This document shows positions 1 to 64,000 of a stretch of DNA of 64,000 nt, in pieces (within the stretch, counting starts at the first letter, position 1; each line of letters opens with the position of its first letter). Source of the DNA: an uncultured delta proteobacterium. GTDB taxonomy: Bacteria > Desulfobacterota > Binatia > DP-6. The notes beneath the pieces are model-generated. The model was not told the DNA's origin, ran no database searches, and saw only the letters and a list, made by a program, of their open reading frames with translations. Made by a program: the position numbers and the translations under genes. The stretch is from contig CAWFFN010000012.1 in NCBI GenBank assembly GCA_963815115.1, positions 320,001-384,000 on the forward strand. Reading direction: 5' to 3'.

Positions 1-1
1 T

Positions 2-775
2 GCGCTTCTGTTCTACTCTCGCGACCAGGTGAGGGGGGCCAATGGCGAGGTCCTCGCCACCGGGCGGCAGTATGTGCTGATGGACCTGAACACCCTCGTC
101 TGGGTGGGCGACAAGAAGCTTTGGTTCCTGGGGGGTGCGGTCCCTTCCGCCTCGGCTACGCTGCCGGTCGCCAACAACTCGCTTACGTCCAGCGCGCAGG
201 GCGAAATCAGTGGAGGAGGCGGACTGGCGGACTCGTACTATCAGCCGCTCATCCTTGCCTGGAGGGAACCCCGCGCCGACGTCCGGGCCGTCCTCGGGTT
301 CTTGGCGCCCACCGGGAGATTCAAAGCCGGCGCGAGCGACAACGTCGGCTCCGGCTACTGGACTCCCACCATCTCGGCGGGCCAGACGTTCTACCTGACC
401 GCGAACAGAGCGACGGCGCTCTCAGCCTTCCAGATGTACGAATTCCACGGCCGTCAACAGGGAACGAACATCCAACCGGGCCAGACTCTCGACCTCGACT
501 ATTCGCTGACGCAGCTTCTCCCGTTGCACGAGAAGTTGCAGCTTCAGCTCGGGATAGTCGGCTACAATCAATGGCAGACCACAGACAAGACGGGGCCAAC
601 CATCACGCCGGCACAGGCAGCGGCACGCTACCGGGTCAACGCGCTCGGCGTTGCGGCAAACATGCTCTTGCCCGTGCAGAACGTGAGCGTGGGCTTCAAG
701 TATTTCAAGGAATTCGCGAACCGGTCGACCTTCCAGGGCTACTCGCTGCAGCTCGCGGCCGCGCTGAGCTTCTAG
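2..775 (+). CDS. SphA/MetA-pathway-of-phenol-degradation-like outer-membrane barrel protein (5' partial)
   Basis: Frame open from window start; GLAD..QPL..W, APTGRF..GA..NVGSGYWT motifs; amphipathic beta pattern ending in Phe; paralog of 5441..6472. Confidence 0.75.
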   Translation, partial: ALLFYSRDQVRGANGEVLATGRQYVLMDLNTLVWVGDKKLWFLGGAVPSASATLPVANNSLTSSAQGEISGGGGLADSYYQPLILAWREPRADVRAVLGFLAPTGRFKAGASDNVGSGYWTPTISAGQTFYLTANRATALSAFQMYEFHGRQQGTNIQPGQTLDLDYSLTQLLPLHEKLQLQLGIVGYNQWQTTDKTGPTITPAQAAARYRVNALGVAANMLLPVQNVSVGFKYFKEFANRSTFQGYSLQLAAALSF

Positions 776-805
776 TTGCCGAGTGCGACGAAAAGGAGGA
801 CGAAC

Positions 806-880
806 ATGGTGACGAAGGGTCCGAACCGCTCCCCGCGTTCTTTGACGCGACAGGGAGCTGGAGGTACGTGCTCACGATGA
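806..880 (+). other. 24-codon small ORF with strong SD, stop overlapping the next start (ATGA)
   Basis: AAGGAGG at ~793-799, ATG 806, MVTKGPNRSPRSLTRQGAGGTCSR, TGA 878-880. Confidence 0.35.
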
Positions 881-1410
881 AAATCGAACCGAAGGCCATG
901 GCGATCCCCAAGTCGACCGATCACCTCGAGAAGGGGCGGTACGGGCCGATTTTCCCGAAGACGCCCGCTTGTTACGGGTTCACCATCGTGGCGACCCTCA
1001 AGCCGGGCAGGGCCGACGCGATGCGCGCCTACGGCGAAGCGGTGGTGAAGGCGCTCGACGCAGATCCCCACTACCTCGCTCCCCTCAAGCTCCACTACCT
1101 GCGCTGGGTTCTCTTCGACAACGACACGCGGTTCATGTACCAGGGTATCTTCGACACGGACTTCGACAAGTACACCGAAGACGCCGTCATGCTGTTCGGA
1201 AAGGCGGGGCTGAACACCGCGTTCGAGAACCTCGAGGGTTTTCCGGACGACTGGAAGACGAATCCGGAGGCGTTCGTCAAGTTCGTTCGTGACCACCAGT
1301 GCAACAGCTTCCTGGAGTACGCGGAGTACCCGTACTTCACGAGCGACGAGATCAAGAAGGCCCTGGCGATGAAGGCGGCGTTCACGGAGATGCTCGAACA
1401 GATGCAGTAG
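877..1410 (+). CDS. Conserved hypothetical protein, first gene of DyP operon (possible dimeric alpha/beta-barrel fold)
   Basis: C-terminal 177 aa of ORF 121..1410 with strong GC3 bias; GGAGG upstream; LHYLRWVLFD..FDTDFDKY motif. Confidence 0.75.
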   Translation: MKIEPKAMAIPKSTDHLEKGRYGPIFPKTPACYGFTIVATLKPGRADAMRAYGEAVVKALDADPHYLAPLKLHYLRWVLFDNDTRFMYQGIFDTDFDKYTEDAVMLFGKAGLNTAFENLEGFPDDWKTNPEAFVKFVRDHQCNSFLEYAEYPYFTSDEIKKALAMKAAFTEMLEQMQ

Positions 1411-1419
1411 GGGGCCGTG

Positions 1420-2430
1420 ATGGGCGAAGCGACCACCGCGCGGACGTACAACCAGGACCACGCGTCGCGGAAGTACTCGCGTGGCCACAGGAGGGTGAGC
1501 GTCTACGTCGCGTGGAGCTATCCCGCCGAGGCCAACCGGGATCCGACGGTGCTCGACAACCGGTTCTCGACGATGACCGAGGTCCGGCGGGTGTTCTGGC
1601 CCGCCTACGAGGAACCTCAATGGTCGGACCCGTCGAGGTTCCAGCAGGGGATCGCCGGGTCGCTCGAGCTGTTCTTCTGGGCTTGGGTGAAGTTCCAGCG
1701 TCTCGTCGGAGAGCTCACGGGGAACGTCGTTCCGATGTTCCAGCGCGTGGACCAGGCGGGCTTCGCGTTGCCGCTCGACGAGCGGGTCCTCGCCGACACG
1801 GACACCCTGTTCGTCTTCGGTCTCGATCACCTGGTCACCCAGCAGGTGCCGCTTCCGGAGGAGATCGAAGCCGTGCGCGAGTTCCTGGGGCGCGAGGGGA
1901 CCTGCCTCGTCCTCTGTCCGCACCACGAGGTCGGGCGGTCCGACGACAGGAAGGAACGCGACCTCGAGTACCATCACCACGGCGACGCGCTCGTGCCCCG
2001 ACAGCAACGGTTCGGCGGGTACACGCGGGCGTTGATGAAGGGACTCGGGATCCCCGTCGAGAACCGGTGGGGGCTTCGTCCTGCCGTCGTCGCCGGGAAG
2101 ATCGCGCCGCTGACGATCCGGGCGGACCTCGACGAGCGCGGATGGCTCACCGGAGTCCGCAACTTCAACTTCCACATGCACCTGCCGCACTACGCGCTGA
2201 CGACGGACGACACACGCGCCATCCACGCCCTGGCCCGACAGCCGATCGAGCTGTCCAGGCCGCATCCCTTCACGGAGGCGGGGAACCAGGAGTTCAACGC
2301 GCTGGTCTGGATGCCGCCGGGCGACCAAAGGGCCGGCGACGTGCTGGTCGTCGACTCCACCGTGTTCAGCACGCTGTTCGGCAGCGACGCGAGCCTGGAG
2401 CGTTTCTGGAAGAACCTTGCCACCCAATAG
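1420..2430 (+). CDS. Hypothetical His-rich protein, possibly class I glutamine amidotransferase-like fold
   Basis: Coding codon bias; LFVFGLDH..EIEAVREFL..CLVLCPHH, YHHHGD and FHMHLPHY motifs. Confidence 0.75.
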   Translation: MGEATTARTYNQDHASRKYSRGHRRVSVYVAWSYPAEANRDPTVLDNRFSTMTEVRRVFWPAYEEPQWSDPSRFQQGIAGSLELFFWAWVKFQRLVGELTGNVVPMFQRVDQAGFALPLDERVLADTDTLFVFGLDHLVTQQVPLPEEIEAVREFLGREGTCLVLCPHHEVGRSDDRKERDLEYHHHGDALVPRQQRFGGYTRALMKGLGIPVENRWGLRPAVVAGKIAPLTIRADLDERGWLTGVRNFNFHMHLPHYALTTDDTRAIHALARQPIELSRPHPFTEAGNQEFNALVWMPPGDQRAGDVLVVDSTVFSTLFGSDASLERFWKNLATQ

Positions 2431-3748
2431 CGAACTCGAGCTGAACGACATCCAGAGTGGTGTCCTGCGCCCCAGGCCGTCTCCGTACGCGGCGACCTAC
2501 ATCCTGATGCGCATCGACGACCGACGAGCGGGGCGGGAGTTGATGAGGCGCCTCGCGGGTGTCGTGGCCTCGGCCGCTCACACCACGAGCCCGGCGGCGG
2601 CCGACACCTGGGTTAGCGTCTCGCTCACGTACCAGGGCCTGCGTGCGCTGGGCGTCCCGCCGGACTCGCTCGACAGCTTCGCGTGGGAGTTCCAGCAGGG
2701 TATGGCGGCGCGCGCGAAGGCGCTCGGGGATGTCGGCGAAGCCAGCCCCGAGAACTGGGAACGGCCCCTCGGGACGAACGACGTCCACGTCGTCGTGACG
2801 GCGCTCTCGCCGGACCAGCAGGGGCTCGAAGCCGCGATCGGGCGCGCCCGCGCGGCGTTCTCGGACCTCCCGGGTGTCCAGCCGATCTGGCGCCAGGACT
2901 GTCATGCGCTGGCGACCGAAAGAGAACCCTTCGGGTTCAGGGACGGGATCGGGCATCCGGCCGTCGAAGGGAGCGGCATCCCCGGGAGCAACTCCAAGGA
3001 GGCGCCGTTCAAGGCCGGCGAGTTCGTGCTCGGCTACCTGGACGAGACCGGCGCCCTGCCGCCCATGCCTCGACCGGAGGTCCTGGGTCGCAACGGCACC
3101 TACGTGGTGTTCCGCAAGCTGCACCAGCGGGTGGCGGCGTTCCGCCAGTACTTGAAGGAGAACGCGGGCAGCCCCGACGAACAGGAGCTGCTGGCGGCCA
3201 AGATGATGGGGCGGTGGCGCAGCGGCGCGCCCCTGGCGCTGAGCCCCGCGCGTGACGACCCGGAGCTGGGTGCTGACAGGACTCGCAACAACGACTTCAC
3301 GTACTCGGACGACGCGACCGGGTACAAGACGCCTCCCGGGTCGCACGTCCGGCGAGCGAATCCGCGCGATGCGCAGGTGGCCGGTGTGGTCCGGCTGCAC
3401 CGGATGATCCGCCGGGGGACCGCGTACGGCCCCGAGCTTCCGGAGGGTGCGCTCGAGGACGACGGCGTCGATCGCGGGCTGATGTTCGCATTCGTCGGTG
3501 CACATCTCGGGCGGCAGTTCGAGTTCGTCCAATCCGAGTGGATGAATGGCGGAGACTTTCTCGGCCTGGGCGACGTGAAGGATCCGATCGCGGGCGTCCA
3601 GGATGCCGCCGGCGCGTACTCCTTCCCGCGGAAGCCGATTCCGAGGATGTTGCGTGGTCTGCCGCAGTTCGTGCTCACACGCGGCGGCGAGTACTGCTTC
3701 ATGCCATCGCTCCGTGCGCTGCGCTGGCTCGCCGAGCTCGAGACATGA
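2417..3748 (+). CDS. Dyp-type (dye-decolorizing) heme peroxidase
   Basis: GFRDG (GXXDG distal Asp), GSHVRRANPR (proximal His), MIRRGTAYG (distal Arg), C-terminal GGEYCFMPS; TTG start overlaps upstream gene. Confidence 0.92.
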   Translation: MPPNSELELNDIQSGVLRPRPSPYAATYILMRIDDRRAGRELMRRLAGVVASAAHTTSPAAADTWVSVSLTYQGLRALGVPPDSLDSFAWEFQQGMAARAKALGDVGEASPENWERPLGTNDVHVVVTALSPDQQGLEAAIGRARAAFSDLPGVQPIWRQDCHALATEREPFGFRDGIGHPAVEGSGIPGSNSKEAPFKAGEFVLGYLDETGALPPMPRPEVLGRNGTYVVFRKLHQRVAAFRQYLKENAGSPDEQELLAAKMMGRWRSGAPLALSPARDDPELGADRTRNNDFTYSDDATGYKTPPGSHVRRANPRDAQVAGVVRLHRMIRRGTAYGPELPEGALEDDGVDRGLMFAFVGAHLGRQFEFVQSEWMNGGDFLGLGDVKDPIAGVQDAAGAYSFPRKPIPRMLRGLPQFVLTRGGEYCFMPSLRALRWLAELET

Positions 3749-5169
3749 CCCCCGACACGGTGGACGTGCTCGTGCTGGGCGGCGGACCGGCTGGTCTGGT
3801 TGCTGCGATCCGGGCGGGAGATCTGGGTGCCCGCACCGCCCTGGTGACGCGCGACGCGTTCGGCGGCATGGCCGCCCTCGACGGACCGGTCCCCGTGCGG
3901 ACGCTCGCCCATGCTGCCCGGCTGGTGCGCGACGCCCGGCAGCTCGGCCGGTATGGCATCGCGGTTTCCGATCCGGTGCTCGACTACCCGCGGCTGCTGG
4001 CGCGCGTGCGCGAGGTGGTGGACGACGCGCGCGCCCACGCCGTGTTCCGCCGCCAGGTCGATGCCGCGGGCGTCGCCGTCCACGAGCACGCGGGCATCGC
4101 GCGCTTCGCGGACGCGCACACGGTCGAGACCGAGAGCGGATCGCGCTTCCGCGCCGAGAAGATCATCGTCTGCACGGGCGGCGTCAGCCGGCGCCTCGCG
4201 GTGCCCGGATTCGAGCTGACCGCGACACACAGCGATGCGTGGGGCCTGACGTCGGCTCCGCCGACGATGCTGGTCATCGGCGCCGGAGCCACCGGCGCCC
4301 AGGTCGCGTCGATCTTCAACGCGTTCGGCACGCGGGTCGAGCTCTTCCAGGCGGCCCCCCGCATCCTGCCGAGCGAGGACGAGGACGTGTCCACGGCGGT
4401 CGCCGCTGCGTTTCGCGCTGCCGGGATCGCCGTGCACGAGGACTTCGGATCGATCGAGTCCTTCGAGGAGGCGCCGGGCGGCGTGAGGATGAAGTTCTCG
4501 AAGGACGGCGTGCGCGGCAGCGCCGAGGCGGCGGTGGTCGTCGTCGCGGTCGGCTGGACGGCGGGCACGGCCGGACTCGCCCTCGCGAAGGCTGGCGTCG
4601 ACACCGATCCCCGCGGCTTCGTGAGCGTCGACTCCGCGTTGCGCACCACCGCGCCGCACATCTTCGCCGCCGGGGACGTGACCGGTCGTCTGATGCTCGT
4701 CCCGCAAGCGATACAGGACGGCTTCGTGGCCGCGACGAATGCCGTGCGCGGGCCCCTGCTGGTGAACGACGACGTGGTGGCGCCGATCGGGAGTTTCACC
4801 GAGCCCGAATACGCGCAGGTCGGCATGACCGAGGCGAAGGCGCGTGAGTCGCATGATGTCCTGGTCACGGTCGTGCGGTTCGACGAGACGACGCGCACGA
4901 TCGTCGACGGACGCACGACGGGGTTCTGCAAGCTGATCATCGACCGCGCGACACACACGATCCTCGGTTGTCACATCGTCGGGGAGCGGGCGGTGGACAT
5001 CGTGCAGACGGCCGCGATCGCCCTCGCCACGGGCTTGCGCGTGGACGACCTCGCGCGCGTTCCTCTGTCGTTCCCGACCTACACCGGAATCTTGGGTCGC
5101 GCCGCGGCGATCTCCGCGCGCGCGCTCGGTCGCGACAGCGGGGAAACCCGATTCGCGGAGTGGATGTAA
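3745..5169 (+). CDS. Dihydrolipoamide dehydrogenase-like flavoprotein lacking the redox-active cysteines
   Basis: GGGPAG FAD motif, GAGATG NAD motif, IFAAGDVTG, FTEPEYAQVG; GGMAALDGPVP replaces GGxCxxxGCxP; ATGA overlap with dyp. Confidence 0.88.
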   Translation: MTPDTVDVLVLGGGPAGLVAAIRAGDLGARTALVTRDAFGGMAALDGPVPVRTLAHAARLVRDARQLGRYGIAVSDPVLDYPRLLARVREVVDDARAHAVFRRQVDAAGVAVHEHAGIARFADAHTVETESGSRFRAEKIIVCTGGVSRRLAVPGFELTATHSDAWGLTSAPPTMLVIGAGATGAQVASIFNAFGTRVELFQAAPRILPSEDEDVSTAVAAAFRAAGIAVHEDFGSIESFEEAPGGVRMKFSKDGVRGSAEAAVVVVAVGWTAGTAGLALAKAGVDTDPRGFVSVDSALRTTAPHIFAAGDVTGRLMLVPQAIQDGFVAATNAVRGPLLVNDDVVAPIGSFTEPEYAQVGMTEAKARESHDVLVTVVRFDETTRTIVDGRTTGFCKLIIDRATHTILGCHIVGERAVDIVQTAAIALATGLRVDDLARVPLSFPTYTGILGRAAAISARALGRDSGETRFAEWM

Positions 5170-5190
5170 GCGTTCGCCGGACCGTCGCGG

Positions 5191-5330
5191 AACTACTTCG
5201 ATCGCCTCCAGCATCATCGCCTGCTGCGCTACCACAGCCGGCGGCTCGCCGACCTTGGCTACCCGGTCGCTCTCACCCCCTTGCCGCCGCCGGCCAGCGC
5301 ATCGCCTTCGTAGGATGTCGGTTTCAGGAG
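5191..5330 (+). pseudogene. IS110-family transposase C-terminal remnant plus probable element end
   Basis: NYFDRLQHHRLLRYHSRRLADLGYPVALTP..., stop 5311-5313, resembles the YFDR..RL..LGYxVxL tail of IS110 transposases; followed by TTTCAGGAG. Confidence 0.55.
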
Positions 5331-5440
5331 CGTGCCTGGACGTCGCCGATCTGGTACACGCCGTGACGCGGCCCGAGTTTCTCGTCCGTCGCGTCGTGCG
5401 GTAGGGCACCGGCGACCGGAATGGGATCACGGAGTGAGGC

Positions 5441-6472
5441 ATGCAGGAGGCACGCGGAAGCGGCGAGCGAGACGCCGGCAGGTGCCTGAAGATCGCATAT
5501 CTCGGCGTGGTGGTAGTGGCCCTCCTCGTACCGCGCGCGGCGCCTGCCATCATCGGGCACTATACGGCCGGGGCGCAGGACGTGCGCGACTTCTTCCTCC
5601 CCCCCGAGGAGGGACTCTACTTCGCGCAGTACACCTACTTCTATCAGTCGGACTCGTTCCGGGACCGCAACGGGAACCCGGTGGACCACCTGATCGTCCC
5701 ACCCCGCCTGCGTCCACCGCGCACGCTGCCGCTCGACGTCAACCTGAACCAGGTCACGCTCTCCCCGTCCATCCTGTGGGCGCCGCACTTCAGCCTGCTC
5801 GGCGCCCGGTACGGCGCCGAGATCAGCCTCACTGGTGCCAACGCGAACGTCGCCGCGGCGGTGGAGCAGATCAACAAGGGGACCGAGTTCGGGACGGGGT
5901 GGGGCTTCGCCGACCTCTTCGTGCAACCGCTCTGGCTGCAGTGGAGCCTCTGGCGCCTCGACCTCGTGGCGGCCTACGGCTTCTACGCGCCGACGGGACG
6001 GTTCTCGCCTGGCGCCACCGACAACATCGGGCTCGGCTTCTGGACGCAGCAGCTGCAGACCGCTGGGGCGTTCAACTTCGACGAGGCACGCACGTTCTCG
6101 CTCATCATGGTGGAGACCTGGGAGTTCAACTCCGACGTGCGGCACCAGGACCTCCATCCCGGCAGCCGGTTGTCGTTCAACTGGGCGCTCGACAAGATCT
6201 GGCTCGGCGGCATGCTCGAGACCGCCGTGCTGGGCTACGATCAGTGGCAGGTGAGCGAGGACACCGGAGCGGACCAGGTGCGGGCGCTGGCCGGCGTGCT
6301 CGATTCGGTGCACGCCGCTGGCCTGGAGCTCGGCATCCCGAAGTGGGGCGTCTCGTTCAAGTACATGCACGAGTTCGAGGCGCGACAGCGCTTCCAGGGC
6401 CAGCTAGTGACGTTCACCTTCGGGCTCCCGCTGGACCCCGTCGTCGATCGGGTGAGAGGGCTCGTGCAGTGA
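5441..6472 (+). CDS. SphA/MetA-type putative outer-membrane barrel (transporter)
   Basis: Signal peptide, GHYTAG..DFFLPP..GLY, GFADLFVQPLWLQW, APTGRF..GATDNIGLGFWT. Confidence 0.8.
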   Translation: MQEARGSGERDAGRCLKIAYLGVVVVALLVPRAAPAIIGHYTAGAQDVRDFFLPPEEGLYFAQYTYFYQSDSFRDRNGNPVDHLIVPPRLRPPRTLPLDVNLNQVTLSPSILWAPHFSLLGARYGAEISLTGANANVAAAVEQINKGTEFGTGWGFADLFVQPLWLQWSLWRLDLVAAYGFYAPTGRFSPGATDNIGLGFWTQQLQTAGAFNFDEARTFSLIMVETWEFNSDVRHQDLHPGSRLSFNWALDKIWLGGMLETAVLGYDQWQVSEDTGADQVRALAGVLDSVHAAGLELGIPKWGVSFKYMHEFEARQRFQGQLVTFTFGLPLDPVVDRVRGLVQ

Positions 6473-6860
6473 CGCTCCCATCCGACACCCCGCACACGAG
6501 TGTTGTGCCCATTTCACTTCTCGATGTCCTACAATGCCCAGAAAGGAGACGGACATGAGTCGTGCGGATTCCGGGTGAAGCCGAACGACCCGTCCGATTG
6601 ATGGCGAACACCGATTCCGACGTGTGGCGTCTCACGAGCTTCCCCCGGGCCATCTCACGAGCATGCCCCCAGGGCGTCCCACCGACGCCACGGGTTAGAG
6701 GATACCCGCGAGCTGGCCGATCGCGCGCTCATCGCGGTGCCCCGGGGGAAGCACGCATCCTCCTCAGCGCAGAGCACGCGTTCTTCGACGTGGATGGCTC
6801 GCTGCGACGTGTCGATCGTCTGGACACCACCAGGTCCCGGTGGGGCTTCGTGCACCGAAT

Positions 6861-6971
6861 ATCCTGCCGCGCCAGCGCGTGCACTGGGTCGACGTACCCG
6901 TCACCGAGGCGGTCGCCGTGATCACGCGCTGGGGTACGGGCACGAGCAAACTCCTCAAAGCGATGCGCTGA
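6861..6971 (+). pseudogene. Orphan 3' fragment of DUF502 gene (diverged copy of 23437..23547, inverted)
   Basis: ILPRQRVHWVDVPVTEAVAVITRWGTGTSKLLKAMR*; 8 mismatches in 111 nt by manual comparison with the intact gene. Confidence 0.85.
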
Positions 6972-7018
6972 GGACGCCGCGGCCGCCTGTTCGGGGTCAG
7001 AGTGGAGCTAGCGGTTCC

Positions 7019-8572
7019 TCAGAGCAAGGGGGCGATGGGCAGGAACCGCTCGATCGACCGGATGAAGCGCCGCCACGCGCTGGCCGGATCGTGCGGCTCG
7101 ACGAGCGGCCGCGCGGGCTGCTGGGTGATCCAGGCGACGTCGTCGCGCTTGCCGACGACGTCGGCGATGCGCCAGGCGTTCTCGGGCGCGAAGTCGGTGG
7201 CGAAGGCGTCGAGGAACTGCGCCGCCAGCTGTGGGCTCTGCACGACCAGCACGATCTCGGTGTCGAGGTTCATCGAGCGCGGGTCGAGGTTGAACGATCC
7301 GATGAACACCGTCTTGCGGTCGAACACCGCCGCCTTTCCGTGCAGCGCCAGGTGCGCCTTGGAGGTGGCCGGGCGCGCGCAGTACAGGTGGCGCGAGGCG
7401 GCGTCGGGCTTCATCTCGTAGAGCTCCACGCCCAGATCGACCAGCTCCGGGCGCGAGTTGGCGTAGTGCGCGTTGACCGGAACCTCGTCCGTGGTGGCGA
7501 GCGAGTTGGTGAGCATGCGGAGCTGCACGCCGCGCCCGCGCAACGAGCGAACTGCGGGCATCTTCGGGTTCGGCAGCAGGTAGGCGTTCTCGAGGACGAG
7601 CTCGTGCTCGGCGTGGTTGGCCAGGTAGGCCATCTTGTTCCAGACCATGCCGGGCGGCGCGTCGGCCGGGTTCGCCACGCTGTTTGGATCGTCGTAGACC
7701 AGCTCTGCCGAGCCCCAGACCACCTTGCCGCGGAACTGCTCCAGCCAGGCCAGCGCGGCGTCCCGGTCGTGCGGCAGTGCGTAGGGGAAGGTGGCGCGCT
7801 CGGCCGCCACCCGCTCTGAGAAGCGGGCGAGCGCCCGATCCCGCTCCGCCTGCGAGGCCGGCTTCACCAACGAGCTGATCGGATAGGTCCACTGGCTGTT
7901 CCAGTAGCGGTCGAAGCCAGCCTCCGCCTCCGACACCACCGGGCCGATCGCCAGGAGGTCGAAGTCGCGATAGCAGATCTCCTTCCCCAGGCCGAAGTAT
8001 TCGTCCATGAGGTTGCGTCCGCCGACGACCGCCGCCTGGCCGTCGGCGACGAACAGCTTGTTGTGCATGCGGCGGTTGAGCTCTGTGAAGCGCCCCAGGA
8101 GCTGCGTTACGCGCATCCTCCCGCGCGAGAACGGGTTGAAGACGCGTACCTCGAAGTTGGGGTGGGCGTCGATCGCCTGGAAGGCGGGGTCGTGGCCGGT
8201 GGCCCAATAGTCGTCGATGAGCAGGCGCACGCGCACGCCGCGATCGGCGGCGGCGATCAACCGTTCGAGCAGCACGCGGCCGACCGTGTCGCGACCCCAC
8301 ATGAAATACTGAGCGTCGATGCTCGACTGCGCCGCATCAGCCATCGCCACCCGCGCCTGGATGCCGCCCTCGCCCGTGTTGAAGAGGAGGAAGCCCGACT
8401 GGCCCTGGTGCTTCGCCACGGCCGGGGTGATCAGCTCACCGAGCGTCGTATGGCGCGTGTCCACCAGCGCGCTCGACGGCGGACGGCCGACGTTCTTGGG
8501 CAGCCCGCACCCGACCACGGCCAGGGTGACGAGGAGCCATCGAAGTTGACGCATAGCTCTGGGGGCGCCCAT
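7019..8572 (-). CDS. Phospholipase D family protein (ClsC/YmdC-like), predicted lipoprotein
   Basis: Two HKD motifs (HNKLFVAD, HGKAAVFD), GGRN and GSFNLDPRS; lipobox-like LAVVGC. Confidence 0.92.
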   Translation of the reverse strand: MGAPRAMRQLRWLLVTLAVVGCGLPKNVGRPPSSALVDTRHTTLGELITPAVAKHQGQSGFLLFNTGEGGIQARVAMADAAQSSIDAQYFMWGRDTVGRVLLERLIAAADRGVRVRLLIDDYWATGHDPAFQAIDAHPNFEVRVFNPFSRGRMRVTQLLGRFTELNRRMHNKLFVADGQAAVVGGRNLMDEYFGLGKEICYRDFDLLAIGPVVSEAEAGFDRYWNSQWTYPISSLVKPASQAERDRALARFSERVAAERATFPYALPHDRDAALAWLEQFRGKVVWGSAELVYDDPNSVANPADAPPGMVWNKMAYLANHAEHELVLENAYLLPNPKMPAVRSLRGRGVQLRMLTNSLATTDEVPVNAHYANSRPELVDLGVELYEMKPDAASRHLYCARPATSKAHLALHGKAAVFDRKTVFIGSFNLDPRSMNLDTEIVLVVQSPQLAAQFLDAFATDFAPENAWRIADVVGKRDDVAWITQQPARPLVEPHDPASAWRRFIRSIERFLPIAPLL

Positions 8573-8588
8573 CTGGTTCCCACCCTAG

Positions 8589-10240
8589 CCCGGATCATTC
8601 ATGAAGTGCCAGTCACCCAGGGCGGATGACGGGCTGATCGCCCGCGACGGATTCGGGTGCCGTGACCGCGGGCCTCGCGAGCGGCGACGCGGCTCGTGGC
8701 GGGCTCAAGCGGCGTGCACTGGCGGGCGGCAACCACACCGCGGCGCAGCGGGGTCGGATACCGCGGCGAGGAGCAGCTCCGAGGTGTGCGGCGCGCCCAA
8801 GCCGTCAGGGCGACGCACGCAGCATGCGGAGCCGGCGATGGACGACGAGGAAGAGGGGCTGCCCCGGCCAGCCGGAGGCGCAGTGGAACCACCAGCGCCG
8901 GACGGAGCGCACGACGCGCGCGCCGAGCTTGAGCAGCCGCAGGCGCACCGTGCCCAGCGTCGCGCTCGCGAGCGCGGTCCCGGCGAGCACGCGCTGGCGG
9001 AAGAGCTGGAGCAGGTCGTAGGCGAGCGCGTGCAGCAGGAGGCGAAACGCGTTGGCGCGGAAGGCGTGGCACGACAGTCGATCGGCGGCGAGATCGCGCT
9101 TGAGTTCCTTGATGAAGTTCTCGGCCTGCCCGCGCTGGTGGTACCAGTGAAAGATCTCGGCCGCCCGGCCGCGGCGGTTGGTGACCACGTAGCGGACGTT
9201 CGGGCCCTGGGCGGTGTGCTCGATCATCGCGAGCACGCGCCGTGGCCGTGCCCAGCTGCGCGTCTGGTAGTGAACGCTCGTAAACCACCGCACCGGGCGG
9301 CCGGTGCGTTCATACGTGACGTGGGCGTGGACGCGGTGGAGCGCGACGGCCGCGTCCAGCCTGGGGTTGGGGGCCATGCCGATCGCGTAGGTGAGCCCCG
9401 CCCGCTCCGCCGCATCGAGCAGGTCGGGGTTGCAGAAGCCGCCATCGGCCCGCAGGGCGAGCCCGGTGGTCGGCAGCTGCGCGCGCAGATGCGCGATGAT
9501 CGGCTCGAGCAGCGGCCAGGCATGCGTCGCACCGCCGACGTCGCCGGGGCGCAACCGCGCGCCGAGCAGATAGCCGTCGGCGAAGACGAGCAGCGGGTGG
9601 TACATGTGCTCGTCGTAGTGGCCATTGAAGAAGCTGAGCTGCTGCTGCCCGTGCGTCGGGTCGTCGGTGGAGTCGAGGTCCAGGATCACCTCCCCGGGCG
9701 GCTCGAGGTGCGAGACCCCGTGCCGGGTGAACCACTGGCGCAGGACGGTGCCCAGGCGTCGGATCGTGTCCCACTCCACCGCGTTCTCGAGGCGCGAGAG
9801 CGTCGGCTGCGACGCGAGCGGCGTCCCGAGCCGGTGGACGACACTCTGCAGCGCGGGATCGTGCCGCAGGGTCGTGGCGTCGTTGGCGTCCTCGTAGCCG
9901 GCCACGATTTGGTAGAGGCGCTGGCGCAGGAGCGTGAGGACGTCGTGCGTCACGTAGCGCCGGTCCCGCTCATCCGCCACCGCGTCGCGGAGGGCCGCCG
10001 TCAGCCCCAACCGCTCGTCGAACTCCCGAACAAGGAGCAGCCCCGCCTCGGTCGTGATCTCGCCGCCGTCGAACGCAGCCGTGAGCTTCCGTTGGAAAGC
10101 GAAGCCGAATCGACTATGACACTCTGCAGCCACCGCCACCCCTCCTCAGCGTGCTCGACGCTGGCCTCGACAACCGCGTCAATAGCACACTTCGAGGGGT
10201 CCGGTGGCTTCTTCACGCTGGCGGGCGTGAATTATCCGGG
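8589..10240 (-). mobile_element. Complete IS1380-family insertion sequence (1652 bp)
   Basis: Terminal inverted repeats CCCGGATCATTCATG / CCCGGATAATTCACG (13/15); 4-bp CTAG direct repeat at 8585-8588 and 10241-10244. Confidence 0.92.
8805..10139 (-). CDS. IS1380-family DDE transposase
   Basis: FDGGEITTEAG, AGYEDANDA, LASQPTLSRLEN, LDLDST (D), LRADGGF (D), RGQAENFIKELK (E). Confidence 0.95.
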   Translation of the reverse strand: MAVAAECHSRFGFAFQRKLTAAFDGGEITTEAGLLLVREFDERLGLTAALRDAVADERDRRYVTHDVLTLLRQRLYQIVAGYEDANDATTLRHDPALQSVVHRLGTPLASQPTLSRLENAVEWDTIRRLGTVLRQWFTRHGVSHLEPPGEVILDLDSTDDPTHGQQQLSFFNGHYDEHMYHPLLVFADGYLLGARLRPGDVGGATHAWPLLEPIIAHLRAQLPTTGLALRADGGFCNPDLLDAAERAGLTYAIGMAPNPRLDAAVALHRVHAHVTYERTGRPVRWFTSVHYQTRSWARPRRVLAMIEHTAQGPNVRYVVTNRRGRAAEIFHWYHQRGQAENFIKELKRDLAADRLSCHAFRANAFRLLLHALAYDLLQLFRQRVLAGTALASATLGTVRLRLLKLGARVVRSVRRWWFHCASGWPGQPLFLVVHRRLRMLRASP

Positions 10241-10254
10241 CTAGCCGACCCGCC

Positions 10255-11802
10255 TCACAACATCGAGTGAATCGGCAGGAGGCCCAGCGCATCGGCCTTG
10301 ACGCGCCTCCACCAGCTGGTCTCGGGCTCCTTCGTGTACACTCGAACCGTTCCGCCGTCGCTGGTCGTCCACTTGAGCCGTCCCCCCTCCAGCGTGACCC
10401 GGTAGCTGTTCTCCGGCTTGACCCCCTCCGCGAAGAACTCGGCGACCATCTCGGCGAACTTGGGACTGTCGACGAGCAGCGCGAGCTCGGTGTTGATGTC
10501 GGCCGAGCGCGGGTCGAGATTGTAGCTCCCGACCACGACGTACCGGCGATCGACGACCATCGCCTTGGCGTGCAGCCCGGCGCGCGACTTCCATGACAAC
10601 CCCGACCAGCGCAGCTGCTCCATCCTGGAGTCCGGTCGCACCTCGTAGATCTCCACCCCGTTCTCGAGCAGGTCGTCCCGGTACTTCTGGTACCCCGAGT
10701 GGACGGCGAGAACGTCGTTCGAGGCCAGGGAGTTGGTGAGCACGCGGACCTTGACCCCCCGGGCGTGCAGCGCACGGGTGAGCTCGACCCCGTGGTCGCG
10801 GGGGACGAAGTAGGCGTTCTCGATCAGGACCTCCTGCTGTGCATTGGAGACCAGCGCGTCCAGCGCGCTGAAGATCCTGTGGCTGGGATCCCGGGCCTTC
10901 TCGGGGGGATCGTAGAGGACCCGCACCGGCGCCCAGGTGAGCCTGTCGCGGACGGCCTTCATATTGCCCGTGAGGGCGTCCACCTCTTCGTCAACGGGGT
11001 AGGGGAGCCGCTCGCTCGCCATCTTCGCGCGCATCTCCGCGATAGCGGCGTCGGCCTCCGCGCGGGTCGGCGGCGTGGCGACGAAGGCCGCGTAGGGGAC
11101 GGCGAACGGGCTGTTCCAGAAATCGTCGAAGACCGCCGAGGCGTCACGAACCACCGGGCCCACGGCCACGGTGTCGAGGTCCCGGTAGTTCGACTCGCCG
11201 TGCACGCCGAAGTAGTGGTCGGCGATGTTGCGCCCGCCCACGATCATGATCGCGCTGTCGGCGATCATGAGCTTGTTGTGAGAACGCCGGTTGGCGCGCG
11301 ACGGGTCGGTGAGGAAGTCCTGCCAGCGGTTGCCGCGGTAGCGAAAGGGGTTGAAGGCACGGATCTCGATGTTGGGATGCGCCGACAGCCTCGCGATCGC
11401 GGTATCGCGATCGACGATGCTGTTGTCGTCGAGCAGCACGCGCACGCGCACCCCGCGGTCGGCGGCCCGGATGACGCGGTCGGCCAGCAGGTGCCCGCTG
11501 ACGTCGGCGTCCCAGATGTAGTACTGCAGATCGAGCGACCGCTCCGCGAGATCGGCCAAGGCGAGCCGCGCTTCCAGCGCCGTGCGCCCGTAGCGCATGT
11601 AGAAGACACCCGACTCCCCGGGATGCTTGGCCGCCGCCGGCTCGAAGAGGCGGCCCAGCGTCGTCGCCTGGTACTCCCGAAACGCAGTCGACGGGGCACG
11701 AGGGTATTTCGGATTGTAGGTCGAGCAGCTCGTCGCGAGGACGAGCGCGACCAATACGCCGGTCCCGCGTCCGAGCCATGACACCGGATCAAAGAGTCTC
11801 AC
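10255..11802 (-). CDS. Phospholipase D family protein (ClsC/YmdC-like), predicted lipoprotein; start uncertain (ORF open to 11928)
   Basis: HNKLMIAD and HAKAMVVD HKD motifs; lipobox-like LATSC; paralog of 7019..8572. Confidence 0.88.
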   Translation of the reverse strand: MRLFDPVSWLGRGTGVLVALVLATSCSTYNPKYPRAPSTAFREYQATTLGRLFEPAAAKHPGESGVFYMRYGRTALEARLALADLAERSLDLQYYIWDADVSGHLLADRVIRAADRGVRVRVLLDDNSIVDRDTAIARLSAHPNIEIRAFNPFRYRGNRWQDFLTDPSRANRRSHNKLMIADSAIMIVGGRNIADHYFGVHGESNYRDLDTVAVGPVVRDASAVFDDFWNSPFAVPYAAFVATPPTRAEADAAIAEMRAKMASERLPYPVDEEVDALTGNMKAVRDRLTWAPVRVLYDPPEKARDPSHRIFSALDALVSNAQQEVLIENAYFVPRDHGVELTRALHARGVKVRVLTNSLASNDVLAVHSGYQKYRDDLLENGVEIYEVRPDSRMEQLRWSGLSWKSRAGLHAKAMVVDRRYVVVGSYNLDPRSADINTELALLVDSPKFAEMVAEFFAEGVKPENSYRVTLEGGRLKWTTSDGGTVRVYTKEPETSWWRRVKADALGLLPIHSML

Positions 11803-11933
11803 GATGCACCCCGGGTGCGCCGTGTGCCGGGCAGCTATCGCGCTCCGGCCCGCTCGGCGGCGGCACGCGCGTACCACCGATGCCGGCATCGTTGAACGCT
11901 CGATGGACTCGGTATCGAAGGCGTTCATGGCCA

Positions 11934-11969
11934 GGTAGCGAGGCTTCGGTCGGCCGAAGCCTCACTACC
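11934..11969. repeat. 16-bp-stem palindrome (GTAG...CTAC); terminator or REP-like element
   Basis: GGTAGCGAGGCTTCGG-TCGG-CCGAAGCCTCACTACC, one mismatch. Confidence 0.6.
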
Positions 11970-12090
11970 CGCGCCCGTAGGATGTGAACGTCGCAGCCGG
12001 GCCCGACTCAGCAAACCGAGTCCCTGATCGCCCCGACTCTGGCGCGCTGATCGCGGCCAACTCCCCGGCTGGTCGGCGTTTGCATCACGC

Positions 12091-12498
12091 TCAGTCGTAT
12101 CCCCAAATCTTGACCTTGGCCGTCGGTGCACCACCAAGGATTTTGTAGTTGATCGTCACCGCCTGGAGGGTCCCCTCGTGTCCTGGTGCGGACTTCGCAG
12201 CCGTTTGTCCTCCCGCCTTCACGGTTCCGACATTCCATTCGGTTTCGTCTTTGCGATTGTTCCAGTGGAGGACGGCTTTGCTGATGTCCACGTCAGCGCC
12301 CTCGACGGAGAGCCTCACGTCCTTGACGTCCTCCTTGACCCATTTCCCGCCTTCGGCAGTGATCCTCACGCTTGGGTCGGTGGCCTTGATCGTCTGCTCG
12401 GAGAGCACGAACCACTCGTCTGCTCCGGCCGTGCGAACGGCGCCCATCAAGACCACCGCAACTCCAAGAGCTCCCATAAAGTATCCGGTCTTTGTCAT
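12091..12498 (-). CDS. Secreted beta-rich protein, DUF2541/YaaI-like
   Basis: Signal peptide ending AGA-DE; VRLSVEGADVDI, GTVKAGGQT, KVKIWGYD resemble the DUF2541 pattern. Confidence 0.6.
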   Translation of the reverse strand: MTKTGYFMGALGVAVVLMGAVRTAGADEWFVLSEQTIKATDPSVRITAEGGKWVKEDVKDVRLSVEGADVDISKAVLHWNNRKDETEWNVGTVKAGGQTAAKSAPGHEGTLQAVTINYKILGGAPTAKVKIWGYD

Positions 12499-12769
12499 TC
12501 TCCCCATCCTTTCTGATCCCCGTCGACGGAGATCGTCGCGCCTACCGCGTGAGCCAGGTCGCACAGCGGTGGAACCTCCCTAGGTGGAACCTCCTATCCC
12601 GAAGGCGGATGGGTTGCTAGTGCGCGAGGTCCGGGCCTCCGGCGATCGATCGGATCCGCCGGCCGCGCCGGTCCACGGTTCGGAACGCCTTTTCACTCTT
12701 CCGAACAACCCCGGACAACGATCGCTGGATCGCGAGGCCGCGCGTTTGACGAGGTGTCAGCGTCGCCGC

Positions 12770-13168
12770 TCACGGGGACTTGACGGCTGAAGGCGGCCGG
12801 CGTTCCAGCTCGCGCCGGAACCAGTCCGCGCTCGTCATCGCGTCAGACCCCGGGCAGCGGACGCGGTACGGCTCGCCACTCATGCTGCTCCGTGTGCCGA
12901 CCCAGTCGATGAAGTCCTGAACCGAGCGTACGGGTCGCTTCTTGTCCGCCTGGCGATACTTGCTGGCGAGATGCGATCGGGCGTCCGCAGCCGCATACCA
13001 GCTGCCGTTGCGATAGAACTCGCAGCCGGATCGTTCGATGGCGTCCAGCAGGTACTGGATGTCCTCGGGCGCGCTCGCCGATGGCTCGGCCCTCGCCGGA
13101 GCGCCCACCAGCACGATGCACGCGATCACGACCCGAGCGACGAGACGTCTGACTGTGACGAAAGGCAT
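12770..13168 (-). CDS. DUF5329 (YfeK-like) secreted protein
   Basis: Signal peptide; SGCEFYRNGSWY, FIDWVGTRSSMSGEPYRVRC. Confidence 0.8.
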   Translation of the reverse strand: MPFVTVRRLVARVVIACIVLVGAPARAEPSASAPEDIQYLLDAIERSGCEFYRNGSWYAAADARSHLASKYRQADKKRPVRSVQDFIDWVGTRSSMSGEPYRVRCPGSDAMTSADWFRRELERRPPSAVKSP

Positions 13169-13519
13169 TTCGTTTTCCTTCGAAGCCTCGACTCGTGAAA
13201 CGGCCCGCCTCGCCTCCCGCTCTACAGCGGAGGTGTATCGCCGCTCATTGCGGTGTCTGGCAAGTGGGAACTTTGATCATCCGATCCTGCGCCCGATCCT
13301 CCTCGAAGACGGTCGCGGGGGATGAGCTCGGCGCGCAGTGGCGTGCGCACGACCCACCGCCTCCGCTCGCCGTTCCTTGACGACGCCGGTGGCCGCAGCG
13401 TAGGTGGCGCCGCACATCGGACGATGGGTGGGAGCCTCAGAGGGATTCGTGACGTGCTGCAGCGACCGAGGCGGTCCACCGTTGCCGTGTGGCGTGGCAC
13501 CGGCGGGGCATCGCGGGTG

Positions 13520-14356
13520 ATGCCCCTCCTGGCAGCGCTGCTCGCGGTCGCGGCCCCGGCGGCGTTTGCGCAGGACGAGGAACCCCCGCCCAGCGTCACA
13601 CAGCTCGCCGAGGAGTTCTCCGACCCGCTGACGACGCTGCCCCAGCTGTTCCTTCAGGATGCCTACACGCCGTCGAACTACGGCATCGACGCATCCACCA
13701 ACCGGGTGATCGCTCGCCTCATCGTGCCGCGCCTGCCCAGGTACTCGCTCTTTCCGTTCGTGCAGCTCGTGCGGCCGAGCTTGTCGCTCGTCACGGTGCC
13801 CCAGCCGGGAGGCGGAACGCGAACCGACTTCGGCGACATGCAGCTCTTCGACCTCGCCGTCATCCCGTGGCCCGGCAAGGAAAGCGGCCTCTTCATGGGG
13901 GTCGGCCCGGTCTTCGTCTTCCCGACTGCCACCAACCGCGTCGCCGGCCAGGGTGCCTGGCAGGTCGGCCCGGCCTTCGGCGCGGTCTACAAGGGCCTGC
14001 CGGAATGGCTGTTCGGCTGCCTGATCCAGGATCCCATCTCGTTCGCCTACACGTCCCCACACCGTCCGCGCGTCGGCGTCCTGACGGTCCAGCCGATCCT
14101 GTACCGCCACGTCTGGCGCGGGCTCTACGTCAAGTCGGGGGACGCGAGCTGGGCGTTCAGCTGGCGCCAGGACTCCTCGATCACCCTGCCGCTCAGCTTC
14201 GGGGTCGGCTGGGTGATCGTCCGCGAAGGGTGGTCGCCGATCAACCTGTTCGTCAGCGGCGAGTGGATGGCGTATCGCCACGACGCCCCCGTGGCTCCGC
14301 AGACGACCGTCCGGTTCGGCATGACGGTCGCCTTCCCGCAGTGGCGGCCGTGGTAG
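13520..14356 (+). CDS. Secreted/outer-membrane protein, MetA-like barrel family
   Basis: Signal peptide AFA-QD; DFGDMQLFDL, GVGPVFVFPTAT..G.GAWQVGP, LPLSFGVG. Confidence 0.7.
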   Translation: MPLLAALLAVAAPAAFAQDEEPPPSVTQLAEEFSDPLTTLPQLFLQDAYTPSNYGIDASTNRVIARLIVPRLPRYSLFPFVQLVRPSLSLVTVPQPGGGTRTDFGDMQLFDLAVIPWPGKESGLFMGVGPVFVFPTATNRVAGQGAWQVGPAFGAVYKGLPEWLFGCLIQDPISFAYTSPHRPRVGVLTVQPILYRHVWRGLYVKSGDASWAFSWRQDSSITLPLSFGVGWVIVREGWSPINLFVSGEWMAYRHDAPVAPQTTVRFGMTVAFPQWRPW

Positions 14357-14552
14357 TGCGGCTCGCTACGGATCGTGCCGGGGTCCGGGTCGAGGGGTCC
14401 GGCAGCGGGTCGTCTCGACCCGCGCGGATCCTTTCGCGCCACTAGAGGAAGATAGGCTCCCGATTTCCCGAGGTGCGCGCGCTAACCGGCGACACCGTCT
14501 GCCTGCTCGTTCCGGCTGCCCGACCTCACCCGCACGGGCCTGAGCGGCTGGC

Positions 14553-15008
14553 ATGCGCCTTGCGATCTCGGTCGGCATGATGAAGGGTCTGGCGTCCGAC
14601 AAGCTCGTCAAGCTGCGCGTCGCTCCCCATCGTTCCGCGCTCCTGGCGGCGCTGGCGCTCGGCCTCGTACTCGGCCTGCCGGCCGCGGCGCGCAGCGACG
14701 GTGACGCGCTCGACGTCGCCACCCTGCGCGTCCGCTTGAAGGACACCCCCGCCATCGGGCCCGTCGCGAAGCTCCGTTTGAAGAGCGAGATCGAGGACCT
14801 CGTGGACGAGCTGGCGGCGTTCCACGCCGGGCGCGCTACCGAGACGCTCGATGAGCTGCACGCGCGGTACCGCGACCTCGTCCTCCGGATCATCGCGCTC
14901 CTCGAGCAGGGCGATGCCTCGCTTGCGCACGACCTCACTGCGGCCAGCGATCATCTCTGGGCGACGCTCGCCGACCCCGGACAGTTCGCCTCGCTGGCGA
15001 AAAGCTGA
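14553..15008 (+). CDS. Hypothetical secreted helical protein (start uncertain)
   Basis: Signal-like hydrophobic stretch; LRVRLKDTPAIGPVAKLRLKSEIEDL; coding bias. Confidence 0.65.
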   Translation: MRLAISVGMMKGLASDKLVKLRVAPHRSALLAALALGLVLGLPAAARSDGDALDVATLRVRLKDTPAIGPVAKLRLKSEIEDLVDELAAFHAGRATETLDELHARYRDLVLRIIALLEQGDASLAHDLTAASDHLWATLADPGQFASLAKS

Positions 15009-15136
15009 CCGCCCCAACGTTGCAGCGGCGCGGCGTAAGCAAGGAAGGCAACCGGCTGTTGCGCTGGGCGTTGGTCATCGCACGACTTGACCCGGCCAAC
15101 GCGCTTGGAGATGTCTACTCGGGCGGGGCAAGACCA

Positions 15137-15268
15137 ACGGTGCTCGTCGCCTAGATCAGCGAAATCCCAGTCCGCGCGATCGAGCCGACGGCGCACGAGT
15201 TTGGCCTCAGCAACGTCTTCGTGGGAGTGTTCGTCGTGGCATCCCTCGGCAACGCGGCCGGGCATGCC
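15137..15268 (+). pseudogene. Decayed fragment of Ca2+/H+ antiporter (ChaA/CAX)
   Basis: TVLVA*ISEIPVRAIEPTAHEFGLSNVFVGVFVVASLGNAAGHA; matches the CaCA alpha-2 repeat (GNAAEH); in-frame TAG at 15152. Confidence 0.75.
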
Positions 15269-15368
15269 ATGGTAGTATCCTCGGGCTGGCCTTCTTTTTC
15301 GTCACGCCGGCGGGCCCACACCGTGATCCTGGCGCCCCGTTGTGCCGCACCCCCGATCCGGCCGTCGT

Positions 15369-17138
15369 ATGAACAGCGAAACTCCGTCCTTGCCGCAACC
15401 TGAACCCGGCCGCCTGGCACGGCCACTGACGTCCGATGCGTCGGGCTGGGAGCGCTGGCTCCCCGGGCTCCAGACGCTGCGCCGGTACGACCTCACCTGG
15501 CTCCCCAGCGACCTGGTTGCCGGCCTCGTGTTGACCACGATGCTGGTGCCGGTCGGCATCGCCTACGCCGTGGCATCCGGCGTCCCCGGCATCTACGGCC
15601 TGTACGCCACCATCATCCCGCTCCTGGCATACGCGCTGTTCGGTCCCAGCCGCATCCTGGTGCTGGGGCCGGATTCTTCCCTGGCCGCGCTGATTCTGGC
15701 GGTCGTCCTGCCGCGGGCAGCGGGAGATCCGGCGCGGGCCGTCGCGCTGGCCGGCATGATGGCGGTGGTGTCGGGTCTGGTGTGCATCGTCGCAGGTCTG
15801 CTCCGACTGGGGTTCATCACAGAGCTGCTCTCCAAGCCGATCCGCTACGGCTACATGAACGGCATTGCGCTCACCGTGCTGATCAGCCAGCTGCCCAAGG
15901 TGTTCCAGGTCTCGATCGAGACTGGCGGGCCGCTGCGCGACCTCTGGCGGATCGCCACCTCGGTGGTGGGCGGGGGTGCCAACTGGACCGCGTTTGTCGT
16001 CGGCGCGGGCACGCTCGCGGTGATCCTGCCGCTCAAGCGCTTCAAGCGCATCCCCGGCCTCCTGATCGCGGTGGTGGCAGCCACGGTCGCGGTCGGCATG
16101 CTCGACCTCGGCCAGAGCGCCGGCGTGAAGGTGCTCGGTCCACTCCCGCAGGGCCTACCCTCGTTCGCCGTGCCGTGGATCGGTCTCGCCGACGTCGGCT
16201 CCGTGGTGATCGGCGGCTGTGTCGTGGCCCTGGTATCGTTCGCCGACACCAGTGTCCTCTCCCGTGCCTATGCGGCGAAGACCCGCCACTACGTCGACCC
16301 GAATCAGGAGATGATCGGCCTGGGCGCCGCCAACCTTGCCACCGGGTTCTTCCAGGGCTTTCCGATCAGCAGCAGCTCCTCGCGCACGCCGGTTGCCGAA
16401 GCCTCGGGCGCCAGGACTCAACTCACCGGTGTCGTCGGTGCGGCGGCGGTCGCGCTGCTGCTGCTCGTGGCGCCCGATCTGATGAGGAACCTGCCCACCA
16501 GCGCGCTGGCGGGGGTGGTGATTTCGTCAGCGATCGGCCTGTTCGAGTTCGACGACCTGCGCCGCATCTTTCGCATCGAGCGCTGGGAATTCTGGCTGTC
16601 CATCGTCTGCTTCGTCGGCGTGGCCGTCCTCGGCGCGATTCCCGGCATCGGCCTGGCGATCGTCATCGCCATCATCGAATTCCTGTGGGACGGCTGGCGG
16701 CCGCACTCCGCGGTGCTGGGCCGTGTGGACGGTATCCGCGGCTACCACGACATCACACGCTATCCCGATGCGCGGCTCGTCCCCGGCCTGGTCCTGTTCC
16801 GCTGGGATGCACCGCTGTTCTTCGCCAATGCCGAGCTGTTCCAGCAACGCGTGCTGGCCGCCGTGGCGAGCTCGCCGACGCCGGTGCGACGGATCATCGT
16901 GGCCGCCGAACCGGTCACCGGCGTCGACGTGACGTCCGCGGATGCTCTTGCGGAGCTCGATCAGACCCTGCGCGCGTCGAGTATCGAGCTGCACTTTGCC
17001 GAGATGAAGGATCCGGTGAAGGACAAGCTGAAGCGGTTCGAGCTGCTCGGGCGTTTCGGCAGCGGCGGCTTCCATCCGACCATCGGTGCAGCCGTCGACG
17101 CCTACCTCGAAGAGCACGCGGTGAACTGGAAACCCTGA
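15369..17138 (+). CDS. SulP family anion transporter with STAS domain
   Basis: DLVAGL..PVGIAYA, GLY, FGPSRILVLGP, NQEMIGLG, SSSSSRT, STAS LFFANA. Confidence 0.93.
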   Translation: MNSETPSLPQPEPGRLARPLTSDASGWERWLPGLQTLRRYDLTWLPSDLVAGLVLTTMLVPVGIAYAVASGVPGIYGLYATIIPLLAYALFGPSRILVLGPDSSLAALILAVVLPRAAGDPARAVALAGMMAVVSGLVCIVAGLLRLGFITELLSKPIRYGYMNGIALTVLISQLPKVFQVSIETGGPLRDLWRIATSVVGGGANWTAFVVGAGTLAVILPLKRFKRIPGLLIAVVAATVAVGMLDLGQSAGVKVLGPLPQGLPSFAVPWIGLADVGSVVIGGCVVALVSFADTSVLSRAYAAKTRHYVDPNQEMIGLGAANLATGFFQGFPISSSSSRTPVAEASGARTQLTGVVGAAAVALLLLVAPDLMRNLPTSALAGVVISSAIGLFEFDDLRRIFRIERWEFWLSIVCFVGVAVLGAIPGIGLAIVIAIIEFLWDGWRPHSAVLGRVDGIRGYHDITRYPDARLVPGLVLFRWDAPLFFANAELFQQRVLAAVASSPTPVRRIIVAAEPVTGVDVTSADALAELDQTLRASSIELHFAEMKDPVKDKLKRFELLGRFGSGGFHPTIGAAVDAYLEEHAVNWKP

Positions 17139-17543
17139 GCTCGCCCCGATCGGCCTGCTCCTCAGACACTCTCATCCTCCCGCAAGGTGTCGGCCCGATG
17201 CCTACCGAGGGGCACACGATGGGGGTTCTCTCGTAGAGTGGCGAGTCGCCAAAAAGGGCCGCGCGGGATGCGCCCCCCCGCGTTCGTCGCCGGCCCAGGG
17301 CGTTGGGTCGTCGGGGACGCGATGGCCGGGAAACCCGTTTGGGGGGAGCCCGTTGCCGCTGGCTTGGCTCTGCGCCGTCACCTCGCCGCTGCCCGTGCCT
17401 CTTGAGGGTACGGATCTGGTCGTGCTACCCGCTGCGCGACCATGAAGATCTCGGTGCCATCTAGATTCGGTCAACCCCGCGCGATGTGATAGACGACTTT
17501 GGCCGCGTTCGTATCACAAAACCATCAATGACGGGGGCACCTT

Positions 17544-18668
17544 ATGAGCACACTGCACGATCCCGATCCCGAGTTCGAAAGACGACTCGCCGCCCTCCTT
17601 CTCGATGTCCTCATTCGCGCCGGTCTCCTCCTGGCCCTGGCCGTGCTCTGCTTTCAGGTGTTCTCTCCGTTCCTGAGCCTGATGACCTGGGCTCTGATTC
17701 TGGCAGTCACGCTCTATCCCCTGCACCAGTCGGTGGCCGCGAGGATCGGCGGCCGCCAGGGACTGGCCGCGACGCTGCTCGTTCTGCTCGGAGTTGTAGT
17801 GGTCATCGTGCCGACCGTGGCGCTGATGAACTCGCTCGGCGACTCAGTGCACCGACTGATCAACGACGTGCAGAACAACACGCTCCAGGTGCCACCGCCA
17901 AGAGAAGGCGTCGCCGAGTGGCCGCTGGTCGGCGAGAAGGTGCACGCGCTCTGGACGAAGGCGCACACTGATCTGCCCGCACTGGTGCAGAGCATGCAGC
18001 CGAAGATCGGCAACCTGGCCAAGGCGGCGCTCGGTTTCGTCGCCGGCATCGGTGGCGGGCTGTTGCGGTTCCTCGCGTCTCTCGCTGTCGCCGGTATCAT
18101 GATGGCCTATGGCGAGGGCGGCGCGCGCGCGATCCGCTCGATCTTCGAGAGAGTCGCCGACCGCGGAGGGGAGTTCGTCGACCTGTCCACGGCGACCATC
18201 CGCGCGGTCGCCAAGGGCGTGCTCGGCGTCGCGTTCCTGCAGGCCATCATCGTCGGCATCTGCCTGCTCATCGCCGGCATACCGTGGGCAGGCGTGCTGG
18301 CAGCCATCGTCCTCGTGCTCGGCATCGCCCAGGTGCCGGCGCTGATCGTCACGCTGCCGGCCATCGGCTACCTCTGGTCGAGCGGCAACTACGGCACCGG
18401 CGCTGCCGTCCTTTACACGGTCCTCCTTGTCGTCGCCGGCATGGCCGACAACGTGCTGAAGCCGTTGATGCTCGGTCGTGGCGTGGATGCGCCGATGCCG
18501 GTCATCCTTCTCGGCGCTCTCGGCGGCATGGCCGCGGGAGGCATCCTCGGCATGTTCGTCGGCGGCACGCTTCTCGCGCTCGGCTACCAGATCTTCATGG
18601 GATGGGTCGCGACGAATCCCGACGCGCCTCGAGCACATCCGGAAGGCGGAGCGTCCCAGGCCGACTGA
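17544..18668 (+). CDS. AI-2E family transporter
   Basis: Multi-TM; DNVLKPLMLGRG..P, GGILGMFVG. Confidence 0.9.
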   Translation: MSTLHDPDPEFERRLAALLLDVLIRAGLLLALAVLCFQVFSPFLSLMTWALILAVTLYPLHQSVAARIGGRQGLAATLLVLLGVVVVIVPTVALMNSLGDSVHRLINDVQNNTLQVPPPREGVAEWPLVGEKVHALWTKAHTDLPALVQSMQPKIGNLAKAALGFVAGIGGGLLRFLASLAVAGIMMAYGEGGARAIRSIFERVADRGGEFVDLSTATIRAVAKGVLGVAFLQAIIVGICLLIAGIPWAGVLAAIVLVLGIAQVPALIVTLPAIGYLWSSGNYGTGAAVLYTVLLVVAGMADNVLKPLMLGRGVDAPMPVILLGALGGMAAGGILGMFVGGTLLALGYQIFMGWVATNPDAPRAHPEGGASQAD

Positions 18669-18672
18669 ACCG

Positions 18673-20238
18673 ATGCAGGCCGTCCAGCCGAGGTCTGCGA
18701 CGACGCGCGCGCTCGTCCTGCTCGCTCCCGTGCTTCTCGCCTCGTGCATGGTCGGGCCCGACTTCAAGCGCCCGGTGGTGCCGTGGCTCGACGGCTGGTC
18801 CGCCGACGCGCTGCGGTCGGCGGAGGCGGAGTCGCAGGAGGTCGGGGGGCCTCCGGTGCGGCACGACGAGTGGTGGCGCAACTTCGACGACCCGGTTCTC
18901 GAGGAGCTGGTGGAGGAAGCCCAGCGCCTCAACCCCGGAGTGCGCACCGCGGGCATGCGCATCCTCGAGGCGCGCGCGCAGCTCGGCATCGCCGGCAGCG
19001 GGCTGTACCCCCAACTGCAGCAGCTCAATGGCCAGGGCCTGTTCGTCGGAAAGGCGCGGAGCGACCAGCACGATCGCCACTTCTGGAGCGGCGCCATCGG
19101 GCTCGACGTTGGCTGGGAGCTGGACTTCTGGGGCAAGTTCCGCCGCGGCATCGAGTCGGCGGACGCCGGCTATTTCGCGAGCATCGCGCAGTACGACGAT
19201 CTGCAGGTCCTGGTCGCGGCGCAAGCCGCGATCTCATACTCCACGATTCGCACCATCGAACAGCGGCTGCGCATCGCCCACGAGAACGCCGCCCTGCAGA
19301 AGCGCAGCCTCGAGATCACCGAGCGCCTGTTCCGCAGCGGCAACGAGTCCGAGCTCGACGTGCAGCAGGCGCGCACGCTCTACCTGAGCACGCTCGCGAC
19401 GATTCCGGATCTCGAGAGCAGCCTGCGCCAGGCGCAGAACGCGCTGGCGATTCTGCTGGCGCGACCGCCGGGGCCGCTGCCCGAGATGGAGGCCGGACGG
19501 GAGCGGATTCCCGAGGCGGAACTCGGCATCATCGCGGAGCTTCCCGCCGACCTGCTGCGCCGTCGGCCCGACGTGCGCGCGGCCGAGCTGCAGATGGCCG
19601 CGCAGTCGGCGCTGATCGGAGTGAGCAAGTCGGCGCTCTATCCTGCGATCCTGCTCACGGGCTCGCTCGTCTTGTCGGCCAGGTCGGCCACGACTTCGCC
19701 GTACCATGTCGACGGGGGACTCGGCCCCGCCCTCGTCTGGAACATCTTCGATTGGGGCCGCCTGACGAATCAGGTGCTCGTCCAGGATGCCCTCTTCCAG
19801 CAGCTCTACGAGCAGTACCAGGACACTGTGCTACACGCGGCCAGTGAAGTCGAAGACGCCGCCATCGGGTTCACGGAGCTCCATACACAGGTGGTGATCC
19901 TCGCAGAATCGGTGCAGGCAGCGAGACGCTCCCTCGACATCGCCGACGTGCAGTACCGCGAGGGCCTGGTCGACTTCGAGAGAGTTCTCGATTCGCAGCG
20001 CGCGCTCTTCAGCCAGCAGGAGCAGCTCGTGGCGGCGAAGGGCGGCATCACGCAGGACCTGATCAGCCTCTACAAGGCGATGGGCGGTGGGTGGCAAGCG
20101 GGCCGCGCAAGGCCCATTGTCGACCCCGCGACCAGCGCAACGATGGGCGAGCGCAGCAACTGGAAGCGGCTGCTCGACGCTCCGCTCCCGCCAGCTACGG
20201 AAGATGCCCAACCGTACCCGCCGACGGACACACCATGA
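18673..20238 (+). CDS. Outer-membrane efflux factor (TolC/NodT family lipoprotein)
   Basis: LASCMVGPDF lipobox, WWRNFDDP, WELDFWGK, LLRRRPDVRAAE, LYKAMGGGW. Confidence 0.93.
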   Translation: MQAVQPRSATTRALVLLAPVLLASCMVGPDFKRPVVPWLDGWSADALRSAEAESQEVGGPPVRHDEWWRNFDDPVLEELVEEAQRLNPGVRTAGMRILEARAQLGIAGSGLYPQLQQLNGQGLFVGKARSDQHDRHFWSGAIGLDVGWELDFWGKFRRGIESADAGYFASIAQYDDLQVLVAAQAAISYSTIRTIEQRLRIAHENAALQKRSLEITERLFRSGNESELDVQQARTLYLSTLATIPDLESSLRQAQNALAILLARPPGPLPEMEAGRERIPEAELGIIAELPADLLRRRPDVRAAELQMAAQSALIGVSKSALYPAILLTGSLVLSARSATTSPYHVDGGLGPALVWNIFDWGRLTNQVLVQDALFQQLYEQYQDTVLHAASEVEDAAIGFTELHTQVVILAESVQAARRSLDIADVQYREGLVDFERVLDSQRALFSQQEQLVAAKGGITQDLISLYKAMGGGWQAGRARPIVDPATSATMGERSNWKRLLDAPLPPATEDAQPYPPTDTP

Positions 20239-21356
20239 ACGACGAAGCTGATTCGACGCCTGCTGCGCCGGTCGATTCCGAAGCCGGCAGCGGCACCCGC
20301 AAGGGCGCCATTGTTCTCGGCGTGCTCATCGTGACGAGCCTCGGCCTGTACGTCGTCGGCGACCGGCTCACGCCGAGCACGTCTCAGGCGCGCATCAAGG
20401 CATTCGTGGTGCCGGTCGCCGCCGAAGTGGCAGGCGACGTCGTCAAGGTTCACATCCGCGACAACGACGAAGTGCAGGCCGGTCAGCCACTTTTCGACAT
20501 CGATCCCAAACCGTACGAGATCGCTCTTCAGAGCGCCCGCGCCAACTACGCCATCGCGCGCCACTCCGTCGACGCAGCCCGCGCCGGTGTCGACGGAGCG
20601 CGCGCGGCGCTCGAGGCGGCCAAAGCCAATCGCGACATGGCCGAGCGCGACGCCGGGCGTCAGGAACGGCTGTACCGGGAGGACCCCGGCGCGATCTCGG
20701 TGCGCCGCCTCGAAATCGCGCAGGCGTCACGCGAGGAGGCGCGCAGCAAGGTTCGCGGAGCCGAAGCCGAGCTGCGAGCGGCGGTGGAAGCTGCCGGCGA
20801 ACCCGGTGACGACAACGCGCAGATCAAAGCCGCTCGCGCCGCGCTCGACAAAGCCGAGCTCGACCGCGGCAACACCCGCGTGCTCGCCCCGGCGCGCGGC
20901 ATGGTCACCGACCTGCGCACTGACGTCGGACATTTCGTCCAGGCTGGCGCGCCGGTGATGACGCTGATCGCCATCCACGACCTGTGGATCAGCGCCGACA
21001 TGACCGAGAACAACCTCGGCCACATCGACGTCGGTGACGAAGCCGCGATCGTCCTCGACGTGCTTCCCGGCGAGGTGCTCAAGGGCCGCGTCCGCAGCGT
21101 GGGCCGCGGTGTGGACAGCGGCCAGCAGTCGTCGTCGGGCTCGCTGCCGACGGTGCAGAATAGCCGCGACTGGCTGAGGCAGGCCCAGCGCATTCCGGTC
21201 TCGATCGAATTCGACCCGGACGAGGTCCCGCGCCTGAAGCTCGCGCGCGTCGGCGGCCAGGCCGACGTCCTCGTCTACGCGAGCGGGAACCCGGTGATGA
21301 ACCTGCTCGGCGCGATCTACATCCGCGTCGCGAGCTGGCTGAGTTACCTTTACTGA
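20235..21356 (+). CDS. HlyD/EmrA family membrane fusion protein
   Basis: N-terminal TM, VAAEVAG..V..V..ND.V.AGQPLF.ID, QRIPVSI; ATGA overlap. Confidence 0.92.
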   Translation: MNDEADSTPAAPVDSEAGSGTRKGAIVLGVLIVTSLGLYVVGDRLTPSTSQARIKAFVVPVAAEVAGDVVKVHIRDNDEVQAGQPLFDIDPKPYEIALQSARANYAIARHSVDAARAGVDGARAALEAAKANRDMAERDAGRQERLYREDPGAISVRRLEIAQASREEARSKVRGAEAELRAAVEAAGEPGDDNAQIKAARAALDKAELDRGNTRVLAPARGMVTDLRTDVGHFVQAGAPVMTLIAIHDLWISADMTENNLGHIDVGDEAAIVLDVLPGEVLKGRVRSVGRGVDSGQQSSSGSLPTVQNSRDWLRQAQRIPVSIEFDPDEVPRLKLARVGGQADVLVYASGNPVMNLLGAIYIRVASWLSYLY

Positions 21357-21365
21357 GAGCGGGCC

Positions 21366-22412
21366 GTGAATCGGGGCGACAAGGCGGCTCTGCGACTGGC
21401 GATCGGGCTCGGCCTTGCCGTTCTCGTCGCATACGGGATGGCGCTGCCCGTTCCGTACGTCGTCTGCGTGATGTCGGTGCTCGTGCTGAGCAGACCGGGT
21501 CCACCGCTGCCGCTCGTCAAAGGCCTCGTCGTCGCGCTGCTGATCGCGGTGCTGGTGGCGGCGGGGATCGTGATGGTCCCGCTGCTCGAGCACTATGCGT
21601 TTGCCGCCGTGTTGATGACGGCAGTCGTGCTCCACTCGATCTTCTTCCTGGGCTTGACCAGCGGCAATCCGCTGACTGCGATCCTCGTACTGTCGTTCAC
21701 GCTGATCCCGGTGGCCGGCGTCGCGGAGCAGGCGCTGGTCGGAAGGCTCAGCGTAACTCTCGCGGTTGGCGTCAGTGTCGGCGTGCTGGTGAGCGCCGTT
21801 TCTCACTCTCTGTTCCCCGATCCGCCGGCGCCGGCTGCAGCAGCTGGCGCCGCGGCGCGCGTTTCGCCGGACGAAGCCGCCTGGATCGCCCTGCGTGCCA
21901 CGCTGATCGTCATGCCCGTCTTCGTCCTCGCGCTGACCGATCCGTCGTTCTATCTCGCCGCGGTGATGAAGACCGTTGCGCTCGCGCAGCAGGCCGGCGA
22001 GACCGACGCGCGCTCGGCCGGCCGCGAGCTTGTCGGCGCAACGCTGATGGGCGCCGCGATTGCGGCGGCAGTGTGGACGGGACTGTCCATCTGGCCCAGC
22101 CTCTGGATGCTGATGCTGTGGCTGATGGCGGCGTCCCTGTGGATCGGTTCGGCGATGTTCGGTGTCCGGCGCACGAGGTGGCGGCCGTCGTTCTGGAGCA
22201 ACGCGCTGATCACCACCTTCCTGCTCCTCGGCCCGGCGATCGAAGACAGCGCCAGCGGCAAGAGCGTCGTCGAGGGCTCCGTCGTGCGCGTCTGCCTCTT
22301 CGTGGGCGTCGCGCTCTACGCGTGGAGCACGATCCGGCTGCTCGAGCGCTTCCGTCCCGGCCATCCCCCCGGACCTCCCGTGCTGCATCGGCAACAGGAG
22401 GAAACGACATGA
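21366..22412 (+). CDS. DUF2955 (FUSC-like) inner-membrane protein
   Basis: About 10 hydrophobic segments; ALRATLIVMP, GRELVGATLMG; position after HlyD. Confidence 0.75.
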   Translation: MNRGDKAALRLAIGLGLAVLVAYGMALPVPYVVCVMSVLVLSRPGPPLPLVKGLVVALLIAVLVAAGIVMVPLLEHYAFAAVLMTAVVLHSIFFLGLTSGNPLTAILVLSFTLIPVAGVAEQALVGRLSVTLAVGVSVGVLVSAVSHSLFPDPPAPAAAAGAAARVSPDEAAWIALRATLIVMPVFVLALTDPSFYLAAVMKTVALAQQAGETDARSAGRELVGATLMGAAIAAAVWTGLSIWPSLWMLMLWLMAASLWIGSAMFGVRRTRWRPSFWSNALITTFLLLGPAIEDSASGKSVVEGSVVRVCLFVGVALYAWSTIRLLERFRPGHPPGPPVLHRQQEETT

Positions 22413-22879
22413 CGCTCAGGAACCTCGTCGTCGGTGTGCCTGCCATGCTGCTCTGTCTCATCGTGCAGGTCGCGGTCGTCTTCTGGTGCGTCCGGTATTG
22501 CGTACGGCAGACCGACCACGACCCGAGCCGCCTCGGCTGGCTGAAGGCGATCCGGCCGCTGGCCGTTTCCATGCTGGCGATGCTGGTCGCCAACGTGGTT
22601 CAGATCGCGCTGTGGGGGGGCCTGTTCGTCTGGCTGGGCGAGTTCGAGGAGCTCTATCCGGCGATCTACCACTCGGCGGTGAACTTCACGTCGCTCGGCT
22701 ACGGCGACGTCGTGATGAAAGAGGAGTGGAAGCTGCTCGGTCCGCTCGAAGCGGCCAACGGCGTACTGATGATGTCGATGACCGCGGCGGCCCTGACGGC
22801 CATCCTGCAGAGCATCATTCGATCGCAGGCCGGCGCGATCGTCGCGGGGCAAAATCGACGTCGCGATTCCGGCGAATGA
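22409..22879 (+). CDS. Small potassium-channel family protein (Ion_trans_2)
   Basis: YHSAVNFTSLGYGDVV selectivity filter; AGGAGG SD; ATGA overlap. Confidence 0.88.
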   Translation: MTLRNLVVGVPAMLLCLIVQVAVVFWCVRYCVRQTDHDPSRLGWLKAIRPLAVSMLAMLVANVVQIALWGGLFVWLGEFEELYPAIYHSAVNFTSLGYGDVVMKEEWKLLGPLEAANGVLMMSMTAAALTAILQSIIRSQAGAIVAGQNRRRDSGE

Positions 22880-23085
22880 ATCGCTCGCTCGGCGAGGCGC
22901 CGGATGCATGCCGCTGGGGGTAGGTAGCGGCCGGCGCGAGACCCGCCCGCTGTCGGACCGTTTGGCGAACGCGCGTCCCGCGTCGGCCAGGCGCATCACG
23001 TCGCCGGCAACGTCCGTTTGCACCACGGGGACTTCTTGCTCTACGGTGTGTCGACCGAACGATCGCTGCACCAAAGGAGAACAGC

Positions 23086-23352
23086 ATGCAACGAAGTTCT
23101 CGGCGAGGCATGGGCGTGTTGGCTGGCATCGTGATGCTCGCTGTCGTCGTACCGGCGTACGCGGAGACGCAAGGCATGGGGCGGCGCGACGATCGCCGCG
23201 ACGACCGTGCCGGGGGACGGGCCGCGAAGCAGGCGTGCAAAGCGGGCGACGAAAAGACCCGCGCGGAATGCCGGCAGACGAAGCGCACCACCAAGCACGG
23301 TGAAGGCGGGGGCACGGCCAACCAGGCACCCGCGGCGAACCCGGCGCAGTGA
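23086..23352 (+). CDS. Small secreted protein with two Cys
   Basis: AAAGGAG SD; signal peptide AYA-ET; charged mature part KQACKAGDEKTRAECRQ. Confidence 0.7.
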   Translation: MQRSSRRGMGVLAGIVMLAVVVPAYAETQGMGRRDDRRDDRAGGRAAKQACKAGDEKTRAECRQTKRTTKHGEGGGTANQAPAANPAQ

Positions 23353-23436
23353 CGGCCCGAGCGGGGGCGACGTCCGACCGGCACGTCGCCCCGCTCGCCG
23401 CACGCTAGCTGCCGCAAGCAGGCGCCGGCGACACCC

Positions 23437-24021
23437 TCAGCGCATCGCTTTGAGGAGCTTGCTCGTTCCGGCACCCCAGCGCGTGATCACGGCGACCGCC
23501 TCGGTGACCGGAATGTCGACCCAGTGCACGCGCCGGCGCGGCAGGATGTAGAGGGAACCCGCGGCGGGTGTAGGCACCGATGGTACCAGCACCACGAAGC
23601 GGTCGTCGTCGATCTCCTCGACGATGAACGCGGGCGTGAGCGCCTCCTCGATCTCGACCAGCACGGGCTGAAACTGCGCGTCGTCGCTACGGCCGGAGAC
23701 GCGACGCGCGACGCTGCGTAGCATGGCGAAGCCGGGCATCCTTTCGAGCACGTGCCGCTCGAAGACCTCGATCGCTCGCCTACCGAGGCCCGTGCGTGCG
23801 ATGAGCCCGAGTATGAAGCAAATCAGCAGCGCGAGCAGGATCGCCAGGATCTGACCGAAGTGGTGGACCCGCTCGGGGAGAAGCGCCACGATCGGACCGA
23901 GCAGGGCGACGATCCCCTTGAGCGCCTTCCCCAGGAGCAGCAGGGTCAGGTACATCGGGACCACGATCAGCAGGCCGCCGATCAACGTGGTCTTCAGGAA
24001 CTCGACGAGCGCCTTCATCAT
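23437..24021 (-). CDS. DUF502 membrane protein
   Basis: GGLLIVVP..T, LERMPG, VPSVPTPAAGSL. Confidence 0.85.
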   Translation of the reverse strand: MMKALVEFLKTTLIGGLLIVVPMYLTLLLLGKALKGIVALLGPIVALLPERVHHFGQILAILLALLICFILGLIARTGLGRRAIEVFERHVLERMPGFAMLRSVARRVSGRSDDAQFQPVLVEIEEALTPAFIVEEIDDDRFVVLVPSVPTPAAGSLYILPRRRVHWVDIPVTEAVAVITRWGAGTSKLLKAMR

Positions 24022-24108
24022 CGCCCCTTCCGGCGCAGCATGCTTCGGGTCACGCGCCTGCGCCCGACGCGTCAGCTCTTCGCACGGTGCAGTGGCCGGC
24101 TCGCGGGA

Positions 24109-25830
24109 TCACGACGGCGCGCTCTGCGTGGGCTGCACACCGAGCGCGTCCACCACGTCGGCCACGGACGTGAAGCGATCGACGGGTCCCGCGGTGGACT
24201 CCAGCCCTTCCTCCCGGAGCAGGTCGCGCGTCGTGGAGCGCGCGTCGGTGATCCGCAGTCCGACGCCGTCCTTCGCCAGCTCGTGACCCAGGGCCCGCAG
24301 CATGCGCGCTCCGGCGAGATCCACGGTGGGCGAGGTCGAGAGGTCGCAGATCACCAGCCGGACGCCGGTTTCCTGGCTGCGCAGACGCTCGAGGACCGTC
24401 GCCAGGACGTTCTCCACGTTGAAGTACAGGAGAGACGACTCGACGCGGAACGCGAGGATGCCGCGGATGCGCTCGTTGTCGGGATGGCGGGCGAGATCGG
24501 AGAACCGGCGCGTGCCCGGAATCCGACCGAGGAACGCCACGTGGGGATTCGCGGCTCGCCGCAGCAGCAGGAGGATCGACGCCACCGCCGCGAGCAGGAC
24601 CCCCTTCAGGATACCCAGGAACAGCACGCCGACGAACGCGACCGCCGCGACGTGGAATTCGAGGCGGCTGACTCGCCTGAGCCGCGCCATCTCGCGCACG
24701 TCCACCAGTCCCTTCACCGCTACGAGCACGACTGCGGCGAGCACTGCCTTGGGCAGGTTCTGCACGAGGCCGGTGAGGAAGACGAGGCAGAGCGCGAGGG
24801 TCGCAGAGGCGAAGATCAGGGCCAGGGGGGTCTTCGCACCCGCCTTCTCGTTCACGGCCGACTGGGACAGACCGCCGGCCACGGGATAGCCGCCGACCAG
24901 GCCGACCGCCAGGTTGGCGGCGCTCAGACCGAGCAGCTCCTGGCGCACGTCCAGCGGGTACTCGTGCTTCGCCGCGAAGGTTCGAGCCGCCGACACGCCC
25001 TCGATGTACGCGAGGAGCAGGCAGGCGAGTGCGAGCGGGATGACGCCGTCGACGTCGCGTGGGCGAAGACCCGGGAGCGCGATTCCCGGCAAGCCGCTCG
25101 GCACGCGCCCGACGAGCGTCAGGCCGCTCTCGCCCAGCGGGGTCAAGGAGACCACGACGATGGACAGAGCGACCACGAGCAGGGCTACCGGACGGCCCGG
25201 GAGCAGCCGTTCACCGGCGATCAGCATCGCGATCGCCAGGAAGCCGACGGCCGTCGCGACGGGGTTCAGATGCCCGAGCTGGCCGCCGACCGCTGCCAGA
25301 CGGGTGAAGAACCCGTCGCCGCCTCCGGGTACCCCGAGGAGCGCCGGCAGCTGCGTGGAGGCGATGCTGAGCGCCGCGCCCGCCTTGAACCCGACGAGGA
25401 TCGTCTCGCTGATGAAGCTCGTCAGCGTGCTCAACCGCAGCATCCACGCCAGGGCGCTGAGGAGCGCCACGAGCAGGGCGGTCAGGGTGGCGACCTGCGC
25501 GTACCGTGCCGCATCGCCGCCGGCGATCTCGGCCAGGGTGACACCGACCATCAACGAGATCGCCGAGGTCGGCCCCACTGCCAGCTGACGCGACGACCCG
25601 AAGAGGGCGTAGCCGACACCGCCCAGGAGGTAGCCATACAGCCCGATCTGAGGCGGCAGCCCGGCCAGACCCGCATAGGCCAGCGAGACGGGAATGGCAT
25701 ACGCGGCGAGGGTGATGCCGGCGATCAGATCCGCGGCCAGCCAGTCGCGACGATACCCCGGCAGCCATCGGGCAGGCGGGAACATCGAGCCTCGATCGAC
25801 CGGCGGCGAGGCCTGCGCGTGCGCGGGCAT
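24109..25830 (-). CDS. SulP family anion transporter with STAS domain (second copy)
   Basis: DLIAGITLAAYAIPVSLAYA, FGSSRQLAVGP, QELLGL, GGLSQSAVN, STAS. Confidence 0.93.
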   Translation of the reverse strand: MPAHAQASPPVDRGSMFPPARWLPGYRRDWLAADLIAGITLAAYAIPVSLAYAGLAGLPPQIGLYGYLLGGVGYALFGSSRQLAVGPTSAISLMVGVTLAEIAGGDAARYAQVATLTALLVALLSALAWMLRLSTLTSFISETILVGFKAGAALSIASTQLPALLGVPGGGDGFFTRLAAVGGQLGHLNPVATAVGFLAIAMLIAGERLLPGRPVALLVVALSIVVVSLTPLGESGLTLVGRVPSGLPGIALPGLRPRDVDGVIPLALACLLLAYIEGVSAARTFAAKHEYPLDVRQELLGLSAANLAVGLVGGYPVAGGLSQSAVNEKAGAKTPLALIFASATLALCLVFLTGLVQNLPKAVLAAVVLVAVKGLVDVREMARLRRVSRLEFHVAAVAFVGVLFLGILKGVLLAAVASILLLLRRAANPHVAFLGRIPGTRRFSDLARHPDNERIRGILAFRVESSLLYFNVENVLATVLERLRSQETGVRLVICDLSTSPTVDLAGARMLRALGHELAKDGVGLRITDARSTTRDLLREEGLESTAGPVDRFTSVADVVDALGVQPTQSAPS

Positions 25831-25933
25831 CGACTCAGACGACAGGTGGGCCGGCTGGGCCCGTCATGCGCGTGTGAGCTCCATCGACCCCGTGACTGCC
25901 TCCCTGCCGTCCGCTGCGGGTTGTCGCGCCCGA

Positions 25934-28900
25934 TCAACCGGCAGCCCTGGCGCCGTGCGACGGGCTCTCCGGCGCCGCAGCGCTCTGCTTCGCCGCTGCG
26001 CGGCGATCGACGGCGCCGCGGATCACCTCGTAGAAGATGGGGGTGAAGAACAACCCGAAGAGGGTGACGCCGAGCATGCCGCTGAACACCGCGATGCCGA
26101 GCGCGAACCGCATCTCGGCCCCGGCCCCGGCCGTCGTCACCAGCGGGACGACCCCGAGGATGAACGCGAGTGACGTCATGATGATCGGCCGCAGCCGGGT
26201 CCGGCAGGCTTCGATGATCGACTCGTGGCGTGTCTTCCCTTGCTCCTGGAGCTGCTTGGCGAACTCGACGATCAGGATGGCGTTCTTGGCGGCGAGTCCG
26301 ATCAGCACGACCAGACCGATCTGCGTGAAGATGTTGTTGTCGGAGCCCACGACCCAGACGCCGGTGATGGCGGCCAGCAGGCACATGGGTACGATCAGGA
26401 TGATGGCGCCCGGCAGCGACCAGCTCTCGTACTGCCCGGCCAGCACCATGAAGACCAGGAGCGCGCCGAAGGCGAACACGAACACGGCGGTGTTGCCGGC
26501 GAGGATCTGCTGGAGCGTCAGCTCGGTCCACTCGAAGCCCATGCCCGTCGGAAGCTCGCGCTGGGCGACCGCCTCCATGAGGCCGATCGCCGTTCCCGAG
26601 CTGACGCCGGGTGCAGTCCCTCCGGACACCTCTGCGGACGGGAACATGTTGTAGTGGTTCACGATGGCGGGGCCCGTGGTGTCGCGCACCGCGAGCAGCG
26701 TCGCCAGCGGAACCATCTTGCCGTCGCGGGAACGCACCTTGAGCGCCCCGATGTCCTCCGGTCGTATGCGGAACGAAGCGTCCGCCTGCACGTTCACCTG
26801 CCAGTTGCGACCGAAGCGGGTGAAGTCGTTCACGTACGCCGAGCCGAGGTACACCTGCAGGGTGGCGAAGACGTCGTCGAGCGCCACGCCGAGCGCCTTC
26901 GCCTTGGTGCGGTCGATGTCGACGTAGAGCTGCGGCTGCGAGGCGCGGAAGCTGGAGAACAGGCCGACGAGACCCGGCTGCGCCTCGCCGCCCCGGATGA
27001 CGTTCTCGACCGCACCCTGGAGCGCCTCGAACCCGGCGTCGGCACGGTCCTGCACCTGCAGCTTGAAGCCGCCCGTGCTGCCGAGCCCGTCCACGGGCGG
27101 TGCTCCGAACGCCACCACGATCGCGTCCTGCACCTTCCGGAACTTCTGGCGCAGATCGCCGATCACCACGTCGGCGGAGCGACCGGACGCGACGCGCTCC
27201 TCGAACGGATCGAGGATGACGAACATCCCTCCCACGTTCGAGACGTTCGTGGCGGTCAGCACCGAGTAACCGGGCACGGCGATCGTGTGCTGGACGCCTG
27301 GCGTCTCCCGGACGATCGCATCGACCCGCTGCGTCACCTCCTCGCTGCGCTCGAGGCTGGCCCCGTCGGGGAGCTGGAGATTGACGACGAGGTAGCCCTT
27401 GTCCTGCTGCGGGATGAACCCCACCGGCACCCGGTGGAAGCCGAACCAGGTGAGCGCCATCAGCGCGGCATAGAGCACCAGCGAGATCAGCGGTGCCCGG
27501 ACGAGGAGGCCCACGAGACGCCCGTAGGCGGTAGCCAGCCAGTCGAAGAACCGGTTGAACTGCTTGAAGAAAGCGAGGAGGGCGCGGTTCACCGGCCCGT
27601 TCACGGCCGCGCCGAGCACCCCGCCCGCCGCGAAGAGCGCCGCGCGCAGCAGCCAGAGCCACGCGCCTCCACCGCCCGCGCCGTGCCCCTCGTGGCCGTG
27701 CCCGCCACCGCCGAGCCCCATGAGGTGCGCCACACGGCCCTCGAGCAGGAAGTCGACCAGAAGCGCCCCGAGCACGATCACGGCGACGCGCGGGAGCGCC
27801 TCGCGACGCTCCTCGCCGTGCGCATGGGGCTTGATGAGCGTCACGGCACGCGCCGGGGCCATGGTCATCGCGTTGATCGCCGAGATGATGGTCGCGGCGG
27901 CGATGGTCAGCGCGAACTGGCGGTAGAACTGGCCGCTGATGCCGGGAATGAAGGCGGTCGGGATGAACACGGCGCTCAGCACCAGCGTGATCGCGATCAC
28001 CGGGCCGGTGATCTCGTCGAGCGCCTTGATGGTCGCCTCGCGGGGCGGGAGGCCCTGCGCCATCCAGCGCTCCACGTTCTCGACCACCACGATGGCGTCG
28101 TCCACGACGATGCCGATGGCGAGCACGAGGCCGAAGAGCGAGAGGTTGTTGAGCGAGAAGCCGAGGACGCTCATCACGGCGAGCGTCCCGACGAGCGACA
28201 CCGGCACGTCGATCATCGGCAGCAGCGTCGCCCGCCAGTCCTGGAGGAAGATCAGGACGACGAGGAACACCAGGATGAACGCCTCGGTGAGCGTCTTGTA
28301 GACCTCGTGCACCGACTCGTTCACGAACACCGTGGTGTCGTAGACGATCCGGTACTCCATGCCCTGGGGAAAGCGCGCGGCGAGCCGATCCATCTCGGCG
28401 CGGATGCTCTGGGCGGTGGCGAGCGCGTTGGCGCCGGGGAGCTGGTAGAGCGCGAGCGTGACCGACGGCTTGCCGTCGAGGTAGCTCGACACGTCGTAGC
28501 TCTTGGAGCCCAGCTCGACCCGTCCGACGTCGGCCAGTCGCGTGATCTGGCCCTGCTCACCGGTCTTGAGGACGATCTGCGCGAACTGCTCGGGGTCGAG
28601 GAGCCGCCCGAGCGTGTTGATGGTGTACTGGAAGTCGAGCCCCGCGGGGGCGGGCGGCTGGCCGATGCGCCCGGCGGCCACCTGCACGTTCTGCTCGCGC
28701 AGCGCGTTGACGACGTCGCTGGCCGTCATGCTGCGCGCGGCCAGCTGCGTCGGGTCGAGCCACACGCGCATGCTGTAGTCGCGCGCGCCGAGGAAGCTCA
28801 CGTCGCCCACGCCGGGCAGGCGCGCGAGGGCGTCCTTCACCTGGATGGTGGCGTAGTTGCTCAGGTAGAGCTGGTCGTAGCGCCCGTCGGGCGACAGCAG

Positions 28901-29326
28901 GTTCACGCACAGGAGGATCATCGGCGACTTCTTCTTCACCGTGACGCCCTGCCGCTTCACCTCCTCGGGCAGCTTGGCCTCCGCGATCGCGACGCGGTTC
29001 TGCGTCAGCACCTGGGCGAAGTCGAGGTTGGTGCCCGTCCGGAACGTGACGTCCAGCGTCATCGAGCCGTCGTTGCCGCTCTTCGAGAGCATGTAGAGCA
29101 TGCCCTCGACGCCGTTCACCTCCTGCTCGATCGGGGCGGCGACGGTATCGGCCACGACCTTGGCGCTGGCGCCGGGATAGGTGGTCGAGACCGAGACGGT
29201 GGGCGGCACCACCTCCGGATACTGCGCGATCGGCAATCCGTTGAGGGCAACGAGGCCGATCAGGATGATGACGATCGAGATGACCGTGGCGAAGATGGGC
29301 CGGTCGACGAAGAAGCGGGCGAGCAT
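25934..29326 (-). CDS. RND efflux permease (HAE1, AcrB/MexF-like) with ~90-aa insertion
   Basis: FFVDRPIFA, IVVDDAIVVVENVER, KNAILIVEFA, RLRPIIMTS. Confidence 0.95.
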   Translation of the reverse strand: MLARFFVDRPIFATVISIVIILIGLVALNGLPIAQYPEVVPPTVSVSTTYPGASAKVVADTVAAPIEQEVNGVEGMLYMLSKSGNDGSMTLDVTFRTGTNLDFAQVLTQNRVAIAEAKLPEEVKRQGVTVKKKSPMILLCVNLLSPDGRYDQLYLSNYATIQVKDALARLPGVGDVSFLGARDYSMRVWLDPTQLAARSMTASDVVNALREQNVQVAAGRIGQPPAPAGLDFQYTINTLGRLLDPEQFAQIVLKTGEQGQITRLADVGRVELGSKSYDVSSYLDGKPSVTLALYQLPGANALATAQSIRAEMDRLAARFPQGMEYRIVYDTTVFVNESVHEVYKTLTEAFILVFLVVLIFLQDWRATLLPMIDVPVSLVGTLAVMSVLGFSLNNLSLFGLVLAIGIVVDDAIVVVENVERWMAQGLPPREATIKALDEITGPVIAITLVLSAVFIPTAFIPGISGQFYRQFALTIAAATIISAINAMTMAPARAVTLIKPHAHGEERREALPRVAVIVLGALLVDFLLEGRVAHLMGLGGGGHGHEGHGAGGGGAWLWLLRAALFAAGGVLGAAVNGPVNRALLAFFKQFNRFFDWLATAYGRLVGLLVRAPLISLVLYAALMALTWFGFHRVPVGFIPQQDKGYLVVNLQLPDGASLERSEEVTQRVDAIVRETPGVQHTIAVPGYSVLTATNVSNVGGMFVILDPFEERVASGRSADVVIGDLRQKFRKVQDAIVVAFGAPPVDGLGSTGGFKLQVQDRADAGFEALQGAVENVIRGGEAQPGLVGLFSSFRASQPQLYVDIDRTKAKALGVALDDVFATLQVYLGSAYVNDFTRFGRNWQVNVQADASFRIRPEDIGALKVRSRDGKMVPLATLLAVRDTTGPAIVNHYNMFPSAEVSGGTAPGVSSGTAIGLMEAVAQRELPTGMGFEWTELTLQQILAGNTAVFVFAFGALLVFMVLAGQYESWSLPGAIILIVPMCLLAAITGVWVVGSDNNIFTQIGLVVLIGLAAKNAILIVEFAKQLQEQGKTRHESIIEACRTRLRPIIMTSLAFILGVVPLVTTAGAGAEMRFALGIAVFSGMLGVTLFGLFFTPIFYEVIRGAVDRRAAAKQSAAAPESPSHGARAAG

Positions 29327-29338
29327 GGTGCCGCGTTC

Positions 29339-30679
29339 CTAGGAGTTCGCGGGCGAGCCGGCGCCGCCCTGCACCTGAGGGCTCGCGGGCGGCGGCGCCG
29401 GAGCGTTGGGTTCCATCGCGACGCGCTGCGGGACGACGGTGATCCCGGGCCGGGCGCGCTGGATGCCGTTCACGATCACCCATTCCCCCGGCGCCAGGCC
29501 GCTGGTGATCGCACGGAGGCCGTCCGCCAGCGGGCCGAGCTGCACCTCGCGGTACTCGACCACGTTCTTGTCGTTCACGACCAGCACGTACTTCCGGCCC
29601 TGATCGGTGCCGATCGCGCGCTCGGTGACGAGCGCCGTCGGCTTCGGTTCACCAGTGGCGAGCTTCACGCGCACGAAGAAGCCGGGCGCGAAGAGGCCCT
29701 CCTGGTTCTCCAATACGGCGCGCACCCGCATCGTCCCGGTCGCCGGATCGACCCGGTTGTCGACGAAGTCGATCCGCCCCGTGTGGGGAAAGCCGGCTTC
29801 GTTGGCGAGGCCGAGCTGCACCGGGATCCGCAAGCTCGCGATGCTCTCCGGCGTGAGGGGGCGACCGGTGCGGCGATGCTCCGCCTCGCGCAGGCGCAGC
29901 AGCGACGGCTCGTCGACGTCGAAGTACACCCAGACCGGGTCGAGGCTCACGATGGTCGTCAAGACGGGCCCCCCGTCTGCACCCACGACCACGAGGTTGC
30001 CGGCGGTGATCTCCGCACGGCTCGCCCGCCCCGCGATCGGCGCCGTGACGCGGGTGAACTGGAGGTCGAGCTGGGCCTTCTCGAGCTGGGCCCTGGCGGC
30101 CACCAGCTCACCCTCCGTCGCGCCCTTGCTGCCGGTGGCGGTGTCCACCTCGCGTTCGCTCACCGCCCCGGACGACTTCAGGCGTTGCGTGCGCGTCACC
30201 TCGGCGCTCGCGCGCGTGAGGTTGGCGCGCAACCGGGCGATCTCCCCCTCCGCATGGTCGACCGCGGCCTGATACTCGCGCGGGTCGATCTCGAAGAGCA
30301 GGTCGCCCTGCTTCACCCGGGCCCCGGCGTCGAAAGCGACCTTGGTGATGTATCCGGACACCCGCGCCCGCACGTCCACCGCCTCGACGGCCTCGATGCG
30401 CCCCGTGAACTCGAGCGAATCGGATACCGCCCGCTCGATCGGCTGACTCACGGACACCTCGGGCGGCGGCAGGGATGCGACGGGAGGTTCGCCGCCGCAA
30501 CCGGCGAGCCCCGACACGACCGCACTCACGAGCGCGAGGATCGCAGCGACGCCAGTCCGGGTCACGGCAGCAGCTCGCGGTTCGCCTTCGCGGAGCACCG
30601 GGCGCGCCGCCTTCCGTGCCGTGGCGTCGCCCATGATCTCGGACGATCGCGCGAGCTCCGCGCCGTTGCCATGCTCCAC
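29339..30679 (-). CDS. RND periplasmic adaptor (MFP), lipoprotein; start probably downstream of 30679
   Basis: LAGC lipobox, VDVRARVSGYI, TRVTAPIAGR, FVDNRVDPATGT. Confidence 0.9.
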   Translation of the reverse strand: MEHGNGAELARSSEIMGDATARKAARPVLREGEPRAAAVTRTGVAAILALVSAVVSGLAGCGGEPPVASLPPPEVSVSQPIERAVSDSLEFTGRIEAVEAVDVRARVSGYITKVAFDAGARVKQGDLLFEIDPREYQAAVDHAEGEIARLRANLTRASAEVTRTQRLKSSGAVSEREVDTATGSKGATEGELVAARAQLEKAQLDLQFTRVTAPIAGRASRAEITAGNLVVVGADGGPVLTTIVSLDPVWVYFDVDEPSLLRLREAEHRRTGRPLTPESIASLRIPVQLGLANEAGFPHTGRIDFVDNRVDPATGTMRVRAVLENQEGLFAPGFFVRVKLATGEPKPTALVTERAIGTDQGRKYVLVVNDKNVVEYREVQLGPLADGLRAITSGLAPGEWVIVNGIQRARPGITVVPQRVAMEPNAPAPPPASPQVQGGAGSPANS

Positions 30680-30808
30680 GCTGGCAAGATCTCCTCCCGG
30701 TCGCTTGATGGAGCCTTCTAGCCCTCAACGATGTGACGCTGCAACGTTGCGACTACGCGAGTCACCCTGCCTCGCTCCGGAACCGATACGGACCGGGGTC
30801 GACGTGCG

Positions 30809-31321
30809 CTACCCGAGCCGCCGGCGGTACTCCGCCAGCGCGGCGAGTCCGTCCGGGCAGAAGGGCTCCCACGCCGCCCGCTCCATCACCAGTGCAGCCG
30901 GCAGGAATTCCCCTCGCGCCACCTCTTCGGGCTGGAGGCGAAACGGCCCGTCGTGCCGCGTCCGGTACACCATGCCGTGCACGGCCGTGTGCTCGTCGCT
31001 GTAGCGCAGCGGGAAGAGCCGCTCGAGCGGGGACGCGACGCCGAGCTCCTCGGCCAGCTCGCGCGCCGCGCCGGCGTCGAACTCCTCGCCGGCCGCGAGC
31101 ACGCCGCCGACGCAGGTATCCCAGTGCGACGGGTAGACGTCCTTGCTGGCCGTGCGCAGGTGGACGAAGAGCTCGCCGCGGCCGTCGAATACGAGGATGT
31201 AGGTGCTGCGGTGCGGGAGCCGTCGCGCGCGCATCTCGCGACGGGAGACCACGCCCACCGTGCGCCCGCCGTCGTCGACGACGTCGACCAGCTCGTCCCC
31301 GGGGTCGGGAAGCGCGCTCAG
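30809..31321 (-). CDS. NUDIX hydrolase (YfcD/IDI-like), probable CTG start
   Basis: ELVDVVD..G..VG, HRSTYI, GGVLAAGEE...AARELAEELG Nudix box; GAGGAGG 7 nt before CTG overlapping mobA stop. Confidence 0.85.
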   Translation of the reverse strand: MSALPDPGDELVDVVDDGGRTVGVVSRREMRARRLPHRSTYILVFDGRGELFVHLRTASKDVYPSHWDTCVGGVLAAGEEFDAGAARELAEELGVASPLERLFPLRYSDEHTAVHGMVYRTRHDGPFRLQPEEVARGEFLPAALVMERAAWEPFCPDGLAALAEYRRRLG

Positions 31322-31929
31322 CGCTCGGCCTCCTCGAAGCGTCCGCCGACCGCGGCGAGATCCTCGGGAGTGTTGACGTTGAGCAGGCTGCGCGCGGCGC
31401 CGCGCAGCGCGCGGAGCTCGTGCTCGTCGACGTAGTCCACCCGGATGGCGGGCAGGAACTCACGCATGGCGTGGCGACCCGTGACGAGGCAGTGCTCGAC
31501 CGTGGGCAGCGCGTGGACGGCATAGAGCGCGTGCAGCGGCTCGATGTCGTCGTCCCAGCGTGGAACCACGGCATCCGCGGCGCGCGGCCGGTCGAGCAGC
31601 CACGCGATGACGTCGGCGTCGAGCCCCGGCATGTCGCACGCGGCGACGAACAGCCAGGGATTGCGACTCTCGAGCATGGCCGCGTGGATGCCGGCCAGCG
31701 GGCCGCAGTCCGGGTGCCGGTCCGAGACCGTCTGCACGTCCAGACCCTGGAAGCGCTCGGGGCGATTGGTGGCGACGATCACCTGCGGGAAGAGGCGGTG
31801 GAAGAGACGCACCGTCCGCACCGCGATGGGCTCGCCGTCGACGGCGGCGAAGGCCTTGTCGCGGCCCCCCATGCGGACGGCTCGCCCGCCGGCGAGGATG
31901 ACGCCGGTGGCGGGCTGCGGGCTGGTCAT
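31318..31929 (-). CDS. mobA: Molybdenum cofactor guanylyltransferase
   Basis: ILAGGRAVRMGG.DK, GPLAGIHAA, ACDMP, EPLHALY, NVNTPED. Confidence 0.92.
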   Translation of the reverse strand: MTSPQPATGVILAGGRAVRMGGRDKAFAAVDGEPIAVRTVRLFHRLFPQVIVATNRPERFQGLDVQTVSDRHPDCGPLAGIHAAMLESRNPWLFVAACDMPGLDADVIAWLLDRPRAADAVVPRWDDDIEPLHALYAVHALPTVEHCLVTGRHAMREFLPAIRVDYVDEHELRALRGAARSLLNVNTPEDLAAVGGRFEEAER

Positions 31930-32007
31930 GCCCGACCCTTGGCCGGCGTCCGACCGCGAGTCAACCGTTGACAGCGTCGAGTGCGGGGGATCACAGTGGG
32001 CGGCCGC

Positions 32008-32784
32008 ATGCAGCCGGAAGAGCTGGAAGCGATCGAGTCCGCGGCCGAGTGCCTGGCCCGGGCGCACTACGTGGTCGCCCTCACGGGCGCCGGGCTGTCG
32101 GTCGAGAGCGGGATACCGCCCTTCCGCGGGCCAGGCGGTCTGTGGACCAAGCACGGCGAGCCGCCCATGAACGGCTTCCAGCGCTTCCTCGCCGATCCCC
32201 GGGGCGCCTGGGAGGAGCGGCTCGATCCCAAGGGTCCGATGCGCGAGCTGTGGAGCGCGCTCGCCGCGGCCCGGCCCAATCCGGGGCACCTCGCGCTCGT
32301 CGAGCTCGAGGAGATGGGCGTGCTGCGTGCGATCATCACCCAGAACGTCGACAACCTGCACCGGCTTGCCGGCAGCCGCCGCGTGCTCGAGATCCACGGC
32401 AACGCGACGCTGATCCGCTGCCTCGGATGCGGCATGCGCTTCCCGCGCGAGTCGATCGACTTCGCGACCCTCCCGCCGCACTGCCATCGCTGTGACGGGC
32501 TGCTCAAGAGCGACACGGTCTCGTTCGGCGAGCCGATCCCGCCCGACGTGCTCGAGGGGTGCTTCGAGGAGGCGTCGCGCGCCGACTGCATGCTGGTGGC
32601 CGGCACGTCGGCCACGGTCTACCCCGCGGCGCAGTTTCCGTTCGAGGTGTGCGAGCGCGGCGGCGATCTGATCGAGGTCAACCTCTATCCCTCGGAGCTC
32701 ACCGCCGTGAGCCGCTACACGCTCCAGGGACCCGCCGGCGAGGTGCTTCCGCGCCTGGCCGAGCTGGTACGCGCGCGCATCTAG
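32008..32784 (+). CDS. Sir2-family NAD-dependent protein deacylase (CobB-like)
   Basis: TGAGLSVESGIP.FRG, ITQNVDNLH, EIHGN, two CxxC, GTSATVYPAA. Confidence 0.92.
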   Translation: MQPEELEAIESAAECLARAHYVVALTGAGLSVESGIPPFRGPGGLWTKHGEPPMNGFQRFLADPRGAWEERLDPKGPMRELWSALAAARPNPGHLALVELEEMGVLRAIITQNVDNLHRLAGSRRVLEIHGNATLIRCLGCGMRFPRESIDFATLPPHCHRCDGLLKSDTVSFGEPIPPDVLEGCFEEASRADCMLVAGTSATVYPAAQFPFEVCERGGDLIEVNLYPSELTAVSRYTLQGPAGEVLPRLAELVRARI

Positions 32785-33566
32785 GGATTCGGGAAGCCGA
32801 CCAGCGACTGCGCGCGTCCGCGATCGTCGAAGGTGACGCTGCGACCGTAGCCGTAGCTCCAGGTCGTCCAGCCGTTGCCGCTCGGCTCGACGAGCTGCGG
32901 ATCGCCGATCAGCCGACGGACGTCGTTCGCGCCCATGCCCCGCTTCACCGTGCGCAGCGCCTCGTAGCCCGGCCGTTGCTGCGGCTCGCCGTAGGTCGGT
33001 TGGGGCGGTGGGGGCGGCGGCGGTACCGGGGTGGCCGCGGCGACGATCGCCTGACCGGTCAGCTCGAGCTGCGCGATGAGCTGGTCGACCCGGTCCTGCG
33101 TGGCCGCCAAGCGCTCGGTGAGCTGCTCCACGCTGGCCACCGCGGCGTCGAGCCGGTCGAGCAGCTGTGCCTGCGCGTCCGCGGCATCGGCCGCCTGCTT
33201 CTTCTTGTCGTCCTTCGACTCCACGAGCTTCAGATCGGCGGGATCGGACAGGATGATCTCCGGCTTGCGGTCGCGCGTGACGATCGTGCCGCGCACCTGC
33301 ACCTTCCGTCCGGAGTACAGCGCATCGAGCTGGTCGGGGGGGAAGCGACCGAAGTTCTCCGCCTGCACGACTGCCGTGAAGCGGTTGAAGGTGGGGTCGA
33401 AGGCGAGGAGACACGACAGCTGGGAGCAATGCACGCCGAGAACGCGCCCCTCGACCACGACGGTCTCGCCGACGTGCTGCTCCGTCTGGTCCCACGGGAC
33501 CGTCGTGTCGGCTGCCTGCGCGGGCAACGCGACCGCCAGGACGAGCGCGAGAGCCGAGTGGCGCAT
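32781..33566 (-). CDS. Secreted protein: OB-fold + coiled coil + Pro linker + SmpA/BamE-like domain
   Basis: Signal peptide AQA-AD; HVGETVVVEGRV..YSGRKVQVRGTI; VKRGM...DVRRLIGDP...WSY. Confidence 0.7.
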   Translation of the reverse strand: MRHSALALVLAVALPAQAADTTVPWDQTEQHVGETVVVEGRVLGVHCSQLSCLLAFDPTFNRFTAVVQAENFGRFPPDQLDALYSGRKVQVRGTIVTRDRKPEIILSDPADLKLVESKDDKKKQAADAADAQAQLLDRLDAAVASVEQLTERLAATQDRVDQLIAQLELTGQAIVAAATPVPPPPPPPQPTYGEPQQRPGYEALRTVKRGMGANDVRRLIGDPQLVEPSGNGWTTWSYGYGRSVTFDDRGRAQSLVGFPNP

Positions 33567-33631
33567 CGCTTGACCGGCCTCCGACCGAGCTTCTATAGCT
33601 GCGCGCCGCGGAAGTCCACTCGCACACACTC

Positions 33632-34054
33632 ATGAGCGCCTACACCGGACCACTTCCCGTGCCCACGCCGGAGACCAGGCCCTTCTGGGACGCGGCGCGC
33701 CGGCACGAGCTCGCGCTGCCGCGCTGCCGGCCGTGCGGCGCCTTCTTCTTCTTCCCGCGCGCGATCTGTCCGCGCTGCCTGTCCGCCGAAGTGGAGTGGA
33801 AGCAGGTGAGCGGCCGCGGCACGCTGCACACCTTCACGGTGGTGCATCGCGGAGCGAAGGGCTTCCCCCTGGGCACGCCCTACGTGATCGCCGTGGTCGA
33901 GCTCGCCGAGGGCCCGCGCATGATGACCAACCTCGTCGGCGTGGAGCCCGATCCGGCGAAGATCCGCATCGGCATGCCCGTCGAGGTCGTCTTCCAGGAC
34001 GCGACGTCCGAGATCGCGCTGCCGCACTTTCGTCCGGCCGGAGAGACGGCATGA
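33632..34054 (+). CDS. DUF35 Zn-ribbon/OB-fold protein (thiolase partner)
   Basis: PFWDAA, CxxC..FPR..CxxC, SGRGTLHTFT, VELAEGPRMMTN. Confidence 0.92.
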   Translation: MSAYTGPLPVPTPETRPFWDAARRHELALPRCRPCGAFFFFPRAICPRCLSAEVEWKQVSGRGTLHTFTVVHRGAKGFPLGTPYVIAVVELAEGPRMMTNLVGVEPDPAKIRIGMPVEVVFQDATSEIALPHFRPAGETA

Positions 34055-35220
34055 GGCGCGATCTGCGGCGGATGCGGGGCCGCGTCGCCATCGTCGGCGC
34101 GGCCGAGGCCGACGAGCACGGCCGCCTGCCGCACAAGTCGGCCTTCATGCTGCACGCCGAGGCGGCGCGCAACGCGCTCGCCGACGCGGGGCTCGCGCTC
34201 GGCGACGTCGACGCGATCTTCAGCGCCGGGCTCTGGATGGGCTCGGAGACCGCCGAGTACCTCGGCATCCGCCCGCGCTACATCGACGGCACGCAGATCG
34301 GCGGCTGCTCCTTCATCGCGCACGTCCAGCACGCCATGGCGGCGATCGACGCCGGGATCGTCGAGGTCGCGCTCATCACGCACGGCGAGAGCGGCGCGTC
34401 GCGGGTCGGCATGCCGGGCACGCGCTTCGGGGTCGACGCCTTTCGCATGCAGTTCGAGCAGCCCTTCGGGCTGGCCGGGCCGCCCACCGGCTACGCGCTC
34501 GCCGCGGCGCGCCACATGCACGACTACGGCACGACCAGCGAGCAGCTCGCCGAGCTGGCGGTGTCGACGCGCAAGTGGGCGGCGCTCAATCCGCGCGCCA
34601 TCATGCGCGACCCGCTCACGGTGGACGAGGTGCTCGCGTCCCGCATGATCTCGTGGCCGCTCCATCTTCTCGACTGCTGCCTCGTCACCGATGCGGGCGG
34701 CGCCGTGGTGGTGACGTCCGCCGAGCGCGCGCGCGATCGCCCGAAGCCACCCGTGTTCGTGCTCGGCACCGGCGAGGCGTCGACGCACGTGATCGTCAGC
34801 CAGATGCCGGACTTCGCCTTCTGGGACGCCGCACGGATGTCGAGCGAGCGCGCCTTCGCCATGGCCGGGGTGGCGCACGCGGACATCGACGTCGCGATGT
34901 TCTACGACGCCTTCACGATCGTGCCGGTGATGGGGCTCGAGGCGACCGGATTCTGCAAGCCGGGCGAGGGCGGCGCCTTCGTCTCCGGCGGGCGCACGGC
35001 TCCCGGCGGCCCCTTTCCCATGAACACCAACGGCGGCGGTCTCTCGTACACGCACAGCGGCATGTACGGCATGTTCACGCTGGTCGAGGCCGTGCGCCAG
35101 CTCCGCGGCGAGTGCGGTGCCCGCCAGGTGGAGGGCGCGAAGACGGCGATCTGCCACGGGCTGGGAGGGATGTTCAGCTCGGCCGCGACGCTCGTCTGCG
35201 GGACGGAGATTCCGTCCTGA
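34051..35220 (+). CDS. SCP-x type thiolase / lipid-transfer protein
   Basis: IGGCSF, DCCLVTDAGGA, FYDAFT, NTNGGGLSYTH; ATGA overlap with DUF35. Confidence 0.92.
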   Translation: MRRDLRRMRGRVAIVGAAEADEHGRLPHKSAFMLHAEAARNALADAGLALGDVDAIFSAGLWMGSETAEYLGIRPRYIDGTQIGGCSFIAHVQHAMAAIDAGIVEVALITHGESGASRVGMPGTRFGVDAFRMQFEQPFGLAGPPTGYALAAARHMHDYGTTSEQLAELAVSTRKWAALNPRAIMRDPLTVDEVLASRMISWPLHLLDCCLVTDAGGAVVVTSAERARDRPKPPVFVLGTGEASTHVIVSQMPDFAFWDAARMSSERAFAMAGVAHADIDVAMFYDAFTIVPVMGLEATGFCKPGEGGAFVSGGRTAPGGPFPMNTNGGGLSYTHSGMYGMFTLVEAVRQLRGECGARQVEGAKTAICHGLGGMFSSAATLVCGTEIPS

Positions 35221-35227
35221 GGCCACC

Positions 35228-35449
35228 GTGGCGCCGGTCCTGCTCTACACGAAGTCCGGCTGCCCGCACTGCGATGCCGCGCGCGCGGCGCTCGCCGTGC
35301 GCAACGCCACGGTCGAGGAGATCGACGTCGGCGTGCGGCGCGAGGCGATCCCGGAGCTGCTGAAGCTCACGCGCGGGCGCCGGGTGGTGCCGGTGATCGT
35401 CGAGGACGGGACGATCCTCGTCGCGCCGGAGGGCGGGTCCGCGTTCTGA
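35228..35449 (+). CDS. Glutaredoxin-like protein (UXX-star-like family)
   Basis: YTKSGCPHC, VPVIVEDG, C-terminal GGSAF*. Confidence 0.8.
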   Translation: MAPVLLYTKSGCPHCDAARAALAVRNATVEEIDVGVRREAIPELLKLTRGRRVVPVIVEDGTILVAPEGGSAF

Positions 35450-35461
35450 GCCGCGGCCGGC

Positions 35462-36562
35462 TCACGGCCGCTCGAGTGCCAGCAGCGCGACGGGCTCGTC
35501 GAACCCCTTGGGGAGTCGCTTGCCCGCGGGCTCGAAACGCAGGTGGCCGGCGCGCGCCCGGGCCGCGACCTCGCGGGTGACCAGCAGCTCGTTCGGCACC
35601 GCCAGCTCGGCCAGCCGGGCGGCCAGGTTGACGACCGGCCCGTAGTAGTCCCCGCCGCGGTTCAGCAACTCGCCGTGGGCGAGCCCTCCGCGCGGCGTCA
35701 CCGCGGAATCGCCGGCGAACCGCTCCACCAGCGTCAGGGCGATGTCGCATGCCGCGGCCGCGTCGAGGGCGACGAACATCACCTCGTCGCCGATGAGCTT
35801 CACGATGCGGCCGCCTTTTGCCGTGGCCACCTCGTGCGCGGTGCTCTCGAAACGCTCCACCATGTCTGCCAGCTCGCGTGGCTCCATGCGTCGCGAGAGG
35901 GTGGTGAATCCGACCAGGTCCACGAAGCCGATGGCGAGCCGCACGGTATCGGTCGACCGTCCCTCCCGGGCGAGCCGGGAGCGCCGGATGGACTCCTCGA
36001 GGTGCGCGCGAAAGACCGACTGCAGGACGGCGGGCACCACCTCCGCCGCCTCGGTGGCGCGCAGGTTCGCCTTCGCGAGCTCGAGCTCGCTTCCATGCGC
36101 TTCGCGGAGGGGACCCTCGACGTTGACCAGGAACATCGAGACCACCGCCTCGGCGATGCGGGCGAGCGAGGAGCCCATCACGCGCTGGAAGTGACGCGTG
36201 GCCTGCTCGCCGAAGAGCCTGGTGCCGACGGCGAACGCGGCGAAGCTCTCCACGTCGCGGTCGGCGAAACGCGGGTCCTCGGGGTCGACGGGTGCGAGGC
36301 CGGCGGAGCGGCGTATCGCCTCGACCTGCTCCACCGTGATCCCCGCACGAGCCGCCAGCTCCTCGAGCCGCAGGTGGGCGTCCGGATTGATCACCAGGTC
36401 CCCGGCGAGACCCGTGAGCGTGCCACCCGGGCGCGTGGAGCGCCGCATCTGCTCGATGGTCACGCCGCGCGCGGTCAGCCACTCGAGGAGCGCGAGCCGC
36501 TCGGCGGCGTTCGGCGCGCCGGGATCGTACAGCCCCGCGGCTTCATAGTCGGCGACGGTCAC
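35462..36562 (-). CDS. Class III adenylate cyclase with N-terminal regulatory domain (copy 1)
   Basis: GFVDLVGFT, VKLIGDEVMF, GDYYGPVVNLAARL; GTG start inferred from conserved promoter. Confidence 0.88.
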   Translation of the reverse strand: MTVADYEAAGLYDPGAPNAAERLALLEWLTARGVTIEQMRRSTRPGGTLTGLAGDLVINPDAHLRLEELAARAGITVEQVEAIRRSAGLAPVDPEDPRFADRDVESFAAFAVGTRLFGEQATRHFQRVMGSSLARIAEAVVSMFLVNVEGPLREAHGSELELAKANLRATEAAEVVPAVLQSVFRAHLEESIRRSRLAREGRSTDTVRLAIGFVDLVGFTTLSRRMEPRELADMVERFESTAHEVATAKGGRIVKLIGDEVMFVALDAAAACDIALTLVERFAGDSAVTPRGGLAHGELLNRGGDYYGPVVNLAARLAELAVPNELLVTREVAARARAGHLRFEPAGKRLPKGFDEPVALLALERP

Positions 36563-36618
36563 CTCGTGCGGCAGATTTCCTCGGGCGGGCATGGCCGTCA
36601 AGGGTACGATCGAACGGT

Positions 36619-37716
36619 TCAGCGGCGCTCGAGCGTCAGCAGCGCGACCGGGGCGTCGAATCCCTTCGGCAGGCGCTTGCCCGCGGGCTCGAAGCGCAGC
36701 CTGTCCCCGCTCGCCTGGGCGGCGACCTCGGGTGTCACCAGCAGCTCGTTCGGAACCGCGAGCTCGGCCATGCGAGCGGCGAGGTTGACGAGCGGGCCGT
36801 AGTAGTCGCCGCCTCGCATGATGAGCTCGCCGAAGGCGAGGCCGCCACGCGGCATGACCGCCGCATCGTTCACCAGGCGCTCGACGAGAGTGAGCGCGAT
36901 CTCGCAGGCGGCCGTCGCGTCGACGGCCACGAACATCACCTCGTCCCCGATGAGCTTGACGACGCGGCCGTCGTTCGCGGTCGTGACCTCGTGCGCGGTG
37001 TCCTCGAAGCGCTCGATCATCGTGGCCAGATCCCTGGTCTTCATGCTGCGCGACAGCGTCGTGAAACCGACCAGGTCGACGAAGCCGACGGCGAGCCTTG
37101 CCGTGTCGACCGACTTCCCCGGTCGCGCCTCGTGCAGCCGCCGCATGGCCGCGTGGAAGTGGCCCCGGAACAGAGCCTGCAGTGCCACCGGGACCACCTG
37201 CAGTGTCTCGATGCCCTGGGCGTTGGCCTCGGCCATCGCGACCTCGCTGCTCCGTGCCTCGCGCAGCGGTCCCTCGACGTGCACCCGGAAGAGCGACACC
37301 GCCGCCTCGGCGACGCGCGCGAGCGACGAGCCGGCGATGCGTGAGAACCGGCGCGCCGCCTGCTCGCCGAACAGGCGCGCCGCAGGCGCGAAGGCGGCGA
37401 ACCCGAGCGCGTCGTCGGCGCTGAAGACGCGCTCGCCGGGATCGATCGGGGAAAGGCCGGCGGCGAGCCGGATCTCCTCGATCCGCTCGGGCGTGAGCCC
37501 GGCCCGCTGCGCGAGCTCCGCCAGGGTCAGATACTGTCCGGGGTGCAGCGCGAGGTCGGCGCCCAGGCCTTCGAGCCGGCCCTCGGCGTGAGCGCGCACC
37601 ATCTGCCCGAGCCCGGCACCGCGCGCCGCCAGCCATTCGAGGAGCGCGAGGCGCTCGGCGGCGTTCGGCGCGTGCGGGTCGTAGAGTCCCGCCGCCTCGT
37701 ACTCGGCGATACCCAC
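36619..37716 (-). CDS. Class III adenylate cyclase with N-terminal regulatory domain (copy 2)
   Basis: Same motifs; near-identical N-terminus YEAAGLYDP.APNAAERLALLEWL and C-terminus RFEPAGKRLPKGFD. Confidence 0.88.
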   Translation of the reverse strand: MGIAEYEAAGLYDPHAPNAAERLALLEWLAARGAGLGQMVRAHAEGRLEGLGADLALHPGQYLTLAELAQRAGLTPERIEEIRLAAGLSPIDPGERVFSADDALGFAAFAPAARLFGEQAARRFSRIAGSSLARVAEAAVSLFRVHVEGPLREARSSEVAMAEANAQGIETLQVVPVALQALFRGHFHAAMRRLHEARPGKSVDTARLAVGFVDLVGFTTLSRSMKTRDLATMIERFEDTAHEVTTANDGRVVKLIGDEVMFVAVDATAACEIALTLVERLVNDAAVMPRGGLAFGELIMRGGDYYGPLVNLAARMAELAVPNELLVTPEVAAQASGDRLRFEPAGKRLPKGFDAPVALLTLERR

Positions 37717-37812
37717 TCGGTGTGGCAGATATTCCTCGCGGCGACCGAGCGTCAAGGTGCCCATTGACAGATCCGGACGCGGCCTCTTTGTGATGACGGG
37801 GAGGTCCACGCC

Positions 37813-39177
37813 ATGGCGGAAGAGGAAGTCGACGTCGTCGTCGTCGGGCTCGGTCCGGGGGGCGAGGAGGTCGCCGAGCGGCTCGCCGAGGCGGGACTCC
37901 TCGTCGTCGGCGTGGAGGAGCACCTCGTGGGCGGGGAGTGCCCGTACTACGGCTGCATCCCGAGCAAGATGATGATCCGGGGCGCGGATCTGCTGGCCGA
38001 AGCACGGCGGGTCGACGGCATGGCCGGCAAGGCGTCCGTCGTGCCGGACTTCGCCCCGGTCGCGCGGCGCATCCGGAAGGAGGCCACCGACGACTGGAAC
38101 GACCGCGTCGCCGTCGAGCGCTTCGAGAAGCTCGGCGGCCGCTTCGTGCGGGGACGCGGCGTCCTCGACGGTCCCGGACGGGTGCGCGTCCGCGATCGTC
38201 TCTTCCGGGCTCGGCGTGGCGTCGTGCTCGCCACCGGGACCGCGCCCGCCGTCCCGCCCATTCCGGGCCTCGCCGACGTGTCGTACTGGACCAACCGCGA
38301 CGCGGTGAAGGCCGAGACGGCGCCCGCCTCGCTGGTCGTCCTCGGCGGCGGTGCGGTGGGCGGCGAGATGGCGCAGGCGTTCTCCCGTTTCGGCTCGCGC
38401 GTCACCCTCGTCGAGGCGGCCGAGCGCATCCTCGGGCTCGAGGAGCCCGAGGCCAGCGCCGTGATCAGTGGCGCGATGCGCGACGAAGGCATCGACGTGC
38501 GCACCGGCCGCAAGGCCGTGCGGGTGATGGCGGAGGGGAGCGCCATCACGGTACACACCGACGACGGCGCGCGTATCCAGGGCGACCGGCTGCTCGTCGC
38601 CACCGGACGGCGCATGAACCTCGCCGGCCTGGGCCTCGGCTCCGTCGGACTCGACGAGGCTGCCCACAGCGTGCAGGTGGACGAACGCTTGCGGGCGGCG
38701 GACAAGCTCTGGGCGGTCGGAGACATCACCGGCAAGGGTCTCTTCACGCACGTGGCCGTGTACCAGGCCCGCATCGTGATCGCCCACCTCCTCGGACGCG
38801 ACGCCCCGGGGGCGGACTATCGCGCGCTCGCGAGGGTCACGTTCACCGACCCGGAGGTCGGCGGCGTCGGCATGACCGAAGCGCAGGCGCGTGCGGCGGG
38901 GCTGCGCGTCCGCGTCGCCTCGGTCGAGCTGCGCAAGGTGTCGCGGGGCTGGATCCACGGCCCCGGGAACGCCGGATTCATCAAGGTGATCGAGGATGCC
39001 GATCGCGGCGTGCTGGTGGGGGCGACCTCGGTGGGACCGTGGGGCGGCGAGGTGCTCTCCGTGCTCACGCTCGCCGTGCACGCCGAGGTGTCGGTAGCGA
39101 CCCTGCGCACGATGCACTACGCTTTCCCGACCTTCCACCGCGGTGTGCTCGAGGCGGTGAGGGCGCTCGGGTCGTGA
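37813..39177 (+). CDS. Pyridine nucleotide-disulfide oxidoreductase (LpdA/MerA-like family)
   Basis: GLGPGG, GGECPYYGCIPSK disulfide, GGGAVG, WAVGDITG, FTDPEVGGVG; no C-terminal CC. Confidence 0.9.
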   Translation: MAEEEVDVVVVGLGPGGEEVAERLAEAGLLVVGVEEHLVGGECPYYGCIPSKMMIRGADLLAEARRVDGMAGKASVVPDFAPVARRIRKEATDDWNDRVAVERFEKLGGRFVRGRGVLDGPGRVRVRDRLFRARRGVVLATGTAPAVPPIPGLADVSYWTNRDAVKAETAPASLVVLGGGAVGGEMAQAFSRFGSRVTLVEAAERILGLEEPEASAVISGAMRDEGIDVRTGRKAVRVMAEGSAITVHTDDGARIQGDRLLVATGRRMNLAGLGLGSVGLDEAAHSVQVDERLRAADKLWAVGDITGKGLFTHVAVYQARIVIAHLLGRDAPGADYRALARVTFTDPEVGGVGMTEAQARAAGLRVRVASVELRKVSRGWIHGPGNAGFIKVIEDADRGVLVGATSVGPWGGEVLSVLTLAVHAEVSVATLRTMHYAFPTFHRGVLEAVRALGS

Positions 39178-39189
39178 GCGGTCGAGGCG

Positions 39190-39414
39190 TCAGCGCTTGC
39201 GGAAGCGGGCCAGCACCGGGTCGTCGGGCTCGCCGGGCAGGGGCTTCCCCCAGGGATCGGTGCGCGGGATGCGGAGCTTGGTGAGCGTATCCTGGGTGTC
39301 CTGGTTCACCCACGGCTGGCCGAGTGCACACGGGACCGGCACGCCGTTCTCCGGCTCGAGGTCGTAGGCCGGATAGGCACCCTTCTGGTAGTCGAGAAGC
39401 ATCCGCTTCGGCAC
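39190..39414 (-). CDS. Short hypothetical ORF or 3' gene remnant
   Basis: Strong GC3 codon bias over ~70 codons; no clear SD. Confidence 0.4.
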   Translation of the reverse strand: MPKRMLLDYQKGAYPAYDLEPENGVPVPCALGQPWVNQDTQDTLTKLRIPRTDPWGKPLPGEPDDPVLARFRKR

Positions 39415-39506
39415 GGTGCATCGTCTAGCCCGGCGGCCCGCAGCGGGCAACCGAGGCGATCAAAACGCCTTCCCATTTGGCCGTGCTGCTGGTCTAAGGG
39501 AACGGC

Positions 39507-40454
39507 ATGGATCGCATCGCCGTCGCCTACTCGCCGCTGCGAGATGCCTCCCCGCAGGACATCCTGGCCTGGTCGCGGCGCGCCGAGGAGCTCGGCTTCG
39601 CGGGCGTCTTCATCCCGGAGTCGTTCAACGACTCGCTGGCCTACGCCGAGGCGGTGGGGTTCGCGACCACGCGGATCAAGGTCGGGACCGGCATCACCAA
39701 CATCTACCTCCGACACCCGACGCTGCTCGCGCAGCAGGCCGCAGCGGTCCAGGAGTTCTCCGACGGACGCCTGATGCTCGGACTCGGCGTCGGTCACCGG
39801 CCGGTGAACGCGTCGCTCGGCATCGACATGGGCGACCCGCTGGAGCGGACGCGGGAGGTCGTCGGCGTGCTCCGCGCGGCCTGGGCGAAGGGCCCGCATC
39901 AGCCGCGCCCCCGCACGCCGCCGACGATCCTGGCCGCGGCGCTCGCCCGACCCATGGTCGAGCTTGCCGGCGAGGTCGCCGACGGGGTCATCTTCAACCT
40001 CTTCCCGCTCGAGCGCTACCTGAAGGCGATGGCGATGCTCCGGCGTGGCGCCGAGCGCGGAGGTCGCGACCTCGAGTCGCTCGAGGTCTGCCACTTCACC
40101 ACCGCCTACCTCGGCCCCGATCGGGCGGCGTGCCTGCACGAGGCCAAGCGCATGCTGGCGCGCTACGCCAGCCTGCAGTTCTACGGCAACATGCTCGTGC
40201 AGAGCGGGTTCGGCGCCGAGGTGGAAGCGATCCGCGCGGCCATGAAGTCGCGCGACGTCGCCGCCGCGGAGCGGGCGGTGACCGACGAGATGGCGGATGC
40301 CGTCACGCTGGTCGGCGACCCGGCTCACTGCCGCGAGCGGCTGCGGGCGTACCAGATGGCCGGCGCGACGATGTGCATCGTCTTCCCGAACCCGGTCGGC
40401 GAGAGTCGAGGAGCGGCGGTGGAGCGAGCGCTGATCGCGCTCGCGCCGCGGTAG
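39507..40454 (+). CDS. LLM-class flavin-dependent oxidoreductase
   Basis: AEELGF..VFIPE, TTRIKVGTGI, GRLMLGLGVG, MVELAGEVADG. Confidence 0.9.
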   Translation: MDRIAVAYSPLRDASPQDILAWSRRAEELGFAGVFIPESFNDSLAYAEAVGFATTRIKVGTGITNIYLRHPTLLAQQAAAVQEFSDGRLMLGLGVGHRPVNASLGIDMGDPLERTREVVGVLRAAWAKGPHQPRPRTPPTILAAALARPMVELAGEVADGVIFNLFPLERYLKAMAMLRRGAERGGRDLESLEVCHFTTAYLGPDRAACLHEAKRMLARYASLQFYGNMLVQSGFGAEVEAIRAAMKSRDVAAAERAVTDEMADAVTLVGDPAHCRERLRAYQMAGATMCIVFPNPVGESRGAAVERALIALAPR

Positions 40455-40479
40455 CCGGCGCGGCTTCGCGGCCTCGCCG

Positions 40480-43365
40480 GTGGCGATGCAGATGGCTCGG
40501 AACGACGACATGGCGGCGGCCCTTCCGGGCGGCGTGCTCTCGCGCGATCCGGCCGAGGGCGAACGCACTCTTCGGGCAAGTTCCGCACCGGCCGCTGCTC
40601 CCGCGCTTCCGACCTGGCCGAAAGGGCTCGCTGCGGCGGCGGCGGCATTTGCGGTCGTCGGCGGCTGTGTCACGCTCCTCGGATGGGCCGCCAACATCCA
40701 GCGGCTCACCGACTGGAGGAACGACGGCATCTCGATGTTTCCCAACGCCGCCGCCTGCGCCGTCGTGAGCGGCCTGGCCCTCGTGCTGAGCGGCATCGAA
40801 AGCCGGCGCTTGCCCCGGGTGAGCGCGTGGCTCGGAATCCTGGTCGCCCTGATCGGCGGCTTGACGCTGGTCGAGCACTCGAGCGGGCTCGACCTCGGCA
40901 TCGACACCCTTCTGTTCGATCGCGCGTGGGGCCAGGGCGCGGCGGCCGCTCCGATGCGCATCGGGCCGCCCGCATCCGTCTCGTTTCTCCTCGTGGGGAC
41001 GGCGCTCGCGCTCCTGGGCCGCGGGCCCCGAGCGCGTGGCGCCAGCGCCGCGTGCGGTGTGACCGTCACGGCGATCGCGATGCTCTCGCTCGTGGGCTAT
41101 CTCTACGGCGCGAGGCAGATGTATACGATCCCCGACCTGACGGGGATCGCGAGGCAGACCGCCTCGATCCTCCTCGCTCTGGGCATCGGCCTCGTGGCGA
41201 GCGCGCCCGAGCGGGAGCCGATGCGGACCGTCCTGGAGCCCGGCGCCCCGGGGATACTGGTCAGGCGAGCCTGGCCGATCGTCGTCCTGTGCTCGCTCGT
41301 GATCGGATGCCTGCGCGTGCTGATGCAGAACGAGGGTCTGGTGGACACGGCGTTCGGGACCGCGTCCGGCACCCTCGTCCAGATCACCTTGCTGACGGTC
41401 GTGCTGTGGTGGGCCGCCGGGAAGGTCCGTGGGCACGAGCGCGCGCTGCGCCGGAGCGAAGCGGAGGTGCGCCGCCAGGCCCGCCAGCTGGAGGCGTTCG
41501 TCGACACCGCGGCCATCGGCATGCACCGGGTGGGCCCGGACGGGACCATCCTGTGGGCCAACGATGCCGAGCTGGAGATCCTGGGCTATGCCCGCGAGGA
41601 GTACGTCGGGCACCACATCTCGGAGTTTCATGCCGATCGAGCCGTGCTCGCGGACATCCTGGCGCGCCTCCGGCGCGGCGAGAAGCTGTTCGAGTATCCG
41701 GCCGAGATGAGGTGCAGGGACGGCTCCCTCAAGTCCGTCCTGATCGACTCGAGCGTGCTGTGGGACGAGGGACGGTTCCTGCACACGCAGTGCTTCACGC
41801 GTGACGTCACAGAGCGGAAGAGCGCCGAGGAGTCGCGGGCTCTGCTCGCCGCGATCGTCGAGGCGTCCGACGACGCGGTCGTGAGCAAGACGGTCGAAGG
41901 CATCATCACCACCTGGAACGCCGGCGCCGAGCGCATCTTCGGCTACCCCGCGGCGGAGGCGGTCGGACGGCCGATCGAGCTCATCGTCCCGTCGGATCGG
42001 CTGGAGGAGGAACGCGAGATCCTCGCGCGCATCCGACGTGGCCAGCGCATCGAGCACTTCGAGACCGTGCGCCGCACCAAGGACGGCCGCCTGCTGGACG
42101 TCTCGCTCACCATCTCGCCGGTGAAGGACGGATCGGGACGGATCACCGGCGCCTCGAAGATCGCCCGCGACATCACGGGACGGAAGCGCGCCGAGGCGGA
42201 ACGAGAGGAGAGCACGCGCCGGAAGGACGAGTTCATCGCGATCCTCGCCCACGAGCTGCGCAATCCGCTGGCGCCGATCCGCAACGCCGCCCGCTTTCTG
42301 AAGCAGAGGGCCTCGGGCGATCCGGACCTCAGGCGTCCGATCGACATGGTCGAGCGTCAGGTGGCGCAGATGTCACGCCTCATCGACGACCTCCTCGACG
42401 TGTCGCGCATCTCACGTGGCACCCTGGACCTGCGCCGCGAGCGCGTCGCGTGCGCGGAGATCGTCGAGGCCGCAGTGGATGCCTGCCGTGACGACATCCA
42501 GGCCAAGGGACAGCATCTGCGCGTGCGCGTGCCGCGCGGGCCCGTCGAGCTGGAGGCCGACCGCGAGCGCCTCGTCCAGGTGCTCTGCAACCTGATCGGG
42601 AACGCGGCCAAGTACACCCCCACGGGCGGCGACATCGACGTCGCGGTCGACGTCGTGTCGGCCGCCGCCCTCGTCATCTCCGTCCGCGACAACGGCATCG
42701 GCATCCCGCCGGGGAAGCTCACGGAGATCTTCGATCTCTTCGCGCGGGTGGATCATTCGCTCGAGCGGCAGGGCGGCCTCGGCATCGGCCTCACGCTGGT
42801 TCGCCAGCTCGTCGAGCTGCACGGCGGGACGATCGAGGCGCATAGCGAGGGGGTGGGACACGGCAGCGAGTTCGTCGTGAAGCTTCCCGTGGTCGTGACG
42901 GCGCTGCAGGCGCCCGCCACGGTTGCGGAGCCGGGTGCCGCCGGTCCTGCGCTGCGCATCCTCGTGGCCGACGACAACCTGGACGCCGCCGAGAGCCTGG
43001 TGCTGCTCCTCCAGATGGCCGGGCACGACGTCCACGCGGTATTCGACGGGAACGCCGCGATCGGCGCCATCGAGGAGCTCCGGCCGGACGTCGCTCTCCT
43101 CGACATCGGCATGCCGGGAGCGAACGGCTACGAGGTCGCCCGGCGGGTTCGCGAGCATGCCTGGGGGAAGCAGGTGCACCTCGTCGCGCTCACGGGCTGG
43201 AGCCAGCCGGCCGACAGGCGTCGCGCGGAGGAGGCCGGCTTCGACGCGCATCTCGTAAAGCCGGTTCCCCCGGAAGCGCTCGATCGCCTGCTCGCGACGA
43301 TGAGCGGACCGCGAGACCAGCCGGCTCCCGCCAGCGAGCCGATGCGGGTGAGTCGCGGGTCGTGA
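40480..43365 (+). CDS. Hybrid sensor histidine kinase (multi-TM, 2 PAS, HisKA, HATPase, receiver)
   Basis: LAHELRNPLAPI, NLIGNAAKYT, DNGIGI, GGLGIGL, DIGMPGANG; start uncertain. Confidence 0.93.
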   Translation: MAMQMARNDDMAAALPGGVLSRDPAEGERTLRASSAPAAAPALPTWPKGLAAAAAAFAVVGGCVTLLGWAANIQRLTDWRNDGISMFPNAAACAVVSGLALVLSGIESRRLPRVSAWLGILVALIGGLTLVEHSSGLDLGIDTLLFDRAWGQGAAAAPMRIGPPASVSFLLVGTALALLGRGPRARGASAACGVTVTAIAMLSLVGYLYGARQMYTIPDLTGIARQTASILLALGIGLVASAPEREPMRTVLEPGAPGILVRRAWPIVVLCSLVIGCLRVLMQNEGLVDTAFGTASGTLVQITLLTVVLWWAAGKVRGHERALRRSEAEVRRQARQLEAFVDTAAIGMHRVGPDGTILWANDAELEILGYAREEYVGHHISEFHADRAVLADILARLRRGEKLFEYPAEMRCRDGSLKSVLIDSSVLWDEGRFLHTQCFTRDVTERKSAEESRALLAAIVEASDDAVVSKTVEGIITTWNAGAERIFGYPAAEAVGRPIELIVPSDRLEEEREILARIRRGQRIEHFETVRRTKDGRLLDVSLTISPVKDGSGRITGASKIARDITGRKRAEAEREESTRRKDEFIAILAHELRNPLAPIRNAARFLKQRASGDPDLRRPIDMVERQVAQMSRLIDDLLDVSRISRGTLDLRRERVACAEIVEAAVDACRDDIQAKGQHLRVRVPRGPVELEADRERLVQVLCNLIGNAAKYTPTGGDIDVAVDVVSAAALVISVRDNGIGIPPGKLTEIFDLFARVDHSLERQGGLGIGLTLVRQLVELHGGTIEAHSEGVGHGSEFVVKLPVVVTALQAPATVAEPGAAGPALRILVADDNLDAAESLVLLLQMAGHDVHAVFDGNAAIGAIEELRPDVALLDIGMPGANGYEVARRVREHAWGKQVHLVALTGWSQPADRRRAEEAGFDAHLVKPVPPEALDRLLATMSGPRDQPAPASEPMRVSRGS

Positions 43366-43393
43366 AGGCGGCGGGACGGCTTCCCGGACACCT

Positions 43394-44248
43394 TCAGGGC
43401 CGCGGCGGAGCGAACTGCGTGCGCAGGAAGGCGTCGAAGGCGCGGTCGGGGAGCCAGCGGCGCAGCCCCATCATGACACGCGCCGCGGCGGTGACCGGGT
43501 AGCGCGTCGCCGGCCGGGGCCTCGCGATCGCCTTCTCGATCACCCGCGCCACGGCTTCCGGGCCCGAGGCGAGGCGGCCCATGGGACCCTCGTAGGCCTC
43601 CCTGATCTTCGCGGCGACCTGGGCATTGAAGGTGGCGTACGCCGAATTGTCGCCGGCGGGCCCCTGGATGCTGCCGATCGCGGTGTCGCCGAAGCGGGTC
43701 TTGATGGGGCCCGGCTGGACCACGACGACGTCGACCCCGAACCCCCGCACCTCGAAGCGGAGCGCGTCGCTCAGCGCCTCCACGGCGTGCTTGGTGGCGT
43801 GGTAGAAGGCGCCGCCCGGGAAGGTGAGCCGGCCGCCCATGGAGCTCAGGTTGACGATCTTGCCCCAGCGCTGGCGGCGCATCCCCGGGAGCACGAGCTG
43901 GGTGAGGCGGATCAGCCCGAAGACGTTGGTCTCGAACTGGCGTCGGATCTCGTCCATCGGCGTGGCCTCGAAGGCGCCTTCCTGGCCGTAGCCGGCGTTG
44001 TTCACCAGCACGCCGACGGCGCCCTCGGCGCGCTCCACGGCGTCGACGGCCGCCCGCATCGAGCCCTCGTCGCAGACGTCGAGCGCCAGCAGACGGCAGC
44101 CGGTGGCCGCCAGATCCTGGATCGCATCGAGCCTGCGCGCGGTGGCGTAGACGGTCCACCCCGACCGGGCCAGGTGCTCCGCGGTCGCGCGGCCGATGCC
44201 CGTCGAGCACCCCGTGATCAGCACTGCCTTCGAGATGGTCGTCGCCAT
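43394..44248 (-). CDS. Short-chain dehydrogenase/reductase
   Basis: TGCSTGIG, VNNAG, YHATK. Confidence 0.93.
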   Translation of the reverse strand: MATTISKAVLITGCSTGIGRATAEHLARSGWTVYATARRLDAIQDLAATGCRLLALDVCDEGSMRAAVDAVERAEGAVGVLVNNAGYGQEGAFEATPMDEIRRQFETNVFGLIRLTQLVLPGMRRQRWGKIVNLSSMGGRLTFPGGAFYHATKHAVEALSDALRFEVRGFGVDVVVVQPGPIKTRFGDTAIGSIQGPAGDNSAYATFNAQVAAKIREAYEGPMGRLASGPEAVARVIEKAIARPRPATRYPVTAAARVMMGLRRWLPDRAFDAFLRTQFAPPRP

Positions 44249-44349
44249 GACCGGCCAACTAGATGGGTCGCACCCCTCCGGTCAATGCGTCTCGCGCGGC
44301 GCCGCTTTGAAAGGCCCGGATGCCGCTGGTACGGTCGCGTCTCCGTCCC

Positions 44350-47112
44350 ATGGACTACAAGGCCACCCTGAACCTTCCGCGCACCGACTTTCCGATGCGA
44401 GCCAACCTGCCGAAGCGCGAGCCCGAGATGCTGCGGCACTGGGCCGACCTCGGACTGTACGACCGGGTGCTGGCCCGCAACGCCGGGCGCCCGCGCTTCG
44501 TGCTGCACGACGGGCCGCCGTACGCCAACGGCGACGTCCACCTGGGCACCGCCCTCAACAAGGTGCTGAAGGACATCGTGGTGAAGTCGCGCGCGATGGC
44601 GGGCTGGCTGGCACCGTACGTGCCCGGCTGGGACTGCCACGGGCTGCCCATCGAGATGCAGGTGGAGAAGGAGCTTGGCCGCGCGAAGAAGGAGAGCATG
44701 CAGAAGGCGGAGGTCCGCGCCCTCTGTCGCGAGTACGCCACCCGCTTCGTCGGCATCCAGCGCGCCCAGTTCGAGCGCCTCGGGGTGCTCGGGGACTGGG
44801 AGCATCCCTACCTCACCATGGCCTTCGACTACGAGGCGCGCGAGGTCCGGCTGCTGGGGAGGTGCATCGAGGCCGGCTTGCTGTACCGCCGCAAGCGGCC
44901 GGTGCAGTGGTGCTGGTCGTGTCTGACGGCGCTCGCCGAGGCGGAGGTCGAGTACGCCGACATCACCTCGCCGTCGGTCTACGTGGCGTATCCCTTCGTC
45001 GATCCGCTGCCGGCACCGCTCGCCGGGCTCGACGGCGTGGCCGCCGCGGCCTGGACCACCACGCCGTGGACGCTGCCGGCGAGCCTCGCCGTGGCGGTCC
45101 ATCCGGAGCACGAGTACGTCGCCGTGACGCTCGCCGAGCGCACGCTCGTCGTGGCCGCCGCGCTCGTCCCGGCGCTCGCCGAGGCAATGGGTGTCGGCGA
45201 GCCGCCACGCGAGCTGCGCCGCTTCCGGGGTCGCGATCTCGAGGGCGCGCGCTGCCGGCATCCCTGGCTGGAGCGGGTCGTGCCGGTCGTGCTGGCCGAC
45301 TACGTCACCCTGGAGAGCGGCACGGGCCTCGTTCACACGGCGCCCGGACACGGCCAGGAGGACTACCAGACCGGCCTGCGCTACGGCCTCGACGTCCTCG
45401 CCCCGGTCGACGAGCGGGGCCGGTTCACCGACGCCGTGCCGGAGTGGAAGGGCATGCGCGTCTTCGATGCCGACGCCGACATCGTCCGGCAGCTGCGCGC
45501 CGTCGGCGGGCTCCTCGCGGCGCAGAACTTCGTCCACAGCTACCCGCACTGCTGGCGCTGCAAGAACCCCATCGTGTTCCGCGCCACCGAGCAGTGGTTC
45601 ATGGGCATGGACCTGACGGGGCTGCGGGACCGGGCGCTGGCGGAGATCGACCGCATCCGGTGGGTGCCCGAATGGGGCCGGGACCGCCTCCACGGCATGG
45701 TGGCGACGCGGCCCGACTGGTGCCTGTCGCGGCAGCGCGACTGGGGCGTGCCGATCGTCGCGCTCTTCTGCGAGACGTGCGGCGCGGAGCACACCAGCCG
45801 CGAACTCTGCGACCACGTGGCAGCCATCTTCGAGCGCGAGGGCGCGGATGCCTGGTTCACGCGCCCGATCGCCGACCTGGTCCCGCCCGCGACGCGCTGC
45901 GCGCGCTGCGGCGGCACGGAGTTCCGCCGGGAGACCGACATCCTCGACGTATGGTTCGACTCGGGCGTCAGCTGGAGCGCCGTCGTCGAGCAGCGGCCCG
46001 AGCTGGGCGGGCGTGCCGACATGTACCTGGAAGGCAGCGATCAGCACCGGGGCTGGTTCCAGAGCTCGCTGCTCACGAGCGTCGCGGTCGAGGGACGCGC
46101 ACCGTACGACGTCGTCCTCACCCACGGCTTCTTCGTCGACGGGACGGGGCGGAAGATGTCGAAGTCCGTCGGCAACGTCATCTCGGCCGAGGACATCGTC
46201 GGGCGCCATGGCGCCGAGCTGCTCCGCCTCTGGGTGGCGGCCGAGGACTACCGCGGCGACATTCCGGTGTCGGAGGAGATCCTCGGCCAGCTCGTGGACG
46301 CCTATCGCCGCCTGCGCAACACGGCGCGCTTCCTCCTGAGCAACCTGTACGACTTCGATCCCGCGCGTGACGCGGTTCCGTACGCCGCGCTGCCCGAGCT
46401 CGAGCGCTGGGCGCTGCACCGGACGCACGCGCTCGCCGGGCGCGTCCAGGCGGCGTACGAGGCGTACGAGTTCCACATCGTCCACCATGCGCTCAACACC
46501 TTCTGCGCCGTGGACCTGAGCGCCTTCTACCTCGACGTGCGCAAGGATCGGCTGTACTGCGAGCGCCCCGAGAGCACCGAGCGGCGCGGGACGCAGACCG
46601 TGCTGTACGCCATGCTCGACACGCTGGTTCGCTCGATGGCGCCGGTGCTCTCCTTCACCGCCGACGAGATCTGGACGTTCATGGCAGGCACGACGGAGCC
46701 GAGCGTCTTTCTCGCCGGGTTCGCCGAGCCGCCCGCGTCCTGGTGCGACGACGAGCTGGCGGCGCGCTACGAGCGGCTCCTGGCCGTGCGCGCGGCGGTG
46801 ACGAAGGCGATCGAGGAAGCCCGGCAGGCCGGCGTCGTGAAGCAGGGAAGCGAAGCGCACGTCACGCTGGGTGCCGGCGGCGAGCTGAGGGACCTGCTCG
46901 CCGTCCGGCTCGACGAGCTGCCCGCGCTCTTCCTCGTCGCCGAGGTCGCGCTCGGGGAGGGCGGCGCGGAGAGTCCCCTGCTGGCGGGGCTTCGCGTCGG
47001 TGTGGAGCGGGCGAGCGGAGAGAAGTGCGAGCGCTGCTGGCGCACGCTGCCGCTCGGGGGCGATTCACGTCATCCCCGGCTGTGCAGTCGCTGCGCGGCG
47101 GTCGTGGCATGA
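44350..47112 (+). CDS. ileS: Isoleucyl-tRNA synthetase (type 1)
   Basis: [37 protein letters not shown]-terminal CERCW...LCSRC. Confidence 0.97.
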
Positions 47113-47618
47113 ACGACACCCGGCTGCGGCAGGCCCTCCTGGTCGCCCTCGCCGTGGTGGCCGTCGATCAGCTGACCAAGACCATGGTGGAGCGCTCCAT
47201 GACGCTCTACGAGAGCATCCCCATCGTGCCCGGGTTCTCGCTCACCTATGTGCGCAACACCGGCGCGGCGTTCGGCATGCTCGGCGGCGCGCCGTCGGCG
47301 TTCCGGCTGCCGCTCTTCCTGCTCGTCACCGCGGTCGCGATCTGGGCGCTGATCTCCTACCTGCGCGCCAGCCCGACCCATCGCCGCTCCCTGGTCTGGT
47401 CGCTCGGGGGCATCCTCGGCGGCGCCGTCGGCAACTTCATCTGCCGCATGCGCTACGGGGAGGTGGTCGATTTCTTTCACCTCCACTACGGCGCCTGGAG
47501 CTGGCCGATGTTCAACGTCGCCGACTCGGCGATCACCGTCGGCGTGGCGATCGTCCTGCTCGAGTCTCTGCGGGGCGGTGCCGAGAGTCGAGAGCAGCCG
47601 GTCACGACGGCTCGTTGA
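47109..47618 (+). CDS. lspA: Lipoprotein signal peptidase
   Basis: DQLTK, NTGAAFG, VVDF, FNVAD; ATGA overlap with ileS. Confidence 0.93.
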
Positions 47619-48678
47619 GCGGCGGGGCCGGGTGGCGCTCGGCCTCGCGCAGGCGGACGAGGACGCGTTCGGCAATCTCGTGAAAGGCCCGGCCGTAGGC
47701 GCTCGCCGGCTCGGCGGCGACGATGGGCAGGCCGCGATCACCCGCCTCGCGCACCGCTCGCGCGAGCGGGATCTCGCCGAGAAACGGCACGCCCAGCTCG
47801 CGTGCCATCGCCGCCCCCCCGCCGTGCCCGAAGAGATCGGCCCGCGCCCCGCAGCCGGGGCAGAGATGATAGCTCATGTTCTCGATCACCCCGAGCACCG
47901 GCACCTGCACCTGCCGGAACATCTGCAGTCCCCGGCGCACGTCCGCGAGCGCCACGTCCTGGGGCGTCGTCACGATGACCCCGCCGCTGAGCGGAACCTG
48001 CTGCGTCAGCGTGAGCTGGACGTCCCCGGTGCCGGGGGGAAGGTCGAGCACCAGGACGTCGAGCTCCCCCCAATCGCAGTTGCGGAGGAACTCGACGATG
48101 AGCTTGGTCAGCATGGGACCGCGCCAGATGACCGGGGTCTCGTCGGCGAGGAACATGCCCATCGAGATCACCGACAGGCCGTGCCGTCGGATCGGCTGGA
48201 GCCGCTTGCCTTCGCCGCTGCGAGCCTTGTCGGTGATGCCGAGCATCAGGGGAACGCTGGGGCCGTACACGTCGGCGTCCATCAGCCCCGTGCGCTGTCC
48301 CAGCCCGGCGAGCGCGAGCGCCAGGTTCGTCGCGACGGTCGACTTGCCGACGCCTCCCTTGCCGCTCGCGACGGCGAGGATGCTCCCGATGCCGGTGACT
48401 GCCTGCGGCCCGCTGCGGGCGGCCGGCGCGGGAGCCGGGGCCTGCTGGCGCACGATCGTCAGGTGCTCCGCGCCCGGGATTCCCGCGAGCGCCTCCCGGA
48501 CCGAGGCCTCGATGTCGCGGACGACCTCCTCGTTGGCAGTGCTCGGGGTCAGGGTCACCGTGACCCCACCCGACGATACCTCGATGTCGCGCACCAGGCC
48601 GAAGGAGACGATGTCCCGGGTGAAACCGGGGTACGGGATGGATCGGAGGCGCTCCAGGAGCTCCTGGGGGGTAGGCAC
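47602..48678 (-). CDS. mrp: Mrp/ApbC Fe-S cluster carrier ATPase
   Basis: SGKGGVGKST, DADVYGPS, WRGPM, DLPPGTGD, ENMS..CPGC. Confidence 0.93.
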   Translation of the reverse strand: MPTPQELLERLRSIPYPGFTRDIVSFGLVRDIEVSSGGVTVTLTPSTANEEVVRDIEASVREALAGIPGAEHLTIVRQQAPAPAPAARSGPQAVTGIGSILAVASGKGGVGKSTVATNLALALAGLGQRTGLMDADVYGPSVPLMLGITDKARSGEGKRLQPIRRHGLSVISMGMFLADETPVIWRGPMLTKLIVEFLRNCDWGELDVLVLDLPPGTGDVQLTLTQQVPLSGGVIVTTPQDVALADVRRGLQMFRQVQVPVLGVIENMSYHLCPGCGARADLFGHGGGAAMARELGVPFLGEIPLARAVREAGDRGLPIVAAEPASAYGRAFHEIAERVLVRLREAERHPAPPLNEPS

Positions 48679-48717
48679 GCTCCGCGCTTACCAATCGCAC
48701 GCGAGGCTCGCAAGGGC

Positions 48718-48734
48718 TGCGCAAGTGGCATGCA
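48718..48734. promoter_or_regulatory. NtrC/bEBP-like enhancer box TGC-N11-GCA
   Basis: TGCGCAAGTGGCATGCA about 105 bp upstream of a sigma54 -24 element. Confidence 0.45.
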
Positions 48735-48838
48735 TTCATGCGAGGAAAGGACGGCTATGCCGTATCTTCTTTACACGATCTGGCGACTTTGGAGCCTTTC
48801 CTAGGGACCCCCGCAAGGAGTTTTCAGCCCTTTTGGGC

Positions 48839-48854
48839 TGGCACAGGCCTTGCT
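48839..48854 (+). promoter_or_regulatory. Sigma54 (-24/-12) promoter
   Basis: TGGCAC-AGGCC-TTGCT, consensus match upstream of XRE gene. Confidence 0.8.
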
Positions 48855-48869
48855 CTAGGCAAGACCTAG

Positions 48870-49148
48870 ATGGACTTCGCTATGCAGCTCAACACCCCCC
48901 CCTCCAACACCAGCGTCAGCAACGGGCCGCCCGCTGATGCCGGCAAGCTCATTCGCGCGTGGCGGCATCGCGCAGGTCTCACCCAGGAGGGCCTCGCCCA
49001 TTCCCTGAGTGTGACCTTCTCGACCGTCAGCCGCTGGGAGAACGGCCACGTTCTGCCGAGCCGGCTCGCCTGGCGGGCCCTTCAGCAGCTGGCCACCGAG
49101 CGCGCCTGCCCCCTCGTCGAAATCGAACAAGTCGCAGCACAGGCCTGA
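48870..49148 (+). CDS. XRE-family HTH transcriptional regulator
   Basis: GLTQEGLAHSLSVTFSTVSRWENG. Confidence 0.85.
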   Translation: MDFAMQLNTPPSNTSVSNGPPADAGKLIRAWRHRAGLTQEGLAHSLSVTFSTVSRWENGHVLPSRLAWRALQQLATERACPLVEIEQVAAQA

Positions 49149-49243
49149 CCGGGTCTCCGCCCGGCTCTCACGTCTCCAAAAACCACCCGCGTCCTCCCTG
49201 CGCCTGACTGTAGCCCGTCAGGTCGCTGTGGTAGATCCGCGCC

Positions 49244-50011
49244 ATGGCGCGGCGGGAGCGGACGTCGGACGACGCGAGCGGCCGGGCGGCACCGGCGCCT
49301 GCATCGCTGAACGTCCCGTTCCGGGACCTCCGGAAGCAGTGGAAGGGCAGGCCGGAGCCCCCGCCGGCTCGGCCTCCGACTTCTTCTCCGCCGAAGCTCC
49401 AGGCACCGGTATCGTCCCCCGCCGAGGGTAGCGAGACGGACCTGTTCGAGTCGGCGATGGCGGGTGTGGTTCCGCTGGCGCGAGGCCCCCACACGCGCAT
49501 CGAAGGCCCCCCTCCGGCCCTGGGAGGAGGGCCGCGCCCCATGAGCGAAGAGGCAGAAGCGCTTGCCGCGCTCTCCGACCTCGTCGCGGGCGTGGCGAAT
49601 TTCGACATCACCGACAGCCGCGAGTACATCGAGGGTGTCGTGGTGGGTCTCGACCCGAGGGTCGTTCGCCGCTTGCGGCGCGGTGACTTCGCCTGGCAGG
49701 CTCATCTGGACCTCCACGGTCTCACCGCGGCCGAGGCCCGCGACGTGGTCGATCGTTTCATCCTCGAGAGCTTTCGCGCCGGCCGCCGCTGCGTGCTCGT
49801 CGTCCACGGCCGGGGGCTCAACTCGAAGGACCGCACGCCCGTCCTGAAGGAACGGCTCAAGTCCTGGCTGGCGCACGGGCGCATCGCCAAGGTGGTGCTC
49901 GCCTTCTCGACTGCGCGCTTGTGCGACGGCGGCGCCGGAGCGCTCTACGTGCTCCTCCGTCGTGACCGGCGCGCGCGGCCGATCCGCGTGACCGAGGGCG
50001 CGAAGCGCTAG
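49244..50011 (+). CDS. Smr/MutS2 domain protein
   Basis: LDLHG, VVHGRG, DGGAGALYV. Confidence 0.9.
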   Translation: MARRERTSDDASGRAAPAPASLNVPFRDLRKQWKGRPEPPPARPPTSSPPKLQAPVSSPAEGSETDLFESAMAGVVPLARGPHTRIEGPPPALGGGPRPMSEEAEALAALSDLVAGVANFDITDSREYIEGVVVGLDPRVVRRLRRGDFAWQAHLDLHGLTAAEARDVVDRFILESFRAGRRCVLVVHGRGLNSKDRTPVLKERLKSWLAHGRIAKVVLAFSTARLCDGGAGALYVLLRRDRRARPIRVTEGAKR

Positions 50012-50083
50012 GAGCCCCGCCGGACCATGGCTCGCGCATCCCTCGCTGCGCCCGGCGGCATGGCCCGACCGGGCTCCTAGACC

Positions 50084-50602
50084 GTGGCGAACGCACTCAG
50101 CGGCGCCCGGCTGCTCCTGGCCGCGGCGCTGCCGTACCTGCTGGTGCACGGCGGCTGGCCTCCCGTGGTCGTCTGGATCGCGGCCAGCCTGTCCGACTAC
50201 CTGGACGGCCCGCTGGCCCGCCGCCGCGGAACGAGCAGTCCCGGCGGTGCGATCCTGGACAACGTCGCGGACATCACCTTCGTGCTCGCGGGGCTCTCGA
50301 CGGCCGCGGCGCTCCGGCTCGTGTCCTGGGTGGTGCCGGCATCGATCGCCCTGTCGGCGACCGCCTATGCCGCGGCCTCGGCACGGCGACACGATCCCGC
50401 CGGCGCGGGCCCGCGCCTCGCCCGCAGCCGCCTCGGCCACTGGGCGGGGGTCGCGAACTACGCCTGTCTCGGCGTGGCGTCGGGTGCCGCGGCCTGGCCC
50501 GGCCCGTGGTGGGCGCCGCTCCTCGCCGGAGCCGGCGCGACGACGGCGGGGCTGAACCTGACCGCGGTCGCGGCCCGCCTGGTCGCGCGCAGGCCCACGT
50601 GA
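50084..50602 (+). CDS. CDP-alcohol phosphatidyltransferase family protein
   Basis: DYLDGPLARRRG...GAILDNVAD signature. Confidence 0.85.
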   Translation: MANALSGARLLLAAALPYLLVHGGWPPVVVWIAASLSDYLDGPLARRRGTSSPGGAILDNVADITFVLAGLSTAAALRLVSWVVPASIALSATAYAAASARRHDPAGAGPRLARSRLGHWAGVANYACLGVASGAAAWPGPWWAPLLAGAGATTAGLNLTAVAARLVARRPT

Positions 50603-50606
50603 GGGC

Positions 50607-51608
50607 TCAGGCCGAGGCCTCGAAGTCCTCGAACTGCAGGATATCCAGCTCGGCGAAGCGCTCGCGCACCCACGGCGTGAGCAGCCCGAGCCGCTTCACG
50701 TTGGGAACGACCTTCGCGAACAGCATCTTGCGGAACTCGATCATCGACGGCGAGTGGAGAACGATGTCCTTCACCTCGTCCACCGGCCAGCCCATGACCT
50801 CCCAGACCTCCTCGGCGAGCAGCCGGTCACGCATCAGCCGGCAGCCCTCGTACACGAACTCCTCGCGCTCGCGCATCTCCTTCGGCGGCATCTCGGCGAA
50901 GTAGTCCTTCAGCGCGATCACCCCGAATGCCACGTGGCGCGCCTCGTCGCGGATCACGTAGTGCAGCAGGTCGGTGAGCAGCGGCTCCGAGCACATCTTG
51001 TGCATGAAGCCGAACGCCGCCATGGCGAGGCCCTCGACGAGGATCTGCATGCCGAGGTACTTCATGTCCCACCGCGAGTCGGTGAGGATCTGGTCGATGA
51101 GCGCCTTCAGATCCTTGTTGATGCGGTAGGGGCCGCCGAGCTTCTCGTTCAGATAGCGCGAGAACACCTCGACGTGCCGCGCCTCGTCCATCACCTGCGT
51201 CGAGCCGTAGAACTTAGCTTCCATCCAGGGTGTGGCGTCGACGATCTGCGCCGTCGCCAGCAGCGCGCCCTGCTCGCCGTGCATGAAGTTCGACAGCAGC
51301 CAGCGGAGCTGCTCGCGCCGCAGCATCCGCACCTCGGCCGGTCCGAGCTTCTCCCAGATGTGCGTTCCGTAGACCGGAATCTGCATGTCGGGGAGATTCT
51401 CGGCCTCGGCGTCGACACCGAGGTGCCAGGCCAGCTGCTCGCTCGCGTTCCACTGGTCGCGCTTGGCCTTCTCGTAGAGGTTGTGCAGATCGCGCCGCAC
51501 CATCTCGTAGTTCCAGCTGTACGCGGTGTTGAACGTGGTGGAGAGGAGCTCGATGTGCTCCTCGCGCTCGTCGTGGGTCGGAACCTGGGCCACGGCACCG
51601 TTATGCAT
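50607..51608 (-). CDS. Ferritin-like di-iron protein (AurF-like family)
   Basis: HGEQGA, DEARH, VEGLA, DEARH; complete ligand set. Confidence 0.85.
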   Translation of the reverse strand: MHNGAVAQVPTHDEREEHIELLSTTFNTAYSWNYEMVRRDLHNLYEKAKRDQWNASEQLAWHLGVDAEAENLPDMQIPVYGTHIWEKLGPAEVRMLRREQLRWLLSNFMHGEQGALLATAQIVDATPWMEAKFYGSTQVMDEARHVEVFSRYLNEKLGGPYRINKDLKALIDQILTDSRWDMKYLGMQILVEGLAMAAFGFMHKMCSEPLLTDLLHYVIRDEARHVAFGVIALKDYFAEMPPKEMREREEFVYEGCRLMRDRLLAEEVWEVMGWPVDEVKDIVLHSPSMIEFRKMLFAKVVPNVKRLGLLTPWVRERFAELDILQFEDFEASA

Positions 51609-52233
51609 GGGGCGATCCTCCCTCGGATTGGTGCGGGCTCAGCCCGCGCAGCGTCAGCGTGATGATGGTGTCGTGGAGCCACTCGATCGGGACGGCCTGG
51701 TGCTCGGTCCACCAGGCGAGGAGCTGGGTCGACATTCCGATGATCGCCTGGGCCGCGATGGCCGGCGCCACCGGGCCGAAAACACCACGCTCGATGCCTT
51801 CGCGGATGGTGGCCTCGGCGTCGAGCGCGAACAGCGCCTGCGCGCGGCGTACCACGTCGTGCCGCGACGCCGTCGGGCCGAAGACCAGCTTGAAGACCTC
51901 GCGGTTCTCCTGGGCGAAGCGACACAGAGCCACGGTGGCCACCCGGGTCTTCGCCACGGGATCGTCCACGCTCTCGCGTGCCTCGTCCACGGTCGCCTTC
52001 AGCCGCGTCGCCGCATCCTCGACCAGCGCATCGTAGAGCGCGTCCTTGGTGGCGAAGTGGAGATAGAACGTGCCGACGCCGACGTCCGCGGCGGCTGCGA
52101 TGTCGGCGATCTTGGTGGCGTGCAGGCCCTTCTCGGCCACGACGCGCGTGGCCGCTGCCAGAAGATCGTCCCGGGTCCGCGCCTTGCGGCGCTCGAAGCG
52201 GTTGTCGACGACCTTCAGTGAGCCAGGGTTCAT
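51601..52233 (-). CDS. TetR/AcrR family regulator
   Basis: TKIADIAAAADVGVGTFYLHFATK; ATG 52233 preferred because ATG 52251 lies inside the predicted -10. Confidence 0.9.
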   Translation of the reverse strand: MNPGSLKVVDNRFERRKARTRDDLLAAATRVVAEKGLHATKIADIAAAADVGVGTFYLHFATKDALYDALVEDAATRLKATVDEARESVDDPVAKTRVATVALCRFAQENREVFKLVFGPTASRHDVVRRAQALFALDAEATIREGIERGVFGPVAPAIAAQAIIGMSTQLLAWWTEHQAVPIEWLHDTIITLTLRGLSPHQSEGGSPHA

Positions 52234-52250
52234 AACTGAATCTTGGTTCA
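52219..52250. promoter_or_regulatory. Tandem palindromic operators TGAACC-N2-GGTTCA (probable TetR sites)
   Basis: TGAGCCAGGGTTCA (52219-52232) and TGAATCTTGGTTCA (52237-52250). Confidence 0.65.
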
Positions 52251-52320
52251 TTTAGCTCGGGATGCCGGATCACGTCAAGGGGGCTGCGCGAAGTATAAGA
52301 CAGCCTCCAGAGAGGAGCCG

Positions 52321-53229
52321 ATGAGGACGCCGCCGCCGTTCCACGAGGGAGAGATTGCCGTGCAGGAGCGCGCCGGCATGCGCCGCATGGCGGCGAAGAT
52401 CGGGACCGGAATCGACGACAGCATTCCGCCGCCGGCGCAGGAGTTCCTTCGCAACCGCTACGTGGTGCAACTCGGCTCGGTCGACCCGCGCGGTGCGGTA
52501 TGGGCCTCGCAGCGCGTCGGACCGCCCGGCTTCGTGACGTGTCCCGACGAGCGCACCGTCCGCATCGAGGCGGCCGACGTGCCGGGTGATCCGCTGCTGG
52601 CGAACCTGCGCGGCAACCAGGCCCTCGGGCTCCTCGCGATCGACCTTCCGACCCGACGGCGCTACCGGGTGAACGGGCGGGCGTCGCTCGAGGGCCGCGA
52701 CGCGATCGTGGTGCGAGTCGATCAGGCCTACGGCAACTGTCCGAAGTACATCCAGCGCCGCGAGCCCGTGGAAGCGCTGGAGGTGCATCCCGGCGAGGCC
52801 GACGTCACGCCCGGAACGTCGCTCGCGGCGGCACAGCGCGGATGGATCGAGCGCGCGGACACGTTCTTCCTCGCGACCGCTCACCCCGACGCCGGGGCCG
52901 ACGTGTCGCATCGCGGAGGACGGCCGGGCTTCGTGCGGGTGCCGGATGAGCGCACCCTCGTCTGGCCGGACTATGCCGGCAACACCATGTTCATGTCGCT
53001 GGGCAACCTCGCCGTGAATCCGCATGCGGGCCTGCTCTTCGTCGACTTCGATGCGGGCACCACGCTCCAGCTGACGGGACGGGCGCGCGTCGACTGGGAC
53101 GCCGGCAGAGCAGCGACCTTCCCGGGTGCGCAGCGGCTGATCGAGCTCGAGGTCGGCGAGACCATCGAGACGCGGCACGCGAGCCCGCTGGGCTGGAAGC
53201 TCGTCGAGCCCTCGCCGTTCAACCCGTGA
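52321..53229 (+). CDS. Tandem pyridoxamine 5'-phosphate oxidase-like FMN-binding protein
   Basis: FHEGEIAVQ, GNCPKYIQRR, DVSHRGGRPGF, PDYAGN; GAGGAG SD. Confidence 0.88.
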   Translation: MRTPPPFHEGEIAVQERAGMRRMAAKIGTGIDDSIPPPAQEFLRNRYVVQLGSVDPRGAVWASQRVGPPGFVTCPDERTVRIEAADVPGDPLLANLRGNQALGLLAIDLPTRRRYRVNGRASLEGRDAIVVRVDQAYGNCPKYIQRREPVEALEVHPGEADVTPGTSLAAAQRGWIERADTFFLATAHPDAGADVSHRGGRPGFVRVPDERTLVWPDYAGNTMFMSLGNLAVNPHAGLLFVDFDAGTTLQLTGRARVDWDAGRAATFPGAQRLIELEVGETIETRHASPLGWKLVEPSPFNP

Positions 53230-53275
53230 GCGCGCCGAAGCGGAGCGTGTTGCCGGGCGGATCGCTAGAGCATCC

Positions 53276-54259
53276 TCACAGCTCGAGGGTCGGAACGGAG
53301 ACCGGCAGCCCCGTCGCCGCGGAGTGCATGCACGCCTCGGCGATCAGCACGGCGCGTGCGCCGTCCTCGGGGGTCACGGGAGGCCGCTCATCGTGCAGCA
53401 CGAGGCGGGCGAAGGCGCGCACCGCCTCGCGGACCGTGGCCGCCGCTTCGCCGAGGGCCACCGGGGTGCGCTCGAGGCCGCGCACCGTGTGCAGCCAGTG
53501 CTGTTGATGATCGCCGACGATCTGACCGCCGCGGCAGGCCGCGTCGACCAGCCCCGAGCGCCCCGCGGTCGCGCGCGAGCCGCCCACCGCGACCAGCGCG
53601 TCGTTCGACGCGAGCTCGAGGGTGGCGAGGAAGTTGTCCTCGGTGCGGACCGTGACGGCGCGAGCGGTCCGGCACCACACCCGCGTCACCTCGGCGCCGG
53701 TCAGCCAGCGCACCAGGTCGAAGCTGTGCACCCCGGTGTGGAGGAGGATGCCGCCGCCGGAGAGCTCCGGCCGGTCGAGCCAGTCCAGCGGAGACGGCTC
53801 GAAGCGCTGGTTGACGACCAGGGCGCGGAGCGGACCCAGGTCGGCCAGCCGCTCCCGCAGCGCACGCACCACCGTGTTCCAGCGCAGCGTGTGCGCCATC
53901 AAGCACGGGATGCCCGTCGCACGGACGCGCCGGACGATCACCCCGGCGTCGGCACCGCTGGTCGCCAGCGGCTTCTCGATGAGCAACGCCTTGCCGGCCG
54001 CGGCCACGGCCTCGACGATCGGCCGGTGCAGCGCGGGGGGTACGACGGCGACGACGCCCTCCACGGCGGGATCGGCGATCAGCGCATGCCATTCGGCGTG
54101 GAAGCGACACCCGAGCTCGCTCGCCTGGGCGGTGCCTCGCCTTGCGTCGTGACGGCTCAGCGCGACGAGGCGCAGCTCCGGGATGTCCGAACGGATGTGG
54201 TGCAGGTAGCGCTGGCCATGCTTGCCGGCGCCGATCAGGCCGACGGGGAACGGCGGCAT
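53276..54259 (-). CDS. Gfo/Idh/MocA family oxidoreductase
   Basis: GLIGAGKHG, IEKPLA, GGGILLHTGVH. Confidence 0.9.
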   Translation of the reverse strand: MPPFPVGLIGAGKHGQRYLHHIRSDIPELRLVALSRHDARRGTAQASELGCRFHAEWHALIADPAVEGVVAVVPPALHRPIVEAVAAAGKALLIEKPLATSGADAGVIVRRVRATGIPCLMAHTLRWNTVVRALRERLADLGPLRALVVNQRFEPSPLDWLDRPELSGGGILLHTGVHSFDLVRWLTGAEVTRVWCRTARAVTVRTEDNFLATLELASNDALVAVGGSRATAGRSGLVDAACRGGQIVGDHQQHWLHTVRGLERTPVALGEAAATVREAVRAFARLVLHDERPPVTPEDGARAVLIAEACMHSAATGLPVSVPTLEL

Positions 54260-54299
54260 CTAGACGACCGGCACCCGGATGTGGCGCACGGCCGATCCG

Positions 54300-55418
54300 T
54301 CACGCCGCGAGGCGTCCGGCGAGTCCGGAGAGGCGGCTGCGTGTGCTGCGGTCGCCGAGGCCGGCGGCGCGGCAGCGTTCGAGGTAGTCCGCGATCGCGC
54401 CCGCGAACCAGCGGCGGGCGAAGCTGCTGCCGCGCGCCAGCGCCTCCTGCTCGCGGGAGCCGGCCGCCAGGAGCACGAGGGGCTCGAACCACTCGGTGCT
54501 GCCCGCGATGCCGACCACGGTGTGCTCCGTGCGGTCGAGATACTCGTTCAGCACGGCGCTCTTCTCCGGCTGGTGCGCCAGATGGTAGCGGACATGTGCG
54601 ACCCCGTAGGCCACCGAGCGGGCGACGTCCTGGAGCGAGAGCGTGGCGAGCAGGCGATCGGCTCGCGTGCGCGCGAGGGCGGCGAGGGCCCGGTACATGG
54701 CGAGCGCGAAGCTGCCGAGGAGGAGGTTCGTCGCCAGCGAGGCCTCGGGGTAGGTCTCGGCCGAGAGGAGCTCCTTCAGCGCCTGCTCGGCGGATACGCT
54801 CGCACGGCCGAGACCGCGGCCGCTCACCAGGGCCCGCTTGCGACAGGCCTCGACGTGGCGCGCCTCGTCGAACATCTGCACGCAGAGGAAGCTCTTCAGC
54901 TCGAGGAACTCCTGGTTGATGACGAACACCCAGCGTCCGGGCGCCTCCATCGCGACCAGCGCGACCTCCTGGAGCACGGTGCAGAGCTGCGCGACGGCCG
55001 CCTCGCGCAGCTCGTCGGCCGGAGCGACGGGCGCGAGCAGCTCGCTCCACGGCACGTCGACCGCCGGTGCCCAGCGGCGCGCCTTCGCTTCCTCGTAGAG
55101 CGCGCAGACGTTCTCGGACCAGACGTCGCTCTTGCGGTTGATGGTGTAGCCGAGGTCGGGAAGCTTCGGCACCAGCACGCTGCCGCGCGACGCCATGCTG
55201 TTGCGGTTGCGGACCAGCTCCGGAATGGAATCGTAGCCGTAGGGGCCGAGGTTGCAGTCCTCGTAGGTCAGCCCGCGTGCGGCATCCGCCGGCCGCGCCT
55301 GCAGGCGGGCGGTCTCGACCCCGTACCACTCGAGGGTCAGGTTGCCCCCGAGGATGCTCGTCACCAGCTCGATCAGCGCCGGGTCGTCGAAGAAGTCCTT
55401 CTCGGCGTAGTACGCCAT
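54300..55418 (-). CDS. Ferritin-like protein with degenerate di-iron site (putative beta subunit)
   Basis: Paralog of 55419..56537; first DEARH kept, second is DVARS, both helix Glu ligands lost. Confidence 0.8.
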   Translation of the reverse strand: MAYYAEKDFFDDPALIELVTSILGGNLTLEWYGVETARLQARPADAARGLTYEDCNLGPYGYDSIPELVRNRNSMASRGSVLVPKLPDLGYTINRKSDVWSENVCALYEEAKARRWAPAVDVPWSELLAPVAPADELREAAVAQLCTVLQEVALVAMEAPGRWVFVINQEFLELKSFLCVQMFDEARHVEACRKRALVSGRGLGRASVSAEQALKELLSAETYPEASLATNLLLGSFALAMYRALAALARTRADRLLATLSLQDVARSVAYGVAHVRYHLAHQPEKSAVLNEYLDRTEHTVVGIAGSTEWFEPLVLLAAGSREQEALARGSSFARRWFAGAIADYLERCRAAGLGDRSTRSRLSGLAGRLAA

Positions 55419-56537
55419 TCAGGCGGCGGCCATGGTGAGCTCGACCATCTTCCAGAGCCGGGAGCGCTCGCGCCGCTCGGGAAGGCCGCACTTGGCGAGC
55501 CGCTCGAAATACTCCTCGGCCTGCTGGAGCTGGAACATGTTCTGGATGCGGATGCCTTCCGCGATCTGCTCCTTCTTGGTGCCCTTGCCGGCGAGGATGA
55601 TGAACGGCTCCATCACCTCGGTGGCATAGCCGGCCCCGAAGACGAAGTTCTCGGCCTCGTCGAGATGACGATGGATCGTCTCGCGGCGCTCCGGGAAGTG
55701 GTCGAGCACCCATTTCAAATGCTGCATGCCGTAACCCACGTGCCGTGCCTCGTCCTGCATGACCAGCCGGAAGAGCTTCTTGTCGCCGTCGGTGGGTGAG
55801 ACGTACTCGCTGAACCGGAACAGCGTCAGCACCATGCCCTCGGCCTGGAGATGCAGGGTGAGCGACGCCTCGGCGAAGCTGTCGGCGTCGCGCAGGAACT
55901 TGAGATTGTGCTCGTTGTGCTGGCTCGCGCGCATGAGGCCGAAGCCGGTGGAGAGCGCCCGCTTGCGGAAGATCTCGGCGTGGCGCGCCTCGTCCATGGC
56001 CTGCGTGGCGATGAAGTTCTTGACCTCGAAGAAGTCGGCGTTGAGCCGTCCCATCCACTTGGCCGGGACGTCGGTCGCGATCATCTCGACCTCGGTCAGG
56101 AAGGTGAGCAGCTGGGCGTAGGCCTTGCCGATGTCGTCGGGAAGCTCGGTCGCGAGCAGATCGGACCACGGGATGTCGGTGGTCGCGTTCCACTGCCGGG
56201 TCATGGCCTCCTCGTAGTAGCCCTCGAGATTGTAGGCCCAGACCTCGCTCTTGCGGTTGACGTCGGCCTGGAGGTCGGGAAGGCCCTCCGGCTGCTCCGC
56301 GCCGCGCGGCGCGAAGCTCCGATTCTGCCGGATCACCTCGGGCATCTCCGAGTAGCCGTAGCCGGCGACATCGAGGTCGCGGAAGGTGAGGCCGCGGCGC
56401 TCGTTCTGCGGCCGGCAGCGCACGCGCTCGCGCTGGGCGTCGAGCCACGACAGATCGAGGTCGCCCTTCAGCCGGCGCTCGAGGCCGTCGAGAAACGCCC
56501 GGTCGTCGCTGAAGTCGGTGGTGGCGAGGTAGCTCAT
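55419..56537 (-). CDS. Ferritin-like di-iron protein with complete ligand set (putative alpha subunit)
   Basis: WNATTDIPW, TEVE, DEARH, QAEG, DEARH; AAGGAG SD. Confidence 0.85.
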   Translation of the reverse strand: MSYLATTDFSDDRAFLDGLERRLKGDLDLSWLDAQRERVRCRPQNERRGLTFRDLDVAGYGYSEMPEVIRQNRSFAPRGAEQPEGLPDLQADVNRKSEVWAYNLEGYYEEAMTRQWNATTDIPWSDLLATELPDDIGKAYAQLLTFLTEVEMIATDVPAKWMGRLNADFFEVKNFIATQAMDEARHAEIFRKRALSTGFGLMRASQHNEHNLKFLRDADSFAEASLTLHLQAEGMVLTLFRFSEYVSPTDGDKKLFRLVMQDEARHVGYGMQHLKWVLDHFPERRETIHRHLDEAENFVFGAGYATEVMEPFIILAGKGTKKEQIAEGIRIQNMFQLQQAEEYFERLAKCGLPERRERSRLWKMVELTMAAA

Positions 56538-57025
56538 GTGCCGCTCCTTCTGGCGGGCTCGGCCCGACGTGGCGGGGCGGAGCCATCGGGATACGCAAAG
56601 TCGACTCCCGCCGAGAGGTCGAAGAACTCCTGGATGCTCTCGGCGAAGCGATAGAGCTTGTCGTGGCCGTCGGGGTCGTCGTAGCGCACCTGCAGGGACT
56701 CGCCGAAGTGGGTCAGCGTGTTCAGGCTGTGCGCCGCGTCGGCGGCGCCGAGGCGGTGGATGGCGTCGAACATCTCGCGCCACGCCGGCAGCGGGCCCTC
56801 GAGCACGAAGTCGGGAGCCACCCCGTCGAGCCCCTCGCGCACGGCCACGCAGTCGAACACCTCGAAGCCGAGCACGCCCTCGTAGAGCGGCTCGCCGCCG
56901 GCACCGAGCACGCGAACCGCGAAGGTCGTGTCGAAGAAGCCGAGACGCCGGAAACGCTCCTGCGCACCGCGCATCTCTGCACGAAGCGACTCGAAGAAGG
57001 CGAGTGATGGAAAGTGGACGGGCAT
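56534..57025 (-). CDS. SCP2/sterol-carrier-like protein
   Basis: [11 protein letters not shown]-terminus and [15 protein letters not shown] resemble SCP2-like domains; ATGA overlap with next gene. Confidence 0.6.
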
Positions 57026-57166
57026 GCGCACCCCGCGGTGGCGACGACTCCTCGCATCGGATTAGTCCGCCCCGTGCGGACGTGTCAATCGAACGCCGCA
57101 GGGTTGCAACGGGCTCCCCCCGGCGCTAGGAGAGGCCGGACCTCGACCCCCGTCAGGGAGACCGCG

Positions 57167-57520
57167 ATGGCGTACATCATCACCAGACTCTGCCGAGACT
57201 GCCTCGACACCGGCTGCGTGGCGGTCTGTCCCGTCGACTGCATCTACGAGTACACCGGGTCCGATCGCGAGCAGTGGCCGGCCCAGCTCTACATCCATCC
57301 CGACGAGTGCATCGACTGCGGTGCCTGCGAGCCCGAGTGTCCCTGGCAGGCGATCTTCGAGGAGGTCGCGGTCCCCGACGTCTTCAAGGACGACACCCCG
57401 CTCAACTACGCCATGATGGAGCACACCGCCGAGTTCAAGGTCGCGGCGACCAAGAAGGTGGAGCACCCGACGGCGGAGCAGGTGGCGGCCAACAAGGTCA
57501 AATGGGGCTGGTCGGGCTGA
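57167..57520 (+). CDS. Ferredoxin (FdxA-like dicluster)
   Basis: [18 protein letters not shown] ... [12 protein letters not shown]. Confidence 0.93.
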
Positions 57521-57542
57521 GGCCGATCCGGGCCTCCTGGCG

Positions 57543-58742
57543 CTACTGCGACGGCGGCGCCGCGTTCGGCGTCACCGTGGCCATGACCGTGCCGGCGCCC
57601 GCGTCCGCGATCTCCAGCTTCACGTCGCCGCCCGGCTGATTCGCACCGACCGCCGCGCGCAGCTCCTGGGCGAGGCGGTCCGTGAACTTTCCCCGCACCT
57701 CCGGGGGCATGGCGGCCATGGGAAAGTTCTGCACCACGACGCGCGCGCTGCCGGGCCCGTTCCAGTCGATCCGGACGATACGGTCGCCCATGATCGGCGC
57801 GGCGCGCAGCCGCTTCTCGACGTCCTCCTGGAACGGCGAGCGCGGGCGCGTATCGGCGGCGGGAGGAGACGGAGAGGGGCCGGCGGCGGCCACGGACGGC
57901 GGGGCCGTGGCGGGCCGTTCGCCGGTGAGCCGCCCCATCATCTCGTCGATCTGCTGTCGCACCTTGTCGTCGGTGGCGAGTGCTCGCGCCTGCTTGAACT
58001 CGCCGAGCGCCGCCTTCGCGTCGCCGAGCTGCGCGTGGGCGACGGCCAGGTTGTAGTGTGCCTGGAGGAAGTCGGGGTGCTTGGCGAGGACGTCCCGGTA
58101 GGTCGCCATCGCCTTCGGGGCGTCGCCGGCCGAGAGGTACATGGTGGCCAGGTCCGTGCGGGCGCTCGGGTCGTCGCCCGCGAGGGTCAGATAGCGCTCG
58201 AAGAGCGGGATCGCCTGCTTGTGATCGCCCTCGTCGTAGAAGACGTCCGCCTTGCCGTGGATCGCCTCGGGATCGCCGGGATCGCGGGCGAGGACGTGCT
58301 CGAACGCGGCCAGCGCCTTCGGGTCGTACGAGGAGTCGAGCTGTCCGGCGCGCGCGTAGACCTTGCCGAGACGGATCCACAGGTCCTTGTCGTCCGGAGC
58401 CGCGGCGGCCTTCTTCGCCAGATCGTCGATGAAGGTCTTCACCTCCGCCGGCAGCTCGAGCGGCGGTGCCGCGGCGGTCTGATCCGAGTCGGCCTGGGCC
58501 GCACCGGCGCTCGGCCCGCGCCCCGGCGCGGGCTTGGGCGGCGTCGGCGACAGGATCGCCGCCCAGATGGCGAGCCCGGACACCAGCAGCAACCCGAACA
58601 CCGAGAGGCCTGCCGTGGTGACCTGCCAGCCGCTCGCGGCCGCCGTGGCGGCCCGACCGTCGAGTGGGAAGCCGCACTCCGAGCAGAACTTCGCGCCCGG
58701 GGTCACCTTCGTGCCGCACTGCGAGCAGAAACGAGCGAGCAT
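57543..58742 (-). CDS. Double zinc-ribbon, TM and TPR protein
   Basis: CSQCG/CSECG, hydrophobic helix, TPRs (e.g. AHYNLAVAHAQLG), Pro-rich linker. Confidence 0.8.
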   Translation of the reverse strand: MLARFCSQCGTKVTPGAKFCSECGFPLDGRAATAAASGWQVTTAGLSVFGLLLVSGLAIWAAILSPTPPKPAPGRGPSAGAAQADSDQTAAAPPLELPAEVKTFIDDLAKKAAAAPDDKDLWIRLGKVYARAGQLDSSYDPKALAAFEHVLARDPGDPEAIHGKADVFYDEGDHKQAIPLFERYLTLAGDDPSARTDLATMYLSAGDAPKAMATYRDVLAKHPDFLQAHYNLAVAHAQLGDAKAALGEFKQARALATDDKVRQQIDEMMGRLTGERPATAPPSVAAAGPSPSPPAADTRPRSPFQEDVEKRLRAAPIMGDRIVRIDWNGPGSARVVVQNFPMAAMPPEVRGKFTDRLAQELRAAVGANQPGGDVKLEIADAGAGTVMATVTPNAAPPSQ

Positions 58743-58896
58743 CGCAGGCGACAATATCGGAGGGCGGCGGGGGGTCAAAAGGGTGGGCACGCAAACGACA
58801 GTAAGGTCTTCATGCCAGCGCGCCGGATGGCGGGTTTACGTGCCACTCCGGCCGGGAGTCAAACGGCTCGACCGCGTTCGGGTGCCGGAACGGCGA

Positions 58897-58929
58897 ACGG
58901 CGGAGGGGTCCGAAGACCCGCTCCGCCGT
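58897..58929 (-). terminator. Hairpin downstream of glnA (C-UUCG-G tetraloop)
   Basis: 14-bp stem with one bulge; U-tract weak. Confidence 0.6.
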
Positions 58930-58966
58930 CGCAGGAGAACGGACCCGCGCTGCGCGCGGCTCCGGA

Positions 58967-60424
<1,458 letters not shown>

Positions 60425-60474
60425 GCACACGCCTCCTGCTGTGAGCTACCGCTCGGTCTGTGGGGTCAGTGGGG

Positions 60475-60855
<381 letters not shown>

Positions 60856-60907
60856 CTAATCGAAGGATTCTCCGCTTGTAAACCCGCTCGCTGCACGTGC
60901 TCCTCGT

Positions 60908-62317
60908 TCAGCGCCGCTCCGCCGCAGCGCTTCCTCCGATGGGCTCGTATCCGCCGGCGCTCGCCGCCAGCACGTACGCGCTCTCGCTGTGCTGCGAGAG
61001 GTCGAGGCCCGCGGACTCCGAGTCCTCGTCGACCCGGATGCCGCCGGTGAGCAGCCCGGCGATGCCGAGACACGCCAGCGTCCCGACGATCGCGATCCCG
61101 TACGTGACCAGGATCGCCGCCACCTGCGTGAGCAGGAGACCGGTCTCGCCCGACACCAGGAGGCCCTGCGTGGTGACCGCCGGGTTGATCGACGTCGACG
61201 CCCACAGGCCGGTCGCGATCGCTCCCCATGTCCCGCCCACGCCGTGCACGCCGACCACGTCGAGCGCGTCGTCGTACCAGCCGAGGACGGTTTTCAGGTT
61301 GCACGCTGCGTAGCACAGGACGCCGGCGACGGCTCCGATCGCGAGCGCGGGCATCGGCGCCACGAATCCCGACGCGGGCGTGATCGCGACGAGTCCCGCG
61401 ACGGCGCCGCTCGCGGCGCCGAGGACCGTCGGCTTTCCCCGGCCGATCCACTCCGCGAACATCCAGGCCAATGCCGCCGCCGCCGTCGCGGTGTTGGTGA
61501 CGACGAAGGCGCTCACCGCCAGCCCGTTGGCGGCGAGTGCGCTGCCCGCGTTGAAGCCGAACCAGCCGAACCAGAGGAGCGCGGCGCCCGTCAACACGAA
61601 GGGCAGGTTGTGCGGAGGCATGGGCTCGGAGCCGTAGCCGAGCCGTCTGCCGATGACGAAGGCGCACACCAGCGCGGACACGCCCGAGCTGATGTGGACC
61701 ACCGTGCCGCCGGCGAAGTCGAGCGCGCCCCAGACCTTGCCGAGGAGGCCGCCGGTGCCCCAGACCATGTGCGCCAGCGGGTCGTAGACCAGGGTCGCCC
61801 ACAGGAGGGAGAAGAGAAGGAAGGCGCTGAACTTCATGCGCTCCGCGAACGCGCCGGTCATGAGCGCCGGCGTGATGATGGCGAACATGCACTGGTAGAT
61901 CATGAAGGCCTGGTGCGGGATGGTCGGGGCGTAGTCGGCGTTCGGCTCGAGGCCGACGCTGCGCAGCCCCAGCCAGTCGAGCCCTCCGAGCACGTGCGCG
62001 TGATCGGGACCGAAGGCCAGACTGTACCCCCACAGCACCCACTGGACGCTGATGAGAGCGATCATGATGAAACTCTGCATCAGCAGGTTGAGCACGTTCT
62101 TGCTGCGGACGAGGCCGCCGTAGAACAGTGCGAGCCCGGGGGCGGTCATCATGAGGACGAGCGCCGCCGAGGTGAGCATCCAGGCGGTGTCTCCGGAATC
62201 GATCTTTGGCTCCTCGGCCGCCCAGGCTTGCATGGCGAACGCCAGCACCACGCCGGCCGACACGAGCGCGCCCATCGTCTTCGACGGTAACGTCACCTTC
62301 CTCCTGGGTCCGCGCAT
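60908..62317 (-). CDS. amtB: Ammonium transporter
   Basis: DTAWML..ALV..M..PGLALFYGG, DFAGGTVVH, LLWFGWFGFNAGS, DDALDV..VHG. Confidence 0.96.
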   Translation of the reverse strand: MRGPRRKVTLPSKTMGALVSAGVVLAFAMQAWAAEEPKIDSGDTAWMLTSAALVLMMTAPGLALFYGGLVRSKNVLNLLMQSFIMIALISVQWVLWGYSLAFGPDHAHVLGGLDWLGLRSVGLEPNADYAPTIPHQAFMIYQCMFAIITPALMTGAFAERMKFSAFLLFSLLWATLVYDPLAHMVWGTGGLLGKVWGALDFAGGTVVHISSGVSALVCAFVIGRRLGYGSEPMPPHNLPFVLTGAALLWFGWFGFNAGSALAANGLAVSAFVVTNTATAAAALAWMFAEWIGRGKPTVLGAASGAVAGLVAITPASGFVAPMPALAIGAVAGVLCYAACNLKTVLGWYDDALDVVGVHGVGGTWGAIATGLWASTSINPAVTTQGLLVSGETGLLLTQVAAILVTYGIAIVGTLACLGIAGLLTGGIRVDEDSESAGLDLSQHSESAYVLAASAGGYEPIGGSAAAERR

Positions 62318-62354
62318 AGGTCTTCCCCCCCCTTGGTGCGGAAAAGTAGAGCGG

Positions 62355-62370
62355 AGCAACCGCGGTGCCA
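62355..62370 (-). promoter_or_regulatory. Sigma54 promoter of amtB-glnB-glnA
   Basis: Minus strand TGGCAC-CGCGG-TTGCT. Confidence 0.85.
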
Positions 62371-62432
62371 GGCTGGCCCGCTCCGGCCGCTCCGGAAATC
62401 CCTCGAGAAGTCTCTCGTACGCCGCGAGGAGT

Positions 62433-62468
62433 TGCCCATCACACGAGCATCTGCTCACGGGAAAGGCA
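62433..62468. promoter_or_regulatory. Two NtrC-like boxes TGC-N11-GCA
   Basis: TGCCCATCACACGAGCA (62433-62449) and TGCTCACGGGAAAGGCA (62452-62468). Confidence 0.65.
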
Positions 62469-62631
62469 GCCGTCACGCCCGGCCTTCGCGGAGACGCATC
62501 ATGCCGCCTCGATGAAGCGGGGTGCCGTTGCACCGACGACCGGTGGCTGACGTGGGCGAGCAGCACGGGTAGCGCCCCCTTGAGCACGTTGGCGACCAGC
62601 GTAGCAAGCCCTAGATCCGCCGCCGGGACTC

Positions 62632-63102
62632 CTACACGCGGATGCGCTGACGCCGATCGCGCCAGCGCTGGGTCAGCCTGCTCCCGACCCAGCCCAGGGC
62701 GGCTCCGAGAGAGAGGAATACCGCCGCCGCGGCCCCTCCACCGCTCCTCCCGCGGTCGGGCGGTGCGACGGGCGCCGCTTCGCCGCCAGGTGGCGCGCTG
62801 CCGAGCCGTCGCTCCGTCTCCCCCTGCACGTCGGTCAGCTTGCCAATCTCCTTACGAAGCGCGGCCGCGTCCGCCGCCGCCCCATCCGCGCGCTGCTTCA
62901 ACGTCTCGACGTCAGATCGGAGGATGCGGAGCTCGTCGGCGATCCAGGTCTGGCCGGCGGGCGCGGGAGCCGGCGCGGCCGCGGGCGTCGGCGGCGCGGC
63001 CTTGGGCGGCGCCGCGCCCGCCGGCTCGGCGAAGATGAGCGGAAGGGCGAGGGCCCCCGCCGCTCCGATCCTCCGTGACGCCCTCCTCACCCGGATCTTC
63101 AC
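62632..63102 (-). CDS. Hypothetical protein: signal peptide, coiled coil, C-terminal TM with basic tail
   Basis: Architecture visible in translation; directly downstream of tRNA-Pro. Confidence 0.6.
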   Translation of the reverse strand: MKIRVRRASRRIGAAGALALPLIFAEPAGAAPPKAAPPTPAAAPAPAPAGQTWIADELRILRSDVETLKQRADGAAADAAALRKEIGKLTDVQGETERRLGSAPPGGEAAPVAPPDRGRSGGGAAAAVFLSLGAALGWVGSRLTQRWRDRRQRIRV

Positions 63103-63126
63103 CTCACGACCGGTACACCTGCGAGA

Positions 63127-63204
63127 TGGTCGGGGTGACTGGATTTGAACCAGCGACTCCTGCGTCCCGAACGCAGTGCTCTAGCCAGGCTGAGCTACAC
63201 CCCG
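63127..63204 (-). tRNA. tRNA-Pro(CGG)
   Basis: CGGGGTG acceptor stem, TAGCTCAGCCTGG D-arm, CTGCG-TTCGGGA-CGCAG anticodon arm, GGTTCAAATCC T-loop, encoded CCA. Confidence 0.95.
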
Positions 63205-63355
63205 TGCAATGCCCGCCGACGTGAGGCTAGGCGAGTAACACAGGCGCTCGGGAAAGGGAAGATTGCACCGGAGGGCGTGACGGATCGTTGCGGCGGGTGA
63301 TTCAGGGACGACCCCGGGAACACCCGCACGCGTGGAAACAAAGGCACCGGAAGGC

Positions 63356-63371
63356 TGGAACAGGGCTTGCG
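63356..63371 (+). promoter_or_regulatory. Sigma54-like promoter upstream of comEA
   Basis: TGGAAC-AGGGC-TTGCG. Confidence 0.55.
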
Positions 63372-63426
63372 ATCCATCGCGCTCATGCGGCGCCCGCAGA
63401 GGCGCCAAGGGGAGAAGGAGGTTGGC

Positions 63427-63747
63427 ATGAGGCGATTCAGGAGAGCGGCGGTGGGGCTCCTCTGCGGGCTCGTACTCCTCGGCACGGGAGCCGTGGCAGC
63501 GCCTTCGGGGCCAGAGATGGGTGGCAGCAAGGTCAACGTCAACACGGCCTCGGCCGCCGAGCTGGCCGGCCTGCCGGGAATCGGACCGTCGAAGGCCCAG
63601 GCGATCGTGGAGCACCGGGCCAAGGAGCCGTTCACTCGCGCGGAAGACCTCCGTAAGGTCAAGGGCATCGGGCCGAAGCTCTACGACACGATCCGCGAGC
63701 AGATCACCGTCGGCGACGCTCCTGCGCCGTCGGGCCGCGGCGGCTGA
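63427..63747 (+). CDS. comEA: ComEA-family helix-hairpin-helix DNA-binding protein
   Basis: AAGGAGG SD; signal peptide; VNVNTAS..EL..LPGIGPSKA..IV..R, VKGIG. Confidence 0.88.
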   Translation: MRRFRRAAVGLLCGLVLLGTGAVAAPSGPEMGGSKVNVNTASAAELAGLPGIGPSKAQAIVEHRAKEPFTRAEDLRKVKGIGPKLYDTIREQITVGDAPAPSGRGG

Positions 63748-63827
63748 GCCGCGGCGTGTGGCCGGATTCGGGGGGCGGGCCGACTAACACGGGCGGGCGG
63801 TCCGTCCCCCCCGGCCTGGCCACGAAG

Positions 63828-64000
63828 CTACCTGGGCCGGGTGGCTTCGTGGCGAAGCGCGTGATCGACGAGGACGAGCGCGGCCATGGCCTCGACCATC
63901 GGGACCGCGCGCGGCAGCACGCAGGGATCGTGTCGACCCCGTCCGGTGATGGTCGTGTCCTCACCCTGCGCGCTCACGGTCGCCTGCTCGCGCATCACCG
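63828..64000 (-). CDS. aroC: Chorismate synthase, 3' end only
   Basis: [28 protein letters not shown] signature; TAG at 63828-63830. Confidence 0.92.

Follow-up and report, generated by a model that had tools for sequence, protein, structure and literature searches.

A recurrent bacterial gene module encoding an SCP2-fold protein and two ferritin-fold paralogues with complete and depleted di-metal ligand sets

Three adjacent minus-strand genes in the window, the 64,000-nucleotide stretch of DNA analysed here, encode an SCP2-fold protein (X), a ferritin-fold protein with a complete di-metal ligand set (alpha) and a ligand-poor paralogue of alpha (beta). On balance we favour the reading that the three are subunits of one ferritin-fold di-metal oxygenase or oxidase from an uncharacterised family, which would receive a hydrophobic substrate through the SCP2 subunit. 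Recurrence of the module across 72 loci and thousands of database proteins exceeds chance, and many of the bacteria that carry it are uncultured soil organisms. The family is large: clustering at 90% identity gives 2560 clusters, and at 50% identity 817 representatives remain. The 120 best database matches to alpha are 74-97% identical to it, a strong conservation compatible with either a catabolic or a core biosynthetic role. The only database names encountered are “ferritin-like domain-containing protein” and “hypothetical protein”. None of the three proteins scores as high as the cut-off of any Pfam or NCBIfam model, and neither these collections, the databases nor the literature yielded a named or characterised family for any of them, as the original prediction from the DNA sequence had supposed; our literature search found no experiment on any family member. 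Locus counts given below rest on 72 fetched loci, including 18 of the Myxococcota type.

The order of genes on the minus strand is X, alpha, beta and then a Gfo/Idh/MocA gene (Table 1). The stop codon of X and the start codon of alpha share an ATGA (56537-56534), with a ribosome-binding-like GAAGGAG immediately 5' of the alpha start; the beta ATG (55418-55416) directly abuts the alpha stop codon TGA (55421-55419); and the Gfo/Idh/MocA gene begins 40 bases 3' of beta. The ATGA overlap and TGA-ATG abutment confirm the coupled arrangement of three genes, with the dehydrogenase gene next, that had been read from the sequence. X starts at the third codon of its listed open reading frame, matching the start of its homologues and giving 163 residues; it lies at 57025-56537, with its stop overlapping the alpha start.

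Table 1. Features of the module and its surroundings, in positions of the window.
Feature	Position	Strand	Description	Basis
X	56534..57025	-	163-aa SCP2-fold protein	Fold and conserved columns
Alpha	55419..56537	-	372-aa ferritin-fold protein, complete E/ExxH/E/ExxH di-metal ligand set	
Beta	54300..55418	-	372-aa alpha paralogue without second metal site, probable non-catalytic partner	
Gfo/Idh/MocA gene	53276..54259	-	NAD(P)-dependent oxidoreductase, accessory of Binatia-type loci	Three Pfam domains
Ferredoxin	57167..57520	+	Divergent, FdxA-like, two cluster motifs	Pfam Fer4 families
TetR gene	51601..52251	-	TetR-family regulator, trails the module in close relatives	PF00440 and PF17932
Third paralogue	50607..51608	-	Ferritin-fold protein of the AurF family, ligand-complete	PF11583

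Alpha carries the motifs TEVE (148-151), DEARH (182-186), QAEG (231-234) and DEARH (262-266), and E151, E183, H186, E233, E263 and H266 are invariant in all 58 alpha-type sequences. The predicted retention of all six ligands is borne out, with a correction to the first: in the first helix it is E151, the second E of TEVE, that serves as ligand. Position 149 is variable (E, Q, S, G, M or T) in otherwise ligand-complete members of an alignment of 75 full-length family sequences. A complete E/ExxH/E/ExxH set characterises O2-activating sites of the R2/AurF type. The AlphaFold2 model of alpha (mean pLDDT 92.3) finds its best Foldseek matches in R2lox, VlmB and Chlamydia R2 (E 3e-5 to 1e-4), with VlmB at rank 7, and the matches listed are all ribonucleotide reductase R2, R2lox or AurF-like (VlmB-type) proteins. 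Alpha belongs to the R2/R2lox/AurF branch of the ferritin fold. Its only Pfam matches at E 0.01 are DUF455, Ribonuc_red_sm and Rubrerythrin, all below cut-off. A non-catalytic assembly, binding lipid or handling iron for storage, detoxification or sensing, is very unlikely given the invariant ligands of alpha and the lack of any ferritin, bacterioferritin or Dps among the Foldseek matches listed, even though 39 of 75 wider-family representatives are without the full ligand set and the physiological function of R2lox was still described as unestablished in 2022 (PMC9314684).

R2lox (PDB 4hr0 and 6i93) provides the best structural matches of alpha (Foldseek E 3e-5, with a TM of 0.53 on query length and 0.67-0.69 on target length) and shares with it the R2-type ferritin fold, the six-ligand di-metal site and the same ligand layout. 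Identity is, however, only 18-19%, and the score against the NCBIfam R2lox model NF006200 is far under its cut-off of 194 bits (28.7 for alpha and 15.6 for beta). Unlike R2lox, alpha has a conserved extra region of about 100 residues at its N terminus and is accompanied by a degenerate paralogue and by an SCP2-fold gene dedicated to it. By simple offset from E151 and E233 on an assumed R2lox numbering, the positions of the R2lox Tyr-Val cross-link would fall at A154 and L228 of alpha; the HMMER alignment of alpha with 6f6f is out of register around the first ligand, and the Tyr region falls outside it. Long-chain fatty acids co-purify with R2lox, and the haloarchaeal R2lox gene is reported to respond to hexadecane and to cluster with ferredoxin and sterol-carrier genes (PMC9314684). 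A Geobacillus R2lox was reported to remove alkanes from crude lysate assays (PMC10867098). The haloarchaeal clusters go beyond what was originally predicted, as does the apparently obligate partnership of X.

In searches of solved structures, the best match of the alpha profile is a VlmB homologue (6d9f/8wvr, E 2.5e-5). The AurF, CmlI and VlmB enzymes (PF11583) are di-iron N-oxygenases that act on amines; the homologue is an N-N bond-forming AurF-like enzyme and not a lipid-acting one, which counts against a lipid-oxygenase reading of the module. The relationship to AurF is distant: the third paralogue of the window, 3 kb off, matches PF11583 (37.8 bits against a cut-off of 29.6) and aligns with alpha at 29% identity over 225 residues, including both DEARH motifs, and PF11583 is found on 50% of members of the nearest Atlas cluster. 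These likenesses could place the module among AurF/VlmB-type N-oxygenases or N-N bond-forming enzymes that work on an amine-bearing secondary metabolite, with X a mere scaffold. We regard this as quite unlikely, since neither alpha nor beta matches PF11583 at E 0.01, no biosynthetic cluster surrounds the module, whose neighbours are housekeeping or varied, strong conservation across classes is unusual in secondary metabolism, and an obligate SCP2-fold partner points to lipid. For AurF, CmlI and VlmB, unlike alpha, we found no degenerate or SCP2 partner described in the literature.

Alpha shares 39% identity with beta across 363 residues (E 8e-91), in agreement with their predicted paralogy. 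The beta motifs aligned to those of alpha are QEVA, DEARH, LLGS and DVARS, and the beta sequence of the window keeps only the first DEARH, as had been noticed. Across 38 beta sequences, E is never found at positions 151, 233 or 263, and H266 is kept in one, E183 in 19 and H186 in 29; beta has no Pfam match at E 0.01. A quick maximum-likelihood tree places alpha and beta in clades of their own (SH-aLRT 98 and 99, respectively), each containing matching Binatia-type and Myxococcota-type subclades. The position of beta as a single old clade argues for a conserved pseudo-enzyme and against decay, and the ligand loss is ancient and conserved. That beta is instead a decaying duplicate, a pseudogene in the making, might be suspected from the loss of four of its six ligands and from branches longer than those of alpha (1.37 vs 0.57 for the Myxococcota-type stems), but is scarcely credible when every member has lost the same three positions, all 38 sequences have an intact frame and the alignment has 57 invariant columns, with column identity averaging 65%; on the sequence evidence, decay is refuted. 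The original idea of an active and a degenerate ferritin-fold pair has in this respect survived its simplest refutation.

X is predicted by its AlphaFold2 model (mean pLDDT 89.7) to have the SCP2 alpha/beta fold. The best ten Foldseek matches of the model are all SCP2 entries (E 1.7e-6 to 7.5e-4), with TM by target length of at most 0.72, and the SCP2 domain of UbiJ is among the fold matches at E ~2e-3. By sequence the likeness is faint: the X profile finds Thermus SCP2 among PDB sequences at E 0.055, and the Pfam SCP2 model (PF02036) matches none of 41 X-family members at E 1. The genome of the window has five canonical SCP2 domains at other sites, and the Pfam model misses X. The label “SCP2-like” in the original prediction is upheld by fold, the Pfam model being silent. 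Twenty-four columns of the X alignment are invariant, including C59, D72, W82, H99, N102, T103, H106, D117, D122, R126 and Q132.

X adjoins alpha in 58 of the 72 loci; of the 14 loci where it does not, 6 are cut off by a contig edge. Where loci had room but no adjoining X, an X-like gene was found elsewhere in seven of eight genomes. Among 301 sampled genomes of the phylum, alpha-like and X-like genes occur together in the same 7 and neither occurs in the other 294, although genomes sharing the module are kin and such co-occurrence counts overstate independence. Beta is present in 56 of the 72 loci, with 10 of the 16 misses at contig edges. Binatia-type loci have the order X-alpha-beta, whereas beta precedes alpha (X-beta-alpha) in 12 Myxococcota-type loci. 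From this distribution, X appears as an obligate partner of the ferritin-fold family of alpha, including its beta-less form. That form is seen as an alpha-X pair in a Mycobacterium MAG. Three genomes from the same class as the window also have it, with an X-like gene directly 3' of a 42-48% identical alpha-like gene, and three actinobacterial single-copy forms (L066, L068 and L069) keep all ligands. Alpha and X could on these grounds be the functional unit, with beta dispensable or serving separately, for example in lipid binding or regulation, and not as the dimer partner of alpha. We consider this unlikely: beta is so frequent in triad-type lineages, abuts alpha gaplessly in the window, stays beside alpha after the swap in gene order, and retains a fold-length alignment with its invariant columns.

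The best reading of the module is a new family and not a soluble di-iron monooxygenase (SDIMO). The MmoX/TmoA-type enzymes resemble it in principle, pairing a catalytic alpha with a homologous beta subunit that binds no metal, and the comparison drawn in the original prediction stands as analogy only. SDIMO membership was rejected on the lack of an MmoX or phenol-hydroxylase Pfam match at E 0.01 and on the R2-type fold matches of alpha. As had been noted, an MmoB-type coupling protein and a reductase, both SDIMO components, are absent from the annotated neighbours (32.8 to 62.6 kb), and across the 72 loci the conserved module contains no reductase. The nearest architectural precedent, compared here through Pfam, is phenylacetyl-CoA epoxidase PaaA-PaaC-PaaB, in which a ferritin-fold catalytic subunit, a metal-free homologous subunit and a small third subunit act on a CoA-bound substrate. 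The PaaA/PaaC Pfam family has no match to alpha or beta at E 0.01, and, unlike the Paa system, the third subunit here has an SCP2 fold and no PaaE-type reductase is nearby. In the COQ7-COQ9 pair of ubiquinone synthesis, the hydroxylase is offered its isoprenoid substrate by a lipid-binding protein (10.1101/2021.11.15.468694), and X resembles such systems through the fold of UbiJ, an SCP2 protein of the same pathway; unlike them, X escapes the Pfam SCP2 model, and the genome of the window has no match to the COQ7 family.

We infer a scheme for the complex, its metals and O2 chemistry, its lipid substrate and electron donor, and the role of the dehydrogenase. An Fe/Fe or Mn/Fe site in alpha would activate O2 through its carboxylate and histidine ligands. 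R2, R2lox and AurF-type proteins form homodimers; beta would probably replace the second protomer. X would probably hold a hydrophobic substrate, for instance a long alkyl, acyl or isoprenoid chain, or deliver it to alpha. Electrons may come from a general ferredoxin, the adjacent FdxA-like gene being one candidate in the lineage of the window. That ferredoxin has cysteine spacings CxxCxxxxCxxxCP and CxxCxxCxxxCP, scores above cut-off with Pfam Fer4 models and falls below that of NCBIfam FdxA (83.8 against 125). It is a possible donor, as first proposed, with a weak link to the module, which it adjoins in 11 of the 72 loci, all from close relatives with wider shared synteny. In Binatia-type genomes, the downstream dehydrogenase may oxidise an alcohol product. 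Its gene exceeds the Pfam cut-offs of PF01408 (67.1 bits), PF22725 (61.9) and PF02894 (57.7) and reaches no NCBIfam equivalog cut-off. The gene belongs to the Binatia-type loci: it lies 3' of beta in 23 of the 72 loci and in none of the 18 Myxococcota-type loci. Dehydrogenase and ferredoxin are lineage-specific accessories.

More tentatively, the module might represent a class of soluble di-metal enzymes not recognised before, which would oxidise lipids or alkanes and possibly use Mn/Fe as R2lox does. Such an enzyme would combine a catalytic subunit with its pseudo-enzyme twin and with an SCP2-fold subunit obligate for substrate delivery, and the class would be common among uncultured soil Binatia, Myxococcota, Actinomycetota and Chloroflexota. 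If so, it would offer a genetic approach to the function of R2lox-like proteins, a question of long standing, and it may reveal how they receive hydrophobic substrates; were the substrate an alkane or a membrane lipid, the family would matter for the way abundant uncultured soil bacteria turn over carbon. The SCP2-fold partnership, plus the ligand-less twin in many lineages, makes for a clear testable hypothesis. Ferritin-fold di-metal enzymes catalyse C-H and N oxidations that rank with the hardest known. New families of this kind continue to bring new chemistry, as with BioE, reported in 2025 (PMC12704756).

Neighbours outside the module are heterogeneous and mostly housekeeping, and the context therefore tells little of the substrate. 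A weak hint at lipid comes from lipase/thioesterase-like hydrolase neighbours in 9 of the 72 loci, spanning both lineages, from enoyl-CoA hydratase neighbours in 5, and from the TetR regulator, which scores above cut-off with both its Pfam models and resembles the FasR and FadR models faintly, below the cut-off of each. A tetR-aurF-like gene pair lies 3' of the Gfo/Idh/MocA gene in 9 of the 72 loci.

The window is about 70% G+C, and its minus strand carries four genes between 57031 and 53276: X, encoding a small SCP2-fold protein; alpha, encoding a ligand-complete ferritin-fold protein; beta, encoding its ligand-poor paralogue; and gfo, encoding a Gfo/Idh/MocA dehydrogenase. The first three are referred to here as the module. 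The stop codon of X overlaps the alpha start in an ATGA, with a GAAGGAG stretch upstream of the overlap, and the beta ATG lies directly 3' of the alpha TGA. Alpha and beta are 39% identical across 363 residues (E 8e-91), and the sequence observations of the original prediction, namely translational coupling, paralogy, ligand motifs and a divergent ferredoxin, were all confirmed. A promoter scan found no promoter-like site, and a terminator scan found one terminator-like site, no more than in shuffled sequences.

Features of the module and its surroundings in the window
Feature	Position	Strand	Remarks
TetR gene and ligand-complete third ferritin-fold gene, AurF family	50607-52251	-	PF11583, 37.8 bits
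PNPOx-type flavoprotein	52318-53229	+	two stretches matching the family; convergent to the dehydrogenase gene
Gfo/Idh/MocA oxidoreductase (gfo)	54259-53276	-	327 aa
Beta	55418-54300	-	372 aa
Alpha	56537-55419	-	372 aa
X	57031-56534 (ORF)	-	163 aa; homologues begin at third codon, 57025
Ferredoxin	57167-57520	divergent from X	spacing CxxCxxxxCxxxCP + CxxCxxCxxxCP
Ammonium transporter, PII protein and glutamine synthetase, in a row	58967-62587	-	read from translations; beyond the TPR gene

The metal ligands separate the two paralogues. The 72 related genome loci (L001-L072) supplied 57 alpha-type and 37 beta-type genes; aligned together with the window's own (58 and 38 sequences), they show all six ligands, E151, E183, H186, E233, E263 and H266, in 58 of 58 alpha-type sequences. 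Among the 38 beta-type sequences, E151, E233 and E263 are each retained in none, H266 in one, E183 in 19 and H186 in 29. Of the two glutamates in TEVE, the second, E151, is taken as the helix-1 ligand, since the first (position 149) varies across the wider family even where the ligand set is otherwise complete. The original prediction had named simple decay of beta as the reading that would count against it; in the beta alignment, however, 57 columns are invariant and column identity averages 65% over the 38 sequences, which indicates that beta is not decaying. The full ligand set is found in 36 of 75 full-length family sequences (the query and 74 representatives) and is incomplete in the other 39, which makes degenerate members a normal feature of the family.

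The best Foldseek matches of the alpha model (mean pLDDT 92.3) are R2-like ligand-binding oxidases (R2lox; E 3e-5, TM 0.53 and 0.67-0.69, identity 18-19%), followed by the azoxy synthase VlmB and the R2 proteins of Chlamydia and Aquifex. A profile search with alpha finds a VlmB homologue (E 2.5e-5) ahead of R2lox (E about 0.005-0.009). For the X model (mean pLDDT 89.7, from a 41-row alignment), the ten best matches are all entries for sterol carrier protein 2, the highest TM by target length being 0.72; 1wfr was matched at E 1.7e-6 and 2cx7 at E 4.9e-6, with UbiJ-SCP2 further down the list. The X profile search reached a Thermus SCP2 at E 0.055 only, and none of the 41 X-family members has a match to the Pfam SCP2 model. 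X, as modelled, is accordingly a divergent family of SCP2 fold that has a set of invariant polar residues of its own (C59, D72, H99, N102, T103, H106, D117, D122, R126 and Q132); the SCP2-like label originally given to it holds for the fold but not for the Pfam sequence model. No Pfam or NCBIfam model reached its cut-off against alpha or beta, and the R2lox, AurF, SCP2, soluble di-iron monooxygenase (SDIMO) and PaaA/C sequence models all fail to match the module proteins, despite the SCP2 fold found for X and the R2-type fold found for alpha. The module resembles R2lox in its proposed way of working but falls outside the R2lox sequence model, and it resembles PaaAC and the SDIMO hydroxylases in architecture but not in their sequence models, in agreement with the earlier view that it does not match a canonical SDIMO. 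A literature search, with supplements and most subscription journals outside its scope, found no paper on the family, and we regard the module as a new family of ferritin-fold oxygenases, unusual in its fixed set of subunits.

The family comprises 2560 clusters at 90% identity (E up to 0.001), or 817 representatives at 50% identity. The entries inspected are named only "ferritin-like domain-containing protein" or "hypothetical protein", and the source MAGs are labelled Binatia, Acidimicrobiia, Dehalococcoidia, Chloroflexota and Actinomycetota. Genes in the loci were called with a GC3 filter that may miss some where the locus is lower in G+C; counts of X, alpha and beta were redone on six-frame translations of the loci. 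Of the 72 loci, 58 have X adjacent and 56 have beta; contig edges coincide with 6 of the 14 cases lacking an adjacent X and with 10 of the 16 lacking beta. Binatia-type loci have the order X-alpha-beta, and 12 Myxococcota-type loci have X-beta-alpha. Eight loci have room for an adjacent X and lack one, and an X-like gene is found elsewhere in seven of these eight genomes. At three Binatia-type loci (L032, L033 and L041) a divergently transcribed gene, which by eye resembles a luciferase-like oxidoreductase in translation, takes the place of X upstream of alpha; an X-like gene is present elsewhere in two of the three genomes.

The window's phylum was sampled evenly (301 genomes): seven genomes, all from the window's class, carry both alpha-like and X-like genes, and the remaining genomes carry neither. 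Kinship among these genomes makes this a pattern rather than a statistical test. There is also a second architecture, in which a single alpha-like gene (42-48% identical) is followed directly 3' by an X-like gene, with no beta, found in three genomes of the window's class and in a Mycobacterium MAG (L066). Because of the co-occurrence and this beta-less architecture, X looks like an obligate partner of the ferritin-fold family, with beta apparently added in certain lineages. In L066 (2366-7499) the alpha-like and X-like genes lie directly downstream of [NiFe]-hydrogenase genes for the NAD-binding/Fe-S, small and large subunits, which makes a link to hydrogen or hypoxia metabolism possible. A search for X fusions returned only six longer proteins, all singleton clusters; P0022 fuses X and alpha in frame, the other five have the look of deletions or frameshifts, and the set was discounted as Rosetta-stone evidence. 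Complex prediction for alpha, beta and X, with X as the partner, speaks neither for nor against binding, as a control with alpha replaced outscored the real set.

In a quick maximum likelihood tree, beta (38 rows, SH-aLRT 99), paired alpha (55 rows, SH-aLRT 98) and three single-copy actinobacterial proteins (SH-aLRT 99) form separate groups. A Myxococcota-type group stands opposite a Binatia-type group within the alpha and beta clades alike, so that either the duplication predates the split of these two types or the module has travelled as a unit; no direction is claimed, given the midpoint root and the very long branch of the AurF-like outgroup. Seven modules of Binatia or Myxococcota type (L029, L031, L038, L041, L048, L053 and L058) are on contigs titled as Klebsiella pneumoniae, Enterobacteriaceae or Spirochaetales MAGs. 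Their rows fall among Binatia and Myxococcota in the tree, and the labels are probably binning or labelling errors.

The accessory genes are less constant. A Gfo/Idh/MocA gene lies 3' of beta in 23 of 72 loci, none of them among the 18 of Myxococcota type. The ferredoxin, which has the cysteine spacing characteristic of Azotobacter- and FdxA-type 7Fe ferredoxins, was originally proposed to feed electrons to the oxygenase; it is adjacent in only 11 loci, all close relatives that also share a TPR gene on the other side, and this adjacency looks like inherited synteny rather than a functional tie. After the dehydrogenase, nine loci carry a TetR gene and the AurF-family third paralogue, which may be a second di-iron enzyme of the same pathway. 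The PNPOx-type gene between gfo and tetR in the window is absent from that position in the close relatives L001-L011. Other neighbours vary between loci; recurring in both lineages are a lipase/thioesterase-like alpha/beta hydrolase (nine loci) and an enoyl-CoA hydratase (five loci). The hydrolase, with Palm_thioest, PGAP1 and DUF676 matches, is upstream of X in L004-L007, L024 and L063 and downstream of alpha in L055, L064 and L072, and in the database protein P0274 an X-like part is joined to the same hydrolase families.

Alpha would activate O2 at a di-metal centre, given its invariant six-ligand site in an R2/AurF-type fold. PaaC has the role of structural partner to PaaA, as do beta subunits in soluble di-iron monooxygenases, and by analogy beta, a ligand-less paralogue that stays coupled to alpha, most plausibly serves as a structural protomer. 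The SCP2 fold of X, the seemingly obligate partner of alpha, points to a hydrophobic substrate, and the product would be acted on in Binatia by the dehydrogenase. The nearest published precedent is R2lox. It is described as co-purifying with long-chain (hydroxy) fatty acids, and its gene in haloarchaea is reported to lie beside ferredoxin, sterol-carrier and sterol-binding genes and to be induced by hexadecane (PMC9314684, citing Kumar et al. 2020); for a Geobacillus R2lox, PMC10867098 gives modest evidence, in lower alkane amounts in crude lysates. On account of the SCP2-fold partner and these precedents, we lean slightly towards a hydroxylase, desaturase or oxidase that acts on lipids or alkanes; its complex formation, metal identity, electron donor and substrate are all inferred. 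A biosynthetic role fits as well as a catabolic one, considering alpha identities of 74-97% across the best 120 database matches and the housekeeping genes otherwise found around the module in the window, among them those for glutamine synthetase, PII, an ammonium transporter, an Mrp-type Fe-S carrier, an Smr protein and a class I tRNA synthetase. The idea of ubiquinone synthesis was set aside: a COQ7 family match was not found in the window's genome.

One metatranscriptome library holds contigs 90-95% alike that span the beta/alpha junction (55315-55604) and the alpha/X junction (56232-56647), at most a hint that relatives of the module are expressed, as such a library can contain DNA and a contig spanning two genes does not prove a single transcript. 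Parts of the window are present in soil and peat metagenome runs, the share exceeding 0.2 in two runs only (X1, 0.33; X2, 0.21), and run X1, which may be the source sample, includes pieces with no differences from the window.
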